Shown here one piece after another: positions 1 to 64,000 of a stretch of DNA of 64,000 nucleotides; position 1 is the stretch's first letter; every line of letters starts with the position of its first letter. The DNA lies in the IMG/VR virus record IMGVR_UViG_3300034171_000062, positions 1 to 64,000 of that record, one strand, 5' to 3'. Below the pieces are notes generated by a model. That model was not told the DNA's origin, ran no database searches, and saw only the letters and a list, made by a program, of their open reading frames with translations. Position numbers and translations under genes: made by a program. This DNA is from a virus. Taxonomy: Duplodnaviria > Caudoviricetes.

Positions 1-62
1 ACTGGTGGGTTACGAGTCACACCCTGCCATTAAAGGTAAGGTTTCTGTATAGCAAGACTCAC

Positions 63-461
63 TTGGAAGGGACAGCTGTCCCTTCCGTTATTCCGTATCT
101 CGAAGAGGAATCTAATGTGCACATTAAATCGTACGCACAACGCTTTGAAGAGTACCTCGTCTCTTGTTCTAAGGAAGTTGTGGCTAAGTTAGTAACCATG
201 ACTGAGAACAGCGCGACGCATGAGGAACTCAGTCAATACCTGGTTGGGTATTACGAATGCATCAGCCCTGAGATGATGACCCTCGATCAAATCACTAAAG
301 AGCACCTTGAATCGATTCTCACCGATGGCATCGTCTTATTGGTCCCAACTGGGTTAAGTTATAGCGAAGTTAACGAGGTCGTGATGAAGTTAAATGTGTA
401 TGGGGTTGGTATTCCACCCACTGCCGAATGTAGCTCGCAACCGTTGGTGTGGGATCGATGA
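63..461 (+). CDS. hypothetical phage protein (start uncertain)
   Basis: 132-aa ORF; stop overlaps the next ATG (ATGA). Confidence 0.5.
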   Translation: MEGTAVPSVIPYLEEESNVHIKSYAQRFEEYLVSCSKEVVAKLVTMTENSATHEELSQYLVGYYECISPEMMTLDQITKEHLESILTDGIVLLVPTGLSYSEVNEVVMKLNVYGVGIPPTAECSSQPLVWDR

Positions 462-628
462 AAAAGAAAAACCCAACAGCGAATGAAATCAAGGTTGAAC
501 TGTACCGCGAATTGTACAAAGAACGCACCAGCCAGTCAGACAAAGACTTTGATAAGTTGGTCGATAGCTATAGTCGCCCAGAAGACGCCTTGTCGTACCT
601 TCGAGGTCGATTAGGCCCTCGTCTCTGA
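458..628 (+). CDS. small hypothetical protein, 56 aa (MKKKNPTANEIK...)
   Basis: Read manually; ATGA coupling to the upstream stop; below the ORF-track cutoff. Confidence 0.5.
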   Translation: MKKKNPTANEIKVELYRELYKERTSQSDKDFDKLVDSYSRPEDALSYLRGRLGPRL

Positions 629-654
629 CTTTCACTCTATTCGTTTAATAGGAG

Positions 655-1092
655 TTGTTGATGACGCGCATCCTTAAATCCGCACTACGGTCAACCCCAA
701 CGGTCGTGGTGATCATTAAAGGTAACCCAGCCAAGATGGTGGGTATGGAAGACCTGGCCGATGCCTACTACGACGAAATAGCCGACTACGTTCAACGCCT
801 TGGATTTACTCCAACATTTGATCCGGGTGAGGACATGACTTGCCCGGACAAGTCTGCTGCATTTTGGATAGCTCACAGTCGTGGGGCCGGTCGCATTCGA
901 TGCATCGACCCTAAGGCCCAATGGCGGTTCTTAAAGTTCGGCGACTTAGATGGCGTTATCCACCCAGTCGACGCTAAGTGGCAGGCGAGCATCGCCGATC
1001 ACCGAGGGTCTAATGAGATGCCCCCCAAGGAGCACTTCGAATTTACCCGGGAACAGCAAAGCGCCATTGATAAGCTGGTCAGCAACCTCTGA
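655..1092 (+). CDS. small alpha/beta-hydrolase-like protein
   Basis: Nucleophile-elbow-like WIAHSRG; AGGAG RBS; followed by a terminator. Confidence 0.45.
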   Translation: MLMTRILKSALRSTPTVVVIIKGNPAKMVGMEDLADAYYDEIADYVQRLGFTPTFDPGEDMTCPDKSAAFWIAHSRGAGRIRCIDPKAQWRFLKFGDLDGVIHPVDAKWQASIADHRGSNEMPPKEHFEFTREQQSAIDKLVSNL

Positions 1093-1102
1093 ATTGATGT
1101 AG

Positions 1103-1132
1103 AAAAATAGAGGGCAGGTACCCTCTATTTTT
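1103..1132 (+). terminator. intrinsic terminator
   Basis: atagaggg-caggta-ccctctat hairpin with T run. Confidence 0.7.
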
Positions 1133-1236
1133 GTTACAAAAACGAGGAGACATTAATAGACCCAATCGTGTGTACTTCTACGGGCGGACATTCTTTACCG
1201 GGTCGATGAAAAAGTAACTAAACGGAAACAACGGCC

Positions 1237-1668
1237 ATGAACAAGAGAACCTTTGTCAAGAAGTATTTTGAGTTCTTAAAACAATCTAAGACAGTTGCCA
1301 ATCAAGTTCGAGTGTCATACGGCGGTGCCCTATTGATGATGGGATTGAGGGACTCAACTGACGATTTGGATCTAGACGTTACTAAGGAGACCTATGAACG
1401 TCTTGTCACTACTTACAATCTCAAACGAGAAATGAGAAAGGTGGGTGAGTGCGCAGATTGGAATCAACACGTTAGTTTAAAAGCGGACGATGACCTGAGT
1501 AGAGGGGTTTTTATCCACGACGTTTGGGTAAGCACGCCAGAAGACGTGCTCCGGAGAAAAGAAGCTCTCAATCGACCAAAAGATCAAGACGATATAGTGA
1601 AGCTCAAACGTTTAATTGAAAGTCACTCATCGGGACCGATGAAACAACACAGTTGGATGAATTGGTAG
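1237..1668 (+). CDS. nucleotidyltransferase-fold protein
   Basis: GGALLMMGLR...TDDLDLDV (GG + DxD) and C-terminal RPKDQDDI, typical of small NTase-like proteins. Confidence 0.6.
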   Translation: MNKRTFVKKYFEFLKQSKTVANQVRVSYGGALLMMGLRDSTDDLDLDVTKETYERLVTTYNLKREMRKVGECADWNQHVSLKADDDLSRGVFIHDVWVSTPEDVLRRKEALNRPKDQDDIVKLKRLIESHSSGPMKQHSWMNW

Positions 1669-1724
1669 GAAGTAACACAGAGAGGCCCGATGGTCTCTCT
1701 ATTTTTTGTCTTGACTGGAGGGAT

Positions 1725-1750
1725 GTTGAAACATATATCATCCACGTGAT
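1725..1750 (+). promoter_or_regulatory. putative early phage-RNAP promoter (TATATCA motif)
   Basis: gttgaaacaTATATCAtccacgtga; one of 7 intergenic copies; resembles the phiKZ early promoter TATATTAC. Confidence 0.6.
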
Positions 1751-1784
1751 CTTAATCCCCTAGGGTAACGCGGAGACAGGCCCC

Positions 1785-2561
1785 ATGAAATGGATGGATG
1801 ACACCACAGAGGAATTTGAAGCCCTCAGAACCGTACTGACGCGCAAGCCCCCTCGGGGGATGGAGTTCACCGAGACAGTGTTTCCATCGCTGTTCCGGTG
1901 TTCGTATCGAGGCAGTTTAGCGATTGAAGAACGAGTGCCTCTACCTAACCTTGAAAACTACCGGGTGGTGGCCATCGGCATAGAGAGCACAAAAGTGGAG
2001 GTCTCAATTAAACCCGAGTATAGGGACTCCCTCCCTCTCCAATTCCGTACACCGAGAAACGTGCCCCGGGGTGAGTTATACGACCCCGACGTGTACTACA
2101 TTCGAAACGCTCACCTGCACCTCAAAGGTGAGCGGCCGTTTAAGTTAAAAATCTCAGACCAGAGTGAAGAAGCGTTTTTGATCGAAGTAGGACACCACCA
2201 CATCGCTCGAATGATACGATTCTGTAAGAAAGCGTTTGGACGCAACCGGGGCGACGTGTATTTCCAAGCAGTAATCAACCGCGCCGTCGACGACTCCAAG
2301 TCAATACGGATTGACAACATGGGATTTGGCTACGGCGTTATGCGTGTGCCTTACTGGCCCAAGACGTTCTTTAAGAAAGCCCCGAGTATAACGTTCGACG
2401 TCGTCAAAGTGTACGTTGGACTCAAAGACCTAACGACTCTACATACCCGTCGTCCGGACAGTTTAGAGACCATCAATTCCTCGTACTCGATTGCCGACAA
2501 AACCACCGCTACGAAGAAGTTCAGACACCTTCGTCGCCGTCGCTACGGTAAAATCCGGTAA
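1785..2561 (+). CDS. hypothetical early protein
   Basis: 258-aa ORF with GGAG RBS downstream of a promoter motif. Confidence 0.7.
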   Translation: MKWMDDTTEEFEALRTVLTRKPPRGMEFTETVFPSLFRCSYRGSLAIEERVPLPNLENYRVVAIGIESTKVEVSIKPEYRDSLPLQFRTPRNVPRGELYDPDVYYIRNAHLHLKGERPFKLKISDQSEEAFLIEVGHHHIARMIRFCKKAFGRNRGDVYFQAVINRAVDDSKSIRIDNMGFGYGVMRVPYWPKTFFKKAPSITFDVVKVYVGLKDLTTLHTRRPDSLETINSSYSIADKTTATKKFRHLRRRRYGKIR

Positions 2562-2868
2562 CGACGTCTTGAGCTGGATGTTGTCTGAAAACGACGGCCT
2601 TGAACGTAAGATGGCGTTTTTACCTCAACGGATGAATCAAAGTAAACGCTGCAAGAAATTAAGGATGAAGAGGTCGCCTGAAGAAACACGACAGGTAGGG
2701 TTGAAGGACTAACTCAATGCATTGAAATCCAACACATGCAATTTACAAAAGCGTCTAGTAACATTAGATTCAATCTAAAGAATCGCTTTAAACTGAAAGA
2801 CAACGATCCTTTAATGTTGTTATTAAAGAAAAAAGAAACTATTTTAACTGACGATAAGGTACTTTAAA

Positions 2869-3396
2869 ATGACAACATCCAATGCCGTAACCGTTTTTAC
2901 TGAATTTTACCACAAAATCGAGACAGAAGAAATAGTAAAGACGTATGACAGCAACATGTTCTATATATTACTGCATCAAAAAGAACCCAAAGGCGCTAAA
3001 GTTGTAACGGCCGTAACGCGCGATGGCGTGCGGTTTATTCAGTTGTACACTAAGATCGGTAACCTCGTCTTCTACGTTCAGGAATCCCGAGATGAAGCCC
3101 CTCAGGTGCATGTGGAGGTGGCTGACGCATGGCGTGGTATTATAACGCCGCATCTACCTGTCACAGGAGAGCAACTGACTCAGTATTTAGAAGACAGTTT
3201 TAATGATGTGGAGACAAACTACTTTAGAGAGACGTTGAGAACGATTCTAGGTGCTGCGGTGCCTGAATTAGAAAAAGCAGAGTATGAAAACTCAATCGGG
3301 ATGATGGAATACCCAGCCGACAAACCCCCACAGGTCTATACGTATACCCTAGATACCGATAAGGTACTTGTTCAGATCAAGAACGCATATGAGTAA
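2869..3396 (+). CDS. hypothetical protein
   Basis: 175-aa ORF, AAGGT RBS. Confidence 0.7.
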   Translation: MTTSNAVTVFTEFYHKIETEEIVKTYDSNMFYILLHQKEPKGAKVVTAVTRDGVRFIQLYTKIGNLVFYVQESRDEAPQVHVEVADAWRGIITPHLPVTGEQLTQYLEDSFNDVETNYFRETLRTILGAAVPELEKAEYENSIGMMEYPADKPPQVYTYTLDTDKVLVQIKNAYE

Positions 3397-3651
3397 GTGT
3401 TCCGTCCTTTTATCTTTGACTTAGGAGAACAACCGTATGTTCGCCACTTTAATCAAGTGTGAGGTACCGTATGTCAAACCCCACACCCTGCCATTAAGTT
3501 GCCTATCTCTCTACAGCGAGACAAGTAACATGAGTAACTTCCAACCTCCTGAAACGTTCAGCAATGTATCATCGACGCCAAGCTTCAGGGACGATTGAAT
3601 ACCTCAGTGTCCGATAAATTCATCCAGAAAGTCATAAAGGAAAGATGCAGT

Positions 3652-4170
3652 ATGAGCAAGAAGACATTACACGACCTTAACCTCACCGCAAAGCCACATC
3701 GCATGGTGGATGCCATCATGCTTCGTAAAGACATCTACGAAACCCACGGCATGCCTGAGTATAAAACGACGGGATCAGCAGGCCTTGATCTGCGCGCCTG
3801 CATCGATGAGTCCATCGTCCTTCACCCCAACGAAGTTAAGATGATTCCGTCGGGCATTAAGATCCACGTCGACGACCCCAACTACGCAGCCATCCTACTG
3901 CCCCGATCTGGTCTTGGTGCCAAGCACGGCATCGTACTGGGCAATTTGGTGGGCCTGATCGATTCGGACTACCAAGGCGAAATGGGGATGTCCATCTGGA
4001 ACCGCAGCGATAAAGAATACACGATCGAACCGGGGGATCGGGTTGCTCAAATGGTCGTGATTAAGGTCGAGCAGATCGTGATGCACTGGACCGACAGCTT
4101 CGAAACCTCGGATCGGGGCGAAGGTGGCTTTGGGTCTACTGGGGTCACCGACGTCCCGCCACACAACTGA
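3652..4170 (+). CDS. dut: trimeric dUTPase
   Basis: Motifs [42 protein letters not shown]; ATG 3652 follows AAGGA. Confidence 0.97.
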
Positions 4171-4190
4171 ACCAAACCACGAGATAAGAT

Positions 4191-4526
4191 ATGAGTAACG
4201 ACCGCACCGCCGGCACCATCGGCTTAGTGACCGCCGGGCGGTCACACACTCGGGCAGTGCACGAGGCTGCCCGCATCGTAATGAAGGACCACTCGCCGAC
4301 GGACTTTCCCGTCATTGAGGTGATTCATGAGAACCCAACTATGCTTAACAAGATACTCGATGCGTTAGAAGAAAACGGCATCATGACCCGGCCGCCTCCG
4401 CCCATTAGACGAAAGAAGAAACGACCCCCATCGGAACTGCAGGAACGGACGCTCCGTGACGCCAAAGAAAAGCGGGAACGTCGTAGACAGAAGCGTCTGA
4501 AGAATGGGTTCCATACAGACACCTAA
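4191..4526 (+). CDS. small basic hypothetical protein
   Basis: ORF with Arg/Lys-rich C-terminus. Confidence 0.6.
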   Translation: MSNDRTAGTIGLVTAGRSHTRAVHEAARIVMKDHSPTDFPVIEVIHENPTMLNKILDALEENGIMTRPPPPIRRKKKRPPSELQERTLRDAKEKRERRRQKRLKNGFHTDT

Positions 4527-4547
4527 CCTTGAACGTGAGGACAATTC

Positions 4548-4739
4548 ATGTCACCAAACCCACCCGAGATGAGCACTGAAGAGATCGACCGGCGATACGC
4601 CGAACTCTTCGGGTTGAAGAAACCTAAATACGCTAGAACCGAGACCGACGAGAGGGCCCTTAAGGCCGCTCAGGCGAAGCGTCAGTTAAAGGCAGATAAA
4701 CGCTTGGTATCTAACGTTAAGGTTTGTCATGAGACTTAG
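4548..4739 (+). CDS. small basic hypothetical protein
   Basis: GAGGA RBS; C-terminus resembles the previous ORF. Confidence 0.6.
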   Translation: MSPNPPEMSTEEIDRRYAELFGLKKPKYARTETDERALKAAQAKRQLKADKRLVSNVKVCHET

Positions 4740-5217
4740 AACGCCCTTGACAGGCATTCTCTTAGTACTTGGACTGTGGTCGCTCAGTTTCGCCGCAGTG
4801 TCAGACACGTCGTGGGTCCTGGAACCGCGCGACATAGACCGAGTGTACGATGGCGATACGTTCTACATCACACTCAATGGTCTACCCCCCGTCTTTGGGG
4901 ATGGCTTGCCGATTCGTTTATTGAACATTGATACCCCGGAACTGCGCAGTCGCTGCAAAACCCCGGAACTCAAAGACGAAGAGAAACGTCTCGGTCGTAT
5001 CTCTCGAGACTACCTAATCGATCAACTCCAACAGGCCACCGCCATTCAGATCACTCACCTAGAACGTGGGAGTTTCTTTCGAGTGGTGGCGGATGTGTAC
5101 GTTGACAATCGATGGTTGAACGAAAGGATGGTCGCCGCTGGACACGCAGTAGGAGTCTACGACAACTCCAGCGCAGACTGGTGTCAGATCATTCAAGATC
5201 GATGGGACTCTGAGTAA
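4729..5217 (+). CDS. thermonuclease (SNase family) with signal peptide
   Basis: VYDGDT, IRLLNIDTPE, R-V-V-A-D-V-Y, LNERMVAAGHA; hydrophobic N-terminus ending SFAA. Confidence 0.9.
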   Translation: MRLRTPLTGILLVLGLWSLSFAAVSDTSWVLEPRDIDRVYDGDTFYITLNGLPPVFGDGLPIRLLNIDTPELRSRCKTPELKDEEKRLGRISRDYLIDQLQQATAIQITHLERGSFFRVVADVYVDNRWLNERMVAAGHAVGVYDNSSADWCQIIQDRWDSE

Positions 5218-5275
5218 CTCACGGTGGGGCTTCGGTCCCACCGTTTATTCGGTTTAACGACATTTAGAGGTAGAT

Positions 5276-5644
5276 ATGAACGTAGAAAAAGGTTTCTGGT
5301 GGTATCTCATACGCACCTTTAAAATCAATCGACAACGCCGGGCGTATGAATCCATCCTCCAAGGTAAGGACGATGAGGTTCGTAAATTGACGCGCTCGTT
5401 GTTGATAGTTGATGCAGGACCGAGTTACCCGTTCAGGATTGGTCAGGGTGGGTTTCATTACGCCTGGTTAGAGGATAACTTGAAGCGCATTTTAGTGACC
5501 CCTCAAACTTCACTCGGCACCAGGCGTCGAAAACTATTGCAACGAGCCGGGTACGAAATCGTCTTGTGCGGGGAAGAGGATTACGCAACGTGTACGATTA
5601 AGATTGACAGCAAGGTAGGGTCTATATTTTCTAAGGCGACATAA
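5276..5644 (+). CDS. hypothetical protein
   Basis: GAGGT RBS, 122 aa. Confidence 0.6.
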   Translation: MNVEKGFWWYLIRTFKINRQRRAYESILQGKDDEVRKLTRSLLIVDAGPSYPFRIGQGGFHYAWLEDNLKRILVTPQTSLGTRRRKLLQRAGYEIVLCGEEDYATCTIKIDSKVGSIFSKAT

Positions 5645-5667
5645 AGGGAGGCCGCAGCCTCCCTTCG

Positions 5668-5919
5668 TTAGAAGAAGTATATAGAGTCGTACACCTCAAC
5701 CCGTCGGCAACCTGAATCGTTGATCGCATCTGGGGCGGTCGTGATTTGGTTTCCTTCCGATAACCACACTTCCATATCCTGACGCAGCTGAGTTCGCAAC
5801 GCGAGTTTATTGTCATTGTTCAGTACTGGGGCGCCTAAGACCGAGCGATCGTCGTCTGCAATGGCAGGGTTGAACGGATTGCTTGGGTTCAGATGGACAC
5901 CGGTAATGGATGTCGTCAT
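5668..5919 (-). CDS. SutA-like RNA-polymerase-binding protein
   Basis: KLALRTQLRQDMEVWLSEGNQIT resembles the SutA core KQKERDALAKAMEEFLSRGGKVQ; GAGGA RBS on the minus strand. Confidence 0.6.
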   Translation of the reverse strand: MTTSITGVHLNPSNPFNPAIADDDRSVLGAPVLNNDNKLALRTQLRQDMEVWLSEGNQITTAPDAINDSGCRRVEVYDSIYFF

Positions 5920-6149
5920 TTTCTACATTTCCTCGATAAGTTATGGTACAGCACCATATTTCACATACCATGACTACTTAACACAAACCTGTATAACTCG
6001 ATAGGATACACTCATGCCTAACCTTGGTCCTTCCCCGTACTCCAATGACATCTGTGGGAAGTCAACTCAGACGATGTTCCAAACTTGGCGTCAGGACATT
6101 TAGTTGAAGCGCCTCTACACTGCAACGATCGAACCTAAGGAGTAGACCT

Positions 6150-6524
6150 ATGTGTTCTAACCCCCCCGATGAGTTACCTAAGGACGACCTTACTAAGTCG
6201 CAAGAACGAACGCTGGCCGAAGAGAAACTGGGACGTCTGTACGGCCCTGGGTCGAATAAGCGAATGTCGCCAATGCGAGCCTCCCTCTTATTCGACGAGG
6301 CCCGAGAAAGCGACGCCGGGATGTTGGCGGCTTACGGTGGTCTCGCCTTGGTGAACGTAATCGCCGAACATAAAACGCTGATGCAGCAGATCGCAAACAT
6401 CAAAGCGGCGTTTGACTCAGTTCGGAGTCAATGCTGCGCTTGTCCGAGTGGTCCCCCAGAACACGTACCTGAGTGTCCAGTGACCATATTAGACAATGTC
6501 ATCAACCCCCCTAAGAAGGACTAA
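6150..6524 (+). CDS. hypothetical protein
   Basis: AAGGAG RBS; Cys/His cluster near the C-terminus. Confidence 0.65.
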   Translation: MCSNPPDELPKDDLTKSQERTLAEEKLGRLYGPGSNKRMSPMRASLLFDEARESDAGMLAAYGGLALVNVIAEHKTLMQQIANIKAAFDSVRSQCCACPSGPPEHVPECPVTILDNVINPPKKD

Positions 6525-7000
6525 TGTACATCATGGATAATTTACTGAGGGGCGAGAGTCGCTCCATTAATCGCGCTTTATTGTCTTTAATTGTGATGAT
6601 CATCTTCGGTGGCATCGCTCAGATGACCCCAACTTTCGGGTGGGTCATCTGGTTATTGGGTGTAGCCCTGGCGGTTACATTATGGTCTCATTCGGCTACT
6701 CCCCGTTCCGAATGTCACGAAGAAGTCTCTCTAGACAGCGCCGCCAAGTTAGTACTCTGGTGTGCCATCGTTGTAGATCTGAACATCGCATTGTCTCTGA
6801 TCTATACGTTCGTTACATATAAAACCACCGCTACTGTATTCGGCGTGGGAAGCTTGACCTTAGCGGCTTGGGTCTTAGCCCACGATTTGATTCTGAGGCA
6901 CTACTACCGACTCTATTGTCGGAAAGATGTGCCTTACTTCACCTACACCGACCTGACCATGGTCAGTCACGTTAAACGCCTCATCAACACCCAGAGATAA
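6524..7000 (+). CDS. membrane protein (about 4 TM)
   Basis: Four hydrophobic segments; TAATG coupling. Confidence 0.7.
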   Translation: MYIMDNLLRGESRSINRALLSLIVMIIFGGIAQMTPTFGWVIWLLGVALAVTLWSHSATPRSECHEEVSLDSAAKLVLWCAIVVDLNIALSLIYTFVTYKTTATVFGVGSLTLAAWVLAHDLILRHYYRLYCRKDVPYFTYTDLTMVSHVKRLINTQR

Positions 7001-7007
7001 TTCCACT

Positions 7008-7484
7008 ATGAGCACACTAAAAACACGACACGAACTGGACGTCCACACGATCGAAGAGATTCGTCAACTGATTGGACCGATCCTGAACGATGTCTGTCAG
7101 CGCCACTTCGACGACAGCACCGGATACGCACAAGAGTTGGCGGCAGACATTGAATCCAGATTGATCAGTGACGTGCAAGTCGCGTCTTCTCGTGGGGATA
7201 AGGTCACCGGTCTGAAAGGAGGCGGCGCCGTATACACCGCAGGGCAGATCAAGGCGGTGTTGGCAGACGTCCCAGATGACCGGTTTGTACTGAGTCAGAT
7301 CGTAGGTTCACAGACGGGGGTGTACAACGCATACTTTGAAATAGGCGTACTTAAGAACGGAAACGGTCCCGTGGTGATCTCAGCGGGTCACCCGGAGTTG
7401 GCACACTTACCTATGTGTCTGGACAACGATGACCGCAATCGAAAGATCAATGAATTGATTGCAAACCTCAATGCACTGAGGTAG
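7008..7484 (+). CDS. hypothetical protein
   Basis: 158-aa ORF followed by a terminator. Confidence 0.65.
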   Translation: MSTLKTRHELDVHTIEEIRQLIGPILNDVCQRHFDDSTGYAQELAADIESRLISDVQVASSRGDKVTGLKGGGAVYTAGQIKAVLADVPDDRFVLSQIVGSQTGVYNAYFEIGVLKNGNGPVVISAGHPELAHLPMCLDNDDRNRKINELIANLNALR

Positions 7485-7566
7485 TCACCGTCTAGCGGTA
7501 AGTAAATGAGGGGGACTTAACTCCCCCTTTCTTTTTTTATCGATTCTTTTAAACTGAGACTCAACT

Positions 7567-7998
7567 ATGGACAACATACTCCCGTTCAAAGGTAAGAAAG
7601 ACGCTCACAGCAACCTGAACGTCGCCATGGTCTTTCTCACCGACCTCATCGCCGGCCATGGCGACGAGACGAATATTATGGAATTCACCATGGTCGGGGT
7701 GAGAGTCACCGTGCAACACTACGATTCTCTATTTGAAGACGTGCGGGCTCACCTCAAAACAGAGGACCTGGTTATGCTGGCCGCCGGGCTACCCTCATTG
7801 ATGATGCAGACCCCAGAGGCCCAGCGTCAGGAACTGTTTGACGTGGCGACTATTGAAATACAACTCTGGGAATGGGTCACCGGCATCGACTACTTCGTTA
7901 CCGCCAGAACTGGTTCTTACGACTACAGCTTCCGCACCGCCAACGACACCATCGCCTACGTGTTACTTGAACTGATATCGTACGATAAAACAACCTAA
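7567..7998 (+). CDS. hypothetical protein
   Basis: 143-aa ORF. Confidence 0.65.
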   Translation: MDNILPFKGKKDAHSNLNVAMVFLTDLIAGHGDETNIMEFTMVGVRVTVQHYDSLFEDVRAHLKTEDLVMLAAGLPSLMMQTPEAQRQELFDVATIEIQLWEWVTGIDYFVTARTGSYDYSFRTANDTIAYVLLELISYDKTT

Positions 7999-8008
7999 GG
8001 AACAGATC

Positions 8009-8194
8009 ATGTCGGTGGACTTGAACCAACTCGCTACTCGGGTTAAACGTCCCTATCCTGAATTATTCCATTTGTCATTCAATGGTGAGTTGGAAGGGAC
8101 GTGGTCACCTAAGTCTCCCGATGGGGACTACGACGGGGGTGGTTTTCGGCTACGACAACGCCACATCGACCTACTCGGTCATTATCGATTATAA
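8009..8194 (+). CDS. small hypothetical protein, possibly a truncated remnant
   Basis: AAGGA RBS, 61 aa. Confidence 0.45.
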   Translation: MSVDLNQLATRVKRPYPELFHLSFNGELEGTWSPKSPDGDYDGGGFRLRQRHIDLLGHYRL

Positions 8195-8252
8195 AGGACA
8201 TCTACTGGTGGGTAGTTACGTAGGTGACTTTGGGTCCTTTCACGTGAGTTGA

Positions 8253-8513
8253 TTGATCATGGCCAAACTTATATCAGTACTGCACAGCGATTTAACTCCG
8301 GAGTCCATCGCTAAGGACATCGTCCTCGATGGGTTCAGTATGCAACGCCGCCGCCCAGCGATGTTGGTTGACACCAAGTTGCCCATACCCATGGCCGTTG
8401 ACTGTCGAAGACGGGTGGCCAAGCGCAACTGCGTTCACATGGATCGGGAGTTCCATTCGCTGTTTGATAAAGCCGTCCGACATATCGAGGTCGATTCAAA
8501 CACCGTCTCTTAA
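8253..8513 (+). CDS. hypothetical protein
   Basis: 86-aa ORF on the coding strand. Confidence 0.45.
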   Translation: MIMAKLISVLHSDLTPESIAKDIVLDGFSMQRRRPAMLVDTKLPIPMAVDCRRRVAKRNCVHMDREFHSLFDKAVRHIEVDSNTVS

Positions 8514-8588
8514 CCAAGTCAATCCCGTGGGTCCACTTCGTATATTTTAAGAGACATCTAACTAAAACCATTCCATACGAGTTTCATT

Positions 8589-10067
8589 ATGAGTACGCTA
8601 CTTCGCTCCGCACTTGCTGAAAGTATTACTTTTGAGTCCATAGTAGATCCAGACACTGCTATTACGGCGTTTGCTATGGAGCAGATGACCCTTCAAGACA
8701 GACAACAGCGTCAGATCCAACTACAGGTGGAACTTGACGAACTCAAGGCCGCCCAGAGAACCCTCGAGGGCCGGGAGAAACTACATCAGTCGAATGAATC
8801 ATTATCCATCGAGTCATTCATCGCTACTCGCACAATCCTGTCCGATCTATTTGGAGAGGAGACTTTGTCCGAGGTCAGTTTTGAGTCGGAGGACGCTCAG
8901 GCGGCCACATTGGAGTCCATCAGTACTGCGTTGAAACGAATAGCACGTGCAGTTCGAAGCAAATACGACAAACTGCTCGAAAGCATTCGTTGGGTCAGCG
9001 ATTCCATGTTCAATGGGCTAACAAAAAGCGACACGTACTTGACCAGCGCTCTGAAGTCACTCAGCACCCTGGGGGAACTCAAGGATGCAGGAGACTACAC
9101 GTCGCCATCGCTGGCTACTAACTACCTTCACTTCAACGGTAATGGCGACGTTGTCTCAGTACTTAAGGGTCTCCGTCAAAGTACTGAGGCGTTTAAGACA
9201 CTGAGTTCGTCGGCTACCACAGCCAAACGAGAGCTCCTTCCTCTCGCTCGCCGCTCGGCTAATCGTGTTCTTGAAGAGTTAGGTCAGGCTAAGACTAAGA
9301 GTGAGATTGGGTCCATCATTGAACGGATATATGCGGAAACCCTTGAGGAGGCCGGCAAGGTCACATCAACGCATCGTAAACAGATCGAGAACCTCACGGG
9401 CATGCATGTCTCGGGTGGCCGCGTTATTCAGTATAAGTCCGCTCGAAAGTTTGGCGACAGTCCAGACATTAAGCTCGATATTGTCCCCGGCCGAGGACGT
9501 ACGCCAGATAGTCTAACTCTACCGACTAAGAGCGATCTTAGCGAATTGATTGGGGAGGCGAAACTTGCCATCGAATCGCTAAGGGCCCGTAAGAGCGATT
9601 ACGATGGAGTCTTCAACTCGTTCATCGATCTACTTGGCGAAGAGGTGACCGATAAAGATATTGGTAAGCCCGATAAGCAGGCTGAGGAGTTCTGGGGGGT
9701 AGATTTGTGGTACATCTACGTCTTTATTATGATGTCGTTCTACTTTGGTCTAATGGCCACTGTGATGCCGGCAGTGGCCATTATTTCAACCGGGTTCGCC
9801 TTGGCAGCCCTTGTTAAAACCGTCACTACCGTATGGTCAGCCATTACTGGAAAATACAGTAAGGGCCACTTCGGTACCGACAAGGACACGACAAATGAAA
9901 TGCTTAAAGACGAGATCAAAGGACCTATAGCTGATCTGGCAGGCGATCTAGTTAAAGTCATGAATGACTACGCCCGCTTCCAAAATACCGTAGTTCGGGC
10001 ATCCGTTCTCTATATACACAGCGCGTTAGAACAATACGGGTCCACAAGCAAAGACCCATTGAGCTAA
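8589..10067 (+). CDS. internal head (virion) protein, phiKZ inner-body-like
   Basis: N-terminal propeptide with repeated [S/T/A]-x-E sites (TFES, AMEQ, SIES, SFES, TLES) typical of prohead-protease substrates; hydrophobic hairpin near the C-terminus. Confidence 0.7.
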   Translation: MSTLLRSALAESITFESIVDPDTAITAFAMEQMTLQDRQQRQIQLQVELDELKAAQRTLEGREKLHQSNESLSIESFIATRTILSDLFGEETLSEVSFESEDAQAATLESISTALKRIARAVRSKYDKLLESIRWVSDSMFNGLTKSDTYLTSALKSLSTLGELKDAGDYTSPSLATNYLHFNGNGDVVSVLKGLRQSTEAFKTLSSSATTAKRELLPLARRSANRVLEELGQAKTKSEIGSIIERIYAETLEEAGKVTSTHRKQIENLTGMHVSGGRVIQYKSARKFGDSPDIKLDIVPGRGRTPDSLTLPTKSDLSELIGEAKLAIESLRARKSDYDGVFNSFIDLLGEEVTDKDIGKPDKQAEEFWGVDLWYIYVFIMMSFYFGLMATVMPAVAIISTGFALAALVKTVTTVWSAITGKYSKGHFGTDKDTTNEMLKDEIKGPIADLAGDLVKVMNDYARFQNTVVRASVLYIHSALEQYGSTSKDPLS

Positions 10068-10143
10068 TAACGTAGTCACTAAACACAGGAGGGAGGCCTA
10101 CGGGTCTCCCTTTATGCTGCCTCGATTCCTTGATTCAACGGAA

Positions 10144-10169
10144 TTACAAACCTATATCACACACGTGAG
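10144..10169 (+). promoter_or_regulatory. putative early promoter (TATATCA)
   Basis: ttacaaaccTATATCAcacacgtga. Confidence 0.6.
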
Positions 10170-10230
10170 TTGGTTATCCTAACCGCTTGAATCTAACTCT
10201 TTAATCCGCAATCTGTAAAAGGTAATTATC

Positions 10231-10380
10231 ATGATCGACATCAACAAAGAAAACGCAATCCTCGCTGGCGCTGGTGTAGTGGCAGGCATCGGCATTACCG
10301 CTTTGACCAACTGGGGCAGTAAGAAACTGGCGCAGCGCAAAGAAAAGAAAGTGGCGGCTAAACCCACTCAAGACAAGTAA
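10231..10380 (+). CDS. small single-TM protein, 49 aa
   Basis: Read manually: MIDINKENAILAGAGVVAGIGITALTNWGSKK...; AAGGT RBS. Confidence 0.7.
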   Translation: MIDINKENAILAGAGVVAGIGITALTNWGSKKLAQRKEKKVAAKPTQDK

Positions 10381-10391
10381 GGATACTCGCT

Positions 10392-10547
10392 ATGGGCTTT
10401 TTCAAAACCGCAGCGGCCTGTGCCTTGGGTACTGGTTTAGCGATTCACGCGCCAGCTATCTATAAAGTCGCGCTGCGACTCAGTAAGAAGTTTGAGGTGA
10501 AGGTGCGAAAGAAGCACGCTGATCCCGACGATCAGAGCGACAAGTAG
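10392..10547 (+). CDS. small single-TM protein, 51 aa
   Basis: Read manually: MGFFKTAAACALGTGLAIHAPAIYKVALRLSKK...; AAGGA RBS. Confidence 0.7.
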   Translation: MGFFKTAAACALGTGLAIHAPAIYKVALRLSKKFEVKVRKKHADPDDQSDK

Positions 10548-10556
10548 TCTCGATAT

Positions 10557-10592
10557 AGAAAAGGGGCCTGAGGGTCCCTTTTCTTTTTTTGT
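10557..10592 (+). terminator. intrinsic terminator
   Basis: agaaaagggg...cccttttc hairpin with T run. Confidence 0.7.
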
Positions 10593-10657
10593 CTTAACGT
10601 TAATTTAGACACCACTGCTACTTATTTTGACCCCCCCCCCCAAGAGAGAGGACCCAC

Positions 10658-11065
10658 ATGCCCGAAGAAACGCCCCAACCTAAATTAATGTCCGGCGATG
10701 CGATCAATTGGCGGGCTGTTCCTCAGATCAAGGTCGATTTAGACGTCATCGCTGAGAACCGACAATTACTTGATCCAAGCCGTCCATCGCATCGTCCTGT
10801 GGGTGAGCAACCCAATACAAGCGACTGGTTTCGAGCCGAGGTGGGTAAGGAACTGGTTCTTCACGTCACCGTGACCGACACCGATCTGGCGCAAGCGGTC
10901 TTGATGGCAGCCTTTGGTCCTAACTCTAGGGTCCCGGGTTTGGACATCACTAACGTTGTACTGAACCCCGAAGCCCAGACGTTGTCCAGTAACGCAGACA
11001 TGCTGCGTCAAATCGCAGACAACTTGGAAGAACAAGCCCAATCCATCCCTAACGCATTCCAATAG
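10658..11065 (+). CDS. hypothetical protein
   Basis: GAGGA RBS, 135 aa. Confidence 0.7.
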   Translation: MPEETPQPKLMSGDAINWRAVPQIKVDLDVIAENRQLLDPSRPSHRPVGEQPNTSDWFRAEVGKELVLHVTVTDTDLAQAVLMAAFGPNSRVPGLDITNVVLNPEAQTLSSNADMLRQIADNLEEQAQSIPNAFQ

Positions 11066-11082
11066 AACAAAGGTTACCCTCT

Positions 11083-11751
11083 ATGATTCTGTCTGATAAA
11101 AGTATCCGAGAACTCTGCACTGGCGATTTTGTCGCCCGACACACTGTGCCCGTAACCTTTGATAAATACGGTAAGGTAGAAACCGAGCGCATCCTTGGTG
11201 AGATTCGAAACGAGTCGGGCAAGCCCATGATCTCTCCATTCTCAAATAAGTCCGTTAAGGAAGACGAAGACGGCAACCGCATCATCTCTTGGGGGTTGTC
11301 CAGTTACGGGTATGACATCCGCTTGGCGAACGAGTTCCGCTTGTTCAGTCGTCCTAACGACGGTCGAATCATCGACCCTAAGAGTGACAACCACGACGCG
11401 TTCTCCGAAGTCATTGTGGCCGATGAGATTGTGATCCCTCCCGGTGGTCTGCTCTTAGGGCGCACGGTAGAGATGTTCAGTATCCCACGGGACCTACTGG
11501 TCATCTGTGTGGGAAAGTCGACCTATGCGCGTGTGGGGGCCCTTGTCAACGTAACGCCACTTGAACCCGAGTGGGAAGGTAACCTCGTCCTCGAGATCAC
11601 TAATGGAACCAACTTGCCCCTGAAGATATACGCCAACGAAGGCATTGCACAATTGGTCTTCCACGTGGGTGACCAAGAATGCGAAGTCAGTTATAAAGAC
11701 CGGGGTGGAAAATACCAAGGTCAAACGGGCGTCACCACGGCGAAGGTGTGA
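11083..11751 (+). CDS. dcd: dCTP deaminase
   Basis: ISWGLSSYGYDIRL, GKSTYARVG, VTPLEPEWEG, YANEGIAQ, SYKDRGGKYQGQ. Confidence 0.97.
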   Translation: MILSDKSIRELCTGDFVARHTVPVTFDKYGKVETERILGEIRNESGKPMISPFSNKSVKEDEDGNRIISWGLSSYGYDIRLANEFRLFSRPNDGRIIDPKSDNHDAFSEVIVADEIVIPPGGLLLGRTVEMFSIPRDLLVICVGKSTYARVGALVNVTPLEPEWEGNLVLEITNGTNLPLKIYANEGIAQLVFHVGDQECEVSYKDRGGKYQGQTGVTTAKV

Positions 11752-11787
11752 TCGTATTTTGGAACAACGACTACAGTAGGGGACACT

Positions 11788-12450
11788 ATGAAGGTAGACA
11801 TTGATCGTCGTCAATTTGATGACAAACACATCGTTAGTTTAATCTCTCGAGATGAGTTGACCGTCGAGTACGGTACTGGGCGACCGAGTGCATCAGAAAC
11901 CGCGGCCGTCCAGAAGTACCATCCGGATGCGCAGTTGAGTTTGTTCTTCTTTATGACCGACCCTGAAGAAGGCGACGGGTATCTGAAGCTGACGCTGAGT
12001 GGGGAGGCCATCCTTCCGTATGTTCGAGACCCCGACTATTCAAGTCACCCGATGAAGGTGCTTCTAAGCAACATCATGCAGCCACTGACCCATAAGTACT
12101 GGGTGACGTTGGATAAAATACGCATCGCTGAAGAAATGGTGGGGACCTGTCAGAAAGTGGTGTGTTACCAAGGCGAAGAAACCGAGCAGGTCAGTTACGA
12201 CAATTGGAAACTGAGACTGACCAACGTTGCCGACCTTGCGCGGAGTGATGAGACGTCGGCGCCGACCGATGCCATTGCTAACTTCACTATGGCTCACGTT
12301 AAAACCGTGCTCCTGACGCTGAGTGAACAGGCGCTAGTAGGCGCGCTCCGCACCGAAGACCTAGGAGAAGACGTTCGCCAGCGCATCATGACTCAATATC
12401 GTCTGAACGTGAAACGCAACCTAACTGAAAAGGTAAAGTCCGATGAGTGA
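11788..12450 (+). CDS. hypothetical protein
   Basis: 220-aa ORF with RBS. Confidence 0.7.
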   Translation: MKVDIDRRQFDDKHIVSLISRDELTVEYGTGRPSASETAAVQKYHPDAQLSLFFFMTDPEEGDGYLKLTLSGEAILPYVRDPDYSSHPMKVLLSNIMQPLTHKYWVTLDKIRIAEEMVGTCQKVVCYQGEETEQVSYDNWKLRLTNVADLARSDETSAPTDAIANFTMAHVKTVLLTLSEQALVGALRTEDLGEDVRQRIMTQYRLNVKRNLTEKVKSDE

Positions 12451-12721
12451 CAAGACATACCAAGACTTAGGATTGGGAGATGAAGTCCCCGATATGACCA
12501 TGTCCGAGTTGACCGTTGAGGCTCAAGCCCAGGAAGCCTTCAGTCGCTTGTCCGGTAAGGTACCTCAGGAGCTCTCAGAGCGCTTTATCCAATTGGGGAT
12601 GAATGCGTGTAAGGAGATCGCCGCCCGTCGCCCTGGTGGCCTCGTAGGCGTGGATGAGTTGGTTGTGGAGTTCGAAGGGATTCTAAGGAACCTGATCGAC
12701 GCCCAGACCCGTAACCTCTAA
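12443..12721 (+). CDS. hypothetical protein
   Basis: Overlaps the upstream stop. Confidence 0.65.
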   Translation: MSDKTYQDLGLGDEVPDMTMSELTVEAQAQEAFSRLSGKVPQELSERFIQLGMNACKEIAARRPGGLVGVDELVVEFEGILRNLIDAQTRNL

Positions 12722-12730
12722 AGGCGTTGT

Positions 12731-13390
12731 ATGGACCTTGAACTTAAAATAATCTCGATGAAAGTCGACGCCCTGGTCGAGGCCATGAATACTTTGGCAC
12801 ATCAGATGGACGTCCGACATACCGGGGTGTTGGGCACCTTCCACTCGGCACTGGAAGAGGTGGAACGTATGAAGTTCCAAGTCCTCATGGAAGGTGCCAG
12901 AGAACCTAACGGCGTCTCTGAGGGCAGCGTCCAGAATCTAGACACAGTCCAGATTAAGGAAGTTGAGGAGTTCTTGCGTCAGAGAGCCAAGGTGGTGTTA
13001 AGTCACCAAGCTGATCGTGGGTTGAAGATTCGACCCGACGACAACCACTTCAATCGATACGTGATCTATCTTGGGAAGGCCGATGTGCCTCAGTCCACCC
13101 GGAACATTAGCCGCACCCAGAATCCTCGCCTGACGTTGGAATTTGATTTCGACTACTACCGCCCCACCCACGAATGGCAGATGATTGAGAACGTCAGACT
13201 CATAGTGACCGGAGGTGAATTCGGATATCAAATACCGAACATCACTGCCCGAGTCATTCCAGATAAATTGATACGCCGAGAAACCTGGACTCAGATCGTC
13301 CGCCGTGCATTGGCCGCCATCGAGTGTCATGAGGTGATGGATGAGCTTGAAACGTACTTCCCGAAAGAAACGCCACACGAGTACGCGTGA
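12731..13390 (+). CDS. hypothetical protein
   Basis: 219-aa ORF. Confidence 0.7.
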   Translation: MDLELKIISMKVDALVEAMNTLAHQMDVRHTGVLGTFHSALEEVERMKFQVLMEGAREPNGVSEGSVQNLDTVQIKEVEEFLRQRAKVVLSHQADRGLKIRPDDNHFNRYVIYLGKADVPQSTRNISRTQNPRLTLEFDFDYYRPTHEWQMIENVRLIVTGGEFGYQIPNITARVIPDKLIRRETWTQIVRRALAAIECHEVMDELETYFPKETPHEYA

Positions 13391-13556
13391 AACCGATCGT
13401 CGGGAACTGCAAGGCTATTTCGACAAACTTCGAAAGATGCCGAACAAATCTCCCCGCGACTACGATCTCCAATTGGAACTCCAACAGGCATTAAACGCAA
13501 TGAAACTGCGGTAGACTTCGGTTTACCGCAGTTATGCCCAGTTAGATTGAAAAACA

Positions 13557-13582
13557 TTTGAGACCTATATCACACTGGTAGC
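13557..13582 (+). promoter_or_regulatory. putative early promoter (TATATCA)
   Basis: tttgagaccTATATCAcactggtag. Confidence 0.55.
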
Positions 13583-13645
13583 ACACGTGCGCCGTTTTAT
13601 CGAAATCATTCGACCATCATACGTAACCTCTAAAAGGAAATACAC

Positions 13646-13978
13646 ATGTCTATTCAACTGCACACAGAAATGGTACAGAAAGCCGCGGCTAACAATATCG
13701 CGAAATTCGGTCAAGCCGATAACCGCCTGTTAAAGATCGAGTCATGTCGGAAAATGCAAGACTTGGTCAGTCAGGTCGTGGAACGTCAAGTGGACGCCGG
13801 GGCACTGGATCACCTGAACACTCAGGAACTCCAACTCCTGGTGTCTCGCGTGAACGATCTGACCGCTGACGACTTCAAATTGGTTGAGGCCATTGTAGAG
13901 GCGCTGGTACCCAAACCCACGGGGGAAACCATCTCCTTGGAAGACGAAGGTATCAACGTTCCAGAAGACAAACAATAA
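13646..13978 (+). CDS. hypothetical early protein
   Basis: AAGGA RBS; flanked by a promoter motif and a hairpin. Confidence 0.75.
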   Translation: MSIQLHTEMVQKAAANNIAKFGQADNRLLKIESCRKMQDLVSQVVERQVDAGALDHLNTQELQLLVSRVNDLTADDFKLVEAIVEALVPKPTGETISLEDEGINVPEDKQ

Positions 13979-14042
13979 TTCATCGACGTGGAGGGGTTCG
14001 CCTCTCCACTCACCCTTTACTTTTTTTAATAAGGAAACTTAT

Positions 14043-15113
14043 ATGTCTCTTCGCGAACAGCTGTTACAAGACCGCGTCAGCGCGTTAGAAGAAGGCCTCA
14101 GGACTCTGGTTATGACGATCCAATCGCATCTGCCGGCAGCGGGTGTCCTGGCCGATTCGGCGTTGTCTTGCATCGACAATGCCCATACCCATGTGGAGCG
14201 CACCATCGCCATGAGTGTGGGCGCCAACCGAGTCAACTGTCGGATGTCTCGAGATTTTGTGTTGGATAACCAACGTCTCAATCACCTTCTGACGATTTAC
14301 ATGCCGTTACTGTTGATGTACGACAAAGACGCGCGCTTCCTTAAACAAGGCAGAACCGCCGGCGCCTATACCTTGGATCTCAATCACCTACCGCAACAAG
14401 ACATGTCGACTCAGGCACACAACACCATCGACCCCTATCACAGTCCGGCGTGCATGACCCTTCATCTCGGCTGCCGAGGCGCCAGCGATTGGTTTGTCAC
14501 TGGCATTTCTGGAACCCAACTGCACGTCGACGAGTGGGTGAGTTACCGTGTCGACTACGATGGAAGAACCATGCCGTTGTTTGAACGAGAGTTCATCGAC
14601 GTCATGAGTCATATCCTCAGAGAACTTGATCATAAGGAGGCGATGTTCAATCCGAACTTCGAACTGCACGGCAACAGGGGCGTGGAACATGCCTTAACCC
14701 TCAGTCACCACACCTGGATTCTGACTGCGAAGGTATTGGACGAAGCCATCGTGGGTCGAGGGATCGTACTTACGCCCAAATCCATCGCTAAAGAGATCAA
14801 CGCAAACATTCGAATCACATTGTGGAAAGACAACCCAGACGTGGCTCTCGAGATTACAATAGAACCCAACCACGGAGAGGCCTTCAAACTACTTGTTCCT
14901 CGCAACAGCGGTACTCTGTCTCTCTGTGCACATCGCTCGTATGACAAACCACTCACCCCCCGGGATTTAACCATCCTGGACAGAGCTCGACTCAAGCAAC
15001 TGATCGAGTTCGTCGTTGGTTTGATGAGAGGTGAATTGAGTGATCTGCTGTTTCGTGACCCCACTGGCGCGACGATTGATTGGGAGGTGACGGACATACC
15101 GCACCCGGAATAA
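14043..15113 (+). CDS. hypothetical protein
   Basis: 356-aa ORF, AAGGA RBS, terminator after. Confidence 0.75.
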   Translation: MSLREQLLQDRVSALEEGLRTLVMTIQSHLPAAGVLADSALSCIDNAHTHVERTIAMSVGANRVNCRMSRDFVLDNQRLNHLLTIYMPLLLMYDKDARFLKQGRTAGAYTLDLNHLPQQDMSTQAHNTIDPYHSPACMTLHLGCRGASDWFVTGISGTQLHVDEWVSYRVDYDGRTMPLFEREFIDVMSHILRELDHKEAMFNPNFELHGNRGVEHALTLSHHTWILTAKVLDEAIVGRGIVLTPKSIAKEINANIRITLWKDNPDVALEITIEPNHGEAFKLLVPRNSGTLSLCAHRSYDKPLTPRDLTILDRARLKQLIEFVVGLMRGELSDLLFRDPTGATIDWEVTDIPHPE

Positions 15114-15127
15114 GGATAAGTTGACAA

Positions 15128-15156
15128 CGGGGACTTCGGTCCCCTTCTTTTTTGTC
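15128..15156 (+). terminator. intrinsic terminator
   Basis: ggggac-ttcg-gtcccc with T run. Confidence 0.8.
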
Positions 15157-15217
15157 TTGATGCACATTTGTCATCGTATGGCAGAATTACACTCGATCTA
15201 AATAAAGGACACGCACC

Positions 15218-15688
15218 ATGTTACGTTCTATGATGTTTGAAGAGAACTCACCGTCGATGGAAGCAGCGGATACCACGATAGATCAGCGCATCGACGCGAT
15301 GATCAAAATGAAAGACGTCAACGATAAAAGCTTCAACGCCGTAAACTGGCAAGTGGGTATGGATCAGATCGTTGAGAAGAGCAATAAGAAGGGCGCTAAG
15401 GGACTCTACGCTTTGTTGACCAGCCCTATGGTAACCACCCTCGAAGCGACCATCAAAGACGGTTCACAGTCAGACAGCGACGTGTCTTCTAAAGACGCCC
15501 TTAATCGATTGAACGACCTGGGTCTGATGACGACCATCTCAGAGAAAGGTAAAAAGATGAACGCCGTTACTCTGATGGGCTATCAGTTCTACACACTGGC
15601 GGGAGGTAAAGCCGAGGAATCCAAGGACGACAAGGACGCGGATAAGAAAGACGACAAGAAGTCCGACGACAAGAAAGACGAGAAATAA
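15218..15688 (+). CDS. putative virion/head protein
   Basis: SMEA protease-type site near the N-terminus; D/K-rich tail. Confidence 0.6.
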   Translation: MLRSMMFEENSPSMEAADTTIDQRIDAMIKMKDVNDKSFNAVNWQVGMDQIVEKSNKKGAKGLYALLTSPMVTTLEATIKDGSQSDSDVSSKDALNRLNDLGLMTTISEKGKKMNAVTLMGYQFYTLAGGKAEESKDDKDADKKDDKKSDDKKDEK

Positions 15689-15695
15689 GTAGAGT

Positions 15696-15735
15696 CGGCA
15701 TAGGAGGAGGCCACTGGCCTCCTCCTGTTATTCCG
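15696..15735. terminator. bidirectional hairpin terminator between convergent genes
   Basis: CGGCATA-ggaggagg-ccactgg-cctcctcc-tg-TTATTCCG. Confidence 0.7.
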
Positions 15736-16093
15736 TTTTATTTTTTGCATCGTCGGTACGGCGTTGGAATTCAGCCCCCTGATCGCTGTACACCACGTTT
15801 CGGTCAAGTCCCCCGTTTTTGATGGCAGCGCTCGTGAGAAGCGCTCCAAAGGCTAAATGAAATAACCCTGACCCCTTTAGGGTGAACGGCTCATATCCTG
15901 CTGTGGCGGCTCTGATGGCCGCCTGTTGGACGTTGGAGTCCAGTCCTTGTATTTCAGTAAGAATCAACGTGAGATGTGGGCGGTTCACGCCTGCATACGC
16001 CGGGAAGATCACAAAATCACACAAACAAATTAACGAATAGATAAACGCACTGGCCGGTTTCCAATGGGTCATCATCCAATCTCGCGTTTTCAT
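15728..16093 (-). CDS. putative holin (3TM-holin-like family)
   Basis: WKPASAFIYSLICLCDFVIFP and TLKGSGLFHLAFGALL resemble the W(R/K)P...ICxxDFVxFP phage holin family. Confidence 0.6.
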   Translation of the reverse strand: MKTRDWMMTHWKPASAFIYSLICLCDFVIFPAYAGVNRPHLTLILTEIQGLDSNVQQAAIRAATAGYEPFTLKGSGLFHLAFGALLTSAAIKNGGLDRNVVYSDQGAEFQRRTDDAKNKTE

Positions 16094-16165
16094 ACATCAC
16101 CTAAAGTTACTGCGTACATACAAAACGGCATACGAGGAGGACCGAAGTCCTCCTCGTAAGTTAAC

Positions 16166-16417
16166 TCACACTCTCGGTTTACCGTGGGGACCTTGATCGG
16201 GTCCCAGGTATTCCAGTCGGTTCATGGTGTCGCGTTGCATTTCTTCAGCGCTTTCCAACAGGGCGATGATGGCGAGGTTATTGATACGGATGTGGGCGTT
16301 GATTGGACACGCGTCCGACAACTTGGCCGTTTTGTCTTTTAGTTCCTGCTGTAGTCGGGACAACAACTCCTCAAGTTTGTGTCCCTCAGGATTGTCCACA
16401 CTCATCAGTAAGGTCAT
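16166..16417 (-). CDS. hypothetical protein
   Basis: AGGA RBS; LMSVDNPEGHKLEELL N-terminus. Confidence 0.65.
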   Translation of the reverse strand: MTLLMSVDNPEGHKLEELLSRLQQELKDKTAKLSDACPINAHIRINNLAIIALLESAEEMQRDTMNRLEYLGPDQGPHGKPRV

Positions 16418-16434
16418 GTAAGTTCCTATTCCGG

Positions 16435-17955
16435 TTACGTAAAGTCAATCTCCATTCCAGCCTCGGCAGTGGTGAGGCTCTGTAGAGACGAGTCTGTGGT
16501 ATGTAGGTCGTCAGGCACGTACCCGGCTTCCTGAAACGGGATGTAGAACGAACGGTACTTCAATGGGGTTGCCTTGACGGTCCGATGCTTGCCCCGATGA
16601 ATCGCTAAGTAGTGTCGTTTGTCGCGTTCAACAATGTCCACATACACTTCCAAGTCGGCCTCGTTGGCAATCCGCTTAGAGGCGTCCCAGTAGTTCTTAC
16701 CAGCGATCTCAGCCACAAAGTTACCCACCCCTGCGCGTTTCAGTGCCATGGCCTCCTGCGACAACTGATGCGGCGTTATAAACAGAATGTTGCGCGACGA
16801 CATGAAGGTACGAACCCTCTGCATCAACAATCGAATGTCTTCACCAATCATACTAGACTGACAACCGCGCCGGTTAATCAGAGCCAGGTAATCGAAGTAG
16901 ATCGCGTGAACCTCACACCCTTCCGCTTCGTACTTCAATACGATGTTGTACAGCTCTTGATATGTGAACTCGTTCGGGTTGATCCGAATCATGTCCACGT
17001 TCCAGCCCCGAGCCGTCAGTTTCTCCGCTACGTACGCCGCTGCTTCGACTTTATCGATCTGAGAGATGTCCACCACTTTCCCGGTTTCGTTCTCTTTCAG
17101 GGCCACGTACATCCGAGTCAGGTCTTCTTCTGCTCGGTTCTCACTAGAGAAGTAGAGGATGGTGGGTTTCTTGTCGGCATCTTCTTGAATCGGATCGTTG
17201 TGTATGCACGCGTGGCGAAACAGGTCGTGCACCAACCCAGACTTGTAACAGTGAGTCAAACCACCGACCAACACAAACATCCCACGACGCATTTGACAAG
17301 ATTCGCCCAACATGCGGTTGAATGCCGCCCAGCCAGACCTAAAGCCGCCAGCGCCTTCGGTGTCTTCTTTGGCTTTTTCCAACACTTTCATTAGACTCTC
17401 CGGGTCAGACATCTTCATAAGGTTGAGAACGAACGATTCCTGTCCTTTGGCCCACCCATTAGAGTAGGCTTCCAAGTCGGCCACCAAGTTCTCGGTGTAC
17501 TTGCGCCAGTCTAATGGCTTCTTATTGTAAAACAGTTCCCGATGGGCTTTGTGGATGATCTCACGTATGGCCCACTGGTGTAGAAAGCCTTTCAATTCAC
17601 CGTGGAGACCGTTGCACAACTTCATCATAGTGTCGTCGTCGACGGCATGATAACGATCAACGTCTTCAAAGGCTTGGAAGACAGTGAAGTCGTCGCCTGC
17701 GTTTAGCCGCACCCGCTGCAGCAACGCATTAAAATCGTACGGCTCGTCTTCCGGCTGATCGCACATCCACATAACGGTTTCGCGTAAGCCTACGATCACA
17801 TTGCGTCCGCTGTCGGTCTCGGTGACTTGCTCGGGTAACTTCAAGCGTGAGACGATGTCCTGCGCCAGAGATACGGATCTGTGGCTGACGCGCTTAGAGA
17901 TGCCCTCGCAGTAGAGTAGTGTGATGATCTTAACTAGAACGAGTTTGGAATCCAT
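16435..17955 (-). CDS. dnaB: DnaB-like replicative helicase (phiKZ gp118-like)
   Basis: Variant Walker A GGLTHCYKS, YFSSEN, YFDYLAL, TPHQLS, RGKHR; divergent from the MCP as in phiKZ-like phages. Confidence 0.88.
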   Translation of the reverse strand: MDSKLVLVKIITLLYCEGISKRVSHRSVSLAQDIVSRLKLPEQVTETDSGRNVIVGLRETVMWMCDQPEDEPYDFNALLQRVRLNAGDDFTVFQAFEDVDRYHAVDDDTMMKLCNGLHGELKGFLHQWAIREIIHKAHRELFYNKKPLDWRKYTENLVADLEAYSNGWAKGQESFVLNLMKMSDPESLMKVLEKAKEDTEGAGGFRSGWAAFNRMLGESCQMRRGMFVLVGGLTHCYKSGLVHDLFRHACIHNDPIQEDADKKPTILYFSSENRAEEDLTRMYVALKENETGKVVDISQIDKVEAAAYVAEKLTARGWNVDMIRINPNEFTYQELYNIVLKYEAEGCEVHAIYFDYLALINRRGCQSSMIGEDIRLLMQRVRTFMSSRNILFITPHQLSQEAMALKRAGVGNFVAEIAGKNYWDASKRIANEADLEVYVDIVERDKRHYLAIHRGKHRTVKATPLKYRSFYIPFQEAGYVPDDLHTTDSSLQSLTTAEAGMEIDFT

Positions 17956-18126
17956 TGTCTGACCTTCAATTGTTGCGGGTTCGATTACTGACCGGAAAGA
18001 CTCCGACTCGTCAGTAATCGAAAGGGAAAATGTTCAAGCTATACCATCCCATCTTCCCATCCATTTTGAATGTTGTACCATAATGTGATGCAGACCTATA
18101 TGAACACTTAACTAGGGAGTCCCCCC

Positions 18127-18675
18127 ATGCGGCTGATTTGTATCCCAATGTGGCTCCACCAAGCCATGAATCGAGAGGGACTGGTAGAAAGCGCGTTGCT
18201 GGATCATGCGGCGCTGTCTCCCTACTTCTCCAAGAAAGACTTAGAATGCTATGATAGCTTAGTCCACGATGCGCGGGCCTATTTTGAACGCACTCTGGGT
18301 GTGACCGTTCCGGGTCACGACGAAGCTCCTGTTTATCTGGACCGCCCGTTGAATTGTTATTGCAGCAATGCTATGGAACGAACGGTAAACGAACTCGAAG
18401 GAAATGATGATTCGGACATGACTTACAACGTAATCGGGCGGCATTTGCCAGTCGGATTCCAATGGAGTTTCAATGTTCGGCCCTTAAACGGTATCGACGG
18501 CAGCGATGCAGTTGGTCTGTTTGCGTACACATTTGAAGGCACTTCCGAAGACAAGGTCGCTGCCGATAAAATGTTTTTGTCGCAACTACTGCAACTATTG
18601 TATGCACACAACCTAACCATCGATAAGCTGGCCATGACCGGTTTACTTGGAGCCTACGTTAAACGTCTGGGCTAA
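18127..18675 (+). CDS. conserved protein upstream of MCP (phiKZ gp119-like)
   Basis: Synteny; GGGAG RBS. Confidence 0.6.
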   Translation: MRLICIPMWLHQAMNREGLVESALLDHAALSPYFSKKDLECYDSLVHDARAYFERTLGVTVPGHDEAPVYLDRPLNCYCSNAMERTVNELEGNDDSDMTYNVIGRHLPVGFQWSFNVRPLNGIDGSDAVGLFAYTFEGTSEDKVAADKMFLSQLLQLLYAHNLTIDKLAMTGLLGAYVKRLG

Positions 18676-18770
18676 GCTTGTGAAGAACTTTTACCCCATT
18701 GTATAGTGGCTGTTCCCAAATATCGGCTGCTAGCCCATTAGATTTCTTTTGATCAAAGGAACCAAAAGGT

Positions 18771-20930
18771 ATGTCCAACAGAACGCGTTTTGCAACACAA
18801 TTGAACGGTATTGTTTCCAGCCTGGAAACCGCCCTTCGCACAAACGGCGTTACCGCTACCGGTGACGTAATCAAAGGCACGTACTCTCAAGAGGGTGCTG
18901 TAGCCTTTGCTCAGAACTTCGAAGATCAGACGCGCGACATGCGCTCTGTGATCGCCGACCACCTGAGCGACCTGGATGCCAGCTTTTCTCAAGAAGCTAT
19001 GTCTTCTGAAATGAGTGAGTCCATGCGCGCTGGTTTGATCGCTGGTCTGGCTTCCCAAGGCGGCGCTGCCGGCTATCACAAAGAAGCCCTGCGTTCTTCC
19101 GATCCAGGTCAGTTCTCTTTGGAATCTGTTTACACCGGCCTTGGCGGTCAGATTGACGTGATCGACGGCGATGCGTATTCGCAAGAATCGTTCGATGACA
19201 CTGAGCTGGCTAACTTTGCGGCACAGAACATCATGTTCAACGTACTGGCTTCACGTCAGGACGCGTTCTCCGAAGCTTTCTTCCCGACTAAGGTTGTTAC
19301 TCCAGCCGAAGGCGGCATTCAGATCACTGTTGATCGTCAGGAAGTCCTGGACTACGCACAACACAAGACCGATGGTTCGCCACTGGGTCTGAAGCGTTCC
19401 AACCTGATCGATGCGTTTGCGGATCACAGCATCCTCAACCGTCCAGCGACTGAGCTGGTACCCTGGGCCAAGAACGACAACAGCAATGACGCGTTCTTTG
19501 TTGCTGAGTCCGAAGTCGGATCTCTTGACATGGACATCTCTGGCCAAACCGTTCGCACTCGTCCTCTGAAGATGGGCAAGCGTGTTAACCTGCTGAGCCT
19601 GTCCTCACACCCCGGTCTGATCGACAACGGCATCCTGGACACCACTGACCAGATCGCTCCAGGCACCCGCCTGAAGAATCTGTACGTGCGTCTGACCGAT
19701 GCTACAGCGACACCCGCAACTGTTCAGGTTGTGAAGCTGGACGTGGGTAACATGACCCGCAACCAGTTCAAGAAGTCCCACGAAGGCCAAGGCCGCGAAG
19801 TGGTACTGAACTTCATCAGCAACGCAATCAGCATCGATGGTTCTACCAAAGCCGCTGACGGCGCCGCACTGGCGCTGCTTGCAGATCAGATCGCAACTCC
19901 GGATCTGGCAGTTCAACTGTCCTTGTCTATCAACGGCAACGGCAACCTGAACGAAGGTTCTATCGACATTCACTCTTCACCTGTGCGTGTTGAAAGCGTT
20001 GTAAGTGCCGACGGCGACGTCCTGGCCTTGGACAGCGGTGCTGGTAAAGCAGTCGTTGATCGTCTGGAGACTCTGTCTGCCAGCGTGATCGGCTACGAAT
20101 TGGCCGCCCGTCGTTCCAACAGCAACTGGCGCTCCACTGGTGCCCTGATTGACGTGACTCCGTACACCGAGTCTTACGCAATCCAGCCTGGCTACCCGAT
20201 CAGCGTTCTGACGCCGACCGACGACCAGCAAAACGGCGCTAAGATCAGCGGTATGATCAACGCAGCCCGTATCCGTAACAGCAACAACGCCGTCACTACT
20301 CTGATCAACTACGCAGAGCAGCTGGAAGCGTACAAAGCTGCCATGGAACGTGGCGTGAAGTTGGACATCGTTGGCGCTGGCCGTCACGTGGTTCGTCCGT
20401 TCTTTGGATCGAAAGCACTGGACGTATCTGCAAGCGTTACCTCCATCAGCTCACACGAGCGTGCGGAAGACGTTTCAGCAGTACTGGTTGATGCAATCCG
20501 TGACATGGCTTACCGCATGTACCGCGAGTCCAACTACGGCCCTGCACTGGATCTGGCGAACGCCGGTACCCAGACTAAGCCTATCCTGCTGATCGGTTGT
20601 GATGCTGTGATCCAGCGTTACCTGATGATCTCAGGCGACGACCGTCTGTTGGGTGAGAACATGCAGCACCGCATCGTGTCTACTAACGACGGGCGCATGG
20701 TCGACAACATTTACCTGACGTTCACTCGTGAGCGTCCAGGCAGTGAAGACGGCCTGACCTTCGGCGTACACGCATACGTACCCGAACTGATCCAGCGTGT
20801 GACCACCAGTCGTAACGGCTCAACCGCGAAGAACGATCGCGTTGTTCCACGTAGCATCCACGTACCGGTACTGCCGGTTGTGGGCCACATCCGCGTTCAG
20901 AACCTGAGCGCAGCGATTGGCAACGATTAA
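18771..20930 (+). CDS. major capsid protein (phiKZ gp120-like)
   Basis: 719 aa; N-terminal S-x-E cleavage sites (SQEG, SQEA, SLES, SQES); RQDAFSEAFFPT; biased codon usage; synteny helicase-MCP-RNAP. Confidence 0.92.
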   Translation: MSNRTRFATQLNGIVSSLETALRTNGVTATGDVIKGTYSQEGAVAFAQNFEDQTRDMRSVIADHLSDLDASFSQEAMSSEMSESMRAGLIAGLASQGGAAGYHKEALRSSDPGQFSLESVYTGLGGQIDVIDGDAYSQESFDDTELANFAAQNIMFNVLASRQDAFSEAFFPTKVVTPAEGGIQITVDRQEVLDYAQHKTDGSPLGLKRSNLIDAFADHSILNRPATELVPWAKNDNSNDAFFVAESEVGSLDMDISGQTVRTRPLKMGKRVNLLSLSSHPGLIDNGILDTTDQIAPGTRLKNLYVRLTDATATPATVQVVKLDVGNMTRNQFKKSHEGQGREVVLNFISNAISIDGSTKAADGAALALLADQIATPDLAVQLSLSINGNGNLNEGSIDIHSSPVRVESVVSADGDVLALDSGAGKAVVDRLETLSASVIGYELAARRSNSNWRSTGALIDVTPYTESYAIQPGYPISVLTPTDDQQNGAKISGMINAARIRNSNNAVTTLINYAEQLEAYKAAMERGVKLDIVGAGRHVVRPFFGSKALDVSASVTSISSHERAEDVSAVLVDAIRDMAYRMYRESNYGPALDLANAGTQTKPILLIGCDAVIQRYLMISGDDRLLGENMQHRIVSTNDGRMVDNIYLTFTRERPGSEDGLTFGVHAYVPELIQRVTTSRNGSTAKNDRVVPRSIHVPVLPVVGHIRVQNLSAAIGND

Positions 20931-20985
20931 TCCAGCAATGGGTTAAGTAGAACAGGTGACGTACCTGTTGCCTTAATGGGCGAAT

Positions 20986-21020
20986 AAGAAGGGACCTTCG
21001 GGTCCCTTCTTTTTTTTGTC
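20986..21020 (+). terminator. intrinsic terminator after MCP
   Basis: agaagggacc-ttcg-ggtcccttct with T run. Confidence 0.85.
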
Positions 21021-21068
21021 TTGATTGTATGAACGGTACACTTATCCACACTCCACTCCGGTGAACTC

Positions 21069-22295
21069 ATGGCTACCTTAGAAGACCTTAATATAAAACG
21101 CGGCGAAATGAATAACGCAGTTGACAATTATAAGCAGACCGTATTGGATTTCCACGCGGGTACCGCAACGCAAAACGACGTAGACGTGGCTAAGACAGCC
21201 GCTGTCATTAAGGGCGATGAGTACGCCACCTTGACCGCTCAGGTCAAACAGGACGACCCCAACGTGAGTAACGACGATCAGTTGTTTAGTAACCCAGGGC
21301 GTATGAACGCCCTGGTGCGCGACGACATAGCTACCATCTTGTCCACCGGGTCGTTTTTTGGGTCCGGACTGAAGTTACTGGTGGACACCGAAGGCAACGC
21401 CTCCGGGGTGACCAATGTCATTCTGTCCTTTGCTGAAGGATCTGACGTGACTATCGACTGGGGCGACGCTAGTGCACGTCAAACGTATACGGGGGCGGCC
21501 TCCCACACATACGTTGACCCTGGGCAGTATGAGGTCCAGATCATCGGTACCGTCAACGGTTTCACCAGACCTTTGTCGGAAAGTCGTCAACAACTCAAAG
21601 ACGTGATGCAATGGGGAGTGGTTGAGTTCGCCAATATTGAAAAGATGTTTCAACAACGCACTGGGTTTGTGATCTCAGCGTCTGACGGCCCGATCCTTTT
21701 ACCGGGCGCCAGTTGCTATCAGATGTTCAACAACGCGAGTGATTTCAACAGCAACATCAATCACTGGGACATGAGTAACGTCGTGAACATGGATGCAATG
21801 TTCCTTGGAGCTAAGGCGTTCAACCAACCCTTGAACGACTGGGACGTGAGCAACGTTGTCGATATGGCCTCAATGTTCAACACCGCCTCCGCTTTCAACC
21901 AATCCTTGAACAACTGGGATGTGAGCAACGTTGTCGATATGAGTCGCATGTTCTACTATACCAGCTTATTCAATCAGCCCTTGAACAGCTGGAATGTAAG
22001 CAGTGTTACTACCATGAGCTTCATGTTCCGAGTGGCCGCAGCCTTTAACCAACCGCTAAATGCCTGGAACGTCAGCAGTGTTACTAGCATGAACGACATG
22101 TTTAATCAAGCCGACGCTTTCAATCGGCCCTTGAACAGCTGGAACGTCAGCAGTGTTACTAGCATGGCATACATGTTCGCCAACGCTGACTCCTTCAACC
22201 AAAACTTGAATGCTTGGGATGTAAGTCAAGTGACCTCATTCCCTGGCTTTAATGCCGACAGTGCACTGTCGGGCAGTAACTTACCTAACTTCTAA
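21069..22295 (+). CDS. BspA/DUF285 leucine-rich-repeat protein with PKD-like domain
   Basis: TIDWGD...SHTYVDPGQYEVQI (PKD-like), then about 7 copies of a 25-aa FNQPLNxWxVSxVxxMxxMF repeat. Confidence 0.9.
   Translation: MATLEDLNIKRGEMNNAVDNYKQTVLDFHAGTATQNDVDVAKTAAVIKGDEYATLTAQVKQDDPNVSNDDQLFSNPGRMNALVRDDIATILSTGSFFGSGLKLLVDTEGNASGVTNVILSFAEGSDVTIDWGDASARQTYTGAASHTYVDPGQYEVQIIGTVNGFTRPLSESRQQLKDVMQWGVVEFANIEKMFQQRTGFVISASDGPILLPGASCYQMFNNASDFNSNINHWDMSNVVNMDAMFLGAKAFNQPLNDWDVSNVVDMASMFNTASAFNQSLNNWDVSNVVDMSRMFYYTSLFNQPLNSWNVSSVTTMSFMFRVAAAFNQPLNAWNVSSVTSMNDMFNQADAFNRPLNSWNVSSVTSMAYMFANADSFNQNLNAWDVSQVTSFPGFNADSALSGSNLPNF
21720..22240 (+). repeat. 75-bp coding tandem repeats (DUF285)
   Basis: Recurrent ttgaacagctggaa / gtgagcaacgttgtcgatatg units at a 75-nt period. 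Confidence 0.85.
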
Positions 22296-22299
22296 TAAC

Positions 22300-22338
22300 C
22301 GACATAGAGGAGGACCGTTGGGTCCTCCTCTTATTCCG
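22300..22338 (+). terminator. hairpin terminator
   Basis: agaggaggacc-gttg-ggtcctcctct-TATTCCG. Confidence 0.75.
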
Positions 22339-22350
22339 TCTTGCAAATAT

Positions 22351-22376
22351 TTTCAAGAATATATCATCAGGGGGTA
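22351..22376 (+). promoter_or_regulatory. putative early promoter (TATATCA) for the nvRNAP operon
   Basis: tttcaagaaTATATCAtcagggggta. Confidence 0.6.
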
Positions 22377-22413
22377 GACCCTACTACTCACCAATGGACG
22401 AAGACTATGTAAC

Positions 22414-23526
22414 ATGCAACACATCGAGCCGCACGAGACAACGTACGTCGAAGTCAACGACGTCGAAGTCAACACCACCCTAAAGCGGTCTCGAGGTGCC
22501 TTGGAAACCAGCATTGCTTACTACAACCATCTTAATCAGGACCTCACGGTGACCCTTAGGAACGGAGTGCCGTTTAAGTTACCTGCGGGGGATGGGCGTA
22601 AGAATTGCGTGGAGGTGTTAGTCAGTTACGACATCGATCCCCGTGTGGTGGTTGATGCTAAAAGTACGTTTCACCACCACCCAGGTAACACGGCCGAAAG
22701 CGTTGTGTTACTAGCGGCCCTTGAGAATTGCGAAAAGAGAGGTCGATTCAACCGGAAGTGCTTTACTCTGAAGTACAGTGTAACGGCCGAACAGGTTGAA
22801 AAGAACAGTGGCATCATTTACATTGCCGACCTTGATCTGGTCCTCTCGACCAGTGACGACGAGCGTCGCGCAATCCATCCCTATAGCCCAGGCAGTAGCC
22901 GATACAAATTGATCGAGGCGGAAGTAAACGTTAACGCTCGAGATCGATTTGGGTATTCCATATACCTGATCAGCAACGACGGGGCCGTCGGGGATAAGTA
23001 CATCAATCTAGGAGGTAAGGCCTATCGCGTACCGAGCATTAAGAATAAATCTTTACGGGACGGAGTGTATGTATGTAGCAGTGGCAGTATCGAGGCATTA
23101 AGTAACGACCCCGTACCGATCGAAGAACACTACGCGTTCGACAGCGCCGTGGACACACTGCGGTTGTACGACACCCCTGAAAGTGCCCTGAAACTTGGCG
23201 ATCAATTGGCCGCTCGGGAACAGGAGTTGAAAGAAATCAACATGCATTTAAAAGAGGTGGAACACGACCACAAACTAGAACGATTGAACTACGAACACGA
23301 CCTCGCAGTTAAGAAACAAGAATTGGATGAATCGAAGATGGAGTTGGATCGTCAGTACGCGCAGGAAGAACACGATCGCCGGATACGTGCCATGCGCGAC
23401 AAGGAATACCACGAATCGCGTAGCAACGCTCGAAAGGACTCCAGCGAGATCATCAAGATCATCCCCATTGTGCTCACCGGTGTAATAGCCATAGCGGCGG
23501 CTATTGCTAAATACAACAAAGACTAG
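22414..23526 (+). CDS. conserved phiKZ-like protein (gp122-like) with coiled coil and C-terminal TM anchor
   Basis: Synteny between MCP and RNAP; C-terminal IIPIVLTGVIAIAAAIA. Confidence 0.7.
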   Translation: MQHIEPHETTYVEVNDVEVNTTLKRSRGALETSIAYYNHLNQDLTVTLRNGVPFKLPAGDGRKNCVEVLVSYDIDPRVVVDAKSTFHHHPGNTAESVVLLAALENCEKRGRFNRKCFTLKYSVTAEQVEKNSGIIYIADLDLVLSTSDDERRAIHPYSPGSSRYKLIEAEVNVNARDRFGYSIYLISNDGAVGDKYINLGGKAYRVPSIKNKSLRDGVYVCSSGSIEALSNDPVPIEEHYAFDSAVDTLRLYDTPESALKLGDQLAAREQELKEINMHLKEVEHDHKLERLNYEHDLAVKKQELDESKMELDRQYAQEEHDRRIRAMRDKEYHESRSNARKDSSEIIKIIPIVLTGVIAIAAAIAKYNKD

Positions 23527-23532
23527 GATCTG

Positions 23533-25161
23533 TTGTTGATGGACTCTCAATTATTAGAAGGGGTACTCAATGCGACACCTGAGATCAACCCTCATATCGC
23601 GAACGGCTTGGCAACTAAGCAACTACTCGGCGCCGAAGCGTTTATCGATGAGATTTTCCGCTGTGCAGCAGTGGATTTCCCTGAGGGATTATCGTACGAA
23701 GGTTATCGCCGATGTACGCCCCAAGAAGAATTCAACGAAGCGACACGGGCACGGGATAATCGGCAGGTTTACGAACTTGCTCAGAGCGATTTCTATCTGG
23801 TGGCGTATTTCTTTAAATACAACGGTGAGGAGCTATTTACACGATACCTGTATCTGCCGTATGTGCAAACCGGGGGACTACTCAACGTCCGAGGAAAGAA
23901 GTTTGCGATCCACCCTGTGTTGGCAGACCCAGCCTTCAGCGTCGGATCGAAGAGCATGTTCATCCAGTTGACCAGAGCACGGTTGACCTTTGAACGCACC
24001 ACCCACCATTTCATGGCAAACGATGACCGGGAGTCCACGTACGTTGTCTGGTCTTGGGTTCACAGTACCGCTCGCAATCGTCAACGTCGACGTGCTGGCA
24101 GTGCTAAGGTGGTCTTTTCAACGATGGCGAACTACTTGTTTGTTCGACACGGGTTTACCGAGACCATGCGCGAATACGCAGGTGCCGACGTGGTCGTGGG
24201 GGAAGACGAGATAACCGCCAAAGAGTACCCACCCAGTGAATGGGTAATTTGCAGTACCGTGGGGAATAAGCCACGCGCCTTCATAGGCAATCAGTACCGC
24301 AGCACCCGAGTGCGAGTGGCCGTTCCCAAAGAACAGTACACTCAAGCCACCAAAAGTCTCATAGGTGCTTTCTTCTACATCGCGGACCACTTCCCCAACC
24401 GGGTGAAGCCCGAGTACGTGGACGACGTCTGGCTCTGGAAAGTGATCCTAGGTCACATCATCTACGAACCCGGTACGGGTGAGGGGTTGATGGTCACCGA
24501 GATCGAGGATCACTTAGTCTCGTTGGACGAGTACCTGGATTCGATTGTGTGGAAGGAATTGAAAAGCGCGGGAGTAACGTGCAGCGACATCTATGAACTG
24601 TTCATGTATGTGATTGAGACCTTGGCGAAAAAGACGGTGTCCTCGGATGTGGGTATCTCCAGCATCTACGGGAAGCGCCTGATCACGCTAAGGTACGTGT
24701 TGTTTGACATCGTTAGTCAGATCAATACGTTGATGTACAAGCTCCGCGCCGCACAGAAGAAGCGGAAGAAGCTTGAAATCACTGAGATCAACAACCTGAT
24801 GAACATCTACTTACGCAGCAGCCGTATCGCCAACATCAGTAACCACGCTAAGCATCCGGAGGTTAATCCCGTCTCCACGTCCAACGACAATCTGTTCTTT
24901 GGTGTCACATCGACCATGTTGACCCAAGACAGTGCCTCAACGACCGGGGGAAAGAAGGGAAAGATTAATCTTAAAGATCCTAGCAAGCACTTGCACATGA
25001 GTGTGGCCGAAGTTGGTTCTTACAACAACATTCCAAAGTCAGACCCTACCGGGCGCAGTCGGATCAATCCGTGTCTGCACCTAGGACCGGACGGGATGGT
25101 TGAACGCGACCCTAACAAGAAAGACCTGTTGGAACACGTTCAACGATTGCTGATGCTGTAA
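23533..25161 (+). CDS. non-virion RNA polymerase beta subunit, N-terminal part (phiKZ gp123-like)
   Basis: GYRRCTPQEEF, LYLPYV, PVLAD, HMSVAEVGS...KSDPTGRSRINP; size and synteny. Confidence 0.88.
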   Translation: MLMDSQLLEGVLNATPEINPHIANGLATKQLLGAEAFIDEIFRCAAVDFPEGLSYEGYRRCTPQEEFNEATRARDNRQVYELAQSDFYLVAYFFKYNGEELFTRYLYLPYVQTGGLLNVRGKKFAIHPVLADPAFSVGSKSMFIQLTRARLTFERTTHHFMANDDRESTYVVWSWVHSTARNRQRRRAGSAKVVFSTMANYLFVRHGFTETMREYAGADVVVGEDEITAKEYPPSEWVICSTVGNKPRAFIGNQYRSTRVRVAVPKEQYTQATKSLIGAFFYIADHFPNRVKPEYVDDVWLWKVILGHIIYEPGTGEGLMVTEIEDHLVSLDEYLDSIVWKELKSAGVTCSDIYELFMYVIETLAKKTVSSDVGISSIYGKRLITLRYVLFDIVSQINTLMYKLRAAQKKRKKLEITEINNLMNIYLRSSRIANISNHAKHPEVNPVSTSNDNLFFGVTSTMLTQDSASTTGGKKGKINLKDPSKHLHMSVAEVGSYNNIPKSDPTGRSRINPCLHLGPDGMVERDPNKKDLLEHVQRLLML

Positions 25162-25290
25162 CCAGATGTCTCTGAGGGGAGGGTCCGTAATGGCCCTCCC
25201 TTTTTGAGGCCTTGCTTATTAAATGTCCAATTTATGAGGAGAACATGCGTTTAACGTTCCAGTTAGACCGAGTCACTTTGAGTACCGCCT

Positions 25291-25626
25291 ATGACCGTAT
25301 CCAGGAACATACGCGACTTCACCGATTTGATCTGCGAATGCTTGTCTCTGGGATGGCAGTACACCCAGGGCCAACCCACTGAAGCCGATTTGCAACACTG
25401 GGCCAGCTTTGGTCGATCGAAAGCGTTGTTTAAACGATGTACCGCCGAGTTCTTAAGTAACGAATCTCAGACCCTCCATTTAATCCGATGTAAAGAAGAA
25501 GCGTCTATCCTAGCGGGATATAAACGCCTGCACTCGGTAGGACTGTGGACCGCATGGATTGAGGACCGTGTGGTGTGGATTCATGTGGACCCCAAGACCC
25601 CACTCAAACACGAACTGTGGATTTGA
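25291..25626 (+). CDS. hypothetical protein
   Basis: 111-aa ORF. Confidence 0.5.
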   Translation: MTVSRNIRDFTDLICECLSLGWQYTQGQPTEADLQHWASFGRSKALFKRCTAEFLSNESQTLHLIRCKEEASILAGYKRLHSVGLWTAWIEDRVVWIHVDPKTPLKHELWI

Positions 25627-25631
25627 GTAGT

Positions 25632-25657
25632 TTTAAAAGATATATCATCCTTGTGAT
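25632..25657 (+). promoter_or_regulatory. putative early promoter (TATATCA)
   Basis: tttaaaagaTATATCAtccttgtga. Confidence 0.6.
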
Positions 25658-25750
25658 GACCACGGATACCATGAAATTTTAGGGGAGACCCCGCGTCTCA
25701 AAAAATACCTTAGACCGACCTAGGTCAGTGTGAACTTTAGGAGCTTTTCG

Positions 25751-27724
25751 ATGCACTATAACCAGCAGCCGTTGCCGGTGTCTGCAGAGCAACCGATGCA
25801 GAACCAGTTCGTGCAGGGGAATCAACTTCCTCCGCTGCCGAACATACCGGAAGTGGGGCAGGTAGAACAACAAGAAGCGTTCAGTCTCCATGGTGAGTTG
25901 ATCACTCTGCTGCAAAACGGGGTTCAGAAGGGTCCAGTGCGGATCTTCCTGTTCAACCTGTACAGTCAGAATCACTACGTCAACCAAACCTATATGGAAC
26001 TGTACGGTTCTGCGATTGAGTACTACCTGTTCTTGAAAGCCAGTGGGCAACCCGACGCACGCCGCGCCGCCGACGAGTCGGTGAAATGTGAAATCCCCAG
26101 GGTCATTCAGAACTACCCAGCGCTTCAGAATTACCTCAACGACCAACAGATGAACGATCTTCATCAGTTCGTGCAGTTGGCCACCGCCATCTCTCAGCAG
26201 ATGCAAACGTTCTATGCGCAGCAGCAGCACGGCGGCGGGGGATGGAATAACCAGCCAGCGAATCAATACCCTCCCCAAGGAGGCCCTGGAGCACACCGGC
26301 CAGGACCGGCCATGCAGTTCGGTGGTGGTGGCTTTACTGGGCAACCCAGTGGTGGTCGTGGTATGCCGTCGCCTCCAGGCGGGGGACGTCCGGGGGCGGG
26401 AGGCTGGTCACAGCCCAATCAACCTATCCAGCAGACGACGCGTCGATCTGGTATGGGTGGTCCCAACGCCGGCAGCATGCTGAATCAAAACACCAACGCC
26501 GGGGCACCTACCGCAGGTGGCTCTAGACGTCCCAGCGTGGGAACCCCTACAACGTCAAGCTTAAATACTAACCCCGGGGTCGTTCCGGCTGCACAACAAG
26601 GAGATGAAATGAGACGCGTCAGCCCAGACGATCGTGAACTTGGCCATTTGTCGGAAGTCCGCGAAGCGACTAGAGTGCCCGCGCCCCCTATCGATCGTGA
26701 AGTTGAGTTCATCTCTTCGGCGTACATCCCGGCCCGTCGCCGCGACCAACGTATCGTTATCACTATAAAAGACGGCCGTAAAGAATACGGTGTCGTTGAC
26801 CTTGAGGAACATGAAATGGATTACGATGATCACGAAACCAACCCCAACATGATCGAGCTGTCTCGCAAGCAGCGCACCGGGCCGAAAGTGGCCCCGCTGC
26901 CAGAGTGGGATCAGGTGTCTGTCCCCAGCGAAGTAAGTAGCGAAGAAACCCCAGATGAAGACCACACGACGTTGGAGGAAAACGAACCTCTGATCTTGAA
27001 AGAGTCGGTGATGGCGTACTCCATAAAGCATGCCCGCATGTTGGCGTTGGACGCTTTGGGTAAGGTGGACGTTGCCCCCAGCGACGCTCGGGTCTTCGAG
27101 TATTACGTCGACCTGATCACCCCACTCGGGTCCCAGTCGATTGCGGATCAAATCCAAAAGATGAGGGAAGCGGTGGATTTGACTCAACTGGTGGATCTGT
27201 TCAACGAAGCGGCTGAGGAGTTGCCGCCCCGGGTCTGGTATCAGCTCCACGACCGCATGACCGAAACGCTGAACCGTCGCCTACGAGGCGGGTTGAGTTT
27301 CCAAGCCGATATCGATTCCATCACCGACGATTACGACGATCTGATGGACCTGTTGGCAAAGGACTATTCCAACACGGCGGTGGATCGGTTCAAGCGCAAC
27401 GTGAAAGCGCACATCCTTCGGACCATGAACATGCGTGAGGTCAGCGGCAAGCTGCTGCTGTCTGAACCGGTCAGTGTCACCGAGTTGCCTTGGACCAGTC
27501 GTCAGATCGATCTGATCCTGGAAAGCAAATACTCTATGTTGAGTACGTCGGTGAACAGTCACATGTACACAGCGGCACTGAAGTTGTTCAAGCGTACCAA
27601 CACGAAGGACTGCAACATGAGTCGTCGACTGCTGGTGACGGTGGATAACGTAATGATCGAACTACATCATGGCGACATGGGTAATGACACGTTACTGATC
27701 TCCAAGAACAGTTTCTGCGGTTAA
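25751..27724 (+). CDS. conserved phiKZ-like protein with a long Q/G/P-rich disordered linker
   Basis: AGGAG RBS before ATG 25751; follows the RNAP gene. Confidence 0.8.
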   Translation: MHYNQQPLPVSAEQPMQNQFVQGNQLPPLPNIPEVGQVEQQEAFSLHGELITLLQNGVQKGPVRIFLFNLYSQNHYVNQTYMELYGSAIEYYLFLKASGQPDARRAADESVKCEIPRVIQNYPALQNYLNDQQMNDLHQFVQLATAISQQMQTFYAQQQHGGGGWNNQPANQYPPQGGPGAHRPGPAMQFGGGGFTGQPSGGRGMPSPPGGGRPGAGGWSQPNQPIQQTTRRSGMGGPNAGSMLNQNTNAGAPTAGGSRRPSVGTPTTSSLNTNPGVVPAAQQGDEMRRVSPDDRELGHLSEVREATRVPAPPIDREVEFISSAYIPARRRDQRIVITIKDGRKEYGVVDLEEHEMDYDDHETNPNMIELSRKQRTGPKVAPLPEWDQVSVPSEVSSEETPDEDHTTLEENEPLILKESVMAYSIKHARMLALDALGKVDVAPSDARVFEYYVDLITPLGSQSIADQIQKMREAVDLTQLVDLFNEAAEELPPRVWYQLHDRMTETLNRRLRGGLSFQADIDSITDDYDDLMDLLAKDYSNTAVDRFKRNVKAHILRTMNMREVSGKLLLSEPVSVTELPWTSRQIDLILESKYSMLSTSVNSHMYTAALKLFKRTNTKDCNMSRRLLVTVDNVMIELHHGDMGNDTLLISKNSFCG

Positions 27725-27726
27725 GA

Positions 27727-27767
27727 CCGAATAGAGAGGAGGGGCTAAGGCTCCTCCTCTTTTTTTG
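27727..27767 (+). terminator. intrinsic terminator
   Basis: agaggagg...cctcctct with T run. Confidence 0.75.
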
Positions 27768-27817
27768 TTTACGCCGGTGGACTATCCCATGACACGAAAG
27801 ACGATTTGGGACGTAGT

Positions 27818-28192
27818 ATGGGAAAGTTTACTGGAAACGTTGTTATTGTTGTTGGCGATCACGACGTTGACGCAATCAAACGCAGTTTAGAGTGGATGTA
27901 CGAACTGACCTTCGACACCGTGCAGACCGTGACGTTGGCACGCCCTTACCGTGGGGAAATACGGACCGAAGGTAACACCCTCCTCCACATCGCCACTGAG
28001 GTGACTCTCAAAGAGGACCTATACTCATTAGAGTACATTGACTCGACTTTAAAGTTAGACGCCTTAGAGATGACCACAGAGGCCCTAAAGCGAGCCAACC
28101 TAATACTCGTATTACTTAGACGCGACGACGGAAACGTTTCTTACTTTCCATATGCGTCCGCACTGTATTTTGAAGAAGAGGATTATTACTGA
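27818..28192 (+). CDS. hypothetical protein
   Basis: ORF coupled to the next gene. Confidence 0.6.
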   Translation: MGKFTGNVVIVVGDHDVDAIKRSLEWMYELTFDTVQTVTLARPYRGEIRTEGNTLLHIATEVTLKEDLYSLEYIDSTLKLDALEMTTEALKRANLILVLLRRDDGNVSYFPYASALYFEEEDYY

Positions 28193-28692
28193 TGAAACTC
28201 CGGGCTCTGTACATCACCCCACACAAATCTAATCGCCGGCCCAACGGCAGTGCCGGACTGTCTTTGACCGATCCTGAGTTGGTTAAAGTGGCTCTACCCT
28301 CGCCCACACAGGACTTGACTCGACGCGAACTGCACACCAGATTTGAAGGATTGGCTTTGGCTGCGAAAGCGTTGGACATGGACATTATAGTAGCGGCTCC
28401 AGCGGAAAGCTATCGAGCGTTATTAGAGATGACCCTGACCACCAACGGTCTAGTGCTGGTCTATGAGGACTACATCATACTGGAAGACGGAGCCATGTAC
28501 CCCACCGGATATCGGTTAGCCAACATCTCTCCCGAAGCCCCAAGAACTGCAAGAGCCATGGCAGGGTACGACGATTGGTTGAACAACGTATACAGTAAGG
28601 TCACTGAATCCGATCTCTTAAAGGTGGTGGACCCATGGAAAACGTACCTACAACAGCAATTACACGAAATGTTTCATTCCCCACTACACTGA
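28192..28692 (+). CDS. hypothetical protein
   Basis: TGATG coupling; GAGGA RBS. Confidence 0.65.
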   Translation: MKLRALYITPHKSNRRPNGSAGLSLTDPELVKVALPSPTQDLTRRELHTRFEGLALAAKALDMDIIVAAPAESYRALLEMTLTTNGLVLVYEDYIILEDGAMYPTGYRLANISPEAPRTARAMAGYDDWLNNVYSKVTESDLLKVVDPWKTYLQQQLHEMFHSPLH

Positions 28693-28706
28693 ATGGAGTC
28701 ACGTAT

Positions 28707-29003
28707 ATGCCCGTTGTTCTGTCATTATTTGTGATTCGAGATAACGGCATCGTTAAGAAACTCAAAGTTCGTGCAAGCGATGCGAATGTGGAGCGTCTGT
28801 TTCAGCAAGACACGTCTCTGGTGGAAGAATTGGTGTATCTGGTGACCTCCTCTTTGCAACACTACCTCTGGGATTATGTGCAACTCATCGGCAACGACGG
28901 CGGGCACCTAAAGAACTACACTAACCCAACCCCCCTAGGAGAGGGATATGGACACCCTCAGTTAAATCTCAAGTTGCTGACATACCTTAGCCCAGTCCTT
29001 TAA
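28707..29003 (+). CDS. hypothetical protein
   Basis: GGAG RBS before ATG 28707. Confidence 0.55.
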   Translation: MPVVLSLFVIRDNGIVKKLKVRASDANVERLFQQDTSLVEELVYLVTSSLQHYLWDYVQLIGNDGGHLKNYTNPTPLGEGYGHPQLNLKLLTYLSPVL

Positions 29004-29050
29004 TCTGGAGTCAACTATGATCACCATCGCCCCCCGCCAGACAAGCGAAG

Positions 29051-29092
29051 CGGAATAGGAGGAGGGCTCAGGCCCTCCTCTTTATTTTTTGT
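29051..29092. terminator. bidirectional terminator
   Basis: CGGAATA-ggaggaggg-ctcagg-ccctcctc-T run between convergent genes. Confidence 0.75.
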
Positions 29093-29093
29093 C

Positions 29094-29924
29094 TCAATTG
29101 TACACCAAAACCAATCTCCCTGCAAAGGCCGTACAACGCTCTGACAGCTCCAACACGCACACGTACGCGTAGGTGTGATCACCGGTCGAGTAGACCCCGT
29201 CGTTAGCGCCATTGTAGATGACAACGGCTCCAGCTAGGTTGTGGTCCCCAGGTTGCTGCAAGTCCACGTACCAATACGGTCGTTTGTCGACTCCTGGCAT
29301 GAACTCCCCTTCTTCCCCGTTGGCGCCTAACACGTCTCCTACCTCTAACGCAGTTAGCCTCACTTGAACGTCGGTGGCGTGTATGGCCCCAAATCGAATT
29401 TCGGCGATGGCGCGAGTGGTGTCCAGACTGGCCGGATACACCAAATCAGTATACGTTCCTTGTATAATCACCGTGTCCAACTCTGACGGAGGGGGCATGA
29501 GGTCCACAGTGAACTGACCAATCCACATCAGAGACCCAGGACGGGTTCGAACAGTGATCGGACCTAAGTATCCCAACGAGAAGGATTCTTTGTGGATATC
29601 GTCTTCAGTTAACGCCAGTCGATACTTTGCGTTGATTACCGGCAAGATTTCGTACGTCGACGCTGTCATAGGTGCCGAGATACGAACATGGATACCAGCC
29701 AACAAAGCCCCGATGTCCTGACGTCTAACACGAATTTGAGTCGTGCCTCTGAACCGATCGGCGTCCCTTGCCTGCACGGTAACCAATACCTCCGTACTGC
29801 CAGCGATGGTGTCAACCGGACCGAACAATAAATCGTTCGGGGTAAACGCCAACCCCAGTTTTAAATTGAGTTGCCGCGTGAGGTAGGCCGGAGCCTTTTC
29901 TTGGTGTGGAAAACTGTTAGACAT
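29094..29924 (-). CDS. virion structural protein (phiKZ gp127-like)
   Basis: ILPVINAKYRLALTEDDI...GSLMWIGQ; synteny; likely start MSNSF. Confidence 0.7.
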   Translation of the reverse strand: MSNSFPHQEKAPAYLTRQLNLKLGLAFTPNDLLFGPVDTIAGSTEVLVTVQARDADRFRGTTQIRVRRQDIGALLAGIHVRISAPMTASTYEILPVINAKYRLALTEDDIHKESFSLGYLGPITVRTRPGSLMWIGQFTVDLMPPPSELDTVIIQGTYTDLVYPASLDTTRAIAEIRFGAIHATDVQVRLTALEVGDVLGANGEEGEFMPGVDKRPYWYVDLQQPGDHNLAGAVVIYNGANDGVYSTGDHTYAYVCVLELSERCTAFAGRLVLVYN

Positions 29925-32004
29925 CGTCAACGTCCTGTTTGATAACACTGACACCTTGAATCGACACATTAAAGTGAGCCACTACGTTCTGGGTCATCTC
30001 AATCTCTGTACCTAGACGTATGATCGCTTTGCCGTAGCCTTTAGAGGCGCTCAGTCGGATGGGTCGTACCCCGGGTCGACGCTTGAAGTTCTTCCGGTGG
30101 GTCTTCATGTGTCCAGTGAGAATTTCAACACGATGGATATCCACTGGCCTCCTGGTCCGAGACGTGGAGTCCACGTCTGACACTCTTGGCACAACGGTAT
30201 CCAAAATTCGATACGACGTACTGTTAATGCTTTGTAAGTAATGCACACTGTAACTAGACAGGCGACTCATAAGATCCAACATCGACTTCTGCAACTGTGC
30301 CAGCGCACTAGCACTGCCAATCTCCTCTCCTGTCACCGCCGTCAAGATGTTGTTCGCCAACAGGTCTAGATCCAAGTCCCCTAAGTTCGAGAAGTCGTAT
30401 CCGCGTTCGTTAAACCACCGTTCATACGCAATGCCCGCCCCCAAGTCGCAGGGAATGTCGTGGTAGCAGTAACTGGCGACCCCTTCGGCCATGCCTCGAG
30501 CGAGGTGGTCTTCTGGGATAGCGTACACGCCACGCTGGTAGTTCTGAGCGTATTGCAGTTGATTGCTGAATTCTCGAAACGCCTGGATCGATACATACAC
30601 ACCCATGGCCGGCTGATGTTCCAATAGAGACGCTAAGTAAACGTCGCTTAATCGCTTGGGGTCTATCAGCCGCCGCATCTCAGCGACCGTAGGTAACGTC
30701 GTTTTTCTCACCCGATTGGCCACCAACATAGGAACCTCGGGCAACGTCACTCCCCGCGCTTTATTGTACGCGTACAGGAAGACCACGAAGGCCTCTTTCG
30801 CCGTCAAGGGCATGGTCACCCCGGTGGTGGGGTCGGCAACGTTGATGACCGCCACAAAGCGCCCTGTGGCCGCCATATACAGCCAGTGGTTTAACAGGAT
30901 GTCTTCTTTGGCGTAGGGTACGCTGTCGGTGGTGTCCAACAACGCCGATTCAAACACCTTCGTCGGTAAGCGGTTGATTCGAGAATTCTGCATGTCTCGA
31001 ACGGTACCGGCCAGTGCCTCATAGTGACGGTCGCGGTTGGATCGAGCGGTTTCATACTGTTTGGACATCACCTCGTCCACGGTACGTCGATTGCTACTGC
31101 CATCCCCTGGGTGGTCGTTTAGAGCCGTCCGGCGCATTTCAATGGCTGGGTACAGAGACTCTAATTGATCGGTGTCGTCGTGCAGCATGTCGTAGCGAGC
31201 CAACGGCAGATTGCGCTCATTGATGATGCGCTCTAACAAGAGGTTGAACGTCGATTGCATCCCAGCGTTGCGTTGCAGGTAGTTGATGTTCCGATACAGA
31301 AACAGCGCCTGTTTCAACGTCAACTGAGGGAGGTGGACGTCCAAGCCCCCGTGACTGGCCAGGTATTCCCGAATGTGGAAACTGTGCGCCTCTTCGGTAC
31401 GACAGGCTTCCAGTCTTAAGTTTAAGATCTCCAGAGGAAGATTGGCAAACAAGATGCCCAACTGGGCCGCCGGATAGTACTCGTCGGTCACACCGTATCC
31501 GGGGACCGTCCAGCGAGAGGTGTACCCATGGACCCATTGTTGCAGGGTTGAGATGAGACTGGCTTCTTGCGATTCTACCAGCGTTCGGTCGTATTGCAAG
31601 ATAGTCCCATCGGCCGCTGCGATAGCCACATCCAACGACACGGGACTGAGTATCCCGAGAATTAAGGTTTCTTGTTCAGGATAGCGGGCAACCAAGTCGC
31701 GATAGTATCGAGAACCATATTTGTGGGCACTGGCGGTGGCACGATGAATTTGAAGGTTTTCTCGGGTAAATTCAATTTCCTCGAGGGTATCCATCGACGT
31801 CACCGACATCAAGGAATCTGTAGGATGATACAGCCCTGCCAGATTCCTATAGTACTTCCATGTACGCGGGTCGCTACTTAAAGCATTGCCGAACAATTCT
31901 AATTCGGAGTTGATGGTCTCGGCGGCGACCTTTGATTTAATCACCATCGTTTTTGCCAGGGTCATCACTTGACCTATAAAGATACGATAGTACGTGCTAG
32001 ACAT
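29917..32004 (-). CDS. virion structural protein (phiKZ gp128-like)
   Basis: WKYYRNLAGLYH, HSFHIREYLASH, LFLYRNINYL; divergent from the portal; start MSSTYY with GGAGAG RBS. Confidence 0.8.
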   Translation of the reverse strand: MSSTYYRIFIGQVMTLAKTMVIKSKVAAETINSELELFGNALSSDPRTWKYYRNLAGLYHPTDSLMSVTSMDTLEEIEFTRENLQIHRATASAHKYGSRYYRDLVARYPEQETLILGILSPVSLDVAIAAADGTILQYDRTLVESQEASLISTLQQWVHGYTSRWTVPGYGVTDEYYPAAQLGILFANLPLEILNLRLEACRTEEAHSFHIREYLASHGGLDVHLPQLTLKQALFLYRNINYLQRNAGMQSTFNLLLERIINERNLPLARYDMLHDDTDQLESLYPAIEMRRTALNDHPGDGSSNRRTVDEVMSKQYETARSNRDRHYEALAGTVRDMQNSRINRLPTKVFESALLDTTDSVPYAKEDILLNHWLYMAATGRFVAVINVADPTTGVTMPLTAKEAFVVFLYAYNKARGVTLPEVPMLVANRVRKTTLPTVAEMRRLIDPKRLSDVYLASLLEHQPAMGVYVSIQAFREFSNQLQYAQNYQRGVYAIPEDHLARGMAEGVASYCYHDIPCDLGAGIAYERWFNERGYDFSNLGDLDLDLLANNILTAVTGEEIGSASALAQLQKSMLDLMSRLSSYSVHYLQSINSTSYRILDTVVPRVSDVDSTSRTRRPVDIHRVEILTGHMKTHRKNFKRRPGVRPIRLSASKGYGKAIIRLGTEIEMTQNVVAHFNVSIQGVSVIKQDVDDV

Positions 32005-32029
32005 GACAACTCTCCGGAGGAAGGGGTTT

Positions 32030-34714
32030 ATGGAGACAAATAAGACACAGCGCCGGGTCGACTTCGATTCGCGGGCTAAGCGCCAACACGCAGTGGTTAG
32101 TAAGATCGTAACGGATAAAACACGCGCGCAAGGATACGACGAGGACGGCAATCGAAAACCGTTATCGCCCCCGCGCTCAATTCTAAACGCAGTGTCCGAC
32201 CGCACCGCCAGTGTGACGCGCGACATCGAATCGATGGAGCAATTGCTTCCGGACATCGAGTTAGCCGCTCAGATTCTGGTCAGCAGCATTCTTTCACCCA
32301 AAGACATGGGCGCGCCGAACCTCAATTTTACCTTTGCATCCTCATTTGAGAACGATGAATTGGGCGGTAAGTTGTTGAAGGTGATCAGTGAGTACTTCAC
32401 AGACGACTATAGGATTAACGAGCAGCTGTCTGAAATCTTACACGACATTTTGTTTCGTAAAGGCTCTTATCCTCGGATGATTGTCCCCGAATCCAGTCTC
32501 GATCAGATCATCAACGATCGCGGCCGGGTGTCGATGGAGTCATTAAGAGACCACGTCAACGCCGATGACATGTCCGTGTCCAATCTGGGTCTGCTGGGAG
32601 ACATTGCCAAAGGGACTAAGAGTAACTCGGTCCCTGACAGCAAGTTGAGCATGGAGTCTTTGTTTGGTACGGTTCACGGTTCTGGTAGAACGGTGCCTAA
32701 ATACACCAACATTCACAGCTACATTTCAGTCATCGATAACCCAGACGCCATCAAGATGCCTGGGGTCTATAAGAAGATCAGTCACGACAAAACCCAGTCC
32801 ACGCTGGCCAGTCGCTTCATGACCCTGGAGGCTCGACGTAAAGACGAGAAGCAAAAGAACCAAAAGAAGCGCAATGCAGAAGCCAAAGAAAAGAACGTCG
32901 ACTACGGGAAAACGGATCGCGACATAGAACGGAACATGGACAAAGGGCGGCAGCACAACCTGGAACCTGTGGTCGAGTTGCGAACCAAGTACAACACTGA
33001 CCGAGAGATGATTGGTCACCCGATGGTAGTACATCTGTCTACCGAAGCGGTCATTCCGGCCCACATTCCATCAAACCCGAAAGAGCACATCGGCTACTTT
33101 GTGTTGTTGGATCAGTTCGGCAATCCCATCAGCACTGCCACCGCGACGGATCATTACCGCGACCTGCAAGCCTCGTTCCAAAGCACTGGCTCTGAGAATC
33201 AGGTGTCTGCAGTACTGAAGGAACTGCGCGGTAACGCCGACATGGGTGACAACGGCGGGTCTACCGTTCAGTCCATACACGAAGCCACCACGGCGTTTGC
33301 TGACGTTATTGAGCGCAACCTGTTGGAGCGCATGCGCAAAGGCATGGGTCACGACTCTATTGAGCTGGCTCGGCCAAACGACGTCTATCAAATCATGCTC
33401 TGGCGCACCATGCAACGTAAGCACACACAGATGATGTATGTGCCCGCCGAATTGATGTCGTACATGGCGTTTTACTACAACAACCAAGGGGTGGGCAAGT
33501 CCCTACTTGAAGAGTCTCGGATCTTGGGTAGCATTCGAGTGATGTTGATGTTCGCCAACACCATGGCGTCTATTCGCAACTCCACGTCTCGCACGGAACT
33601 GGGCATTGAGTTGGACCCGAACGACACCGACCCCATGAGCACCATCGACATGGTTCGCGATGCGTTCATGCGGTCTCGGTCCGAGCTGTACCCCTTAGGG
33701 GAAGGCGACCCAGCTGCGGTGGTGAAGTATCTGCAGCAGTCGGGTGTCGACGTGGTGTACTCGGGGCACCCGGGACTACCCGAGATGAAAGTGGAAACCA
33801 ACGAACGGTCCCCTAGCAAGGTACTGATGGATCGGGATCTGGAAGAGTCCCTGCGTCATCAACACATCATGTCCTTGGGTCTCTCGCCTGAGACGGTAGA
33901 TGCCAGCACTGGGGTTGAGTTTGCCACCACGTTGGTGAACTCCAGTCTCTTGTTGTCCAAACGGGTGGCGTTGTATCAGCGCGGGTTCGAAGACATGCAA
34001 AACGACTTTATCCGCAAATACACCGAGAACTCGGAGACGCTGATCACCAAGTTGATCGAGGTGATCGAAGAGCACGGCGAGTCGCCAGAGAAAGCCGAAC
34101 CCATGGTCGTGGTGGATGCATTCATCGCCTCGATGGAAGTGGAGTTGCCCAAACCCGATTCGGCGACTTTGGAGTCTCAGATGGACTCGTTCCGGTCTTA
34201 CAGCGATTCGTTGGATTTGGCGATGGACGCGTGGATCTCTGACGAGTTTGCTATCCTGGACGCGGAAGGCGACGTGGCACAGTACTTACGTGAGATGCGT
34301 TCCGCCGTAAAAGCTCACTACCTGCGGCGCTGGTTGCGTGAGAACAACGTCTTCCCAGAATTGGAGGAGATCACGGAACTGACGGAAGACGGAAGTCCGG
34401 TTTACGATTTCGCTGAGTCTCAGGGCAAACACATGGACGCCGTATTGAAGTCCATGCACACTTACCTCGAGAAGGCGAAAAAGGCGGCCACCACACGTAA
34501 TGAGAAGTTGGACAAGCAACAAGATGCGCTGGGCGAACACGCACCAGGTGCAGACGACAGCGGGTACGATGCCGATTCCGGCGATGATCTCGGAGCCGAT
34601 TCCGGCGGAGACGGGTTTGGCGACACGGGCAGCGACGCGGACGTGACCGACGACGCCTCTGGCGCGGATGGGGAGAGTGACGACGGGCTTGGTGACCTCC
34701 CCGAATTTACATAA
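32030..34714 (+). CDS. portal protein (phiKZ gp129-like)
   Basis: About 895 aa; LPDIELAAQILVSSILSPKDM, HIGYFVLLDQFGNP; SMES sites; acidic tail; synteny. Confidence 0.8.
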   Translation: METNKTQRRVDFDSRAKRQHAVVSKIVTDKTRAQGYDEDGNRKPLSPPRSILNAVSDRTASVTRDIESMEQLLPDIELAAQILVSSILSPKDMGAPNLNFTFASSFENDELGGKLLKVISEYFTDDYRINEQLSEILHDILFRKGSYPRMIVPESSLDQIINDRGRVSMESLRDHVNADDMSVSNLGLLGDIAKGTKSNSVPDSKLSMESLFGTVHGSGRTVPKYTNIHSYISVIDNPDAIKMPGVYKKISHDKTQSTLASRFMTLEARRKDEKQKNQKKRNAEAKEKNVDYGKTDRDIERNMDKGRQHNLEPVVELRTKYNTDREMIGHPMVVHLSTEAVIPAHIPSNPKEHIGYFVLLDQFGNPISTATATDHYRDLQASFQSTGSENQVSAVLKELRGNADMGDNGGSTVQSIHEATTAFADVIERNLLERMRKGMGHDSIELARPNDVYQIMLWRTMQRKHTQMMYVPAELMSYMAFYYNNQGVGKSLLEESRILGSIRVMLMFANTMASIRNSTSRTELGIELDPNDTDPMSTIDMVRDAFMRSRSELYPLGEGDPAAVVKYLQQSGVDVVYSGHPGLPEMKVETNERSPSKVLMDRDLEESLRHQHIMSLGLSPETVDASTGVEFATTLVNSSLLLSKRVALYQRGFEDMQNDFIRKYTENSETLITKLIEVIEEHGESPEKAEPMVVVDAFIASMEVELPKPDSATLESQMDSFRSYSDSLDLAMDAWISDEFAILDAEGDVAQYLREMRSAVKAHYLRRWLRENNVFPELEEITELTEDGSPVYDFAESQGKHMDAVLKSMHTYLEKAKKAATTRNEKLDKQQDALGEHAPGADDSGYDADSGDDLGADSGGDGFGDTGSDADVTDDASGADGESDDGLGDLPEFT

Positions 34715-34791
34715 CGCGTTAACATGAAAGGCACGGTCGAATGTTATGATCCTGCCTTTCTTTTCTCTTTTTCAGTAAGGAACACTCACCT

Positions 34792-35643
34792 ATGCGTAAT
34801 GTGACACGTACCGTGTACGGCGCGGCCATGCAAACCGCAATGTACATCGGCAAATCGTATCAAGTTCAGGAAAGCAGCACCCTGAATGAGAAGTTTGGCA
34901 TTGAAGTTAATGCTTTACCCAGTACCGAGGAACGACACGCCGTTCGGTACTTCTGTATTGGCAATGGCGGGCACCGAGCGATTGTAGGGGCAGAAGGTCT
35001 GTCTTATACAACCCCGAACCACCACGAAGCCACAGACGCCGCTTGTTTCAATCACCTGCCATTTGTGCTTCGGGAAGTCACCGACGACCTCAGTGGTGAG
35101 GTTCGATCTAAGTACGCTCTGCGTCGAGAAGAGAACCACAATGGTCGACAGTACTTTGCTTACTACGGCAAACGTCTGGAACTGGACTCGGTCGAAGTCA
35201 ACATGCAAAAGACCTCAGTCGATGGCAACAACCAATCGTCCGAGCCGTTTGTGCCAACGTCGGCCAACTTGAACCCAGAACCCATGGCAGGAACCGATGA
35301 AGAAAGCAACGTCATCGAAGCCTCTGGCGAATACGTGTCTGGCAGCGCGGTGGTCACCATTGACTTCACGGCGCTGGACGCCGAAGAACTGCGCAGCGTG
35401 GCGTTGATTCTGTACGGCGATGAGAAGTACGCGGTGATCTCTGAGATCGCTTTAGTTGGCGGTGTAGACAGAGTGGCCACAGGTCCAGGTCCGGGCAACA
35501 ACACCATCAACTATAATGAAGTCATTGCGGCTCAGGTCACAACCTTCATTGCGTCCTACTATCAATTGGACATGCAGAACAACGGCTTCACCTTCACCGC
35601 AGACGTGGGTGTCACCGAACCTCTGTACGCCATCAGCGAGTAA
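34792..35643 (+). CDS. virion structural protein (phiKZ gp139-like)
   Basis: RTVYG, STLNEKFG, YFCIGNGGH, LPFVLR, YAVISEIALVGGVD. Confidence 0.75.
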   Translation: MRNVTRTVYGAAMQTAMYIGKSYQVQESSTLNEKFGIEVNALPSTEERHAVRYFCIGNGGHRAIVGAEGLSYTTPNHHEATDAACFNHLPFVLREVTDDLSGEVRSKYALRREENHNGRQYFAYYGKRLELDSVEVNMQKTSVDGNNQSSEPFVPTSANLNPEPMAGTDEESNVIEASGEYVSGSAVVTIDFTALDAEELRSVALILYGDEKYAVISEIALVGGVDRVATGPGPGNNTINYNEVIAAQVTTFIASYYQLDMQNNGFTFTADVGVTEPLYAISE

Positions 35644-35648
35644 TTACT

Positions 35649-36254
35649 ATGTTGATCGTACCTACTGGGGATGATCGGCTGCGCATCGTAAGTTTCGACC
35701 CGGGTACCGACACCTTAGGCAGCAGTGTTTTGGAGATCAATGTCCGAACACTTCAGTTGACGGTGTTGGATGCTCAAACGTTTGTCTCTCGCCGCCCTAT
35801 TCGTTACCGCCCAGAATACCAACGGGTGGAAGAAGTCTACGGAGATCGGTTGGCCCGACTGTCAAGTCATCGACACGCAGTCATTGGACATCTTGTACGC
35901 TGGCAACCACACACCGTGGCATGTGAGTCTCCGTTCATGGGGATGAGAGCACAAGCGTTTGAGGCCTTGATCGAATGTGTAAACGTAATACGATGGGCCG
36001 TGCACGATCACGACCCTACGGTACCCGTTGAAATGATCTCCCCACCACAAGCAAAGAAGACGGTGGGGGCGTCGTTTCGAGGTTCGGATAAGAACGACGT
36101 CCGACAGGGGGTGGAGAAACTGATCGACCAGTCGCAAGGGCAGATGACCTATCAAGCGTATCAACCCTTTCATACCCTGGACGAACACAGCATCGACGCC
36201 ATTGCCGTAGGGATTTGTCATTATCAGCAGTGGGTAGACATTCTCACCCACTGA
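35649..36254 (+). CDS. ruvC: RuvC-like Holliday junction resolvase
   Basis: IVSFDPGT, VACESPF, PPQAKKTVG, DKNDV, EHSIDAIAVG. Confidence 0.9.
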   Translation: MLIVPTGDDRLRIVSFDPGTDTLGSSVLEINVRTLQLTVLDAQTFVSRRPIRYRPEYQRVEEVYGDRLARLSSHRHAVIGHLVRWQPHTVACESPFMGMRAQAFEALIECVNVIRWAVHDHDPTVPVEMISPPQAKKTVGASFRGSDKNDVRQGVEKLIDQSQGQMTYQAYQPFHTLDEHSIDAIAVGICHYQQWVDILTH

Positions 36255-36276
36255 TTTATTAGACGGGGAAGAAGTC

Positions 36277-36912
36277 ATGTCCATCGGCAGTCTATTGGGT
36301 AAATTAAACCCCACCACAATTAAGAGTAAAATGTTGTTGGCGGCTGGGGTGGCTCTTCTCGTCTTCATTGTTTGGTTTGGCAGTAAGTGGGATTCGTGGA
36401 AGATCGAACGTCTTGAAAAAGAAAACATGAAGCTGGACGTTGAAAACCAATCGTCCAAACAAGCGGCCGAGGACGCCAAGTCCGTTCGGGTCATTGATGA
36501 AACCGCCGTTACTGGCACCTTAGACCGTCAGAAAGCGGCCGAGGCTAACAGCAACGTGATTCAGGAACAGGTGAGAAATGATGTACGCCGATTACAACAG
36601 AAACTGGTCGTTGAACAACGGGCCTTGGACCAGGCCCGGACGGACTTGGCGCTTTTGGAGCTCCGCCGATCTGACCTTGGACGACCCCAACAAATCCCGC
36701 CCGCGCCGGTGGCCATCGAAGGGATTGAGGCACCGTCTACCCGGGTGGTCGTCAAAACCATCGAGGTCTCCGTGGCAGCCGTTAACACTCGTGTTGCTCA
36801 GCGGGTTGTTGATGGCATGTGGGTCAACTACTGTGGTCAAGTACCGAACGATCGCGGTTGTCCCACCCTCAGCGTTGATCCGGGAAGTAACGCCGAGTCC
36901 CCCGCCAAATAA
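36277..36912 (+). CDS. i-spanin (Rz-like)
   Basis: Single N-terminal TM, long coiled coil, C-terminal Cys pair; overlapped by a lipoprotein ORF. Confidence 0.7.
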   Translation: MSIGSLLGKLNPTTIKSKMLLAAGVALLVFIVWFGSKWDSWKIERLEKENMKLDVENQSSKQAAEDAKSVRVIDETAVTGTLDRQKAAEANSNVIQEQVRNDVRRLQQKLVVEQRALDQARTDLALLELRRSDLGRPQQIPPAPVAIEGIEAPSTRVVVKTIEVSVAAVNTRVAQRVVDGMWVNYCGQVPNDRGCPTLSVDPGSNAESPAK

Positions 36913-37105
36913 AGAAGCGTTTGTGGCCGCCGATGATGCGGAACGGCTTATCTTGATATCTGAGGCCTGGCACAAACAAACGGACAAAGTCCTGGTTGGT
37001 AACGAACAGACTCGTGGGTTGGCGGACTGGCGTGAGTCTATCTTGGACTATTACAAAGAAGACCCGGACGTTGAGGTGGTGAGTGGGGATGAGTTTAAGC
37101 GATGA
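36578..37105 (+). CDS. o-spanin (Rz1-like lipoprotein); true start probably internal, e.g. TTG 36725
   Basis: Lipobox LLSGLLMA-C followed by a Pro-rich segment, in the +1 frame overlapping the i-spanin. Confidence 0.7.
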   Translation: MMYADYNRNWSLNNGPWTRPGRTWRFWSSADLTLDDPNKSRPRRWPSKGLRHRLPGWSSKPSRSPWQPLTLVLLSGLLMACGSTTVVKYRTIAVVPPSALIREVTPSPPPNKEAFVAADDAERLILISEAWHKQTDKVLVGNEQTRGLADWRESILDYYKEDPDVEVVSGDEFKR

Positions 37106-37109
37106 AACT

Positions 37110-37140
37110 GGGGGAGGGCTGACGTCCTCCCCTTATGCCG
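37110..37140 (+). terminator. hairpin terminator with TATGCCG tail
   Basis: ggggaggg-ctgacg-tcctcccc-tTATGCCG. Confidence 0.65.
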
Positions 37141-37154
37141 TTGGTTGAATGAGA

Positions 37155-37180
37155 TTTCAAGAATATATCATCCACATGGA
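37155..37180 (+). promoter_or_regulatory. putative early promoter (TATATCA)
   Basis: tttcaagaaTATATCAtccacatgg. Confidence 0.6.
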
Positions 37181-37268
37181 CCCTTGCGTTCAACGGTCAA
37201 GCTATTATCTAGAACGGCATCTTTGGATGTTATGGATGGCACCTCACAAAATTCACAGGAGAAGAACC

Positions 37269-37613
37269 GTGAAGGTCGAGAAAACAATTAAGAAGATTCG
37301 CAAAGCCATTGACAAGATACCCGATGTCTCCCGCTGTGTGATAACCCTCATGCCAGAGACAGGTCACTTTAAAGTCGGCGCAAAAAATAAAGTGGCGTTT
37401 CGGTTCTTCCGCGATCAATTGGAAGGCGACGACGCCAAGGCCGTCAATCTGTGTTACGGCACTGGCGGTCGATTAGAGGTGGTCTTCTCAACCCATCGCA
37501 TTCAGTACATCCCGTACAGTGAAACCGGCAAACGCCTCCCCACCATTGTGCTGGAAGGTCCGGTCACGGAAATCGAAGACGCCCAAGACGAAAACTACGC
37601 ACTGCCCGCTTGA
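37269..37613 (+). CDS. hypothetical early protein
   Basis: AGGAG RBS before GTG 37269. Confidence 0.6.
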   Translation: MKVEKTIKKIRKAIDKIPDVSRCVITLMPETGHFKVGAKNKVAFRFFRDQLEGDDAKAVNLCYGTGGRLEVVFSTHRIQYIPYSETGKRLPTIVLEGPVTEIEDAQDENYALPA

Positions 37614-37694
37614 GGTGGAGATTAACATCTAGCGTAGAGATTGCTCTACGTTAGTCCCTGCCTTACTTATCTTAATGATTGGAGATTGTAGTCA

Positions 37695-38396
37695 ATGTGT
37701 CCTCAGTACGTTGAAGAATTCAAACCTACCCAAACATACCGACCCGTAACGCGTGAGGCCCGTTACATCAATCGGATCGTGTCTGGACAACACCTTTCCT
37801 TGGACCACGCCTTGTTCCTACCCTCATCCCTTGAGGCAATCCGGAGCATAGTCCACAACGAATCACACCGAGTGTATCTAGAAGCGGATCTTCGATTACT
37901 GACGGGAGAGTTACCCGCTAAGATTCCAGCTAACGTAGATCGACTGCTCCAGTTGTATCGCCGGATGCCCTTCTCGATGCTCGATCAGATCAGTGAGGGT
38001 GAACTGCATCGTCTGATCTTGGAGATGGACTCCGGGTTCTCTCCGAAGAAAGCCTCCGAAGCTCTGTGGGGTATGGAGATCATTGTAAGCGATCACGATC
38101 TACCTTTTGATCGATTGACCTGGGGATTGGATTGGTTACAGAAACACCACTATCTCCCTGAACGAGACCCCGACGAACTTTTGATTGAGGAAACCGGCAG
38201 CAACTGCGTCTTAATCCGCGGCATTGAAATTTTAGCAGAACGCATTTTGGTCAATCAAAACGGCAGTCATCACACCGGCCGCATTCAACAATTATCCCGG
38301 TGGCCCGGGGTGGAACACACAGTACTCGAATCCGACAGCTTCGGACCCCTTCGATGCGGGTTACTCACCAACAAAGGAACCATCTGTTATGGGTAA
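37695..38396 (+). CDS. hypothetical protein
   Basis: GGAG RBS, 233 aa. Confidence 0.7.
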   Translation: MCPQYVEEFKPTQTYRPVTREARYINRIVSGQHLSLDHALFLPSSLEAIRSIVHNESHRVYLEADLRLLTGELPAKIPANVDRLLQLYRRMPFSMLDQISEGELHRLILEMDSGFSPKKASEALWGMEIIVSDHDLPFDRLTWGLDWLQKHHYLPERDPDELLIEETGSNCVLIRGIEILAERILVNQNGSHHTGRIQQLSRWPGVEHTVLESDSFGPLRCGLLTNKGTICYG

Positions 38397-38754
38397 GGAA
38401 ACAAGTATAGGCGTTGGGTGGACCCTACATGGCGATGGAACGACGCATCTGATTTCTCAACCGTCAGCCGCCGATATCGCTACGTTGAAAGAGATCGAGC
38501 CTTCGGAGGCTCGCATATACCTGATCGACGCAGTCGTCGACGGGAAACATTACTCCGACGTCATTGCAGTGGGTACCATGATCGTCCCTCACATCACTTC
38601 GATCGACAGTGACGGACTACTTCACCCAATCCTGCGATTGACTCTCAGTCCGTTCTATCCCACGGTCATTAGTTACATTACAGACTACTACGTCAGAACC
38701 TATAAGGTCAAAGCGTATCTGGTCAACCTGCACCGAATATATAACCTGAATTAA
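38389..38754 (+). CDS. hypothetical protein
   Basis: AAGGA RBS; overlap coupling. Confidence 0.65.
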   Translation: MGKETSIGVGWTLHGDGTTHLISQPSAADIATLKEIEPSEARIYLIDAVVDGKHYSDVIAVGTMIVPHITSIDSDGLLHPILRLTLSPFYPTVISYITDYYVRTYKVKAYLVNLHRIYNLN

Positions 38755-38901
38755 CCCTAAAGGGAAGGCTTCGGTCTTCCCTTTATGCCGAATACGCTCT
38801 GTGTATTATGTTATTTTGAATCCACTTGACCGATGTAATGATAGGGACGTGCGTCCCCCTGAATGCATCGCCCCTATCGCGCAACACCCAGGAGAGTAGT
38901 A

Positions 38902-39234
38902 ATGTCTGTGTCCACATTCATGCAGTTTGGTCTCGAGTCTGACATCGATGCCAAGGATGTAGGTCAACCTAAGTTTCGATTGGTTGAAAGGTTCCCGCAT
39001 GGAGAGACCCTTTGCGTGCTATTGGGGTCTTTGCATATGCCGCTTGAAGATGAGGCTACCGTTGAAGCCGTTGAGGCGTACGTTAACACCCAAACCTTAC
39101 GGGACACGTTGATCCTAGCGCTCAGCCGTCACTTTAACCGCCCTATCGCGACAGGGTCGATCTTTGAATACGTCCCCAGCGAAGCGGCGGCGTACCTCTT
39201 ACCCCCCGGTATTGAAAGGACCGCGAGAAGATGA
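38902..39234 (+). CDS. hypothetical, possibly virion protein
   Basis: AGGAG RBS; GLES protease-type site near the N-terminus. Confidence 0.55.
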   Translation: MSVSTFMQFGLESDIDAKDVGQPKFRLVERFPHGETLCVLLGSLHMPLEDEATVEAVEAYVNTQTLRDTLILALSRHFNRPIATGSIFEYVPSEAAAYLLPPGIERTARR

Positions 39235-39635
39235 TCCATGAAACCCTGATTCACCAACTCACTGTAAAAGCGCTGTGTAAGCGTATGGACTTGGGATCTA
39301 GAGAAGTCGATGTTCTGCTGCTGTTATACACCAGTAAAAGCCTCAGTACCCCCAGCATTCATCAGTTACTGGGTATCCGTAAGAGCGAGATCAACCGCCG
39401 TCTGGGTCCGAGACTAATAACGTTGGGTTGGCTGGCGTCCGAACAAGTCACCCACTCCAATAAACCCGGTTTGCCAACGAACCGTTGGTGGATACCAAAA
39501 GACAAACACGCAGATCTTGACGAGACGTTTCGTGAGATTCGTCGAGAGGTGATTTCGACCTTGGGTCTTACGTACAGCGAAGACCTACAATGGACCGCCC
39601 TATCGCCCGATGGCGGCGACAGCGGCTCCCCGTAA
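39231..39635 (+). CDS. winged-HTH DNA-binding protein (TrmB/MarR-like)
   Basis: REVDVLLLL...STPSIHQLLGIRKSEINRRLGPRLITLGWL. Confidence 0.6.
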   Translation: MIHETLIHQLTVKALCKRMDLGSREVDVLLLLYTSKSLSTPSIHQLLGIRKSEINRRLGPRLITLGWLASEQVTHSNKPGLPTNRWWIPKDKHADLDETFREIRREVISTLGLTYSEDLQWTALSPDGGDSGSP

Positions 39636-39743
39636 AACAAAAGGATACATAGATGACTACTCCACTAACCAAAGTTACCCGCCACAGCGAGCGACTGAGT
39701 AAAGAGTTGCAGATTACCGCCCCCAGACAGAGACGTTTATTGC

Positions 39744-40100
39744 ATGGATAATTCAGCCCAATTGAATCTGTTGTGGAACTTTCAACGCGACGGTCTCCGT
39801 CACGTGTATCTGGTGGTGGGCGATGAGGACGCTGGAACAGCGTTGCGACGATTTGAAGACGACACCAAGATTTCAGCGACCCTCGTGACCGTGCATCCCA
39901 AAACGCCTCAAGCGAGAATCGACAGCGCCGTGGCCGATCACGACTGTTGTGTCTTCTACCTTCGCAGTAACATCCCAGGGACCATGCGGCATCTTCGGTG
40001 TCTGTTGGAACAACACAAATATTCGACGGAACTTCTCGAGTGCATCAATAAAGTCTACCACATCGACAATTCACGGTACCGATACGCGCTGGCGGCCTGA
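39744..40100 (+). CDS. hypothetical protein
   Basis: 118-aa ORF. Confidence 0.55.
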   Translation: MDNSAQLNLLWNFQRDGLRHVYLVVGDEDAGTALRRFEDDTKISATLVTVHPKTPQARIDSAVADHDCCVFYLRSNIPGTMRHLRCLLEQHKYSTELLECINKVYHIDNSRYRYALAA

Positions 40101-40108
40101 GGTGAGTT

Positions 40109-40609
40109 ATGACTGAAACAAAGTCTCACGCGATTTCCGACGAAGAGATTCGAGACATTGCAGTGCAGGCCGGCTTCACTATGAGAGATCAAGAAGACGG
40201 TAGGTGCGATTTGAACCCATACGTCTACGACTTTGCGCGGAAGCTCATCCGGCGGGCGAAGAACATTCATGTCAAGTCCGAAACAACCGCGAAATCGATC
40301 TTAATCGTAAAGGTGGACAAACGGACGGGGGCCACAAAAGAGTACGAAGTCTCATCGTCCGTGATTGATGCTGCTCAACATTGGCTCTCGTCTTTGCAGC
40401 TGTCGAGCGACATGTCTTTGATTTCGGAACTGGGAGACACGCCGTACATGTTCGCTAAGGTACTCACCAACAACCTAGACGATCGACATGTATACATGCT
40501 AGTGAGAGGTAATGAGTTGAACGAAATGGGCGCGGCCATAAACGCACTCATTCACAAACGTTGGCCGAGTATGGAGGATGAAGTGCCCTCGCCATTTGAC
40601 GTAAATTAG
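40109..40609 (+). CDS. hypothetical protein
   Basis: GAGGTG RBS; N-terminal DLNPYVYDFARKL motif. Confidence 0.7.
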   Translation: MTETKSHAISDEEIRDIAVQAGFTMRDQEDGRCDLNPYVYDFARKLIRRAKNIHVKSETTAKSILIVKVDKRTGATKEYEVSSSVIDAAQHWLSSLQLSSDMSLISELGDTPYMFAKVLTNNLDDRHVYMLVRGNELNEMGAAINALIHKRWPSMEDEVPSPFDVN

Positions 40610-40647
40610 GAACTACTCGACTCGGCATTAAAAGAAGGACTTTTATA

Positions 40648-41310
40648 ATGACCGATTTAATCACCATTAAAATACACGACGGGATTGGGGCCGGGTTAGT
40701 TCTACTCGACACACCTGAAACGTGTTGCTTAGTCTACGAACATCTTGCCAACACGTTTGGCGACGACCTAGTGATCATCGATCTTTCTAATTTACCCAAC
40801 CCATTGGAAATTGTACAAGGTCAAGCGCAGGCTCGAGATGTCCTCTTTTGTCTGAAGACGACCAATTTCCATCCAGGCGACATAACCGACGTTCAACGGT
40901 GGTTGTCTAATCACAACATCTCCAACGAGATCCTCACTTACTGCGGCGACCTGTGGGTCGTAGTGGATGTGGATTACTTAAACAACACTCACTTTGATAA
41001 TAAGGTAGTTAGCATGAATCAGACATCTGAAACCCCTGTAGAAAACGTTCGCCCTCGTGTACGCGTAGAGATCGCCGGTACGCGTTCTGGCTGCGGTAAG
41101 TCGTCGGTGGCGGCGTTGATTATTCAGGCGCTGCAAAAGGCTGGGTTCGATGACATCAAGGTGACTAGTCAAAGCGACAATATTAAAGAACAAGTATTGG
41201 CCGGTGTGGACATTGCTCGACTCGTTCCACTCCCGGGGATCGATGTCATCGATCGCTATGGCGATGTGGCGGCAGTGGAAGATGACGATGGCAATACATG
41301 GGGCGCGTAA
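40648..41310 (+). CDS. hypothetical protein with a C-terminal P-loop-like motif
   Basis: EIAGTRSGCGKSS. Confidence 0.6.
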   Translation: MTDLITIKIHDGIGAGLVLLDTPETCCLVYEHLANTFGDDLVIIDLSNLPNPLEIVQGQAQARDVLFCLKTTNFHPGDITDVQRWLSNHNISNEILTYCGDLWVVVDVDYLNNTHFDNKVVSMNQTSETPVENVRPRVRVEIAGTRSGCGKSSVAALIIQALQKAGFDDIKVTSQSDNIKEQVLAGVDIARLVPLPGIDVIDRYGDVAAVEDDDGNTWGA

Positions 41311-41567
41311 TTCAGCCTTTGTGTCCACATTGTACACACAAGGTACGGGGACCCTCTCGTATATACGGTCAGTCGGCGTATTTCTGCACACACTGTCGGA
41401 GATACGGACCGTGGAAGAGTCGCGGTCGATGTCGAAGAGACAGTACCCTTCACCCGGTGACACATACTGACGTTGTAATGTTGTCTATGAGACCATAACT
41501 TGCGTGAGATTACGTTCAGACCCCTAAACATACATCAACTTACCCACACCTGAAAGAGGAGGTAGTA

Positions 41568-41867
41568 ATGCCGTGTTCATCGCAGAAACAACACGACCTA
41601 ATGGTCGCTGTCAGTAAAGACAAGGACCTGGCGGAGAAACTTAACGTCAAACAGGAAGTTGCCAAGGAGTTCATTAAGAAAGATGAAGAGGAGGGCCTGT
41701 GGCAAGCCGCGCCGGAACTCAATGAAATCGAAGTCGAGTCCTTAACGTTAGAAGCTGTAACGGAACAGGAATTGATATCGAAGGAGATGCGAGACGACGC
41801 CAAGGAGGCACCAATGTTTCGCATGGAAGATCGCTTCGTAGAAGCGGGCGATGGGGGGGCCGAGTAA
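41568..41867 (+). CDS. small putative head protein
   Basis: GAGGAGG RBS; MPCSSQKQHDLM...VAKEFI domain; TLEA site. Confidence 0.65.
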   Translation: MPCSSQKQHDLMVAVSKDKDLAEKLNVKQEVAKEFIKKDEEEGLWQAAPELNEIEVESLTLEAVTEQELISKEMRDDAKEAPMFRMEDRFVEAGDGGAE

Positions 41868-41967
41868 GGCTCTACTCTATCGTGTTAACCCCCACTTTGA
41901 CCGTTGATGGTTCCACACCCAACCCTAATGGAAGTTGACGGTCGATCGATTGAGGAGACATGGAAGT

Positions 41968-42435
41968 ATGGACAAGACAGTACACACCGTGTTCGATTTT
42001 CGAACTGCACTTATGCGTTCACCTGGCAGTTGTCAAATACTTCTGCGGACTGGAGACAAAGGTTTTCAGATCATGCACATGGTTGAAGTCAACCGCGGTG
42101 GACATCCGTCCATAATCCTTGAAGCAATCGGGGTCCCAGATGACCTAGTGTCGCTGGCCACTCTTTCGCCCGGAAACCGTTTTCGTTTTCAAGAAATGCT
42201 TGAAGACGATTTGGAAGTCGTGCAGGTGGACGTAGAACCGGATCACGAACTGATCATGGAAATCCGTCACGTCAGAGAAGGTTGGCATGGCCGCGTTGGC
42301 CTGATGACTGGTGCTGTAGATTGGGACATAGGGCGATACTACGACACACGTGTATTGCCAATGCGCCGCGGTGAAGACCGTGGCCTAAGACCACCAACCG
42401 GTGATCCTATCCCCGAGCGACGCGCTGGACGTTAA
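41968..42435 (+). CDS. hypothetical protein
   Basis: ORF ending before a hairpin. Confidence 0.55.
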   Translation: MDKTVHTVFDFRTALMRSPGSCQILLRTGDKGFQIMHMVEVNRGGHPSIILEAIGVPDDLVSLATLSPGNRFRFQEMLEDDLEVVQVDVEPDHELIMEIRHVREGWHGRVGLMTGAVDWDIGRYYDTRVLPMRRGEDRGLRPPTGDPIPERRAGR

Positions 42436-42512
42436 TCCATCTGGAAATGCGGGGAGGGTAACACCTCCCCATTTTTTCGACTCAAACCGTAAAATCATAA
42501 GGAAAGCCTGTA

Positions 42513-42968
42513 ATGTCTGCGATCGTTGAACCCGCAACTGAGACCAGTACGTATGGCACCGCCCCTCCTAAGACCTCGGTAAATAAACCCATTCTCTCAT
42601 GCGACTTCGATGGTGTGATCCACAGTTACACCACTGGATGGCATGGCGCTGATGTGGTGGCCGATGGTCCAGTCGATGGCGCCATGCGATTTTTAACCGA
42701 TGCCTCTGATAAGTTTGAAATCAATATCTATTCTTCCCGTTCCGGACAACCCGGCGGCGTGGCAGCCATGTACGACTACATTGCTGAACACCTACGTCGA
42801 TATTGGGTTGACATGCCAGCCGTTGGCGATAAGGTATTGTCGAAACTCAAGTTTCCTACCGATAAACCCTCGGCCATGGTGATGTTGGACGACCGAGCGG
42901 TGACCTTCACCGGCGTTTTCCCAGAGGTTGACGACCTGTTGGACTTCAAACCCTGGAACAAACGCTAA
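42513..42968 (+). CDS. HAD-superfamily phosphatase
   Basis: Motif I CDFDGVI, YSSR, K, LDDRA. Confidence 0.85.
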   Translation: MSAIVEPATETSTYGTAPPKTSVNKPILSCDFDGVIHSYTTGWHGADVVADGPVDGAMRFLTDASDKFEINIYSSRSGQPGGVAAMYDYIAEHLRRYWVDMPAVGDKVLSKLKFPTDKPSAMVMLDDRAVTFTGVFPEVDDLLDFKPWNKR

Positions 42969-42980
42969 CGAGGTGAAGTT

Positions 42981-43376
42981 ATGGACGGCGCCGTGGCTAT
43001 TATAGTGAGTATGTTGGGGTTGGGGTTAATGGCAGTGTTATTCTGTCAGTATAACCTTAACCAAGCAAAACAACGTCAGCGATTTAAGGACGAGGCTCGG
43101 TTTTATCGAAAGGTTACTGAAACCCTCCAGAACTCGAATTGCCTTAGTCAACTCGATTTGGGGCGGATCGTTCTGGAGGATGTGGCCCGACGACAAAACC
43201 CCACCCTCACTCAAGTGGAGCTCGAGCACCTCTCACGCATAATCAACGGTCATCTCAAGACGATGCAGCGAGTAGACTCTATGTTAAGTGATTACCGGGC
43301 CCGTCGTCGTCGCCCTACGTGCAGTACCGACACTATGCTTGAGACCGCCGAAAATGGACACAGAAAACTTCACTGA
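42981..43376 (+). CDS. membrane-anchored hypothetical protein
   Basis: N-terminal TM; GAGGTG RBS. Confidence 0.6.
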   Translation: MDGAVAIIVSMLGLGLMAVLFCQYNLNQAKQRQRFKDEARFYRKVTETLQNSNCLSQLDLGRIVLEDVARRQNPTLTQVELEHLSRIINGHLKTMQRVDSMLSDYRARRRRPTCSTDTMLETAENGHRKLH

Positions 43377-43707
43377 CTGGACGTTAAGGGTTAATCTAGA
43401 GTTGCTCTTGACTTACAGTAACCTTGCATCGACCATCGCCAAGGCCCTTGAGCGCATCACTGAGACGCACGACGATCACACGGTGGTCCACGTGCATGTT
43501 GATGACGGATGCATGCCTGAGGCGTTTGCTAAGTCCCATCGTGAGGAACTGATCTATCTTCCCTCGACAGTTGGGTTACATAAGACGACGAGTCCCACAT
43601 GCACCACCATCGTCTCCATTGCTTTAGCCGTACGGTTTATTGACTCCGATAGTCATCGCCAGTTGCGGCGGGTGGACATATTCCTCACCCCCGTGAAACG
43701 CACCTGA
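43288..43707 (+). CDS. hypothetical protein (start probably MDTEN)
   Basis: ORF on the coding strand. Confidence 0.5.
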   Translation: MITGPVVVALRAVPTLCLRPPKMDTENFTDWTLRVNLELLLTYSNLASTIAKALERITETHDDHTVVHVHVDDGCMPEAFAKSHREELIYLPSTVGLHKTTSPTCTTIVSIALAVRFIDSDSHRQLRRVDIFLTPVKRT

Positions 43708-43718
43708 AAGGAACCCCC

Positions 43719-44111
43719 ATGAATTCTGCTGTACTCACCAATGACCTCAGTATGGACCGTCTATCAAAGCGATTGGTATTGAATCGCCGAACTGTGCAGG
43801 TACTGATGCTTATGTCGCTGTATGGTGAGTTGACCACGGGAGACATAGCCAGCATGTTGGACGTGTCTGTTAAGACTCTGCGGGACCGGCATTTACCTCG
43901 TTTAGTGGATCATCACTGGATACGCGGTGAACGTTTAGTTTCCAATGGTCCGGCCACCGAACGCTGGAAGATGGGTGTGGTTCAACGTAAACGTGCAGAA
44001 GTGTTTTACAACGCTGCTGAACGCGATGTGTTAGCCCGACTGCAGAAGTTTAAACACCTACATCATCCAATAGATCCCAACCGAACGGTGAAACTGGGGA
44101 CTATGGATTAA
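43719..44111 (+). CDS. winged-HTH DNA-binding protein, paralog of 39231-39635
   Basis: RTVQVLMLM...TTGDIASMLDVSVKTLRDRHLPRLVDHHWI. Confidence 0.6.
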   Translation: MNSAVLTNDLSMDRLSKRLVLNRRTVQVLMLMSLYGELTTGDIASMLDVSVKTLRDRHLPRLVDHHWIRGERLVSNGPATERWKMGVVQRKRAEVFYNAAERDVLARLQKFKHLHHPIDPNRTVKLGTMD

Positions 44112-44164
44112 CCGATCAATTTAGGTCCGCACTCTGCGGGCCTTTATGCCCAACGGAGAACGCT

Positions 44165-44560
44165 ATGGACACCAATATGACCGAGAAGACCCCCTTACAA
44201 CTATTGAACGAGGCCAAGGTTGCGTACCTTAAGGTACATGGCACCACGCAAGAAGCCATCGATTCGATCGAGTCCATCTTTACAATGACCGAGACTACCT
44301 TGAACCTGTTTCGCATGGACGTGGACTTGGCTTCCGGTTCGGATTACACGGTGTACGTCGACGTATCCCCGGCCATGACCCCTACTGAACTGCGCTTGAA
44401 GGCGTACCGAAAGCTGTTAATTGACGAGTTCGATTACGCACCGGAAGACGTAGACACCATTGCCCAGGCGTTTGACAACGACGCCCTGGCGGTGGCGCAT
44501 TTTAAGGGACTCATCAACAGTCACACAGGAGTCCACACTCGATCGATCCCCAACCTCTAA
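44165..44560 (+). CDS. hypothetical protein
   Basis: GGAG RBS. Confidence 0.65.
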   Translation: MDTNMTEKTPLQLLNEAKVAYLKVHGTTQEAIDSIESIFTMTETTLNLFRMDVDLASGSDYTVYVDVSPAMTPTELRLKAYRKLLIDEFDYAPEDVDTIAQAFDNDALAVAHFKGLINSHTGVHTRSIPNL

Positions 44561-46591
<2,031 letters not shown>

Positions 46592-46601
46592 GGAGAGTAT
46601 C

Positions 46602-47021
46602 ATGAACAGCACCGATTTGAAACACGCGTGCATCCAACTGAGTCGAGTGTTATTAGAAAGCCTGCCCGCTAACGAAGACGCAATGATCCAACGCGTAGTG
46701 AACTCAAACGCAGCACTTACGTTGCGACGCGTGGAACAACCTAAAATTGAGGTGACCTGCAACCAATCTGTGAGTGGAGGGAACAGTTACCCGATGGAAC
46801 TGACGATTGGCGGCATGACCGTGGGACTGTCCATCGTCACCAATTACGATCGAGTCAATAACAGCTGGAATCGGTTTGTGGAGATCGTTCCTATGTATGT
46901 AACTCGCGGCGGACGCACACACTGGTGGGTGTTTGAAACAGATCCCTTGATTGTGGCCTTACTCACCAACCACCTAATCACCTTACGACTGGCCCTACTG
47001 GGCGATGGAGAATCCTCATGA
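46602..47021 (+). CDS. hypothetical protein
   Basis: AAGGAG RBS. Confidence 0.65.
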   Translation: MNSTDLKHACIQLSRVLLESLPANEDAMIQRVVNSNAALTLRRVEQPKIEVTCNQSVSGGNSYPMELTIGGMTVGLSIVTNYDRVNNSWNRFVEIVPMYVTRGGRTHWWVFETDPLIVALLTNHLITLRLALLGDGESS

Positions 47022-47131
47022 GCGATCATGTACAATGCGATGGCTGTTTTGAAGTGAAAGACAAACAAGAAGTGAAAGACAACGGAGGGCGTTGTCCCGA
47101 ATGCGGCAGTAAGGAAAACCGCCCAACTTAA
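47018..47131 (+). CDS. 37-aa zinc-ribbon microprotein
   Basis: Read manually: MSDHVQCDGC...RCPECGSKENRPT; GGAG RBS; ATGA coupling. Confidence 0.6.
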   Translation: MSDHVQCDGCFEVKDKQEVKDNGGRCPECGSKENRPT

Positions 47132-47136
47132 ATCGA

Positions 47137-48129
47137 GTGGACTTGTTTATGAAAAAGGTAACCACACGTCGCCACGACGACGATCTGGTTCGGACTGAAT
47201 CCGTGGGCGAACACGTCATTAATTACCACCGTCGGTCAATAGGTGCTGTGGTGGTCGAGGTGCCCAGTTACGTACGGCGCATCGACTGCAATGGAACTGA
47301 AGGGTGGCAGTGTGTGTTCAAGCGATTGGATACACCGTACTTCTCTGCGTTTGAGAACGACCGAGGCGACCTAGAACTCGCGTTGACCAAGATCACACGT
47401 CGATTAAAGAACTACCTCGTCCAGACACCAAATCTCAGGCGCTGTCGACTCATGGATTCCGACGACCGGCGGGTGACCCACTTGAAGACGGGGCACGCGA
47501 ACATCACGGTGGCGTGGGTTTTGCGCCGTCGAACCGATCGTCACCGGCCTTTATTCTATCTAAATATCCTCACAAGGAAGACCCAGCCATCTGGAAGAGC
47601 CACAAATCAAACGTTGTATGTCTGCAGTGAAGACACCTTCGACTACGCTAAGTTACGCCACCGATTGCAGGCGGCGATCCTCTCTCGTCGATTTTACTAC
47701 TTGACTCACCTCGATACCGGGTTCCTGGCCCCGAAACCCAAGGCCAACTGGAGTCTCCCCAACATCACCGAACAGCAATTAAAGGAGGATTTGATATCAA
47801 CTAAGACCCGCATGACTGATACGATGTCGAAGGCCATCAACGACTATGTCCCAACCAGCCTTTGCACCAAACCCATAATCCACTCGTTTCGAAAGACCCG
47901 AATTGTCTGGAGATCCGCGGAGGTAAATGGGCAGACGTTGTGGGTGCCAGATTTCATTGAGCAGGTAGGCGACACCTGGGAGGCACTTTGGACCCTGATC
48001 ACTGGAGCAGTCTACGGCGATACGTTGGATCATGACGGTGACGCGCACGACGCTCTGCGCACATTGGTCTGTTGGTGCTTTGAAGCTCAAGCTACGTCTA
48101 TATCTCCATCGATCCACCCAAGTAATTAG
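47137..48129 (+). CDS. putative DNA-binding protein (AP2-like domain)
   Basis: VPSYVRRIDCNGTEGWQCVF resembles AP2-like three-stranded DNA-binding domains; basic. Confidence 0.45.
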   Translation: MDLFMKKVTTRRHDDDLVRTESVGEHVINYHRRSIGAVVVEVPSYVRRIDCNGTEGWQCVFKRLDTPYFSAFENDRGDLELALTKITRRLKNYLVQTPNLRRCRLMDSDDRRVTHLKTGHANITVAWVLRRRTDRHRPLFYLNILTRKTQPSGRATNQTLYVCSEDTFDYAKLRHRLQAAILSRRFYYLTHLDTGFLAPKPKANWSLPNITEQQLKEDLISTKTRMTDTMSKAINDYVPTSLCTKPIIHSFRKTRIVWRSAEVNGQTLWVPDFIEQVGDTWEALWTLITGAVYGDTLDHDGDAHDALRTLVCWCFEAQATSISPSIHPSN

Positions 48130-48167
48130 GACCCAACCCTCGCACGGACGCGATTCAACTAAGAGGA

Positions 48168-49151
48168 ATGTCTATCATGACACAATTCAACCCCCCACGT
48201 AAGCAAGCATCGCTCACTCTCGCCACTGCCTGTTTAAACATGGCCGCCGACACCATCTACAACGTTGGACTAGGTCCAGACGTCCCATCTCCCCTGACCC
48301 CGGAGATCATCAGTCATCCGAAACGAAAGTTCAGCTTTAGCACCAACATCAAACCCAAATCGTTTCTTCTGCTTGGGCGAGTACTCGACGCGCTCGGTAT
48401 CGAAGGGCGTAAACGCCTTGCTAAGTACCGGACTTCCACAACGGGGTACAATCCGTTTGAGATCGTAGAGAACACCGCCGCGCATTGGTCCATGATTGTC
48501 GACGTCCCTCAGAATCCCGACGATGACGACGACGCTCAGACGATGCGGTCTCTGGTGCTTCATTGTACGACGCCCCCTCGCGACGCCCTCGGTAAACGCA
48601 CCGCCGGAGCTGGACTGGCTTACGACGTTGCTCACAGTCGCGATCGATTTCCAAAAATAAAGGCCCGTGACACTCAGTCCATGAAGTTGACTGTAGAACA
48701 ACTGCGTCTGGGTTATTCGGCGTATCTGACCTGGGCTAATTTTTACATGATGCACTCGGTCGATCTTGCAACCGTGGGCCCACGCCATTCGAAGTTTGAA
48801 TTGTCGTGGGTCTTAGGGGGGCTTGGATCTGCGTCACTGTCCTCGCTGATCGATGCGTACAACTCGGTGGATCGAGCGAGACGTACGGAGGGGGTGTTGT
48901 TAGAGACAGGGTTGTACGAGTTCACGATGTCGCCTGACGTACTTAAGAACATCTGGGGAAGAGACGACGATCATCGCTGGACGTTGGTTAAGTACAACCC
49001 ATACGGCGTCGACTACGCCATTGAATATGACCCGATGGGCCCGTTGTGGTCTCCTAAAGAAACCATCCGCCGCCGCTGTGAAAACAGCAAACGGTATCAC
49101 GACGCCTATGAACGGCTGCTCGTCGCTGCCATCGAAGTAGAAAGCGAGTAA
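48168..49151 (+). CDS. hypothetical protein
   Basis: 327-aa ORF, terminator after. Confidence 0.7.
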   Translation: MSIMTQFNPPRKQASLTLATACLNMAADTIYNVGLGPDVPSPLTPEIISHPKRKFSFSTNIKPKSFLLLGRVLDALGIEGRKRLAKYRTSTTGYNPFEIVENTAAHWSMIVDVPQNPDDDDDAQTMRSLVLHCTTPPRDALGKRTAGAGLAYDVAHSRDRFPKIKARDTQSMKLTVEQLRLGYSAYLTWANFYMMHSVDLATVGPRHSKFELSWVLGGLGSASLSSLIDAYNSVDRARRTEGVLLETGLYEFTMSPDVLKNIWGRDDDHRWTLVKYNPYGVDYAIEYDPMGPLWSPKETIRRRCENSKRYHDAYERLLVAAIEVESE

Positions 49152-49154
49152 CCA

Positions 49155-49189
49155 TAGAGGAGGGCTTCGGTCCTCCTCTTTATTTTTTT
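49155..49189 (+). terminator. intrinsic terminator
   Basis: agaggaggg-cttcgg-tcctcctct with T run. Confidence 0.8.
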
Positions 49190-49312
49190 GCTGTGGACGT
49201 CTTTGGACCCGTGTGGACTAATAGGGACATCTGTCCAAAATTAAAGACTACAGAACAGAAAACTTACATGACAGCAGTCGAAACATAATAGCGGTTAAGG
49301 AGAAATGGTGAC

Positions 49313-50335
49313 ATGTTTAACACAAACTCAGATCAATACGACATCCAGGTTATAACGGTCGATCCTTCCGATTGGTCAGTAAAGCGGGTGGGGGTTTACG
49401 CCAATGTCGCGGACGCCATAGCTAACCATCCGAGCAGTGATGGATTAGGCGATTGGTTAGAGGGCGGGATCAGCGATGTTAACTTTGATGACATACCTGA
49501 GTATCACGCCATTGAGTTGATACGAGGTCCAGAGGATACCGTGATGTATCTGGCTATGAAGGGGACTCGCCAAGATCGGTTTAATAAGGCGATGATTGAG
49601 GCAGTTGAGCATCGCAAGGACAATCCCAAACGAACCAAGATCGACCTGGCGGCGGACGTGCATCGATATCTAGATTACCTTATTGATGACTTCATACATT
49701 TGACGGGATACAAGAACCGAGACATTCTTTATCAGATGGTCTCATTCTTATTGCTGAGGTTGGGTGAAGGCTCCATTCCTTCCGACGGATCTGACAACAT
49801 CCCTCCGTTCCTACTCATTCCCTCCGTGTCTAAGTCGGACAACGACTACGAACGACAACATGGGCGTCGGGCGTATGAAGACGAACTCACGGTGGCGTGC
49901 AGTCAATACGACATTCTCTCCCACATGTTACCTAAGTTGTTAGACGGTCACCCAAAGGACTTTACCGAGCAGACCCCCTTGGATCTGGACCACAGTGAAA
50001 CGAGAGCGTGGTTAAAGAAAGATTGGGAGGAGGTCATCCGGAACAAGATCTGTAAGTGTTTTAAGGAAACCATTATCACACCGGAAGAGGCCAAGACGTT
50101 ACCTATGGACGAGGTACTCACTCGACTGTTTCAGTACGCCTACCCCGACCCGGTGTCAATTGGTTTGGCTAACTGGGCAGTGGTTATGGACATCGCCCAC
50201 GATCTTCAAGTAGACATTCCAACACTTATTCGTAAGGGTGCCGTACGCCGCCACCAAGATCCAAATAGCGGGTGGAGTAAAGGAACCTTAGTTGAGGACA
50301 TCGAAGATACTTTTAAAGACGAATATTGCCGATAG
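49313..50335 (+). CDS. hypothetical protein
   Basis: AAGGAG RBS, 340 aa. Confidence 0.7.
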   Translation: MFNTNSDQYDIQVITVDPSDWSVKRVGVYANVADAIANHPSSDGLGDWLEGGISDVNFDDIPEYHAIELIRGPEDTVMYLAMKGTRQDRFNKAMIEAVEHRKDNPKRTKIDLAADVHRYLDYLIDDFIHLTGYKNRDILYQMVSFLLLRLGEGSIPSDGSDNIPPFLLIPSVSKSDNDYERQHGRRAYEDELTVACSQYDILSHMLPKLLDGHPKDFTEQTPLDLDHSETRAWLKKDWEEVIRNKICKCFKETIITPEEAKTLPMDEVLTRLFQYAYPDPVSIGLANWAVVMDIAHDLQVDIPTLIRKGAVRRHQDPNSGWSKGTLVEDIEDTFKDEYCR

Positions 50336-50391
50336 AGCAACACATTAGTTAGGGGAGTGAAAGCTCCTCTATTTTTGTCTATTCCACTAAA

Positions 50392-50417
50392 ACACAAACC
50401 TATATCACAGAGATGAC
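50392..50417 (+). promoter_or_regulatory. putative early promoter (TATATCA)
   Basis: acacaaaccTATATCAcagagatga. Confidence 0.6.
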
Positions 50418-50446
50418 ATACCAACGTAATCTTTAGGAGCACAAAT

Positions 50447-50701
50447 ATGATCAATGAAATACAAGCCGTTAAGAACACCATTGGCAGCATTCGCCACGCC
50501 CAGACTCAAACCGACGAAGCCTTGGCTGAGATCCAAACGCTGGGCGAACTCTGTAACGCAGAAGCCACGGCCCTCTATCGGAAATATAAGAACGACGTAA
50601 TCACCTATGTCGATTACAATACCCAACTGGACGCAGTGATTGAATATCAAAAAGAGGAAGGCGATCACATAGAGCGGCGTCACGCCGAGCGGACTCGTTA
50701 A
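50447..50701 (+). CDS. hypothetical early protein
   Basis: AGGAG RBS. Confidence 0.7.
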   Translation: MINEIQAVKNTIGSIRHAQTQTDEALAEIQTLGELCNAEATALYRKYKNDVITYVDYNTQLDAVIEYQKEEGDHIERRHAERTR

Positions 50702-50759
50702 TACATAACTGTCACACGATCTTTGCATTACCCATAACCTATATCTAGGAGACACCACA

Positions 50760-51062
50760 ATGTCCTGTAAGAACGTATTCGCTGTACTTCAAGTAACCCC
50801 AGTCCAACTGGCCATCGTTTCACACAGCGTCCCTGAGGGGACTTCAATGGGTCTTCCACAGGGGTTGACTGACCGTTGGCGTGTAGTTGATCTCGATTCG
50901 GTGGTTGAACAAGAAGACGGGGCTCTGTTGGAGTTCGTAGGACTCAACGAAGCCGTTGCGTATCAGAACCTCTGGCTAGAAAGCGGCATCATCCAACGGT
51001 CTCTCTTATCGCGCACTTATGACCTAATCGGGGAATCGTCTCATGACCGCAACAGTCAGTAA
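50760..51062 (+). CDS. hypothetical protein
   Basis: AGGAG RBS. Confidence 0.65.
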   Translation: MSCKNVFAVLQVTPVQLAIVSHSVPEGTSMGLPQGLTDRWRVVDLDSVVEQEDGALLEFVGLNEAVAYQNLWLESGIIQRSLLSRTYDLIGESSHDRNSQ

Positions 51063-51423
51063 ACCTCAACCCAAGTCTCGTGTTCGGTCCAAAGCGGAAT
51101 TTGTTCGATTACTGTGGAGTAGTCCTCAAGCCGACTTCGTGGCGACCTTGCCCAAAGTACCGTCGTTCATCGTAATTGAGCGAGATAAGAACAATCTCAT
51201 GTTGGTGCCGTGGACTGACGCCCTGACGAGTTCGTCTATCCCAGCGTGGATTTGGTGGCCGTGTTATTTTAGCGACCGAGATTCTGTGCAGCAGATTCGG
51301 TCCATGTCCTATCCCACCATCGAACCTAACTTTCAGGTCATTGATCTAGACGACCTGAAGGAGATCCGGGATCGTTATTTAGAAGACCTTCGAACGACTC
51401 AACACACTAGGCCGTTCACGTAA
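51043..51423 (+). CDS. hypothetical protein
   Basis: Overlap-coupled ORF. Confidence 0.6.
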   Translation: MTATVSKPQPKSRVRSKAEFVRLLWSSPQADFVATLPKVPSFIVIERDKNNLMLVPWTDALTSSSIPAWIWWPCYFSDRDSVQQIRSMSYPTIEPNFQVIDLDDLKEIRDRYLEDLRTTQHTRPFT

Positions 51424-51490
51424 TCTTTAGAAGAATTGCAAGACTTCACCCACACTCAACAATCTAACCTCTATTGATAAGGAATTTAAC

Positions 51491-52036
51491 ATGACCGATC
51501 ACACCAATAAAGACGACACGATGATCAACGTCGGTCACCAGTTGGTTGAACTAAATGTTTCCATACAAGATCTGATCGATAAAACCGGTCTGTCGCCCGC
51601 TCAGTTTTATCGCGACTTCCGCGAGGAGTTCGGATGTACGCCCACTGAGCATAGAGAAAGGACTCGACAGGAAAAGAAAGACCGTGAAGAGAAGATTGTC
51701 CGTGAAGAGACCTTCAATTTCATGGTGAGTCTCCAACAGGCCGCGAACACCCCACACATCACGAATCAACATCACCAACGTCCAGTCAATTCGGAGTTGA
51801 TGGTGCCTTTGATTGTGAATGGACAATTCGGGTTCACGGCGTACGTTGTGACGATCTCAGGGAAGTGCCCAACTTCCGACGGCGTTGAGTTTCTGCGAAG
51901 CGAATACCGCGACATGTTCAACGCCATGGTGGTGGACACACTCATGCCCTATTTCCACGGAAAGGTGAACATAGCGTACCTTCAAACCCTTAACTCAGGA
52001 CCAATGGTCCAACGCCCATACGGAGCGTGGCAGTAA
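51491..52036 (+). CDS. AraC-type HTH domain protein
   Basis: SIQDLIDKTGLSPAQFYRDFREEFGCTPTEHR. Confidence 0.75.
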   Translation: MTDHTNKDDTMINVGHQLVELNVSIQDLIDKTGLSPAQFYRDFREEFGCTPTEHRERTRQEKKDREEKIVREETFNFMVSLQQAANTPHITNQHHQRPVNSELMVPLIVNGQFGFTAYVVTISGKCPTSDGVEFLRSEYRDMFNAMVVDTLMPYFHGKVNIAYLQTLNSGPMVQRPYGAWQ

Positions 52037-52133
52037 AGAGTCGATTGACCCTGCCAGGCGAAGTACAACAACGCATTGAATGAATAATTCACTAAATAAA
52101 TACCCCCCCCCCATAACCTTTAAGGAATCTACT

Positions 52134-52304
52134 ATGTTTGACTTTATCAGCAACGCTGGCGTATCCAACAGTTTTTACATGGCATCGGTGTTCGTTCTTT
52201 GGGCAGGCGTAGACTACGTCATCGTCAAAGCAATTGACGCCCGCAAAGCCAAGAAAGAAGAAGCTGCTCGCTTTGTAAACCGTAAACCTTCCATCATCTA
52301 TTAA
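52134..52304 (+). CDS. small single-TM protein
   Basis: AAGGA RBS; hydrophobic segment followed by a basic tail. Confidence 0.6.
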   Translation: MFDFISNAGVSNSFYMASVFVLWAGVDYVIVKAIDARKAKKEEAARFVNRKPSIIY

Positions 52305-52314
52305 GGAAACCTTT

Positions 52315-52734
52315 ATGCATCAAGTTCAGTTATTCGCTTACGCCATCTCCGCCTACATCGATCGCAACGGATTACCACACACCCCTCGCATCGTTGTGTC
52401 TCATGACTTGCATACCCTGATTACACAAGCCACGTCTTTACTGACCGACTTGATGGACGACATCACTGGGGACGAACACGACGAGATCAACGTCGCTGGA
52501 ATGTTGATGACGCACTACCACGACATGGAACCGATGGTCACCAAGGACGTCTTCCAGGACCTCGATGAAGACGAGACCTACGAGAATGCTCCCAAGTTCT
52601 ACGTCGCGATCGGAGTGGACGAAGACGAATTGGAAGACTTGTTGATTGCCGAAGTTGGAGCTGTCGACGACGAAGATGAAGACGAGTACCTCGAAGAAGA
52701 CGGGGAACTCGAAGAAGACAACGAAGAACTGTAA
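52315..52734 (+). CDS. highly acidic protein
   Basis: D/E-rich C-terminal half. Confidence 0.7.
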   Translation: MHQVQLFAYAISAYIDRNGLPHTPRIVVSHDLHTLITQATSLLTDLMDDITGDEHDEINVAGMLMTHYHDMEPMVTKDVFQDLDEDETYENAPKFYVAIGVDEDELEDLLIAEVGAVDDEDEDEYLEEDGELEEDNEEL

Positions 52735-52810
52735 GTGCAATAATCGGTGAGGCACTGCCTCACCTTTTTTCCCCCACTTAAACGTAACCTTTAACGATGG
52801 GACATCAATC

Positions 52811-53968
52811 ATGACACCCACTAAACCTAGCAATTCCTTTTGGATCGCCCAGGTGGCGTTGGATTCAGCGTTCGGCGCGGTATCGATCTCGCCAGAAGAC
52901 CGACAAAACTTCATCGATGAGTATGGCCGTACCCCAGAAGAGTTTCAAATTCGGTACATTCATCCTGACATCGACAACCCCCGGATGGATCGGGGACAGT
53001 ATTTCGTTCAGTTTCAACCGGGGGCGACACATTTCTCGGGCGGTAAACATTTCTCCCAACAGTTAGATCTTCTGTCGATGACATTAATCGACGTCGTTAT
53101 GATTACGGCGGGCGGTAAGCGCACGGAAGCCTTAACGGTGAGTTATGAAGATACCGATCGCCCCCGCACCCACCGCGTTAAGTTACTCGACCAAAGTGGG
53201 TCCTTAGTGGCTTACGTTTCATACGCCAATGTCGCGATCAAACTCACTGAGTCCGATCTACCCAACGATGACTGGACCATCTCAATGACGGTTCAAACCG
53301 TCGACGTAGCCTACACTGACGCTGCCCATCGTGATAACCCAACCAACCAACCCAAGGAACATCGCCTCATGAAACCCGACTCTATGAAGAAATCGTCGAT
53401 CGCCAAACACCCTGAAGTCACCGCCACTACAACCGCCCCTGGCAGCTGGCACCATTTGTTACCGGTGTTGATCTTGGGCAAAACCGCCCTTGAGGTGGAC
53501 CTGATGGATTGTTCGGAAGAAGAGATCAGCAAGTTGCGTAACGAATGGTTCTGGCTGGATGCGCGTAACACGAAGCTTCCCCGGACGCCGATCAGTCTGA
53601 CCATGGCTCTGGATAGTCAGGACCGACTGATCGACATGGCCAAGAGTTTTATCGGCGTTTACGTGTACCATTCGAAAGGACGTCCCATTACCTCCCACCT
53701 ACCTATCCGAGATACCGACGATCTCGCCATGACGTTGCTGTTAGACGGCAGTTTCTGGGAAGAGGTGAGTGTGGAGTACCCCTCAGTCATTGAGGAATGG
53801 TTGTATGGCCCAGACAAAGACGACCATCGGGTGGTAAAAGACGTCCACACCGCGTTACTGATGCAGAAGCACTTTAGCATGATCGATGGCGTGGAACCTG
53901 CTGTCGAACCGATCCCTGCGCCGCGTAAGTCGCGTGGTAAAGGAAAGGTACCTAAGCCCACTAAGTAA
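52811..53968 (+). CDS. hypothetical protein
   Basis: 385-aa ORF. Confidence 0.7.
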   Translation: MTPTKPSNSFWIAQVALDSAFGAVSISPEDRQNFIDEYGRTPEEFQIRYIHPDIDNPRMDRGQYFVQFQPGATHFSGGKHFSQQLDLLSMTLIDVVMITAGGKRTEALTVSYEDTDRPRTHRVKLLDQSGSLVAYVSYANVAIKLTESDLPNDDWTISMTVQTVDVAYTDAAHRDNPTNQPKEHRLMKPDSMKKSSIAKHPEVTATTTAPGSWHHLLPVLILGKTALEVDLMDCSEEEISKLRNEWFWLDARNTKLPRTPISLTMALDSQDRLIDMAKSFIGVYVYHSKGRPITSHLPIRDTDDLAMTLLLDGSFWEEVSVEYPSVIEEWLYGPDKDDHRVVKDVHTALLMQKHFSMIDGVEPAVEPIPAPRKSRGKGKVPKPTK

Positions 53969-54127
53969 CACCCCACCGCATACGGATCTGTTATTTTGTA
54001 CAGGCTCGTATGTATCTATTGACCTAATCGGCGGCTCGGGAGTGATCCCGCAGTGGGACTTCAGTGCCCACTGAATGCTCTGCCCTTATGCCGCTTCTAT
54101 TCCATAACCTATATTCAAGAGACTACC

Positions 54128-54661
54128 ATGATCAACACCCCATCCACGTCTGCTGACCTTGTTGCCCAACAGTTAGTCGACACCGACTTGACTATAACAG
54201 AGATCTGTTCGACGTTGTCAATCGACGATACCCCACTTCTCAAACAAGAATTTAAAACCAAATACGGCACCACCTATGAGGCATATCGGAACCATCTTAG
54301 ACTTTGGTTTAAGCCTCGTACGGCGGAGAACCTAGCCAAGCCAAAGGAGAAATTTCCCTGGCGTGGGACCGACACGTCGGACGATGACCTCGCTCGTCAC
54401 CTCTCCACTGTGGTCTCACATCTCGAAACGAGCGATATCTCGGTTCAGGCGATGTTTAAGCAATTTCCGTTTTCCAATAGTCTTAGGTTACGGATGGCCT
54501 TTAAAACCAAATACGGCACCACCTATGCCGCCTACCGGAAGCAGCGTCGTCCGGAGTTTAACCTAACGAAGACCACTGTTTCCGATGGTCTTGCCGAAAC
54601 GAATCGACTTCTAAAACAGATTCTAGAACAACTAAAAGCAAACTCACCCCATAGTCTTTAA
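54128..54661 (+). CDS. protein with two AraC-type HTH repeats
   Basis: TDLTITEI...FKTKYGTTYEAYR and SDISVQAM...FKTKYGTTYAAYR. Confidence 0.7.
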   Translation: MINTPSTSADLVAQQLVDTDLTITEICSTLSIDDTPLLKQEFKTKYGTTYEAYRNHLRLWFKPRTAENLAKPKEKFPWRGTDTSDDDLARHLSTVVSHLETSDISVQAMFKQFPFSNSLRLRMAFKTKYGTTYAAYRKQRRPEFNLTKTTVSDGLAETNRLLKQILEQLKANSPHSL

Positions 54662-54671
54662 AGGTTGCCCT

Positions 54672-55124
54672 ATGTTGAATCCGGTGTATGCAGACGCTAT
54701 CGTTGAAAACATGTCATGTACCATGCTACACCTGTATGGTAGCACCTTGTCCGAATACCCGAACGTTTTAAAGCAAGCGGTGGAAACTCTGGCACGTCAG
54801 GACATGCGTTACGTTTACAAGAAAGGAGAAAAGGTTTGGGTTGGCGATGCGGCCATTGCGACCGACTTCCAGATTGACGTTATGGAATCCGACATTGCAG
54901 AGGTGGTGGACCCGTCTCTGCCGCCAACGCCTCCTGGAGTGGAGTTGGATACTCACACATACACCATCGAGGACGTGGTTCTCAATGTCTCGGACGAACG
55001 CAGCACGGTCCCCTGTCGCGTGGAGATCGTGGTGGTAGACTACGAAGCCGACGACGCTAAGAAAGATACCGAGGACTTGAAGTATGAACGGACCATTCAA
55101 TTGGTGTTCTACGTGTTAAAATGA
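54672..55124 (+). CDS. hypothetical protein
   Basis: AAGG RBS. Confidence 0.65.
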   Translation: MLNPVYADAIVENMSCTMLHLYGSTLSEYPNVLKQAVETLARQDMRYVYKKGEKVWVGDAAIATDFQIDVMESDIAEVVDPSLPPTPPGVELDTHTYTIEDVVLNVSDERSTVPCRVEIVVVDYEADDAKKDTEDLKYERTIQLVFYVLK

Positions 55125-55134
55125 GGAGAGCTGG

Positions 55135-55542
55135 ATGAACAATCAAAAGGACGGTTGGAGCAACGTGATAACCCGGGTAGAAAAACAGAAGAGTAATGAA
55201 GCGTTTCTTAGAGAATTGGCTAAGCGTGTCAATTACCCTATCGCCACGAGGTCTGTCAACGCCTTAGCTGCTGGAGGCGTTGACACCGAAGAGAAATTAC
55301 TTAAGCTTACTGAGTACGACTTACGTAGAGCTCCCAATGTGGGCGACCTAACGGTACAGGACATTACGGAACTTCAACGATTACTGACCGGCGAGATTGA
55401 TTTGAGAAACTGCCTCCTTCGTGGATTAAGTGACATTTCTACTATGGTAAAAGATGCCCCTGCCGATAATGTTCTCGCCCTGGAGGTCAAAGCCAAAGTC
55501 AATAAAGTCCTCAGGGACTATACGAAGCACAATAACTTGTAA
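55135..55542 (+). CDS. RNA polymerase alpha-subunit C-terminal-domain-like protein
   Basis: TRSVNALAAGGVDTEEKLLKLTEYDLRRAPNVGDLTVQDI aligns with alpha-CTD [40 protein letters not shown]. Confidence 0.8.
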   Translation: MNNQKDGWSNVITRVEKQKSNEAFLRELAKRVNYPIATRSVNALAAGGVDTEEKLLKLTEYDLRRAPNVGDLTVQDITELQRLLTGEIDLRNCLLRGLSDISTMVKDAPADNVLALEVKAKVNKVLRDYTKHNNL

Positions 55543-55552
55543 GGAGTCGATC

Positions 55553-56662
55553 ATGTCCAAGATCTGGCGTCTTCAACGCATCCGAGACGAATTGCTCTTG
55601 GATTTGATCAACCATCCAAACATCACCATCGATGAATTGGTCAACCGATACAACACGTCTAAGACTAAGTTGTACGAATACTTCAGAGAGGAGTATGACA
55701 CCACCCCTGGGCGGTGGCGTAAGACGTATTGGCGGGGTGTACATTGGGCGGCTCGGTTCTATCGCAGTGCGTTTGTGGTGTCAGTGTGCAGTGACTTCCA
55801 AGACCAGCGGGTCACCGACGAGTGCTACATCGACCGTCTGTTTCACGTCGAAGACACACCCATGACCTACTCGGTGGTGCAGGTGGAAGCGCGTATTGGG
55901 GATCGGTCCTACGCGTTTTCAACCAACCAACGCATCCAAGTCGACGAGTGGAGCAACATCCACTCCACCCAAGGCAATTACACTTTGTCAATCCGTCTCA
56001 AGCGGGGCGGGCAGCGACCTATGGTCACGGCGTTCCTTAGTCTGGGGAGTCACCACGGTGGGCAGATATCGATGCCGTACGAGTTGACGGTGACGGTGTT
56101 AACACGGTTGGTGGGGTACGACAACAGCGTACTGTCTTCGCCTCCGGAGACGCTACCCGTCCCAGAACCCTTAACCATGGTCCCAATGACCTCAGGTGCC
56201 GACTTCGACCTGGCCACTCGATCGGTGTACCTCTTACATCTGGGTCGACAGATTCTGTTACTAGGGATGTACGAGGCGGTGAGTCTGGCGGCGGTCAAAC
56301 GACTCAACTCTCGATGGCAAGGTGTGCCTCTGAACAACGCCCTACGTCGAAAGTTGAGGACGGCGTTTCATACGGGAGAGTACATAGAGATATCCCTTAG
56401 AGAAGCCTTAGAGATGCAGGACCGGGTGGTGACCGTCATGAACCAATACGACGGCATACCTGTATGCTTGTTTGAGATTAACAATACTCGGTATCTGGTG
56501 TCCTTGGAAGAACAACCAGACTTAAGTGATTTGGCGGTGCTGTATCCGTATTTGGAATCCGCGCCCACCAGAGTAGCCAAAGAGACAGTCAGAGAAGTGG
56601 CTCGCTCGCACGGAGCGGTTTGTGCGTCATTACAAGACTTAACCAACGTCATGCGGACATAG
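55553..56662 (+). CDS. AraC-type HTH domain protein
   Basis: ITIDELVNRYNTSKTKLYEYFREEYDTTPGRWR; AAGGAG RBS before ATG 55553. Confidence 0.7.
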   Translation: MSKIWRLQRIRDELLLDLINHPNITIDELVNRYNTSKTKLYEYFREEYDTTPGRWRKTYWRGVHWAARFYRSAFVVSVCSDFQDQRVTDECYIDRLFHVEDTPMTYSVVQVEARIGDRSYAFSTNQRIQVDEWSNIHSTQGNYTLSIRLKRGGQRPMVTAFLSLGSHHGGQISMPYELTVTVLTRLVGYDNSVLSSPPETLPVPEPLTMVPMTSGADFDLATRSVYLLHLGRQILLLGMYEAVSLAAVKRLNSRWQGVPLNNALRRKLRTAFHTGEYIEISLREALEMQDRVVTVMNQYDGIPVCLFEINNTRYLVSLEEQPDLSDLAVLYPYLESAPTRVAKETVREVARSHGAVCASLQDLTNVMRT

Positions 56663-56697
56663 AGGAGGGGCATCGGCCCCTCCTCTTATTTTTTGTC
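56655..56697. terminator. bidirectional terminator between the early block and the tail/lysis operon
   Basis: agaggagggg-catcgg-cccctcctct-tattttttgtc. Confidence 0.8.
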
Positions 56698-56927
56698 TAA
56701 GCCGTCGGATCAACGCGCACGTCGTACGCTGCCCCACGTTTGATGGGCACCACCTCCCCTGGGTAAGCTGCGCCACACAATAGCGGTCCGGCCAAGTAGA
56801 TGATGCTGGGTACCAACTTGGGGTCTACGTTTGCTAATTTACACAACCCTTCGTACGTCAGGTCTTTGGAGCGGTCAACTAAGACCTCTTTATTGTTCAC
56901 GGTGATGGCTACGGTATTTTTTGTCAC
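56697..56927 (-). CDS. ubiquitin-like (multi-ubiquitin domain) protein
   Basis: AITVNNKEVLV...LTYEGLCKLA...IIY...G..YPGEVVPIKRGAAYDV fits the Multi_ubiq beta-grasp pattern. Confidence 0.6.
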   Translation of the reverse strand: MTKNTVAITVNNKEVLVDRSKDLTYEGLCKLANVDPKLVPSIIYLAGPLLCGAAYPGEVVPIKRGAAYDVRVDPTA

Positions 56928-56930
56928 GAT

Positions 56931-57731
56931 TTATACCGCCTTCTGTCGGGCGTAGGCTTCCGCCATTTTCCCATGGTAATTGTGCTTCTCGTAAGACGGA
57001 CCATTGTATCCCCGAGCAAACTTGGCCCAGTCCTTTTCAACCAACGCAGCCAGTAGGGAACTGTCGGCAAGAATGAACCGTACAAAAGCGTCTAGATGCT
57101 GTCCTTCGTCGATGGACATCTTCTCCACGTAGTCCTGCACCGACGGATACCCCAACCGCTTCCAATGGAATCCCATGATTTGGTATCGCCCGTAAGACGC
57201 CGATTCCAACGCCGCCTCTATGTTCAACTCCATGGCTTTATTCAGACGGGTCCACTCGTGTTTGCCCCCACGGTAACCGCCCCAGGAACTGTTCACCAAG
57301 TCCGGCCGACCCTTACGCCCCAACTCGGCGGCCAAGGGCAGATCGGCGGCCAGTAACCGACGGTTCATGATGTGGCGTTCGTACAAGATCTTTGGCATGC
57401 CTTCTTCAAAGAACCCCCCGCCTTGGCTTTCCACCTCCGATACGGCTTTGATGGCAGCGACTTCCACCCCCAACTTGCCGGCGGCTTGCACGATGTGTTG
57501 TTCCGTCAGCTGCCACGTGTCGACGCGATTGCCTTCCAATTCTTCCCAGGTCCGTTTCCCAGCGACCCCGTCGGCCAATAGCCCATTGGTCTTCTGAAAC
57601 TTGGCCAGTGCTTTGTGGGTACCTGTCCCGAAGATGCCGTCGGCCTCCCCTCGAAGATACCCCTTTTCTTTCAGTAATCGTTGGAGCGATTTGACGGTCT
57701 CGCCACGGCTCCCCAATCTGATCATTCGCAT
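56931..57731 (-). CDS. modular endolysin: PG-binding domain + N-acetylmuramidase (DUF3380)
   Basis: GSRGETVKSLQ...DGIFG...DGVAG; AIKAVSEVES, ILYERH, SASYGRYQIMGFHW, FARGYNGP. Confidence 0.95.
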   Translation of the reverse strand: MRMIRLGSRGETVKSLQRLLKEKGYLRGEADGIFGTGTHKALAKFQKTNGLLADGVAGKRTWEELEGNRVDTWQLTEQHIVQAAGKLGVEVAAIKAVSEVESQGGGFFEEGMPKILYERHIMNRRLLAADLPLAAELGRKGRPDLVNSSWGGYRGGKHEWTRLNKAMELNIEAALESASYGRYQIMGFHWKRLGYPSVQDYVEKMSIDEGQHLDAFVRFILADSSLLAALVEKDWAKFARGYNGPSYEKHNYHGKMAEAYARQKAV

Positions 57732-57752
57732 AAAAACTTCCTGTATTCAGAG

Positions 57753-58361
57753 TTACCAAGAAAATGTGAGTTCGGCGCAGTTACTGACGCCGTTCAACGT
57801 GACGTTATCTAGTACTTCGTGATATCCGTTACCTTCCCCAAGACCAACGCGACCCACTAAGATGTAGCTGCTTCGAGTGGTCCAATTTAACTTAGCCGTC
57901 GAGCCCCCACAGTACTTTATCCGAGCGACCATATCTGCTGTGTAATTTTCGGCGGCGTGACTGGCCACGATGACGATCACCGCGCCGTCGGCCAACCGAT
58001 CGATGCCGTCGACGAACGCCTGCTGCTGTTGGTCGGCCACATTGACGTCCCAGGTGTCGTATTGTGGGAGGTGAATCGACTTACTCCGGTCGACGTTCAG
58101 TGACCCCGCAAAATTAACTGAATTGTCCCAATCTCCAGCAGATTCGTCCCAAATAAAGAATGTCCACGCCCGCGGCATATTCGGTGAGATGCCCATTCCA
58201 TACTCTTCAACTCGGGCTGGCGGTACATAACTATCTTGGGGATAGGGTTTGGCTCTCACGGTAAATTGACGCGGTCGTCTATAAATAACCTGATTATTTA
58301 GAACCATACGAAGAACATCATCTCCTCCGGCGGTTATTCGTTTAGCTGCCGTTAGTTTCAT
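57753..58361 (-). CDS. GG/ILEI-PANDER lectin-domain protein (tail-fibre associated)
   Basis: FVDGIDRLADGAVIVIVASH...IKYCGGS...RSSYILVGRVG matches the GG domain (T4 gp35, POMGnT1 stem). Confidence 0.7.
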   Translation of the reverse strand: MKLTAAKRITAGGDDVLRMVLNNQVIYRRPRQFTVRAKPYPQDSYVPPARVEEYGMGISPNMPRAWTFFIWDESAGDWDNSVNFAGSLNVDRSKSIHLPQYDTWDVNVADQQQQAFVDGIDRLADGAVIVIVASHAAENYTADMVARIKYCGGSTAKLNWTTRSSYILVGRVGLGEGNGYHEVLDNVTLNGVSNCAELTFSW

Positions 58362-58372
58362 GAGAGAGGTCC

Positions 58373-58630
58373 TTAGTCGGCCACGACGATGTACAATACG
58401 CCAGGTAGAGGACTGGCCGGGTAGTTAGACTCGGTTACTTTAACGATTGACGTGAAGTCGGTCGACTGCACACTACCGTCTACTTTGGCTTTTAGTGGTG
58501 ATGTGAAGTCGTTTTCACTCAAGCCTTTTCCGGTGACCTTATCGACTTTTGCCGAGAGCATTGATTTTATTTCTGTAAACACCGCATCCACTGCGTTCTT
58601 TGCTGCAAGACTCGCCTCTGATATGCCCAT
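58373..58630 (-). CDS. short fibre-like protein
   Basis: KVDKVTGKGLSENDFT motif shared with the long fibre; ends GVLYIV. Confidence 0.7.
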   Translation of the reverse strand: MGISEASLAAKNAVDAVFTEIKSMLSAKVDKVTGKGLSENDFTSPLKAKVDGSVQSTDFTSIVKVTESNYPASPLPGVLYIVVAD

Positions 58631-58638
58631 ATCCTCAC

Positions 58639-59394
58639 CTATCGTTTAAAGAGTTTTTCGCCCATCCAGCCGACGGGGTCCCACCGGTGAAACCGAACCG
58701 CGCCGGGTTTGGCATGGTGACTGCCGTGCCAGCAATCGCCTAGAATGAAGGGAAACATAAAGACGCTGTCGTGGGGGGAGTCTGTCTCGACCTTACCCCA
58801 ATTATGGCCCCAAGTGTTGGCTAAGGACTGAAGTTGCCACGTCAGCGCCACCGGCGCCCACACTAAAGCCAAGGCCCATTCGAGAGGGAAGAGTAGGATG
58901 GACCCAAAGAACACAGGGGCATAGATGTGCCAGTAATGAGTGTGGAACCAAACGTGCCACTTTGACCGCAGTAAGCGCCCTGCGTGACGCCCACTGACGG
59001 TGCGAAACGTGTACCCGAGCAGTTGAACCGACAGCCAATGACTGCGCGCTGGGCTGTGTGGGTCCTTAGCCTCTCCCTGATGCTTGTGGTGGGCGTTGTG
59101 TGTCGCCACCCATCCGAGACTACTGCCCTGAAGCGACAGTCCACCTACGAGGGTTAAGGCGACTTCTACGGCCTTTGGTACCGTCACTGCGTTGTGGGTC
59201 AGAACCCGGTGGTACATAAAACTGATGCCCAGTTGACTGATGCCATACCCCAACAATAACGATATTCCTAACAACCCCCACTCGCCCCGCACTATCAAGA
59301 CCACCACCGCTGCGTGACACAATAGAACCATGCCATAGTGACACAGTCGGTTTGCAGGTAGGACCTCTATATTCAACCGTTGTAAAGTACTCAT
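58639..59394 (-). CDS. membrane fatty-acid desaturase (delta-9/DesC-like)
   Basis: His boxes HRVLTH, HNAHHKH, HGSHH; DPHSP; NTWGH; TM segments. Confidence 0.92.
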   Translation of the reverse strand: MSTLQRLNIEVLPANRLCHYGMVLLCHAAVVVLIVRGEWGLLGISLLLGYGISQLGISFMYHRVLTHNAVTVPKAVEVALTLVGGLSLQGSSLGWVATHNAHHKHQGEAKDPHSPARSHWLSVQLLGYTFRTVSGRHAGRLLRSKWHVWFHTHYWHIYAPVFFGSILLFPLEWALALVWAPVALTWQLQSLANTWGHNWGKVETDSPHDSVFMFPFILGDCWHGSHHAKPGAVRFHRWDPVGWMGEKLFKR

Positions 59395-59423
59395 GTTCGT
59401 TACCTCCTTCGCCCTTTTTAACG

Positions 59424-60332
59424 TTACAACGAGGCAACATCGTACATTGTTTCAAAGGCTTTATCGAAATCGCCGAAACGATCGAGTTGGCGTTTAGCGT
59501 TGTGTTTGACTTGCGCGTAAAACTCAGGGTCCAAGTGGTCGGCCACTGGAGTGGCTACGTTGCAGTACAATCGATACGGCATCTGAATGAACAGTCGATC
59601 TATGCCCCCCACGTCTTCCCACGGTGGCTTCGGTGAGGAGAAGTTTACGATCCGTGCCTGACGCATCCGTACTTGATGTCGCATGCATTGAGTCGAACTG
59701 AACACCTTGTGGAGCGCACTTTCCACCTTGACGTTGATGTGGCCAGGCAATAAACCTTTCTTAACCCCAGACAAGACACGATTCAGGTAGTGTTTAGGCA
59801 TCCCCCGATCCAAACAATCGACCCGTAGGTAGTTCGAATAGAAGTCGGCGCAATCGACGCTGTCTCGTAAGACAGGCAAGTTAAAGACCACGACGCCTAA
59901 GGAGAAGTAGCTGCGCGAGCGCATGTACCGATCTAGATGGTCCGGGTCCAGCCGCGGATACCCGTCATTAAACCGAGACAGTTCAAACGGCCGGTCGGGA
60001 CGAATGACCAGGGCCTGGTCGCCTAATTTGGCTTGCGCTATGTCAACGATCGGCCCGTTACACACGGTACTCGGGTCCAACAACAACAGCGACTGAACTT
60101 CAGGGTCGTTCAAAGCGTAGTTTACAACCGCCACCGCATCGGCGTCGTCTACTTCGACGTATCGAAGTTTGTCGTACACGGACTCTAACTTCTTCCGCGT
60201 GAGGGCGTCGTCGTAAAACACCGTCAACACCCAAGTAGGATTTTCTTTGCGGTAGCTGTATAAGGAGACAATGGCTTGATTAAGTCTGTCCCAAGGTACG
60301 GCGAATCCAACGATGTCCATAGTACCTCCCAT
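59424..60332 (-). CDS. glycosyltransferase family 8-like protein (degenerate motifs)
   Basis: LLLLDPSTV, YFSLGVVVFN, YLNRVL, IVNFSSPKPPW correspond to the GT8 motifs YLDxD, YFNSGV, DQDxLN, HFxGxxKPW. Confidence 0.7.
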   Translation of the reverse strand: MGGTMDIVGFAVPWDRLNQAIVSLYSYRKENPTWVLTVFYDDALTRKKLESVYDKLRYVEVDDADAVAVVNYALNDPEVQSLLLLDPSTVCNGPIVDIAQAKLGDQALVIRPDRPFELSRFNDGYPRLDPDHLDRYMRSRSYFSLGVVVFNLPVLRDSVDCADFYSNYLRVDCLDRGMPKHYLNRVLSGVKKGLLPGHINVKVESALHKVFSSTQCMRHQVRMRQARIVNFSSPKPPWEDVGGIDRLFIQMPYRLYCNVATPVADHLDPEFYAQVKHNAKRQLDRFGDFDKAFETMYDVASL

Positions 60333-60625
60333 TAAAACGTGCGTTCTCGCAGTTGGTTGCTGACCGATTCTTCGTAGTTTGGGTAATGGTCCGCTGTGAC
60401 TACTGGATTGGGACCTTGTTCGATCAGTGCCCGCAACTGAGGCGTCATGTGTTCGTTCTCAGGGGGTACGGGTTGGAGTTTTAGGATTTCTTCCCGCATC
60501 AACGTAAGGTCCATCCGAGGGTTGTCTACAATGGCTTGTGGTAATGGGTGGCTGGTTTTAACCCAGCCCCAATCCACCAAAACCGTACGACTGGTCAAAT
60601 TCAGTTCTTTCACTTTGAAGTTCAT
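60332..60625 (-). CDS. hypothetical tail-operon protein
   Basis: GGAG RBS; coupled to the GT8 gene. Confidence 0.6.
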   Translation of the reverse strand: MNFKVKELNLTSRTVLVDWGWVKTSHPLPQAIVDNPRMDLTLMREEILKLQPVPPENEHMTPQLRALIEQGPNPVVTADHYPNYEESVSNQLRERTF

Positions 60626-61511
60626 ACGAGGCTCCGAGGTCTAACCCCGTGGGGGTACGATAATGGGTGCGATGGAGGTCATCCATCACGGTTAAGATTT
60701 GATCCAACTTACTGGGGGCGTCGTGCAACCAGAACACCCCGCTGTAGGGACTGGCCAGCAGTCGACATAAGGCCTGGTGGGGATCGGGCTGAATCCGAAC
60801 AATCTCATAAAGTTGCCGGTAAATGTGGCGGTTCACTACTTCATGGTCGGCATCAATAAGACCCACCGGTTTCTTCATCAACTTACCCAACAGTCCCAAC
60901 TCGCTGGCCGAGGTGCAATACACGGTCTCAGCGCGTTGGAGTAACTCGTGACCACTGACGTGATTGCTGTACACCGCCCCCGGAAAACTCTCTTCAATCC
61001 GAATCAACCAATCGTTCAAGGTGATGGGGTGCGGTTTGATCTTAGCGCCGGCTTTGTACAGGCGATAGACAAACGCCCAATCGACGCTGTGTTCCAGTAG
61101 ATTAGACCCTGGCAAAAACACCACCGCCGGAATGGGGTGAGACTCCAAAGACCGAATGAGACGGTACTTATCCATCCCCTTGACCAATGCGGTTCTAGGG
61201 TCGATGGGTGTCACAGTTTGGTCGGTAACGCCTTGGACGACCATCTCATATCTGAGTAAGTCGTCACACGGGGTAATCAACAAGGCGTGTGAAAAAATCT
61301 CAGTGTAGTGGATGCTTTTATACTCAGGGTCTTTGTTGTAATAGATGTCGTATAAGACCTGCTTGTCCGTTTTCCGTTCCAACTGATGGCTGAGTTTAGT
61401 CAACTTATCCATCTGGCCGGCCCGACCCACCGTGCCCGACTTATGCAGTTGGGTATACCCATCCCCCAATCGATCAGAGGCGCTGTCGAACTCTAGGTCG
61501 TTCATACTCAA
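60558..61511 (-). CDS. capsule-biosynthesis KpsS/KpsC-like glycosyltransferase
   Basis: KIKPHP and LLQRAETVYCTSASELGLLGKLMKKPV resemble KpsC/KpsS HP and S-T-x-G-x-E-A...KPV motifs. Confidence 0.6.
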   Translation of the reverse strand: MSMNDLEFDSASDRLGDGYTQLHKSGTVGRAGQMDKLTKLSHQLERKTDKQVLYDIYYNKDPEYKSIHYTEIFSHALLITPCDDLLRYEMVVQGVTDQTVTPIDPRTALVKGMDKYRLIRSLESHPIPAVVFLPGSNLLEHSVDWAFVYRLYKAGAKIKPHPITLNDWLIRIEESFPGAVYSNHVSGHELLQRAETVYCTSASELGLLGKLMKKPVGLIDADHEVVNRHIYRQLYEIVRIQPDPHQALCRLLASPYSGVFWLHDAPSKLDQILTVMDDLHRTHYRTPTGLDLGASYELQSERTEFDQSYGFGGLGLG

Positions 61512-61759
61512 TCTCCCTCGTGGACTTCCTCCGTCGAGGGGAGGAGACCAAGTCTTGCTAACTCGTCTTGAACCCGCGCTTCAATACGAGCGTTCATCGT
61601 CGCATCGAGTTGTTGCAGGGTGGATTCCAAACGGTTATCAAAATTCGTAAGGTGTTCCAGGAACACGTCGGTCAAGGTTTCCAACTTACGCATCGCTTGG
61701 TTTAACTGTTCCTCTAGAGGATTCTTGACTTCGTCATCGGCGGTCATATTGACTCCCAT
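61508..61759 (-). CDS. small coiled-coil protein
   Basis: Heptad pattern; coupled to both neighbours. Confidence 0.65.
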   Translation of the reverse strand: MGVNMTADDEVKNPLEEQLNQAMRKLETLTDVFLEHLTNFDNRLESTLQQLDATMNARIEARVQDELARLGLLPSTEEVHEGD

Positions 61760-62259
61760 TAGTAATATATCGTGGTGGTGATGGCGCTGTTGATCGTGGT
61801 GGTGATGGTCACATTTTGGCTGGACGTTGTTGTTGTATTTTTAGTTGCCGCAGTAGAGTGTCCGGTGGTATGGCTGGTGTTCCGAGTGGAATTCACGGTG
61901 GTGGTGTAACTCGTGACGTACCCCCCTTTGTATTCTCCCGTGTTGTGAGAGGTAGTCCGACTGACGCCTTGAACCAACGTGCTGTACGTAGTCGTGTAGT
62001 TTGTTGTGATCGACCACCCGGTCACGGTTGTTTTAGAAACCGCGGTTGAAACCGTGGTGGTTACCGACACAGGCGCGGTGGTGTTGATGATTCTTTGATA
62101 CGCAATCCCAGGCAACATACTGAAACGTATCGGGGGAGCACTCGGCAACGCCGGATGCCCACGACCCAATAACGACGACATGCGGTTGCTTGATAAGGTT
62201 CCCTGGAATTCGGTCACCACATCCGCGAAGGAAATTGGGGACGCTGCCGGTAGGGCCAT
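61759..62259 (-). CDS. Thr/Ser-rich tail-fibre tip adhesin
   Basis: N-terminal MALPAASPISFADVVTEF fibre-attachment-like domain, then about 105 aa rich in Thr/Ser; directly after the S74-chaperone fibre; AGGAG RBS. Confidence 0.65.
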   Translation of the reverse strand: MALPAASPISFADVVTEFQGTLSSNRMSSLLGRGHPALPSAPPIRFSMLPGIAYQRIINTTAPVSVTTTVSTAVSKTTVTGWSITTNYTTTYSTLVQGVSRTTSHNTGEYKGGYVTSYTTTVNSTRNTSHTTGHSTAATKNTTTTSSQNVTITTTINSAITTTIYY

Positions 62260-62302
62260 CGTTCTCTCCTATGATAAGAGACATCCGTGTCTATTGATGA
62301 CA

Positions 62303-64000
62303 TTACTGGCGAGTGCGAAGTACCTGGACCAGTTCGTCAATCTCCCCCCGCATGGAGGCCACCTCACTCCGAACCTCGTCCAGCTCAACGCATTTCTCCT
62401 TAAAGCTTTGCGTGAGCAGTGCGATAAAGTCGACGTAGGCCAAACTCAATTTACCGTCTTCTCGGGTTCTCAGTAGTTCTGGGAACACCCCCGCCGCTTC
62501 GTGAGCTAAGAACCCAAAGCGTATCTTCTTATCGGGGTCGTCTTTAAGGACGTACCGACGGGGTAAGAGTTGCCGGTAACGATCGCTGATTTCAGACACG
62601 TGTTCGATGGCGTCTTTCAGAGACTCGTCTGAGGCGTAGATGAAATCGTTTGCGGTGATCTCTCCAACGACGGTGCTATTACCCGCCTTGGTTACATAAC
62701 TCGCGTCGTGATCGCCAGCCGCCACGTGGTCGTACATGGCTTTGGCTTGCAGAGTCTTTACCATGGATTGATCGTTTCTTGCGGCGGTCGACTCTGGATT
62801 GGTTTCAGCTCCAGAGTCGATTCCATCCAACTTCGTCCGATCGGCGGCTGACATAGCGCCAGCGGCATCGACCGTGGCGGCTGGCACCTCGACGCTGTCC
62901 CCAGTGCTGGAAATGAGAGTAACGCTGCTTACCGCGGTTGAGTAAGACAGGTCGGTACCAACGTTGACCTGAGCGCCAGCGGATACGCCGTTCAACTTAG
63001 ACTTATCGTCGGCTGTCATGACGCCAGCCAAACTGACGGTGGCAGACCCCAAGGTCACATCACCGCCGGTGGAGGAAGACACCGTGACGTCGGTACTCGC
63101 GCGGGTCACCCCTAGATTGGTGGCGACGTTCGCTTGGGCCCCTTCGCCAATTCCATCCAACTTCGTCCGGTCGCCAATCCCCATAAACCCAGCGTTGGTG
63201 CTGGTACTAATCGGGACGGCGACGTTCCCACCCGTGCTGGATTGCAGGGCTCGACTGTTGCCAGTGCCGGTTAATGACAGGTCCGTGCCCACGTTAACTT
63301 CCGCGCCAGCAGCGACGCTGTTCAACTTTATTTTGTCGGTCGAACTGAGTAGACCGGCCGTGTTGGTTGTGGCACCTGGCAGTACCGCATTGCTGCCGTT
63401 GGTGTTGGTGATGGTGATGCTGGTGGTGGACAGAGTACGGTCCAAATTGGTGGCGACGTTCACCTGAGCGCCTGCTTCCATCCCTACTAACTTATCAAAC
63501 TGCTGCGTGGTCATCAGTCCGGCGGTCGACGTGCTGGCCGGTGGAAGACCGACGTTGGCCCCGGTCGACGATTGAAGGGTGCGGTTGTTGCCTGACCCCC
63601 CTAACGACAGATTGGTGGCGACGTTCGCTTGAGCCCCGGCCTGCACGCCACTTAACTTACTCTTCTCAGCGGTGGTGTAATCCTCACTGGACAGCCCTTT
63701 CCCGGATACTTTATCGACCTTAGTGTCCAAAGTCGCATCCAGCTGTGTCTGGGTGTAATATCGAGCGTCGTGATCGCCACTGAGGGCGTGGTCTCTCAGA
63801 GCTTTAGCCTGAAGTACCACGGTGGTGCTGCTGTTGTTCCGCGCTGCCGTGGTCTCTGGGTTGACTTCCGCGTCCGTTTCAATGCCGTTCAACTTTCCAA
63901 GCAGACTCGGACTCATCAAACCGGCGTCTGAGGCGGTCACCACCGCCAACGTCACTCCGGTGCCGTTGCTATTGAGGATCACGTATTCAGTGGCGGTGCG
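62303..64000 (-). CDS. long tail fibre with C-terminal intramolecular chaperone (peptidase S74); 5' end outside the window
   Basis: Five 55-aa repeats, KVDKVSGKGLS, SDESLKD cleavage motif, GFLAHE, C-terminal coiled coil. Confidence 0.9.
   Translation of the reverse strand, partial: RTATEYVILNSNGTGVTLAVVTASDAGLMSPSLLGKLNGIETDAEVNPETTAARNNSSTTVVLQAKALRDHALSGDHDARYYTQTQLDATLDTKVDKVSGKGLSSEDYTTAEKSKLSGVQAGAQANVATNLSLGGSGNNRTLQSSTGANVGLPPASTSTAGLMTTQQFDKLVGMEAGAQVNVATNLDRTLSTTSITITNTNGSNAVLPGATTNTAGLLSSTDKIKLNSVAAGAEVNVGTDLSLTGTGNSRALQSSTGGNVAVPISTSTNAGFMGIGDRTKLDGIGEGAQANVATNLGVTRASTDVTVSSSTGGDVTLGSATVSLAGVMTADDKSKLNGVSAGAQVNVGTDLSYSTAVSSVTLISSTGDSVEVPAATVDAAGAMSAADRTKLDGIDSGAETNPESTAARNDQSMVKTLQAKAMYDHVAAGDHDASYVTKAGNSTVVGEITANDFIYASDESLKDAIEHVSEISDRYRQLLPRRYVLKDDPDKKIRFGFLAHEAAGVFPELLRTREDGKLSLAYVDFIALLTQSFKEKCVELDEVRSEVASMRGEIDELVQVLRTRQ

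Follow-up and report, generated by a model that had tools for sequence, protein, structure and literature searches.

Gene content and genomic setting of the cluster

The cluster lies at positions 51,491 to 56,662 of the window (the whole 64,000-nt stretch of DNA that was analysed, positions 1 to 64,000 of IMG/VR record IMGVR_UViG_3300034171_000062). The four open reading frames (ORFs) singled out by a first-pass annotation, beginning at 51491, 54128, 55135 and 55553, were all present on the plus strand, with GGAG-type ribosome sites and gene spacings of 10 nt (Table 1). Across the whole record, all three matches to PF00165 (HTH_AraC) and the sole match to PF03118 (RNA_pol_A_CTD) fell within 51.5–55.7 kb. 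The cluster is a variable, non-structural region with lineage-specific small helix-turn-helix (HTH) proteins.

Table 1. Genes and terminator-like features of the cluster (window coordinates)
Feature	Position	Strand	Basis and remarks
181-aa protein, N-terminal single AraC-type HTH (~22-55)	51491..52036	+	PF00165 31.6 bits; predicted upstream transcription unit
74-aa small protein, one hydrophobic stretch	52080..52304	+	ORF; homologues in L010, L017
139-aa protein, strongly acidic Asp/Glu-rich C-terminal tail	52315..52734	+	translation; BLASTP to L010, L017
Intrinsic-terminator-like hairpin with T-run	52746..52764	+	8 pairs, 6 GC, TTTTTT
385-aa protein, first gene of predicted second unit	52811..53968	+	partial homologues in L010, L017
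177-aa protein, two AraC-type HTH units (~18-55, ~97-141)	54128..54661	+	PF00165 35.8 bits; phrog_11275, phrog_7620
150-aa protein, upstream neighbour of alpha-CTD-like gene	54672..55124	+	conserved in sister phages
135-aa stand-alone RNAP alpha-CTD homologue	55135..55542	+	PF03118, PDB profile, AF2 fold
369-aa protein, N-terminal AraC-type HTH (~21-57), ~300-aa C-terminal region	55553..56662	+	paralogy to 51491
Strong intrinsic-terminator-like hairpin, end of predicted second unit	56661..56686	+	11 pairs, 8 GC, T-run

The source record is a 170.6-kb, approximately 62% complete genome of an uncultured phiKZ-like jumbo phage. Structural genes of the phiKZ type (phrog_3231, 3004, 2943 and 3213; major head protein, tail sheath and virion proteins) were recovered by PHROG search, and the major capsid protein had its best identity (38%) to Xanthomonas phage Xoo-sp14. 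Split phiKZ-type beta/beta' RNA polymerase (RNAP) subunit genes are located at 126.3–131.0 kb of the record; the phage RNAP was scarcely detected by Pfam RNAP models, whereas PHROGs did detect it (RNAP beta-like phrog_2986 and 3148, plus phrog_3242). The alpha N-terminal domain (PF01193) had no match anywhere in the ~62% complete record. The phiKZ nvRNAP likewise has no alpha subunit (PMC8287921), in keeping with the earlier statement that phiKZ-like RNAPs are alpha-less.

Several genes of the cluster had no recognisable family. Neither the 74-aa, the 150-aa nor the 385-aa protein matched any family in Pfam or PHROG, and the 139-aa protein, which is kept in three sister phages, had no significant family match. 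Searches of the ESM Atlas with the 150-aa protein and the C-terminal region of the 369-aa protein returned just low-score or low-TM rows based on poor models. The hairpin at 56661..56686 sits where the predicted second unit converges with minus-strand lysis/tail genes.

A free-standing homologue of the RNAP alpha C-terminal domain

The ORF at 55135–55542 matched PF03118 over residues 37–79 (25.2 bits, E 1.3e-5), just above the curated cut-off of 23.8 bits, and was the only PF03118 match in a six-frame search of the 170.6-kb record (E 1.5e-6). When a profile of the alpha-CTD-like family was compared with the PDB, 26 sequences were matched at E<=0.01 (E down to 8e-6), every one an RNAP alpha chain. 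No other helix-hairpin-helix (HhH) Pfam family was matched by the 135-aa protein at E<=1, and no alpha N-terminal domain (PF01193/PF01000) was found in the ORF. The protein consists of an N-terminal helix (residues 3–31), an (HhH)2 core (about 36–85) and a C-terminal helical hairpin (90–104, 113–133), modelled by AF2 with a pLDDT of 81.5 overall and 85–90 over residues 21–80. Foldseek superposed the model on alpha-CTD chains with an rmsd of 1.1–2.2 Å over 44–55 residues (probability 0.96–1.0, E 0.3–2), and VIA-align on alpha-CTD 1z3e_B with Z 6.8 (rmsd 2.0, 58 aligned), at 24–29% identity for the alpha-CTD matches of the two methods. NusA AR1 (Z 7.5) and the HhH region of DNA ligase A (Z 6.9) were level with alpha-CTD in VIA-align. 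The protein as a whole has a pI of 8.7; its HhH core is acidic (net -2).

The 135-aa protein is thus a free-standing homologue of the RNAP alpha C-terminal domain, and, since the alpha N-terminal domain is missing, it cannot serve as a bacterial-type polymerase subunit. Pfam, PDB-profile and fold comparisons together bore out the alpha-CTD and AraC-type HTH assignments of the first-pass annotation.

Residue equivalences were taken from an alignment to E. coli RpoA 245–329, in which R265 corresponds to R39, N268 to N42, P293-N294-L295-G296 to P67-N68-V69-G70 and K297-K298-S299 to D71-L72-T73. This agrees exactly with the original description, in which R265, N268 and PNxG are kept and KKS is replaced by DLT. 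T285, E286 and L289 of the bacterial RpoA CTD (249–329; PF03118) are also kept in the shared (HhH)2 fold. Unlike the bacterial domain, the phage protein is not fused to an alpha N-terminal domain, it adds a 30-residue N-terminal helix and a 45-residue C-terminal helical hairpin, and it has no 261 determinant (D258, D259 and E261, the sigma70 region 4 contact), with N33/Y34/P35 at the aligned positions. K271 is replaced by A45 and is Ala, Thr or Leu across the phage family; AraC-defective rpoA mutations cluster around K271 (10.1101/2020.07.15.203596). In the bacterial domain K297, K298 and S299 contact the DNA backbone, and the change of K297/K298 to D/L should weaken these contacts.

In bacteria, UP elements are contacted through the 265 determinant and SoxS/MarA dock on it as well; its occupation represses UP-dependent promoters (PMC9638938). 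Among the phage homologues, R39/N42/N68/G70 are kept in four of five members and the paralogue P0002 alone keeps K298 and S299, a pattern that points to selection acting at the 265-determinant surface; P0005 has lost both R265 and N268.

Distribution among sister phages

The alpha-CTD-like family is tiny, with some five clusters in a set of 1.8 billion representatives, and all of them seem to be carried by phages. Homologues P0002 and P0006 scored higher against PF03118 (35.2 and 33.7 bits, respectively) and P0005 fell below the cut-off (19.9 bits). Five lineages have intact ORFs that share 44–60% identity and 20 invariant positions, including the fold core and family-specific helices (conserved helix residues R31, Q81, L94-L95, G97-L98 and D100). 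One sister phage carries the gene as a tandem duplicate with both copies intact. No match to the region, the alpha-CTD-like protein, P0002 or two of the HTH proteins was found by megablast/tblastn against 50,697 phage records, none of the PHROGs matched the alpha-CTD-like family, and scans of IMG/VR and JGI metagenomes returned nothing beyond the same two phages.

Gene neighbourhoods differ among the sister phages. L009 has the same gene order (150-aa, alpha-CTD-like, 369-aa), and L017 and L022 have the 150-aa and 369-aa genes adjacent, with no alpha-CTD-like gene. L010 has the alpha-CTD-like gene, but the gene downstream encodes an unrelated 417-aa protein; its homologue is a 102-aa version without the last helix, and read-through of the stop gave no trace of the absent C-terminal helix. 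In the complete 222-kb sister genome (IMGVR_UViG_3300032135_000001), alpha-CTD-like and AraC-HTH genes are 3 kb apart. From these gene contents, the alpha-CTD-like gene is accessory relative to the HTH proteins.

Half-AraC HTH proteins

Isolated AraC-type HTH units had been proposed for three ORFs of the cluster. Two of these exceeded the curated PF00165 cut-off of 26.6 bits, namely 51491–52036 (31.6 bits) and 54128–54661 (35.8 bits, two units), whereas 55553–56662 remained below it (14.4–18 bits) and was assigned through paralogy, its HTH matching that of 51491 (BLASTP E 7e-5). ORF 55553 also reached 103 bits with a phage HTH-unit profile but is itself one of the eight sequences from which that profile was built; independent support for its HTH therefore comes from the BLASTP match. 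A possible fourth unit, which looked plausible in the alignment at the N-terminal end of the 385-aa protein (52811), was rejected (E 2.1 against the profile of clear units).

HTH_18 (PF12833) was matched at positions 38–80 of 80 only, with a score below the cut-off, and the phage HTH profile hit only AraC-family chains in the PDB, covering residues 63–116 of MarA and 346–385 of XylR. The canonical bipartite AraC DNA-binding domain of ~100 aa, in which a helix joins two different HTH subdomains, is absent from the three phage proteins, and each phage HTH unit represents the second HTH subdomain of MarA/XylR only. With the AraC/XylS family (MarA, SoxS, Rob, XylR; PF12833/PF00165) the units share the second-subdomain signature F-x-x-x-(F/Y)-G-x-(T/S)-P-x-x-(Y/F)-R. 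In contrast to that family, each unit has a single subdomain that is N-terminal rather than C-terminal; the first subdomain is absent, and no ligand or dimerisation domain was recognised. In the 177-aa protein one subdomain occurs twice, 83 residues apart, in place of the canonical bipartite domain; its two units are copies of that subdomain from an internal tandem duplication, visible in 54128 as a direct repeat of 62 nt whose copies are 79% identical and lie 249 nt apart.

The description of these proteins as lacking sensor domains should be read as no domain being recognised: the non-HTH parts match no Pfam, PHROG or NCBIfam domain, and they comprise a further ~120 residues in the 181-aa protein and ~300 in the 369-aa protein with no assigned fold (AF2 model of the 369-aa protein of low confidence, pLDDT 52). 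The 177-aa protein occurs in this phage only and is absent from L010, L017 and L022, the 181-aa protein has a 56% identical homologue in the complete sister genome G001/L010, and the 369-aa protein has two homologues at 52–54% identity, P0157 and L017:7475-8569; its N-terminus has a 70% identical counterpart in L009. No close relatives of the three were detected in cultured phages. Predicted AraC-like HTH activators are known from group 1 (phiKZ-like) jumbo phages, for example QGZ14570.1 (Iyer et al. 2021, PMC7824862), and belong to the same phage group and HTH class.

Transcription units and candidate promoters

The hairpin at 52746..52764 is predicted to divide the cluster into two transcription units. 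The label "early" given to the cluster found no support: a scan for sigma70-type promoters gave fewer matches than shuffled sequences (4 versus 10.4±3.6), and a genome-wide test for enriched k-mers ahead of 210 crude gene calls yielded Shine-Dalgarno and terminator words only. A local motif, CCATAACCT(A/T/C)TA(T/A) (also given as CCATAACCTATA), occurs 12–25 nt upstream of five cluster starts. The motif, a candidate rather than a validated promoter, bears only a loose resemblance to the AT-rich vRNAP early consensus described for phiKZ-like phages (PMC5312081).

Possible roles of the alpha-CTD-like protein

We tentatively propose that the 135-aa protein is a soluble mimic of the host alpha-CTD that diverts or damps host RNAP-dependent transcription, a role that we consider the likeliest of those weighed here, though with less than an even chance. 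In competition with host RNA polymerase, the mimic would bind ligands of its 265-determinant surface, which may be A/T-rich UP-like DNA, regulators docking on that surface, or both, and its helical extensions at both ends could serve oligomerisation or a second partner. Host RNAP-dependent transcription would then be diverted or damped while the phage transcribes with its own alpha-less polymerases. Such a decoy is plausible given the retention of R39/N42/N68/G70, the lack of an alpha N-terminal domain in the record and the alpha-less split RNAP, and the gene is intact in all members found and duplicated in tandem in one phage. Against it stand the replacement of K297/K298 by D/L, the loss of K271 and the 261 determinant, the absence of R265 and N268 from P0005, and a core whose structure, taken by itself, is as near to the NusA AR and LigA (HhH)2 domains as to alpha-CTD. 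The family is also very rare, which implies a dispensable function, and a phage nucleus, if built, would obscure the site of action.

The interpretation in the first-pass annotation is partly supported, through its domain assignments and the alpha-less phage RNAP. Its functional proposal, by which the module would sequester activators of the host or reprogram stress and defence promoters there, is putative. It leaned on activators of the AraC type working through alpha-CTD. SoxS and MarA touch the alpha-CTD 265 determinant via helices alpha1/alpha2 of their first subdomain (PMC9638938). The link is weakened because the phage HTH proteins have no such alpha-CTD-contacting subdomain, K271 is Ala/Thr/Leu in the phage family, sister phages keep HTH proteins without the alpha-CTD-like gene, and the strong terminator parts the cluster into two predicted transcription units. 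Most likely, the HTH proteins act as phage DNA-binding regulators in their own right and are not tied to the mimic as obligate partners.

A somewhat less likely role is in the phage's own transcription, with an HTH or 150-aa partner on phage DNA or as an accessory of the phage RNAP. AraC-family activators do dock on alpha-CTD (PMC9638938), and the conserved family-specific helices suggest a dedicated protein partner; however, the phage HTH units are without the first subdomain (alpha1/alpha2) used for such contacts. The predicted shared operon, in which 10 nt separate the gene from its 150-aa and 369-aa neighbours, is consistent with a joint function, as are the recurrence of the gene order in L009 and the 3-kb proximity of alpha-CTD-like and AraC-HTH genes in the 222-kb genome. 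Co-localisation in two genomes amounts to inherited synteny and is not independent evidence, and the association is broken in L017 and L022, where nothing alpha-CTD-like separates the 150-aa and 369-aa genes, and in L010, where the 417-aa gene takes the downstream place. More specifically, the protein might offer the alpha-less phage RNAP an "activator handle" in trans, with its helical extensions docking on the polymerase and its 265 surface meeting phage HTH activators or upstream promoter DNA. We regard this as a long shot; if true, a virus would have re-invented alpha-CTD-mediated recruitment to suit a non-canonical multisubunit RNAP.

We think it unlikely that the protein is a generic, non-sequence-specific (HhH)2 DNA-binding or architectural protein (acting in replication, repair or genome organisation, for instance) whose likeness to alpha-CTD reflects ancestry. 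HhH domains are common DNA-backbone binders, and the Z-scores to NusA AR1 and LigA HhH, level with alpha-CTD, and the whole-protein pI would suit this role, but the HhH core is acidic, the family profile matches RNAP alpha only in the PDB at E<=0.01, with no other HhH family there or in Pfam (E<=1), the alpha-CTD-specific functional residues R265/N268 are retained, and the neighbours are regulators rather than replication genes. Least credible of all is a decaying, functionless fragment of a cellular alpha-CTD-repeat gene: five lineages with intact ORFs, 44–60% identity and 20 invariant positions, a tandem duplication with both copies intact, a good ribosome-binding site and operon spacing all speak against decay, despite the great rarity of the family, its patchy occurrence in sister phages and the 102-aa version without the last helix in L010.

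Relationship to known systems and significance

Two uncharacterised phage proteins resemble the 135-aa protein in carrying PF03118 without an alpha N-terminal domain among small non-structural genes, namely Goe8_c00050 of Bacillus phage vB_BmeM-Goe8 (210 aa, "RNA polymerase subunit alpha") and gp23 of Ruegeria phage vB_RpoS-V16 (288 aa). Their PF03118 scores (78 and 41 bits, versus 25.2), architectures and phage families differ, and tblastn against the 50,697 phage records found no full-length similarity of either to the 135-aa protein or P0002. Other phages act on the host subunit enzymatically: T4 Alt/ModA ADP-ribosylate R265, and Rac of a Pseudomonas phage brings about alpha cleavage. If the 135-aa protein is a decoy, these systems (cited in PMC5312081 and PMC7824862) would share its target, the 265-determinant function of alpha-CTD, but they modify the host subunit, whereas the phage protein is a proposed competitive mimic with no catalytic domain. 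No functional description of a competitive stand-alone alpha-CTD mimic was found in the searchable literature.

The rarity of the alpha-CTD-like family and the absence of a cultured phage limit the value of the finding. Nevertheless, were the decoy reading true, the protein would represent a simple new class of host-transcription inhibitor and a natural probe for whatever docks on the 265 determinant. A role with the phage polymerase would instead reveal how activators can regulate alpha-less viral RNAPs. Control of gene expression in phiKZ-like phages is little understood, and the half-AraC HTH proteins contribute a lineage-specific family of regulators to it.

The phage and its gene cluster

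PHROG matches place the source record (170,557 bp, estimated completeness 62%, the window being its first 64 kb) among phiKZ-like jumbo phages; they include a 719-aa phiKZ-type major head protein, virion proteins (phrog_3004, 3293 and 3430), a tail sheath, a DnaB-type helicase, a split polymerase, an NAD ligase and two RNA polymerase (RNAP) beta-like subunits. The phage is distant from cultured relatives (top capsid identity 38%, Xanthomonas phage Xoo-sp14). No alpha N-terminal domain was detected across the 170,557-bp record (~62% complete), consistent with the five-polypeptide, alpha-less nvRNAP of phiKZ (PMC8287921).

Strong terminator-like hairpins imply that the cluster comprises two transcription units, the second having 10-nt gaps between its final four genes. 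The 135-aa and 369-aa ORFs start downstream of GGAG sites, and homologue N-termini agree with both starts. Minus-strand genes begin past 56686, encoding a 76-aa protein, a muramidase endolysin and tail fibres. The 76-aa ORF, directly after the endolysin, has a weak Multi_ubiq match (E 0.03, under cut-off), a 67% identical copy in sister-phage locus L010 and two copies in L017, another sister; a 202-aa protein among tail and lysis genes has a sub-threshold match to ILEI (interleukin-like EMT inducer; 24 bits vs 27). The 139-aa protein, kept in three sister phages, carries a long Asp/Glu-rich C-terminal tail and has no family match; a role as DNA mimic or as chaperone-like acidic protein is conceivable.

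The motif (C/T)CCATAACCT(A/T/C)TA(T/A) lies 12-25 nt 5' of five cluster start codons, and a looser form, AACCTNTA(T/A), has 18 plus-strand and two minus-strand occurrences in the whole record; this shared element may be a phage promoter or translation-initiation signal. Separately, a ~45-nt element (TTCAAYGGAATTAYARACCTATATCACA..GTGAGTTGGTTA) has two copies 87 kb apart, and its ACCTATATCACA core recurs elsewhere.

Locations of cluster genes and associated features (window positions unless stated)
Feature	Location	Strand	Size or detail
AraC-type HTH ORF	51491-52036	+	181 aa
ORF	52080-52304	+	74 aa
Acidic-tail ORF	52315-52734	+	139 aa
ORF	52811-53968	+	385 aa
AraC-type HTH ORF	54128-54661	+	177 aa
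ORF	54672-55124	+	150 aa
Alpha-CTD-like ORF	55135-55542	+	135 aa
AraC-type HTH ORF (by paralogy)	55553-56662	+	369 aa
Weak Multi_ubiq match	56697-56927	-	76 aa
Sub-threshold ILEI match	57753-58361	-	202 aa
Upstream motif sites	50731-50753, 51465-51475, 52110-52126, 52785-52797, 54101-54123
Terminator-like hairpins	50350, 52746, 56661
Implied transcription units	~50447-52734, 52811-56662
Repeated element	10129-10195; G000:C1:97252-97318 (whole record)		~45 nt
Further ACCTATATCACA cores	13563, 50397
RNAP beta-like subunits	126.3-131.0 kb of record
Goe8_c00050 (Bacillus phage vB_BmeM-Goe8)	L012:1959-2591		210 aa
gp23 (Ruegeria phage vB_RpoS-V16)	L013:2432-3298		288 aa
P0002/P0006 tandem pair (sister phage)	L009:433-1219		135 and 122 aa

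A stand-alone alpha-CTD homologue

The 135-aa protein is a stand-alone, extended homologue of alpha-CTD. Its residues 37-79 match Pfam RNA_pol_A_CTD (PF03118) above cut-off (25.2 vs 23.8 bits) and NCBIfam rpoA models weakly, with no other HhH Pfam family found in the protein at E<=1. A profile built from five phage members matched 26 distinct PDB sequences at E<=0.01 (best 8e-6), all of them RNAP alpha subunits. The AlphaFold2 model (pLDDT 81.5) comprises a long N-terminal helix (3-31), an HhH core and a C-terminal helical hairpin, and its top local Foldseek matches were almost all alpha-CTDs (rmsd 1.1-2.2 Å over 44-55 residues, 22-29% identity), with weak E-values for so short a domain.

Aligning five family members with E. 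coli RpoA 245-329 (from the MG1655 record) bore out the first-pass annotation, which had described alpha-CTD residues kept around a replaced KKS: R265 and N268 correspond to R39 and N42, P293/N294/L295/G296 to P67/N68/V69/G70, and K297/K298/S299 to D71/L72/T73, exactly as described. T285/E286/V287/E288/L289 align with T59/E60/Y61/D62/L63, E302 with D76 and K271 with A45; the RpoA D258-D259-x-E261 patch has no counterpart. Four of the five members retain R265, N268, N294 and G296, whereas P0005 has H and G in place of R265 and N268. Within the family only P0002 retains K298 and S299, and the flanking helices carry invariant family-specific residues (R31, Q81, L94, L95, G97, L98, D100).

The full-length family is very small, comprising the 135-aa protein, P0002, P0003, P0005, P0006 and one fragment in word-indexed and exhaustive HMMER searches. 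The remaining significant HMMER matches were cellular proteins in which PF03118 is repeated 2-11 times in tandem, in some cases with a fusion to sigma70 region 4; metagenomic repeat proteins (P0004, P0007, P0008, P0010) are the closest non-phage matches.

Precedent exists among annotations of cultured phages. When 50,697 phage records were searched by tblastn with E. coli alpha-CTD, two genuine phage genes emerged, in phages of unrelated families and each with a strong PF03118 domain: Goe8_c00050 ('RNA polymerase subunit alpha', 78 bits), among small genes close to the left genome end, and V16 gp23 ('HTH-domain containing protein', 41 bits). We found no functional study of such counterparts in the searchable literature. 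The remaining matches most likely stem from contaminating host DNA or from mis-binning; among them are complete host rpoA genes (90-100% identity to E. coli alpha-CTD) in contigs of Acinetobacter phage MD-2021a and in short 'phage' records for Salmonella, Listeria and Staphylococcus.

Half-AraC regulators and variable gene content

Three cluster ORFs had been reported to carry isolated AraC HTH units. The 181-aa and 177-aa proteins passed the PF00165 cut-off; the 369-aa protein fell below it (14.4-18 bits) and is assigned by paralogy, its HTH being a clear paralogue of that in the 181-aa protein and the best-conserved region among its homologues (70% identity in sister contig L009). A profile of the phage units matched only AraC-family PDB chains (XylR, MarA, SoxS, GadX, Ada, AdpA, Rob), always in the second HTH subdomain (e.g. 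MarA 63-116), and HTH_18 matches were confined to positions 38-80. The 177-aa protein has two such units, and a 62-nt direct repeat in its gene (79% identical, 249 nt apart) points to recent internal duplication. Family-model searches found no recognisable domain outside the HTH in the 181-aa and 369-aa proteins. AraC-like HTH proteins have been noted in Group 1 jumbo phages (PMC7824862); judged by sequence, the three proteins of this phiKZ-like phage are regulators of a half-AraC HTH type.

Gene content varied among five related uncultured phages. The complete 222-kb genome G001 (L010/L015) encodes, in order, a counterpart of the 181-aa HTH protein (56%), the 74-aa protein, the acidic protein, a shorter 385-aa homologue, two paralogues of the 150-aa protein, a 102-aa alpha-CTD-like protein without the last helix and an unrelated 417-aa protein. 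On L009 (Logan SRR34468982), two alpha-CTD-like genes in tandem, P0002 and P0006, separate the 150-aa and 369-aa homologues; P0006 has D-V-S at positions 297-299, and the differences within the pair suggest sub-functionalisation after duplication. On L016-L018 and L022 the 150-aa and 369-aa homologues are directly adjacent, no alpha-CTD-like gene occurs in the 7-8 kb upstream flank or downstream sequence present on each contig, and there are additional proteins with N-terminal HTH. This patchy presence indicates that the alpha-CTD-like gene is accessory, inserted between 150-aa and 369-aa genes that form a conserved pair. P0005, the most divergent member, has unrelated neighbours.

Possible function

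Only domain identities and gene architecture are established here. The R265/N268/N294/G296 surface of alpha-CTD binds UP-element minor grooves, MarA and SoxS occupy it in 'pre-recruitment', and its occupation represses UP-dependent promoters (PMC9638938). Unable to assemble into RNAP, the 135-aa protein would stay as a free alpha-CTD copy and could compete for ligands of this retained surface. Such competition is our leading, tentative reading, held loosely because the basic K297/K298 pair is lost.

Somewhat doubtful is that the protein works with HTH proteins or the polymerase of the phage itself: its gene lies near AraC-type genes in two genomes, but this proximity is inherited synteny, not independent co-occurrence, and the comparative context implies no obligate partnership with any single neighbour. 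A role as a generic HhH DNA binder is rather unlikely. VIA-align put B. subtilis alpha-CTD (Z 6.8, rmsd 2.0, 58 residues, 26% identity) on a par with NusA AR1 (Z 7.5, 13% identity) and with the LigA HhH region (Z 6.9), so the fold is a generic (HhH)2 and the specific match to alpha-CTD comes from the sequence. That the gene is a decaying fragment is very improbable.

The first-pass annotation had treated the cluster as early host-transcription mimics. Its domain identities are supported, while its mechanism and the early timing are still proposals. The suggested AraC-alpha-CTD link is weaker than put forward there, since the alpha1/alpha2 surface through which SoxS and MarA touch alpha-CTD is missing from the phage HTH units, K271 has not been kept and the alpha-CTD-like gene is patchy across sister phages. 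A stand-alone alpha-CTD homologue accompanied by half-AraC regulators would be readily testable given a host or expression system.
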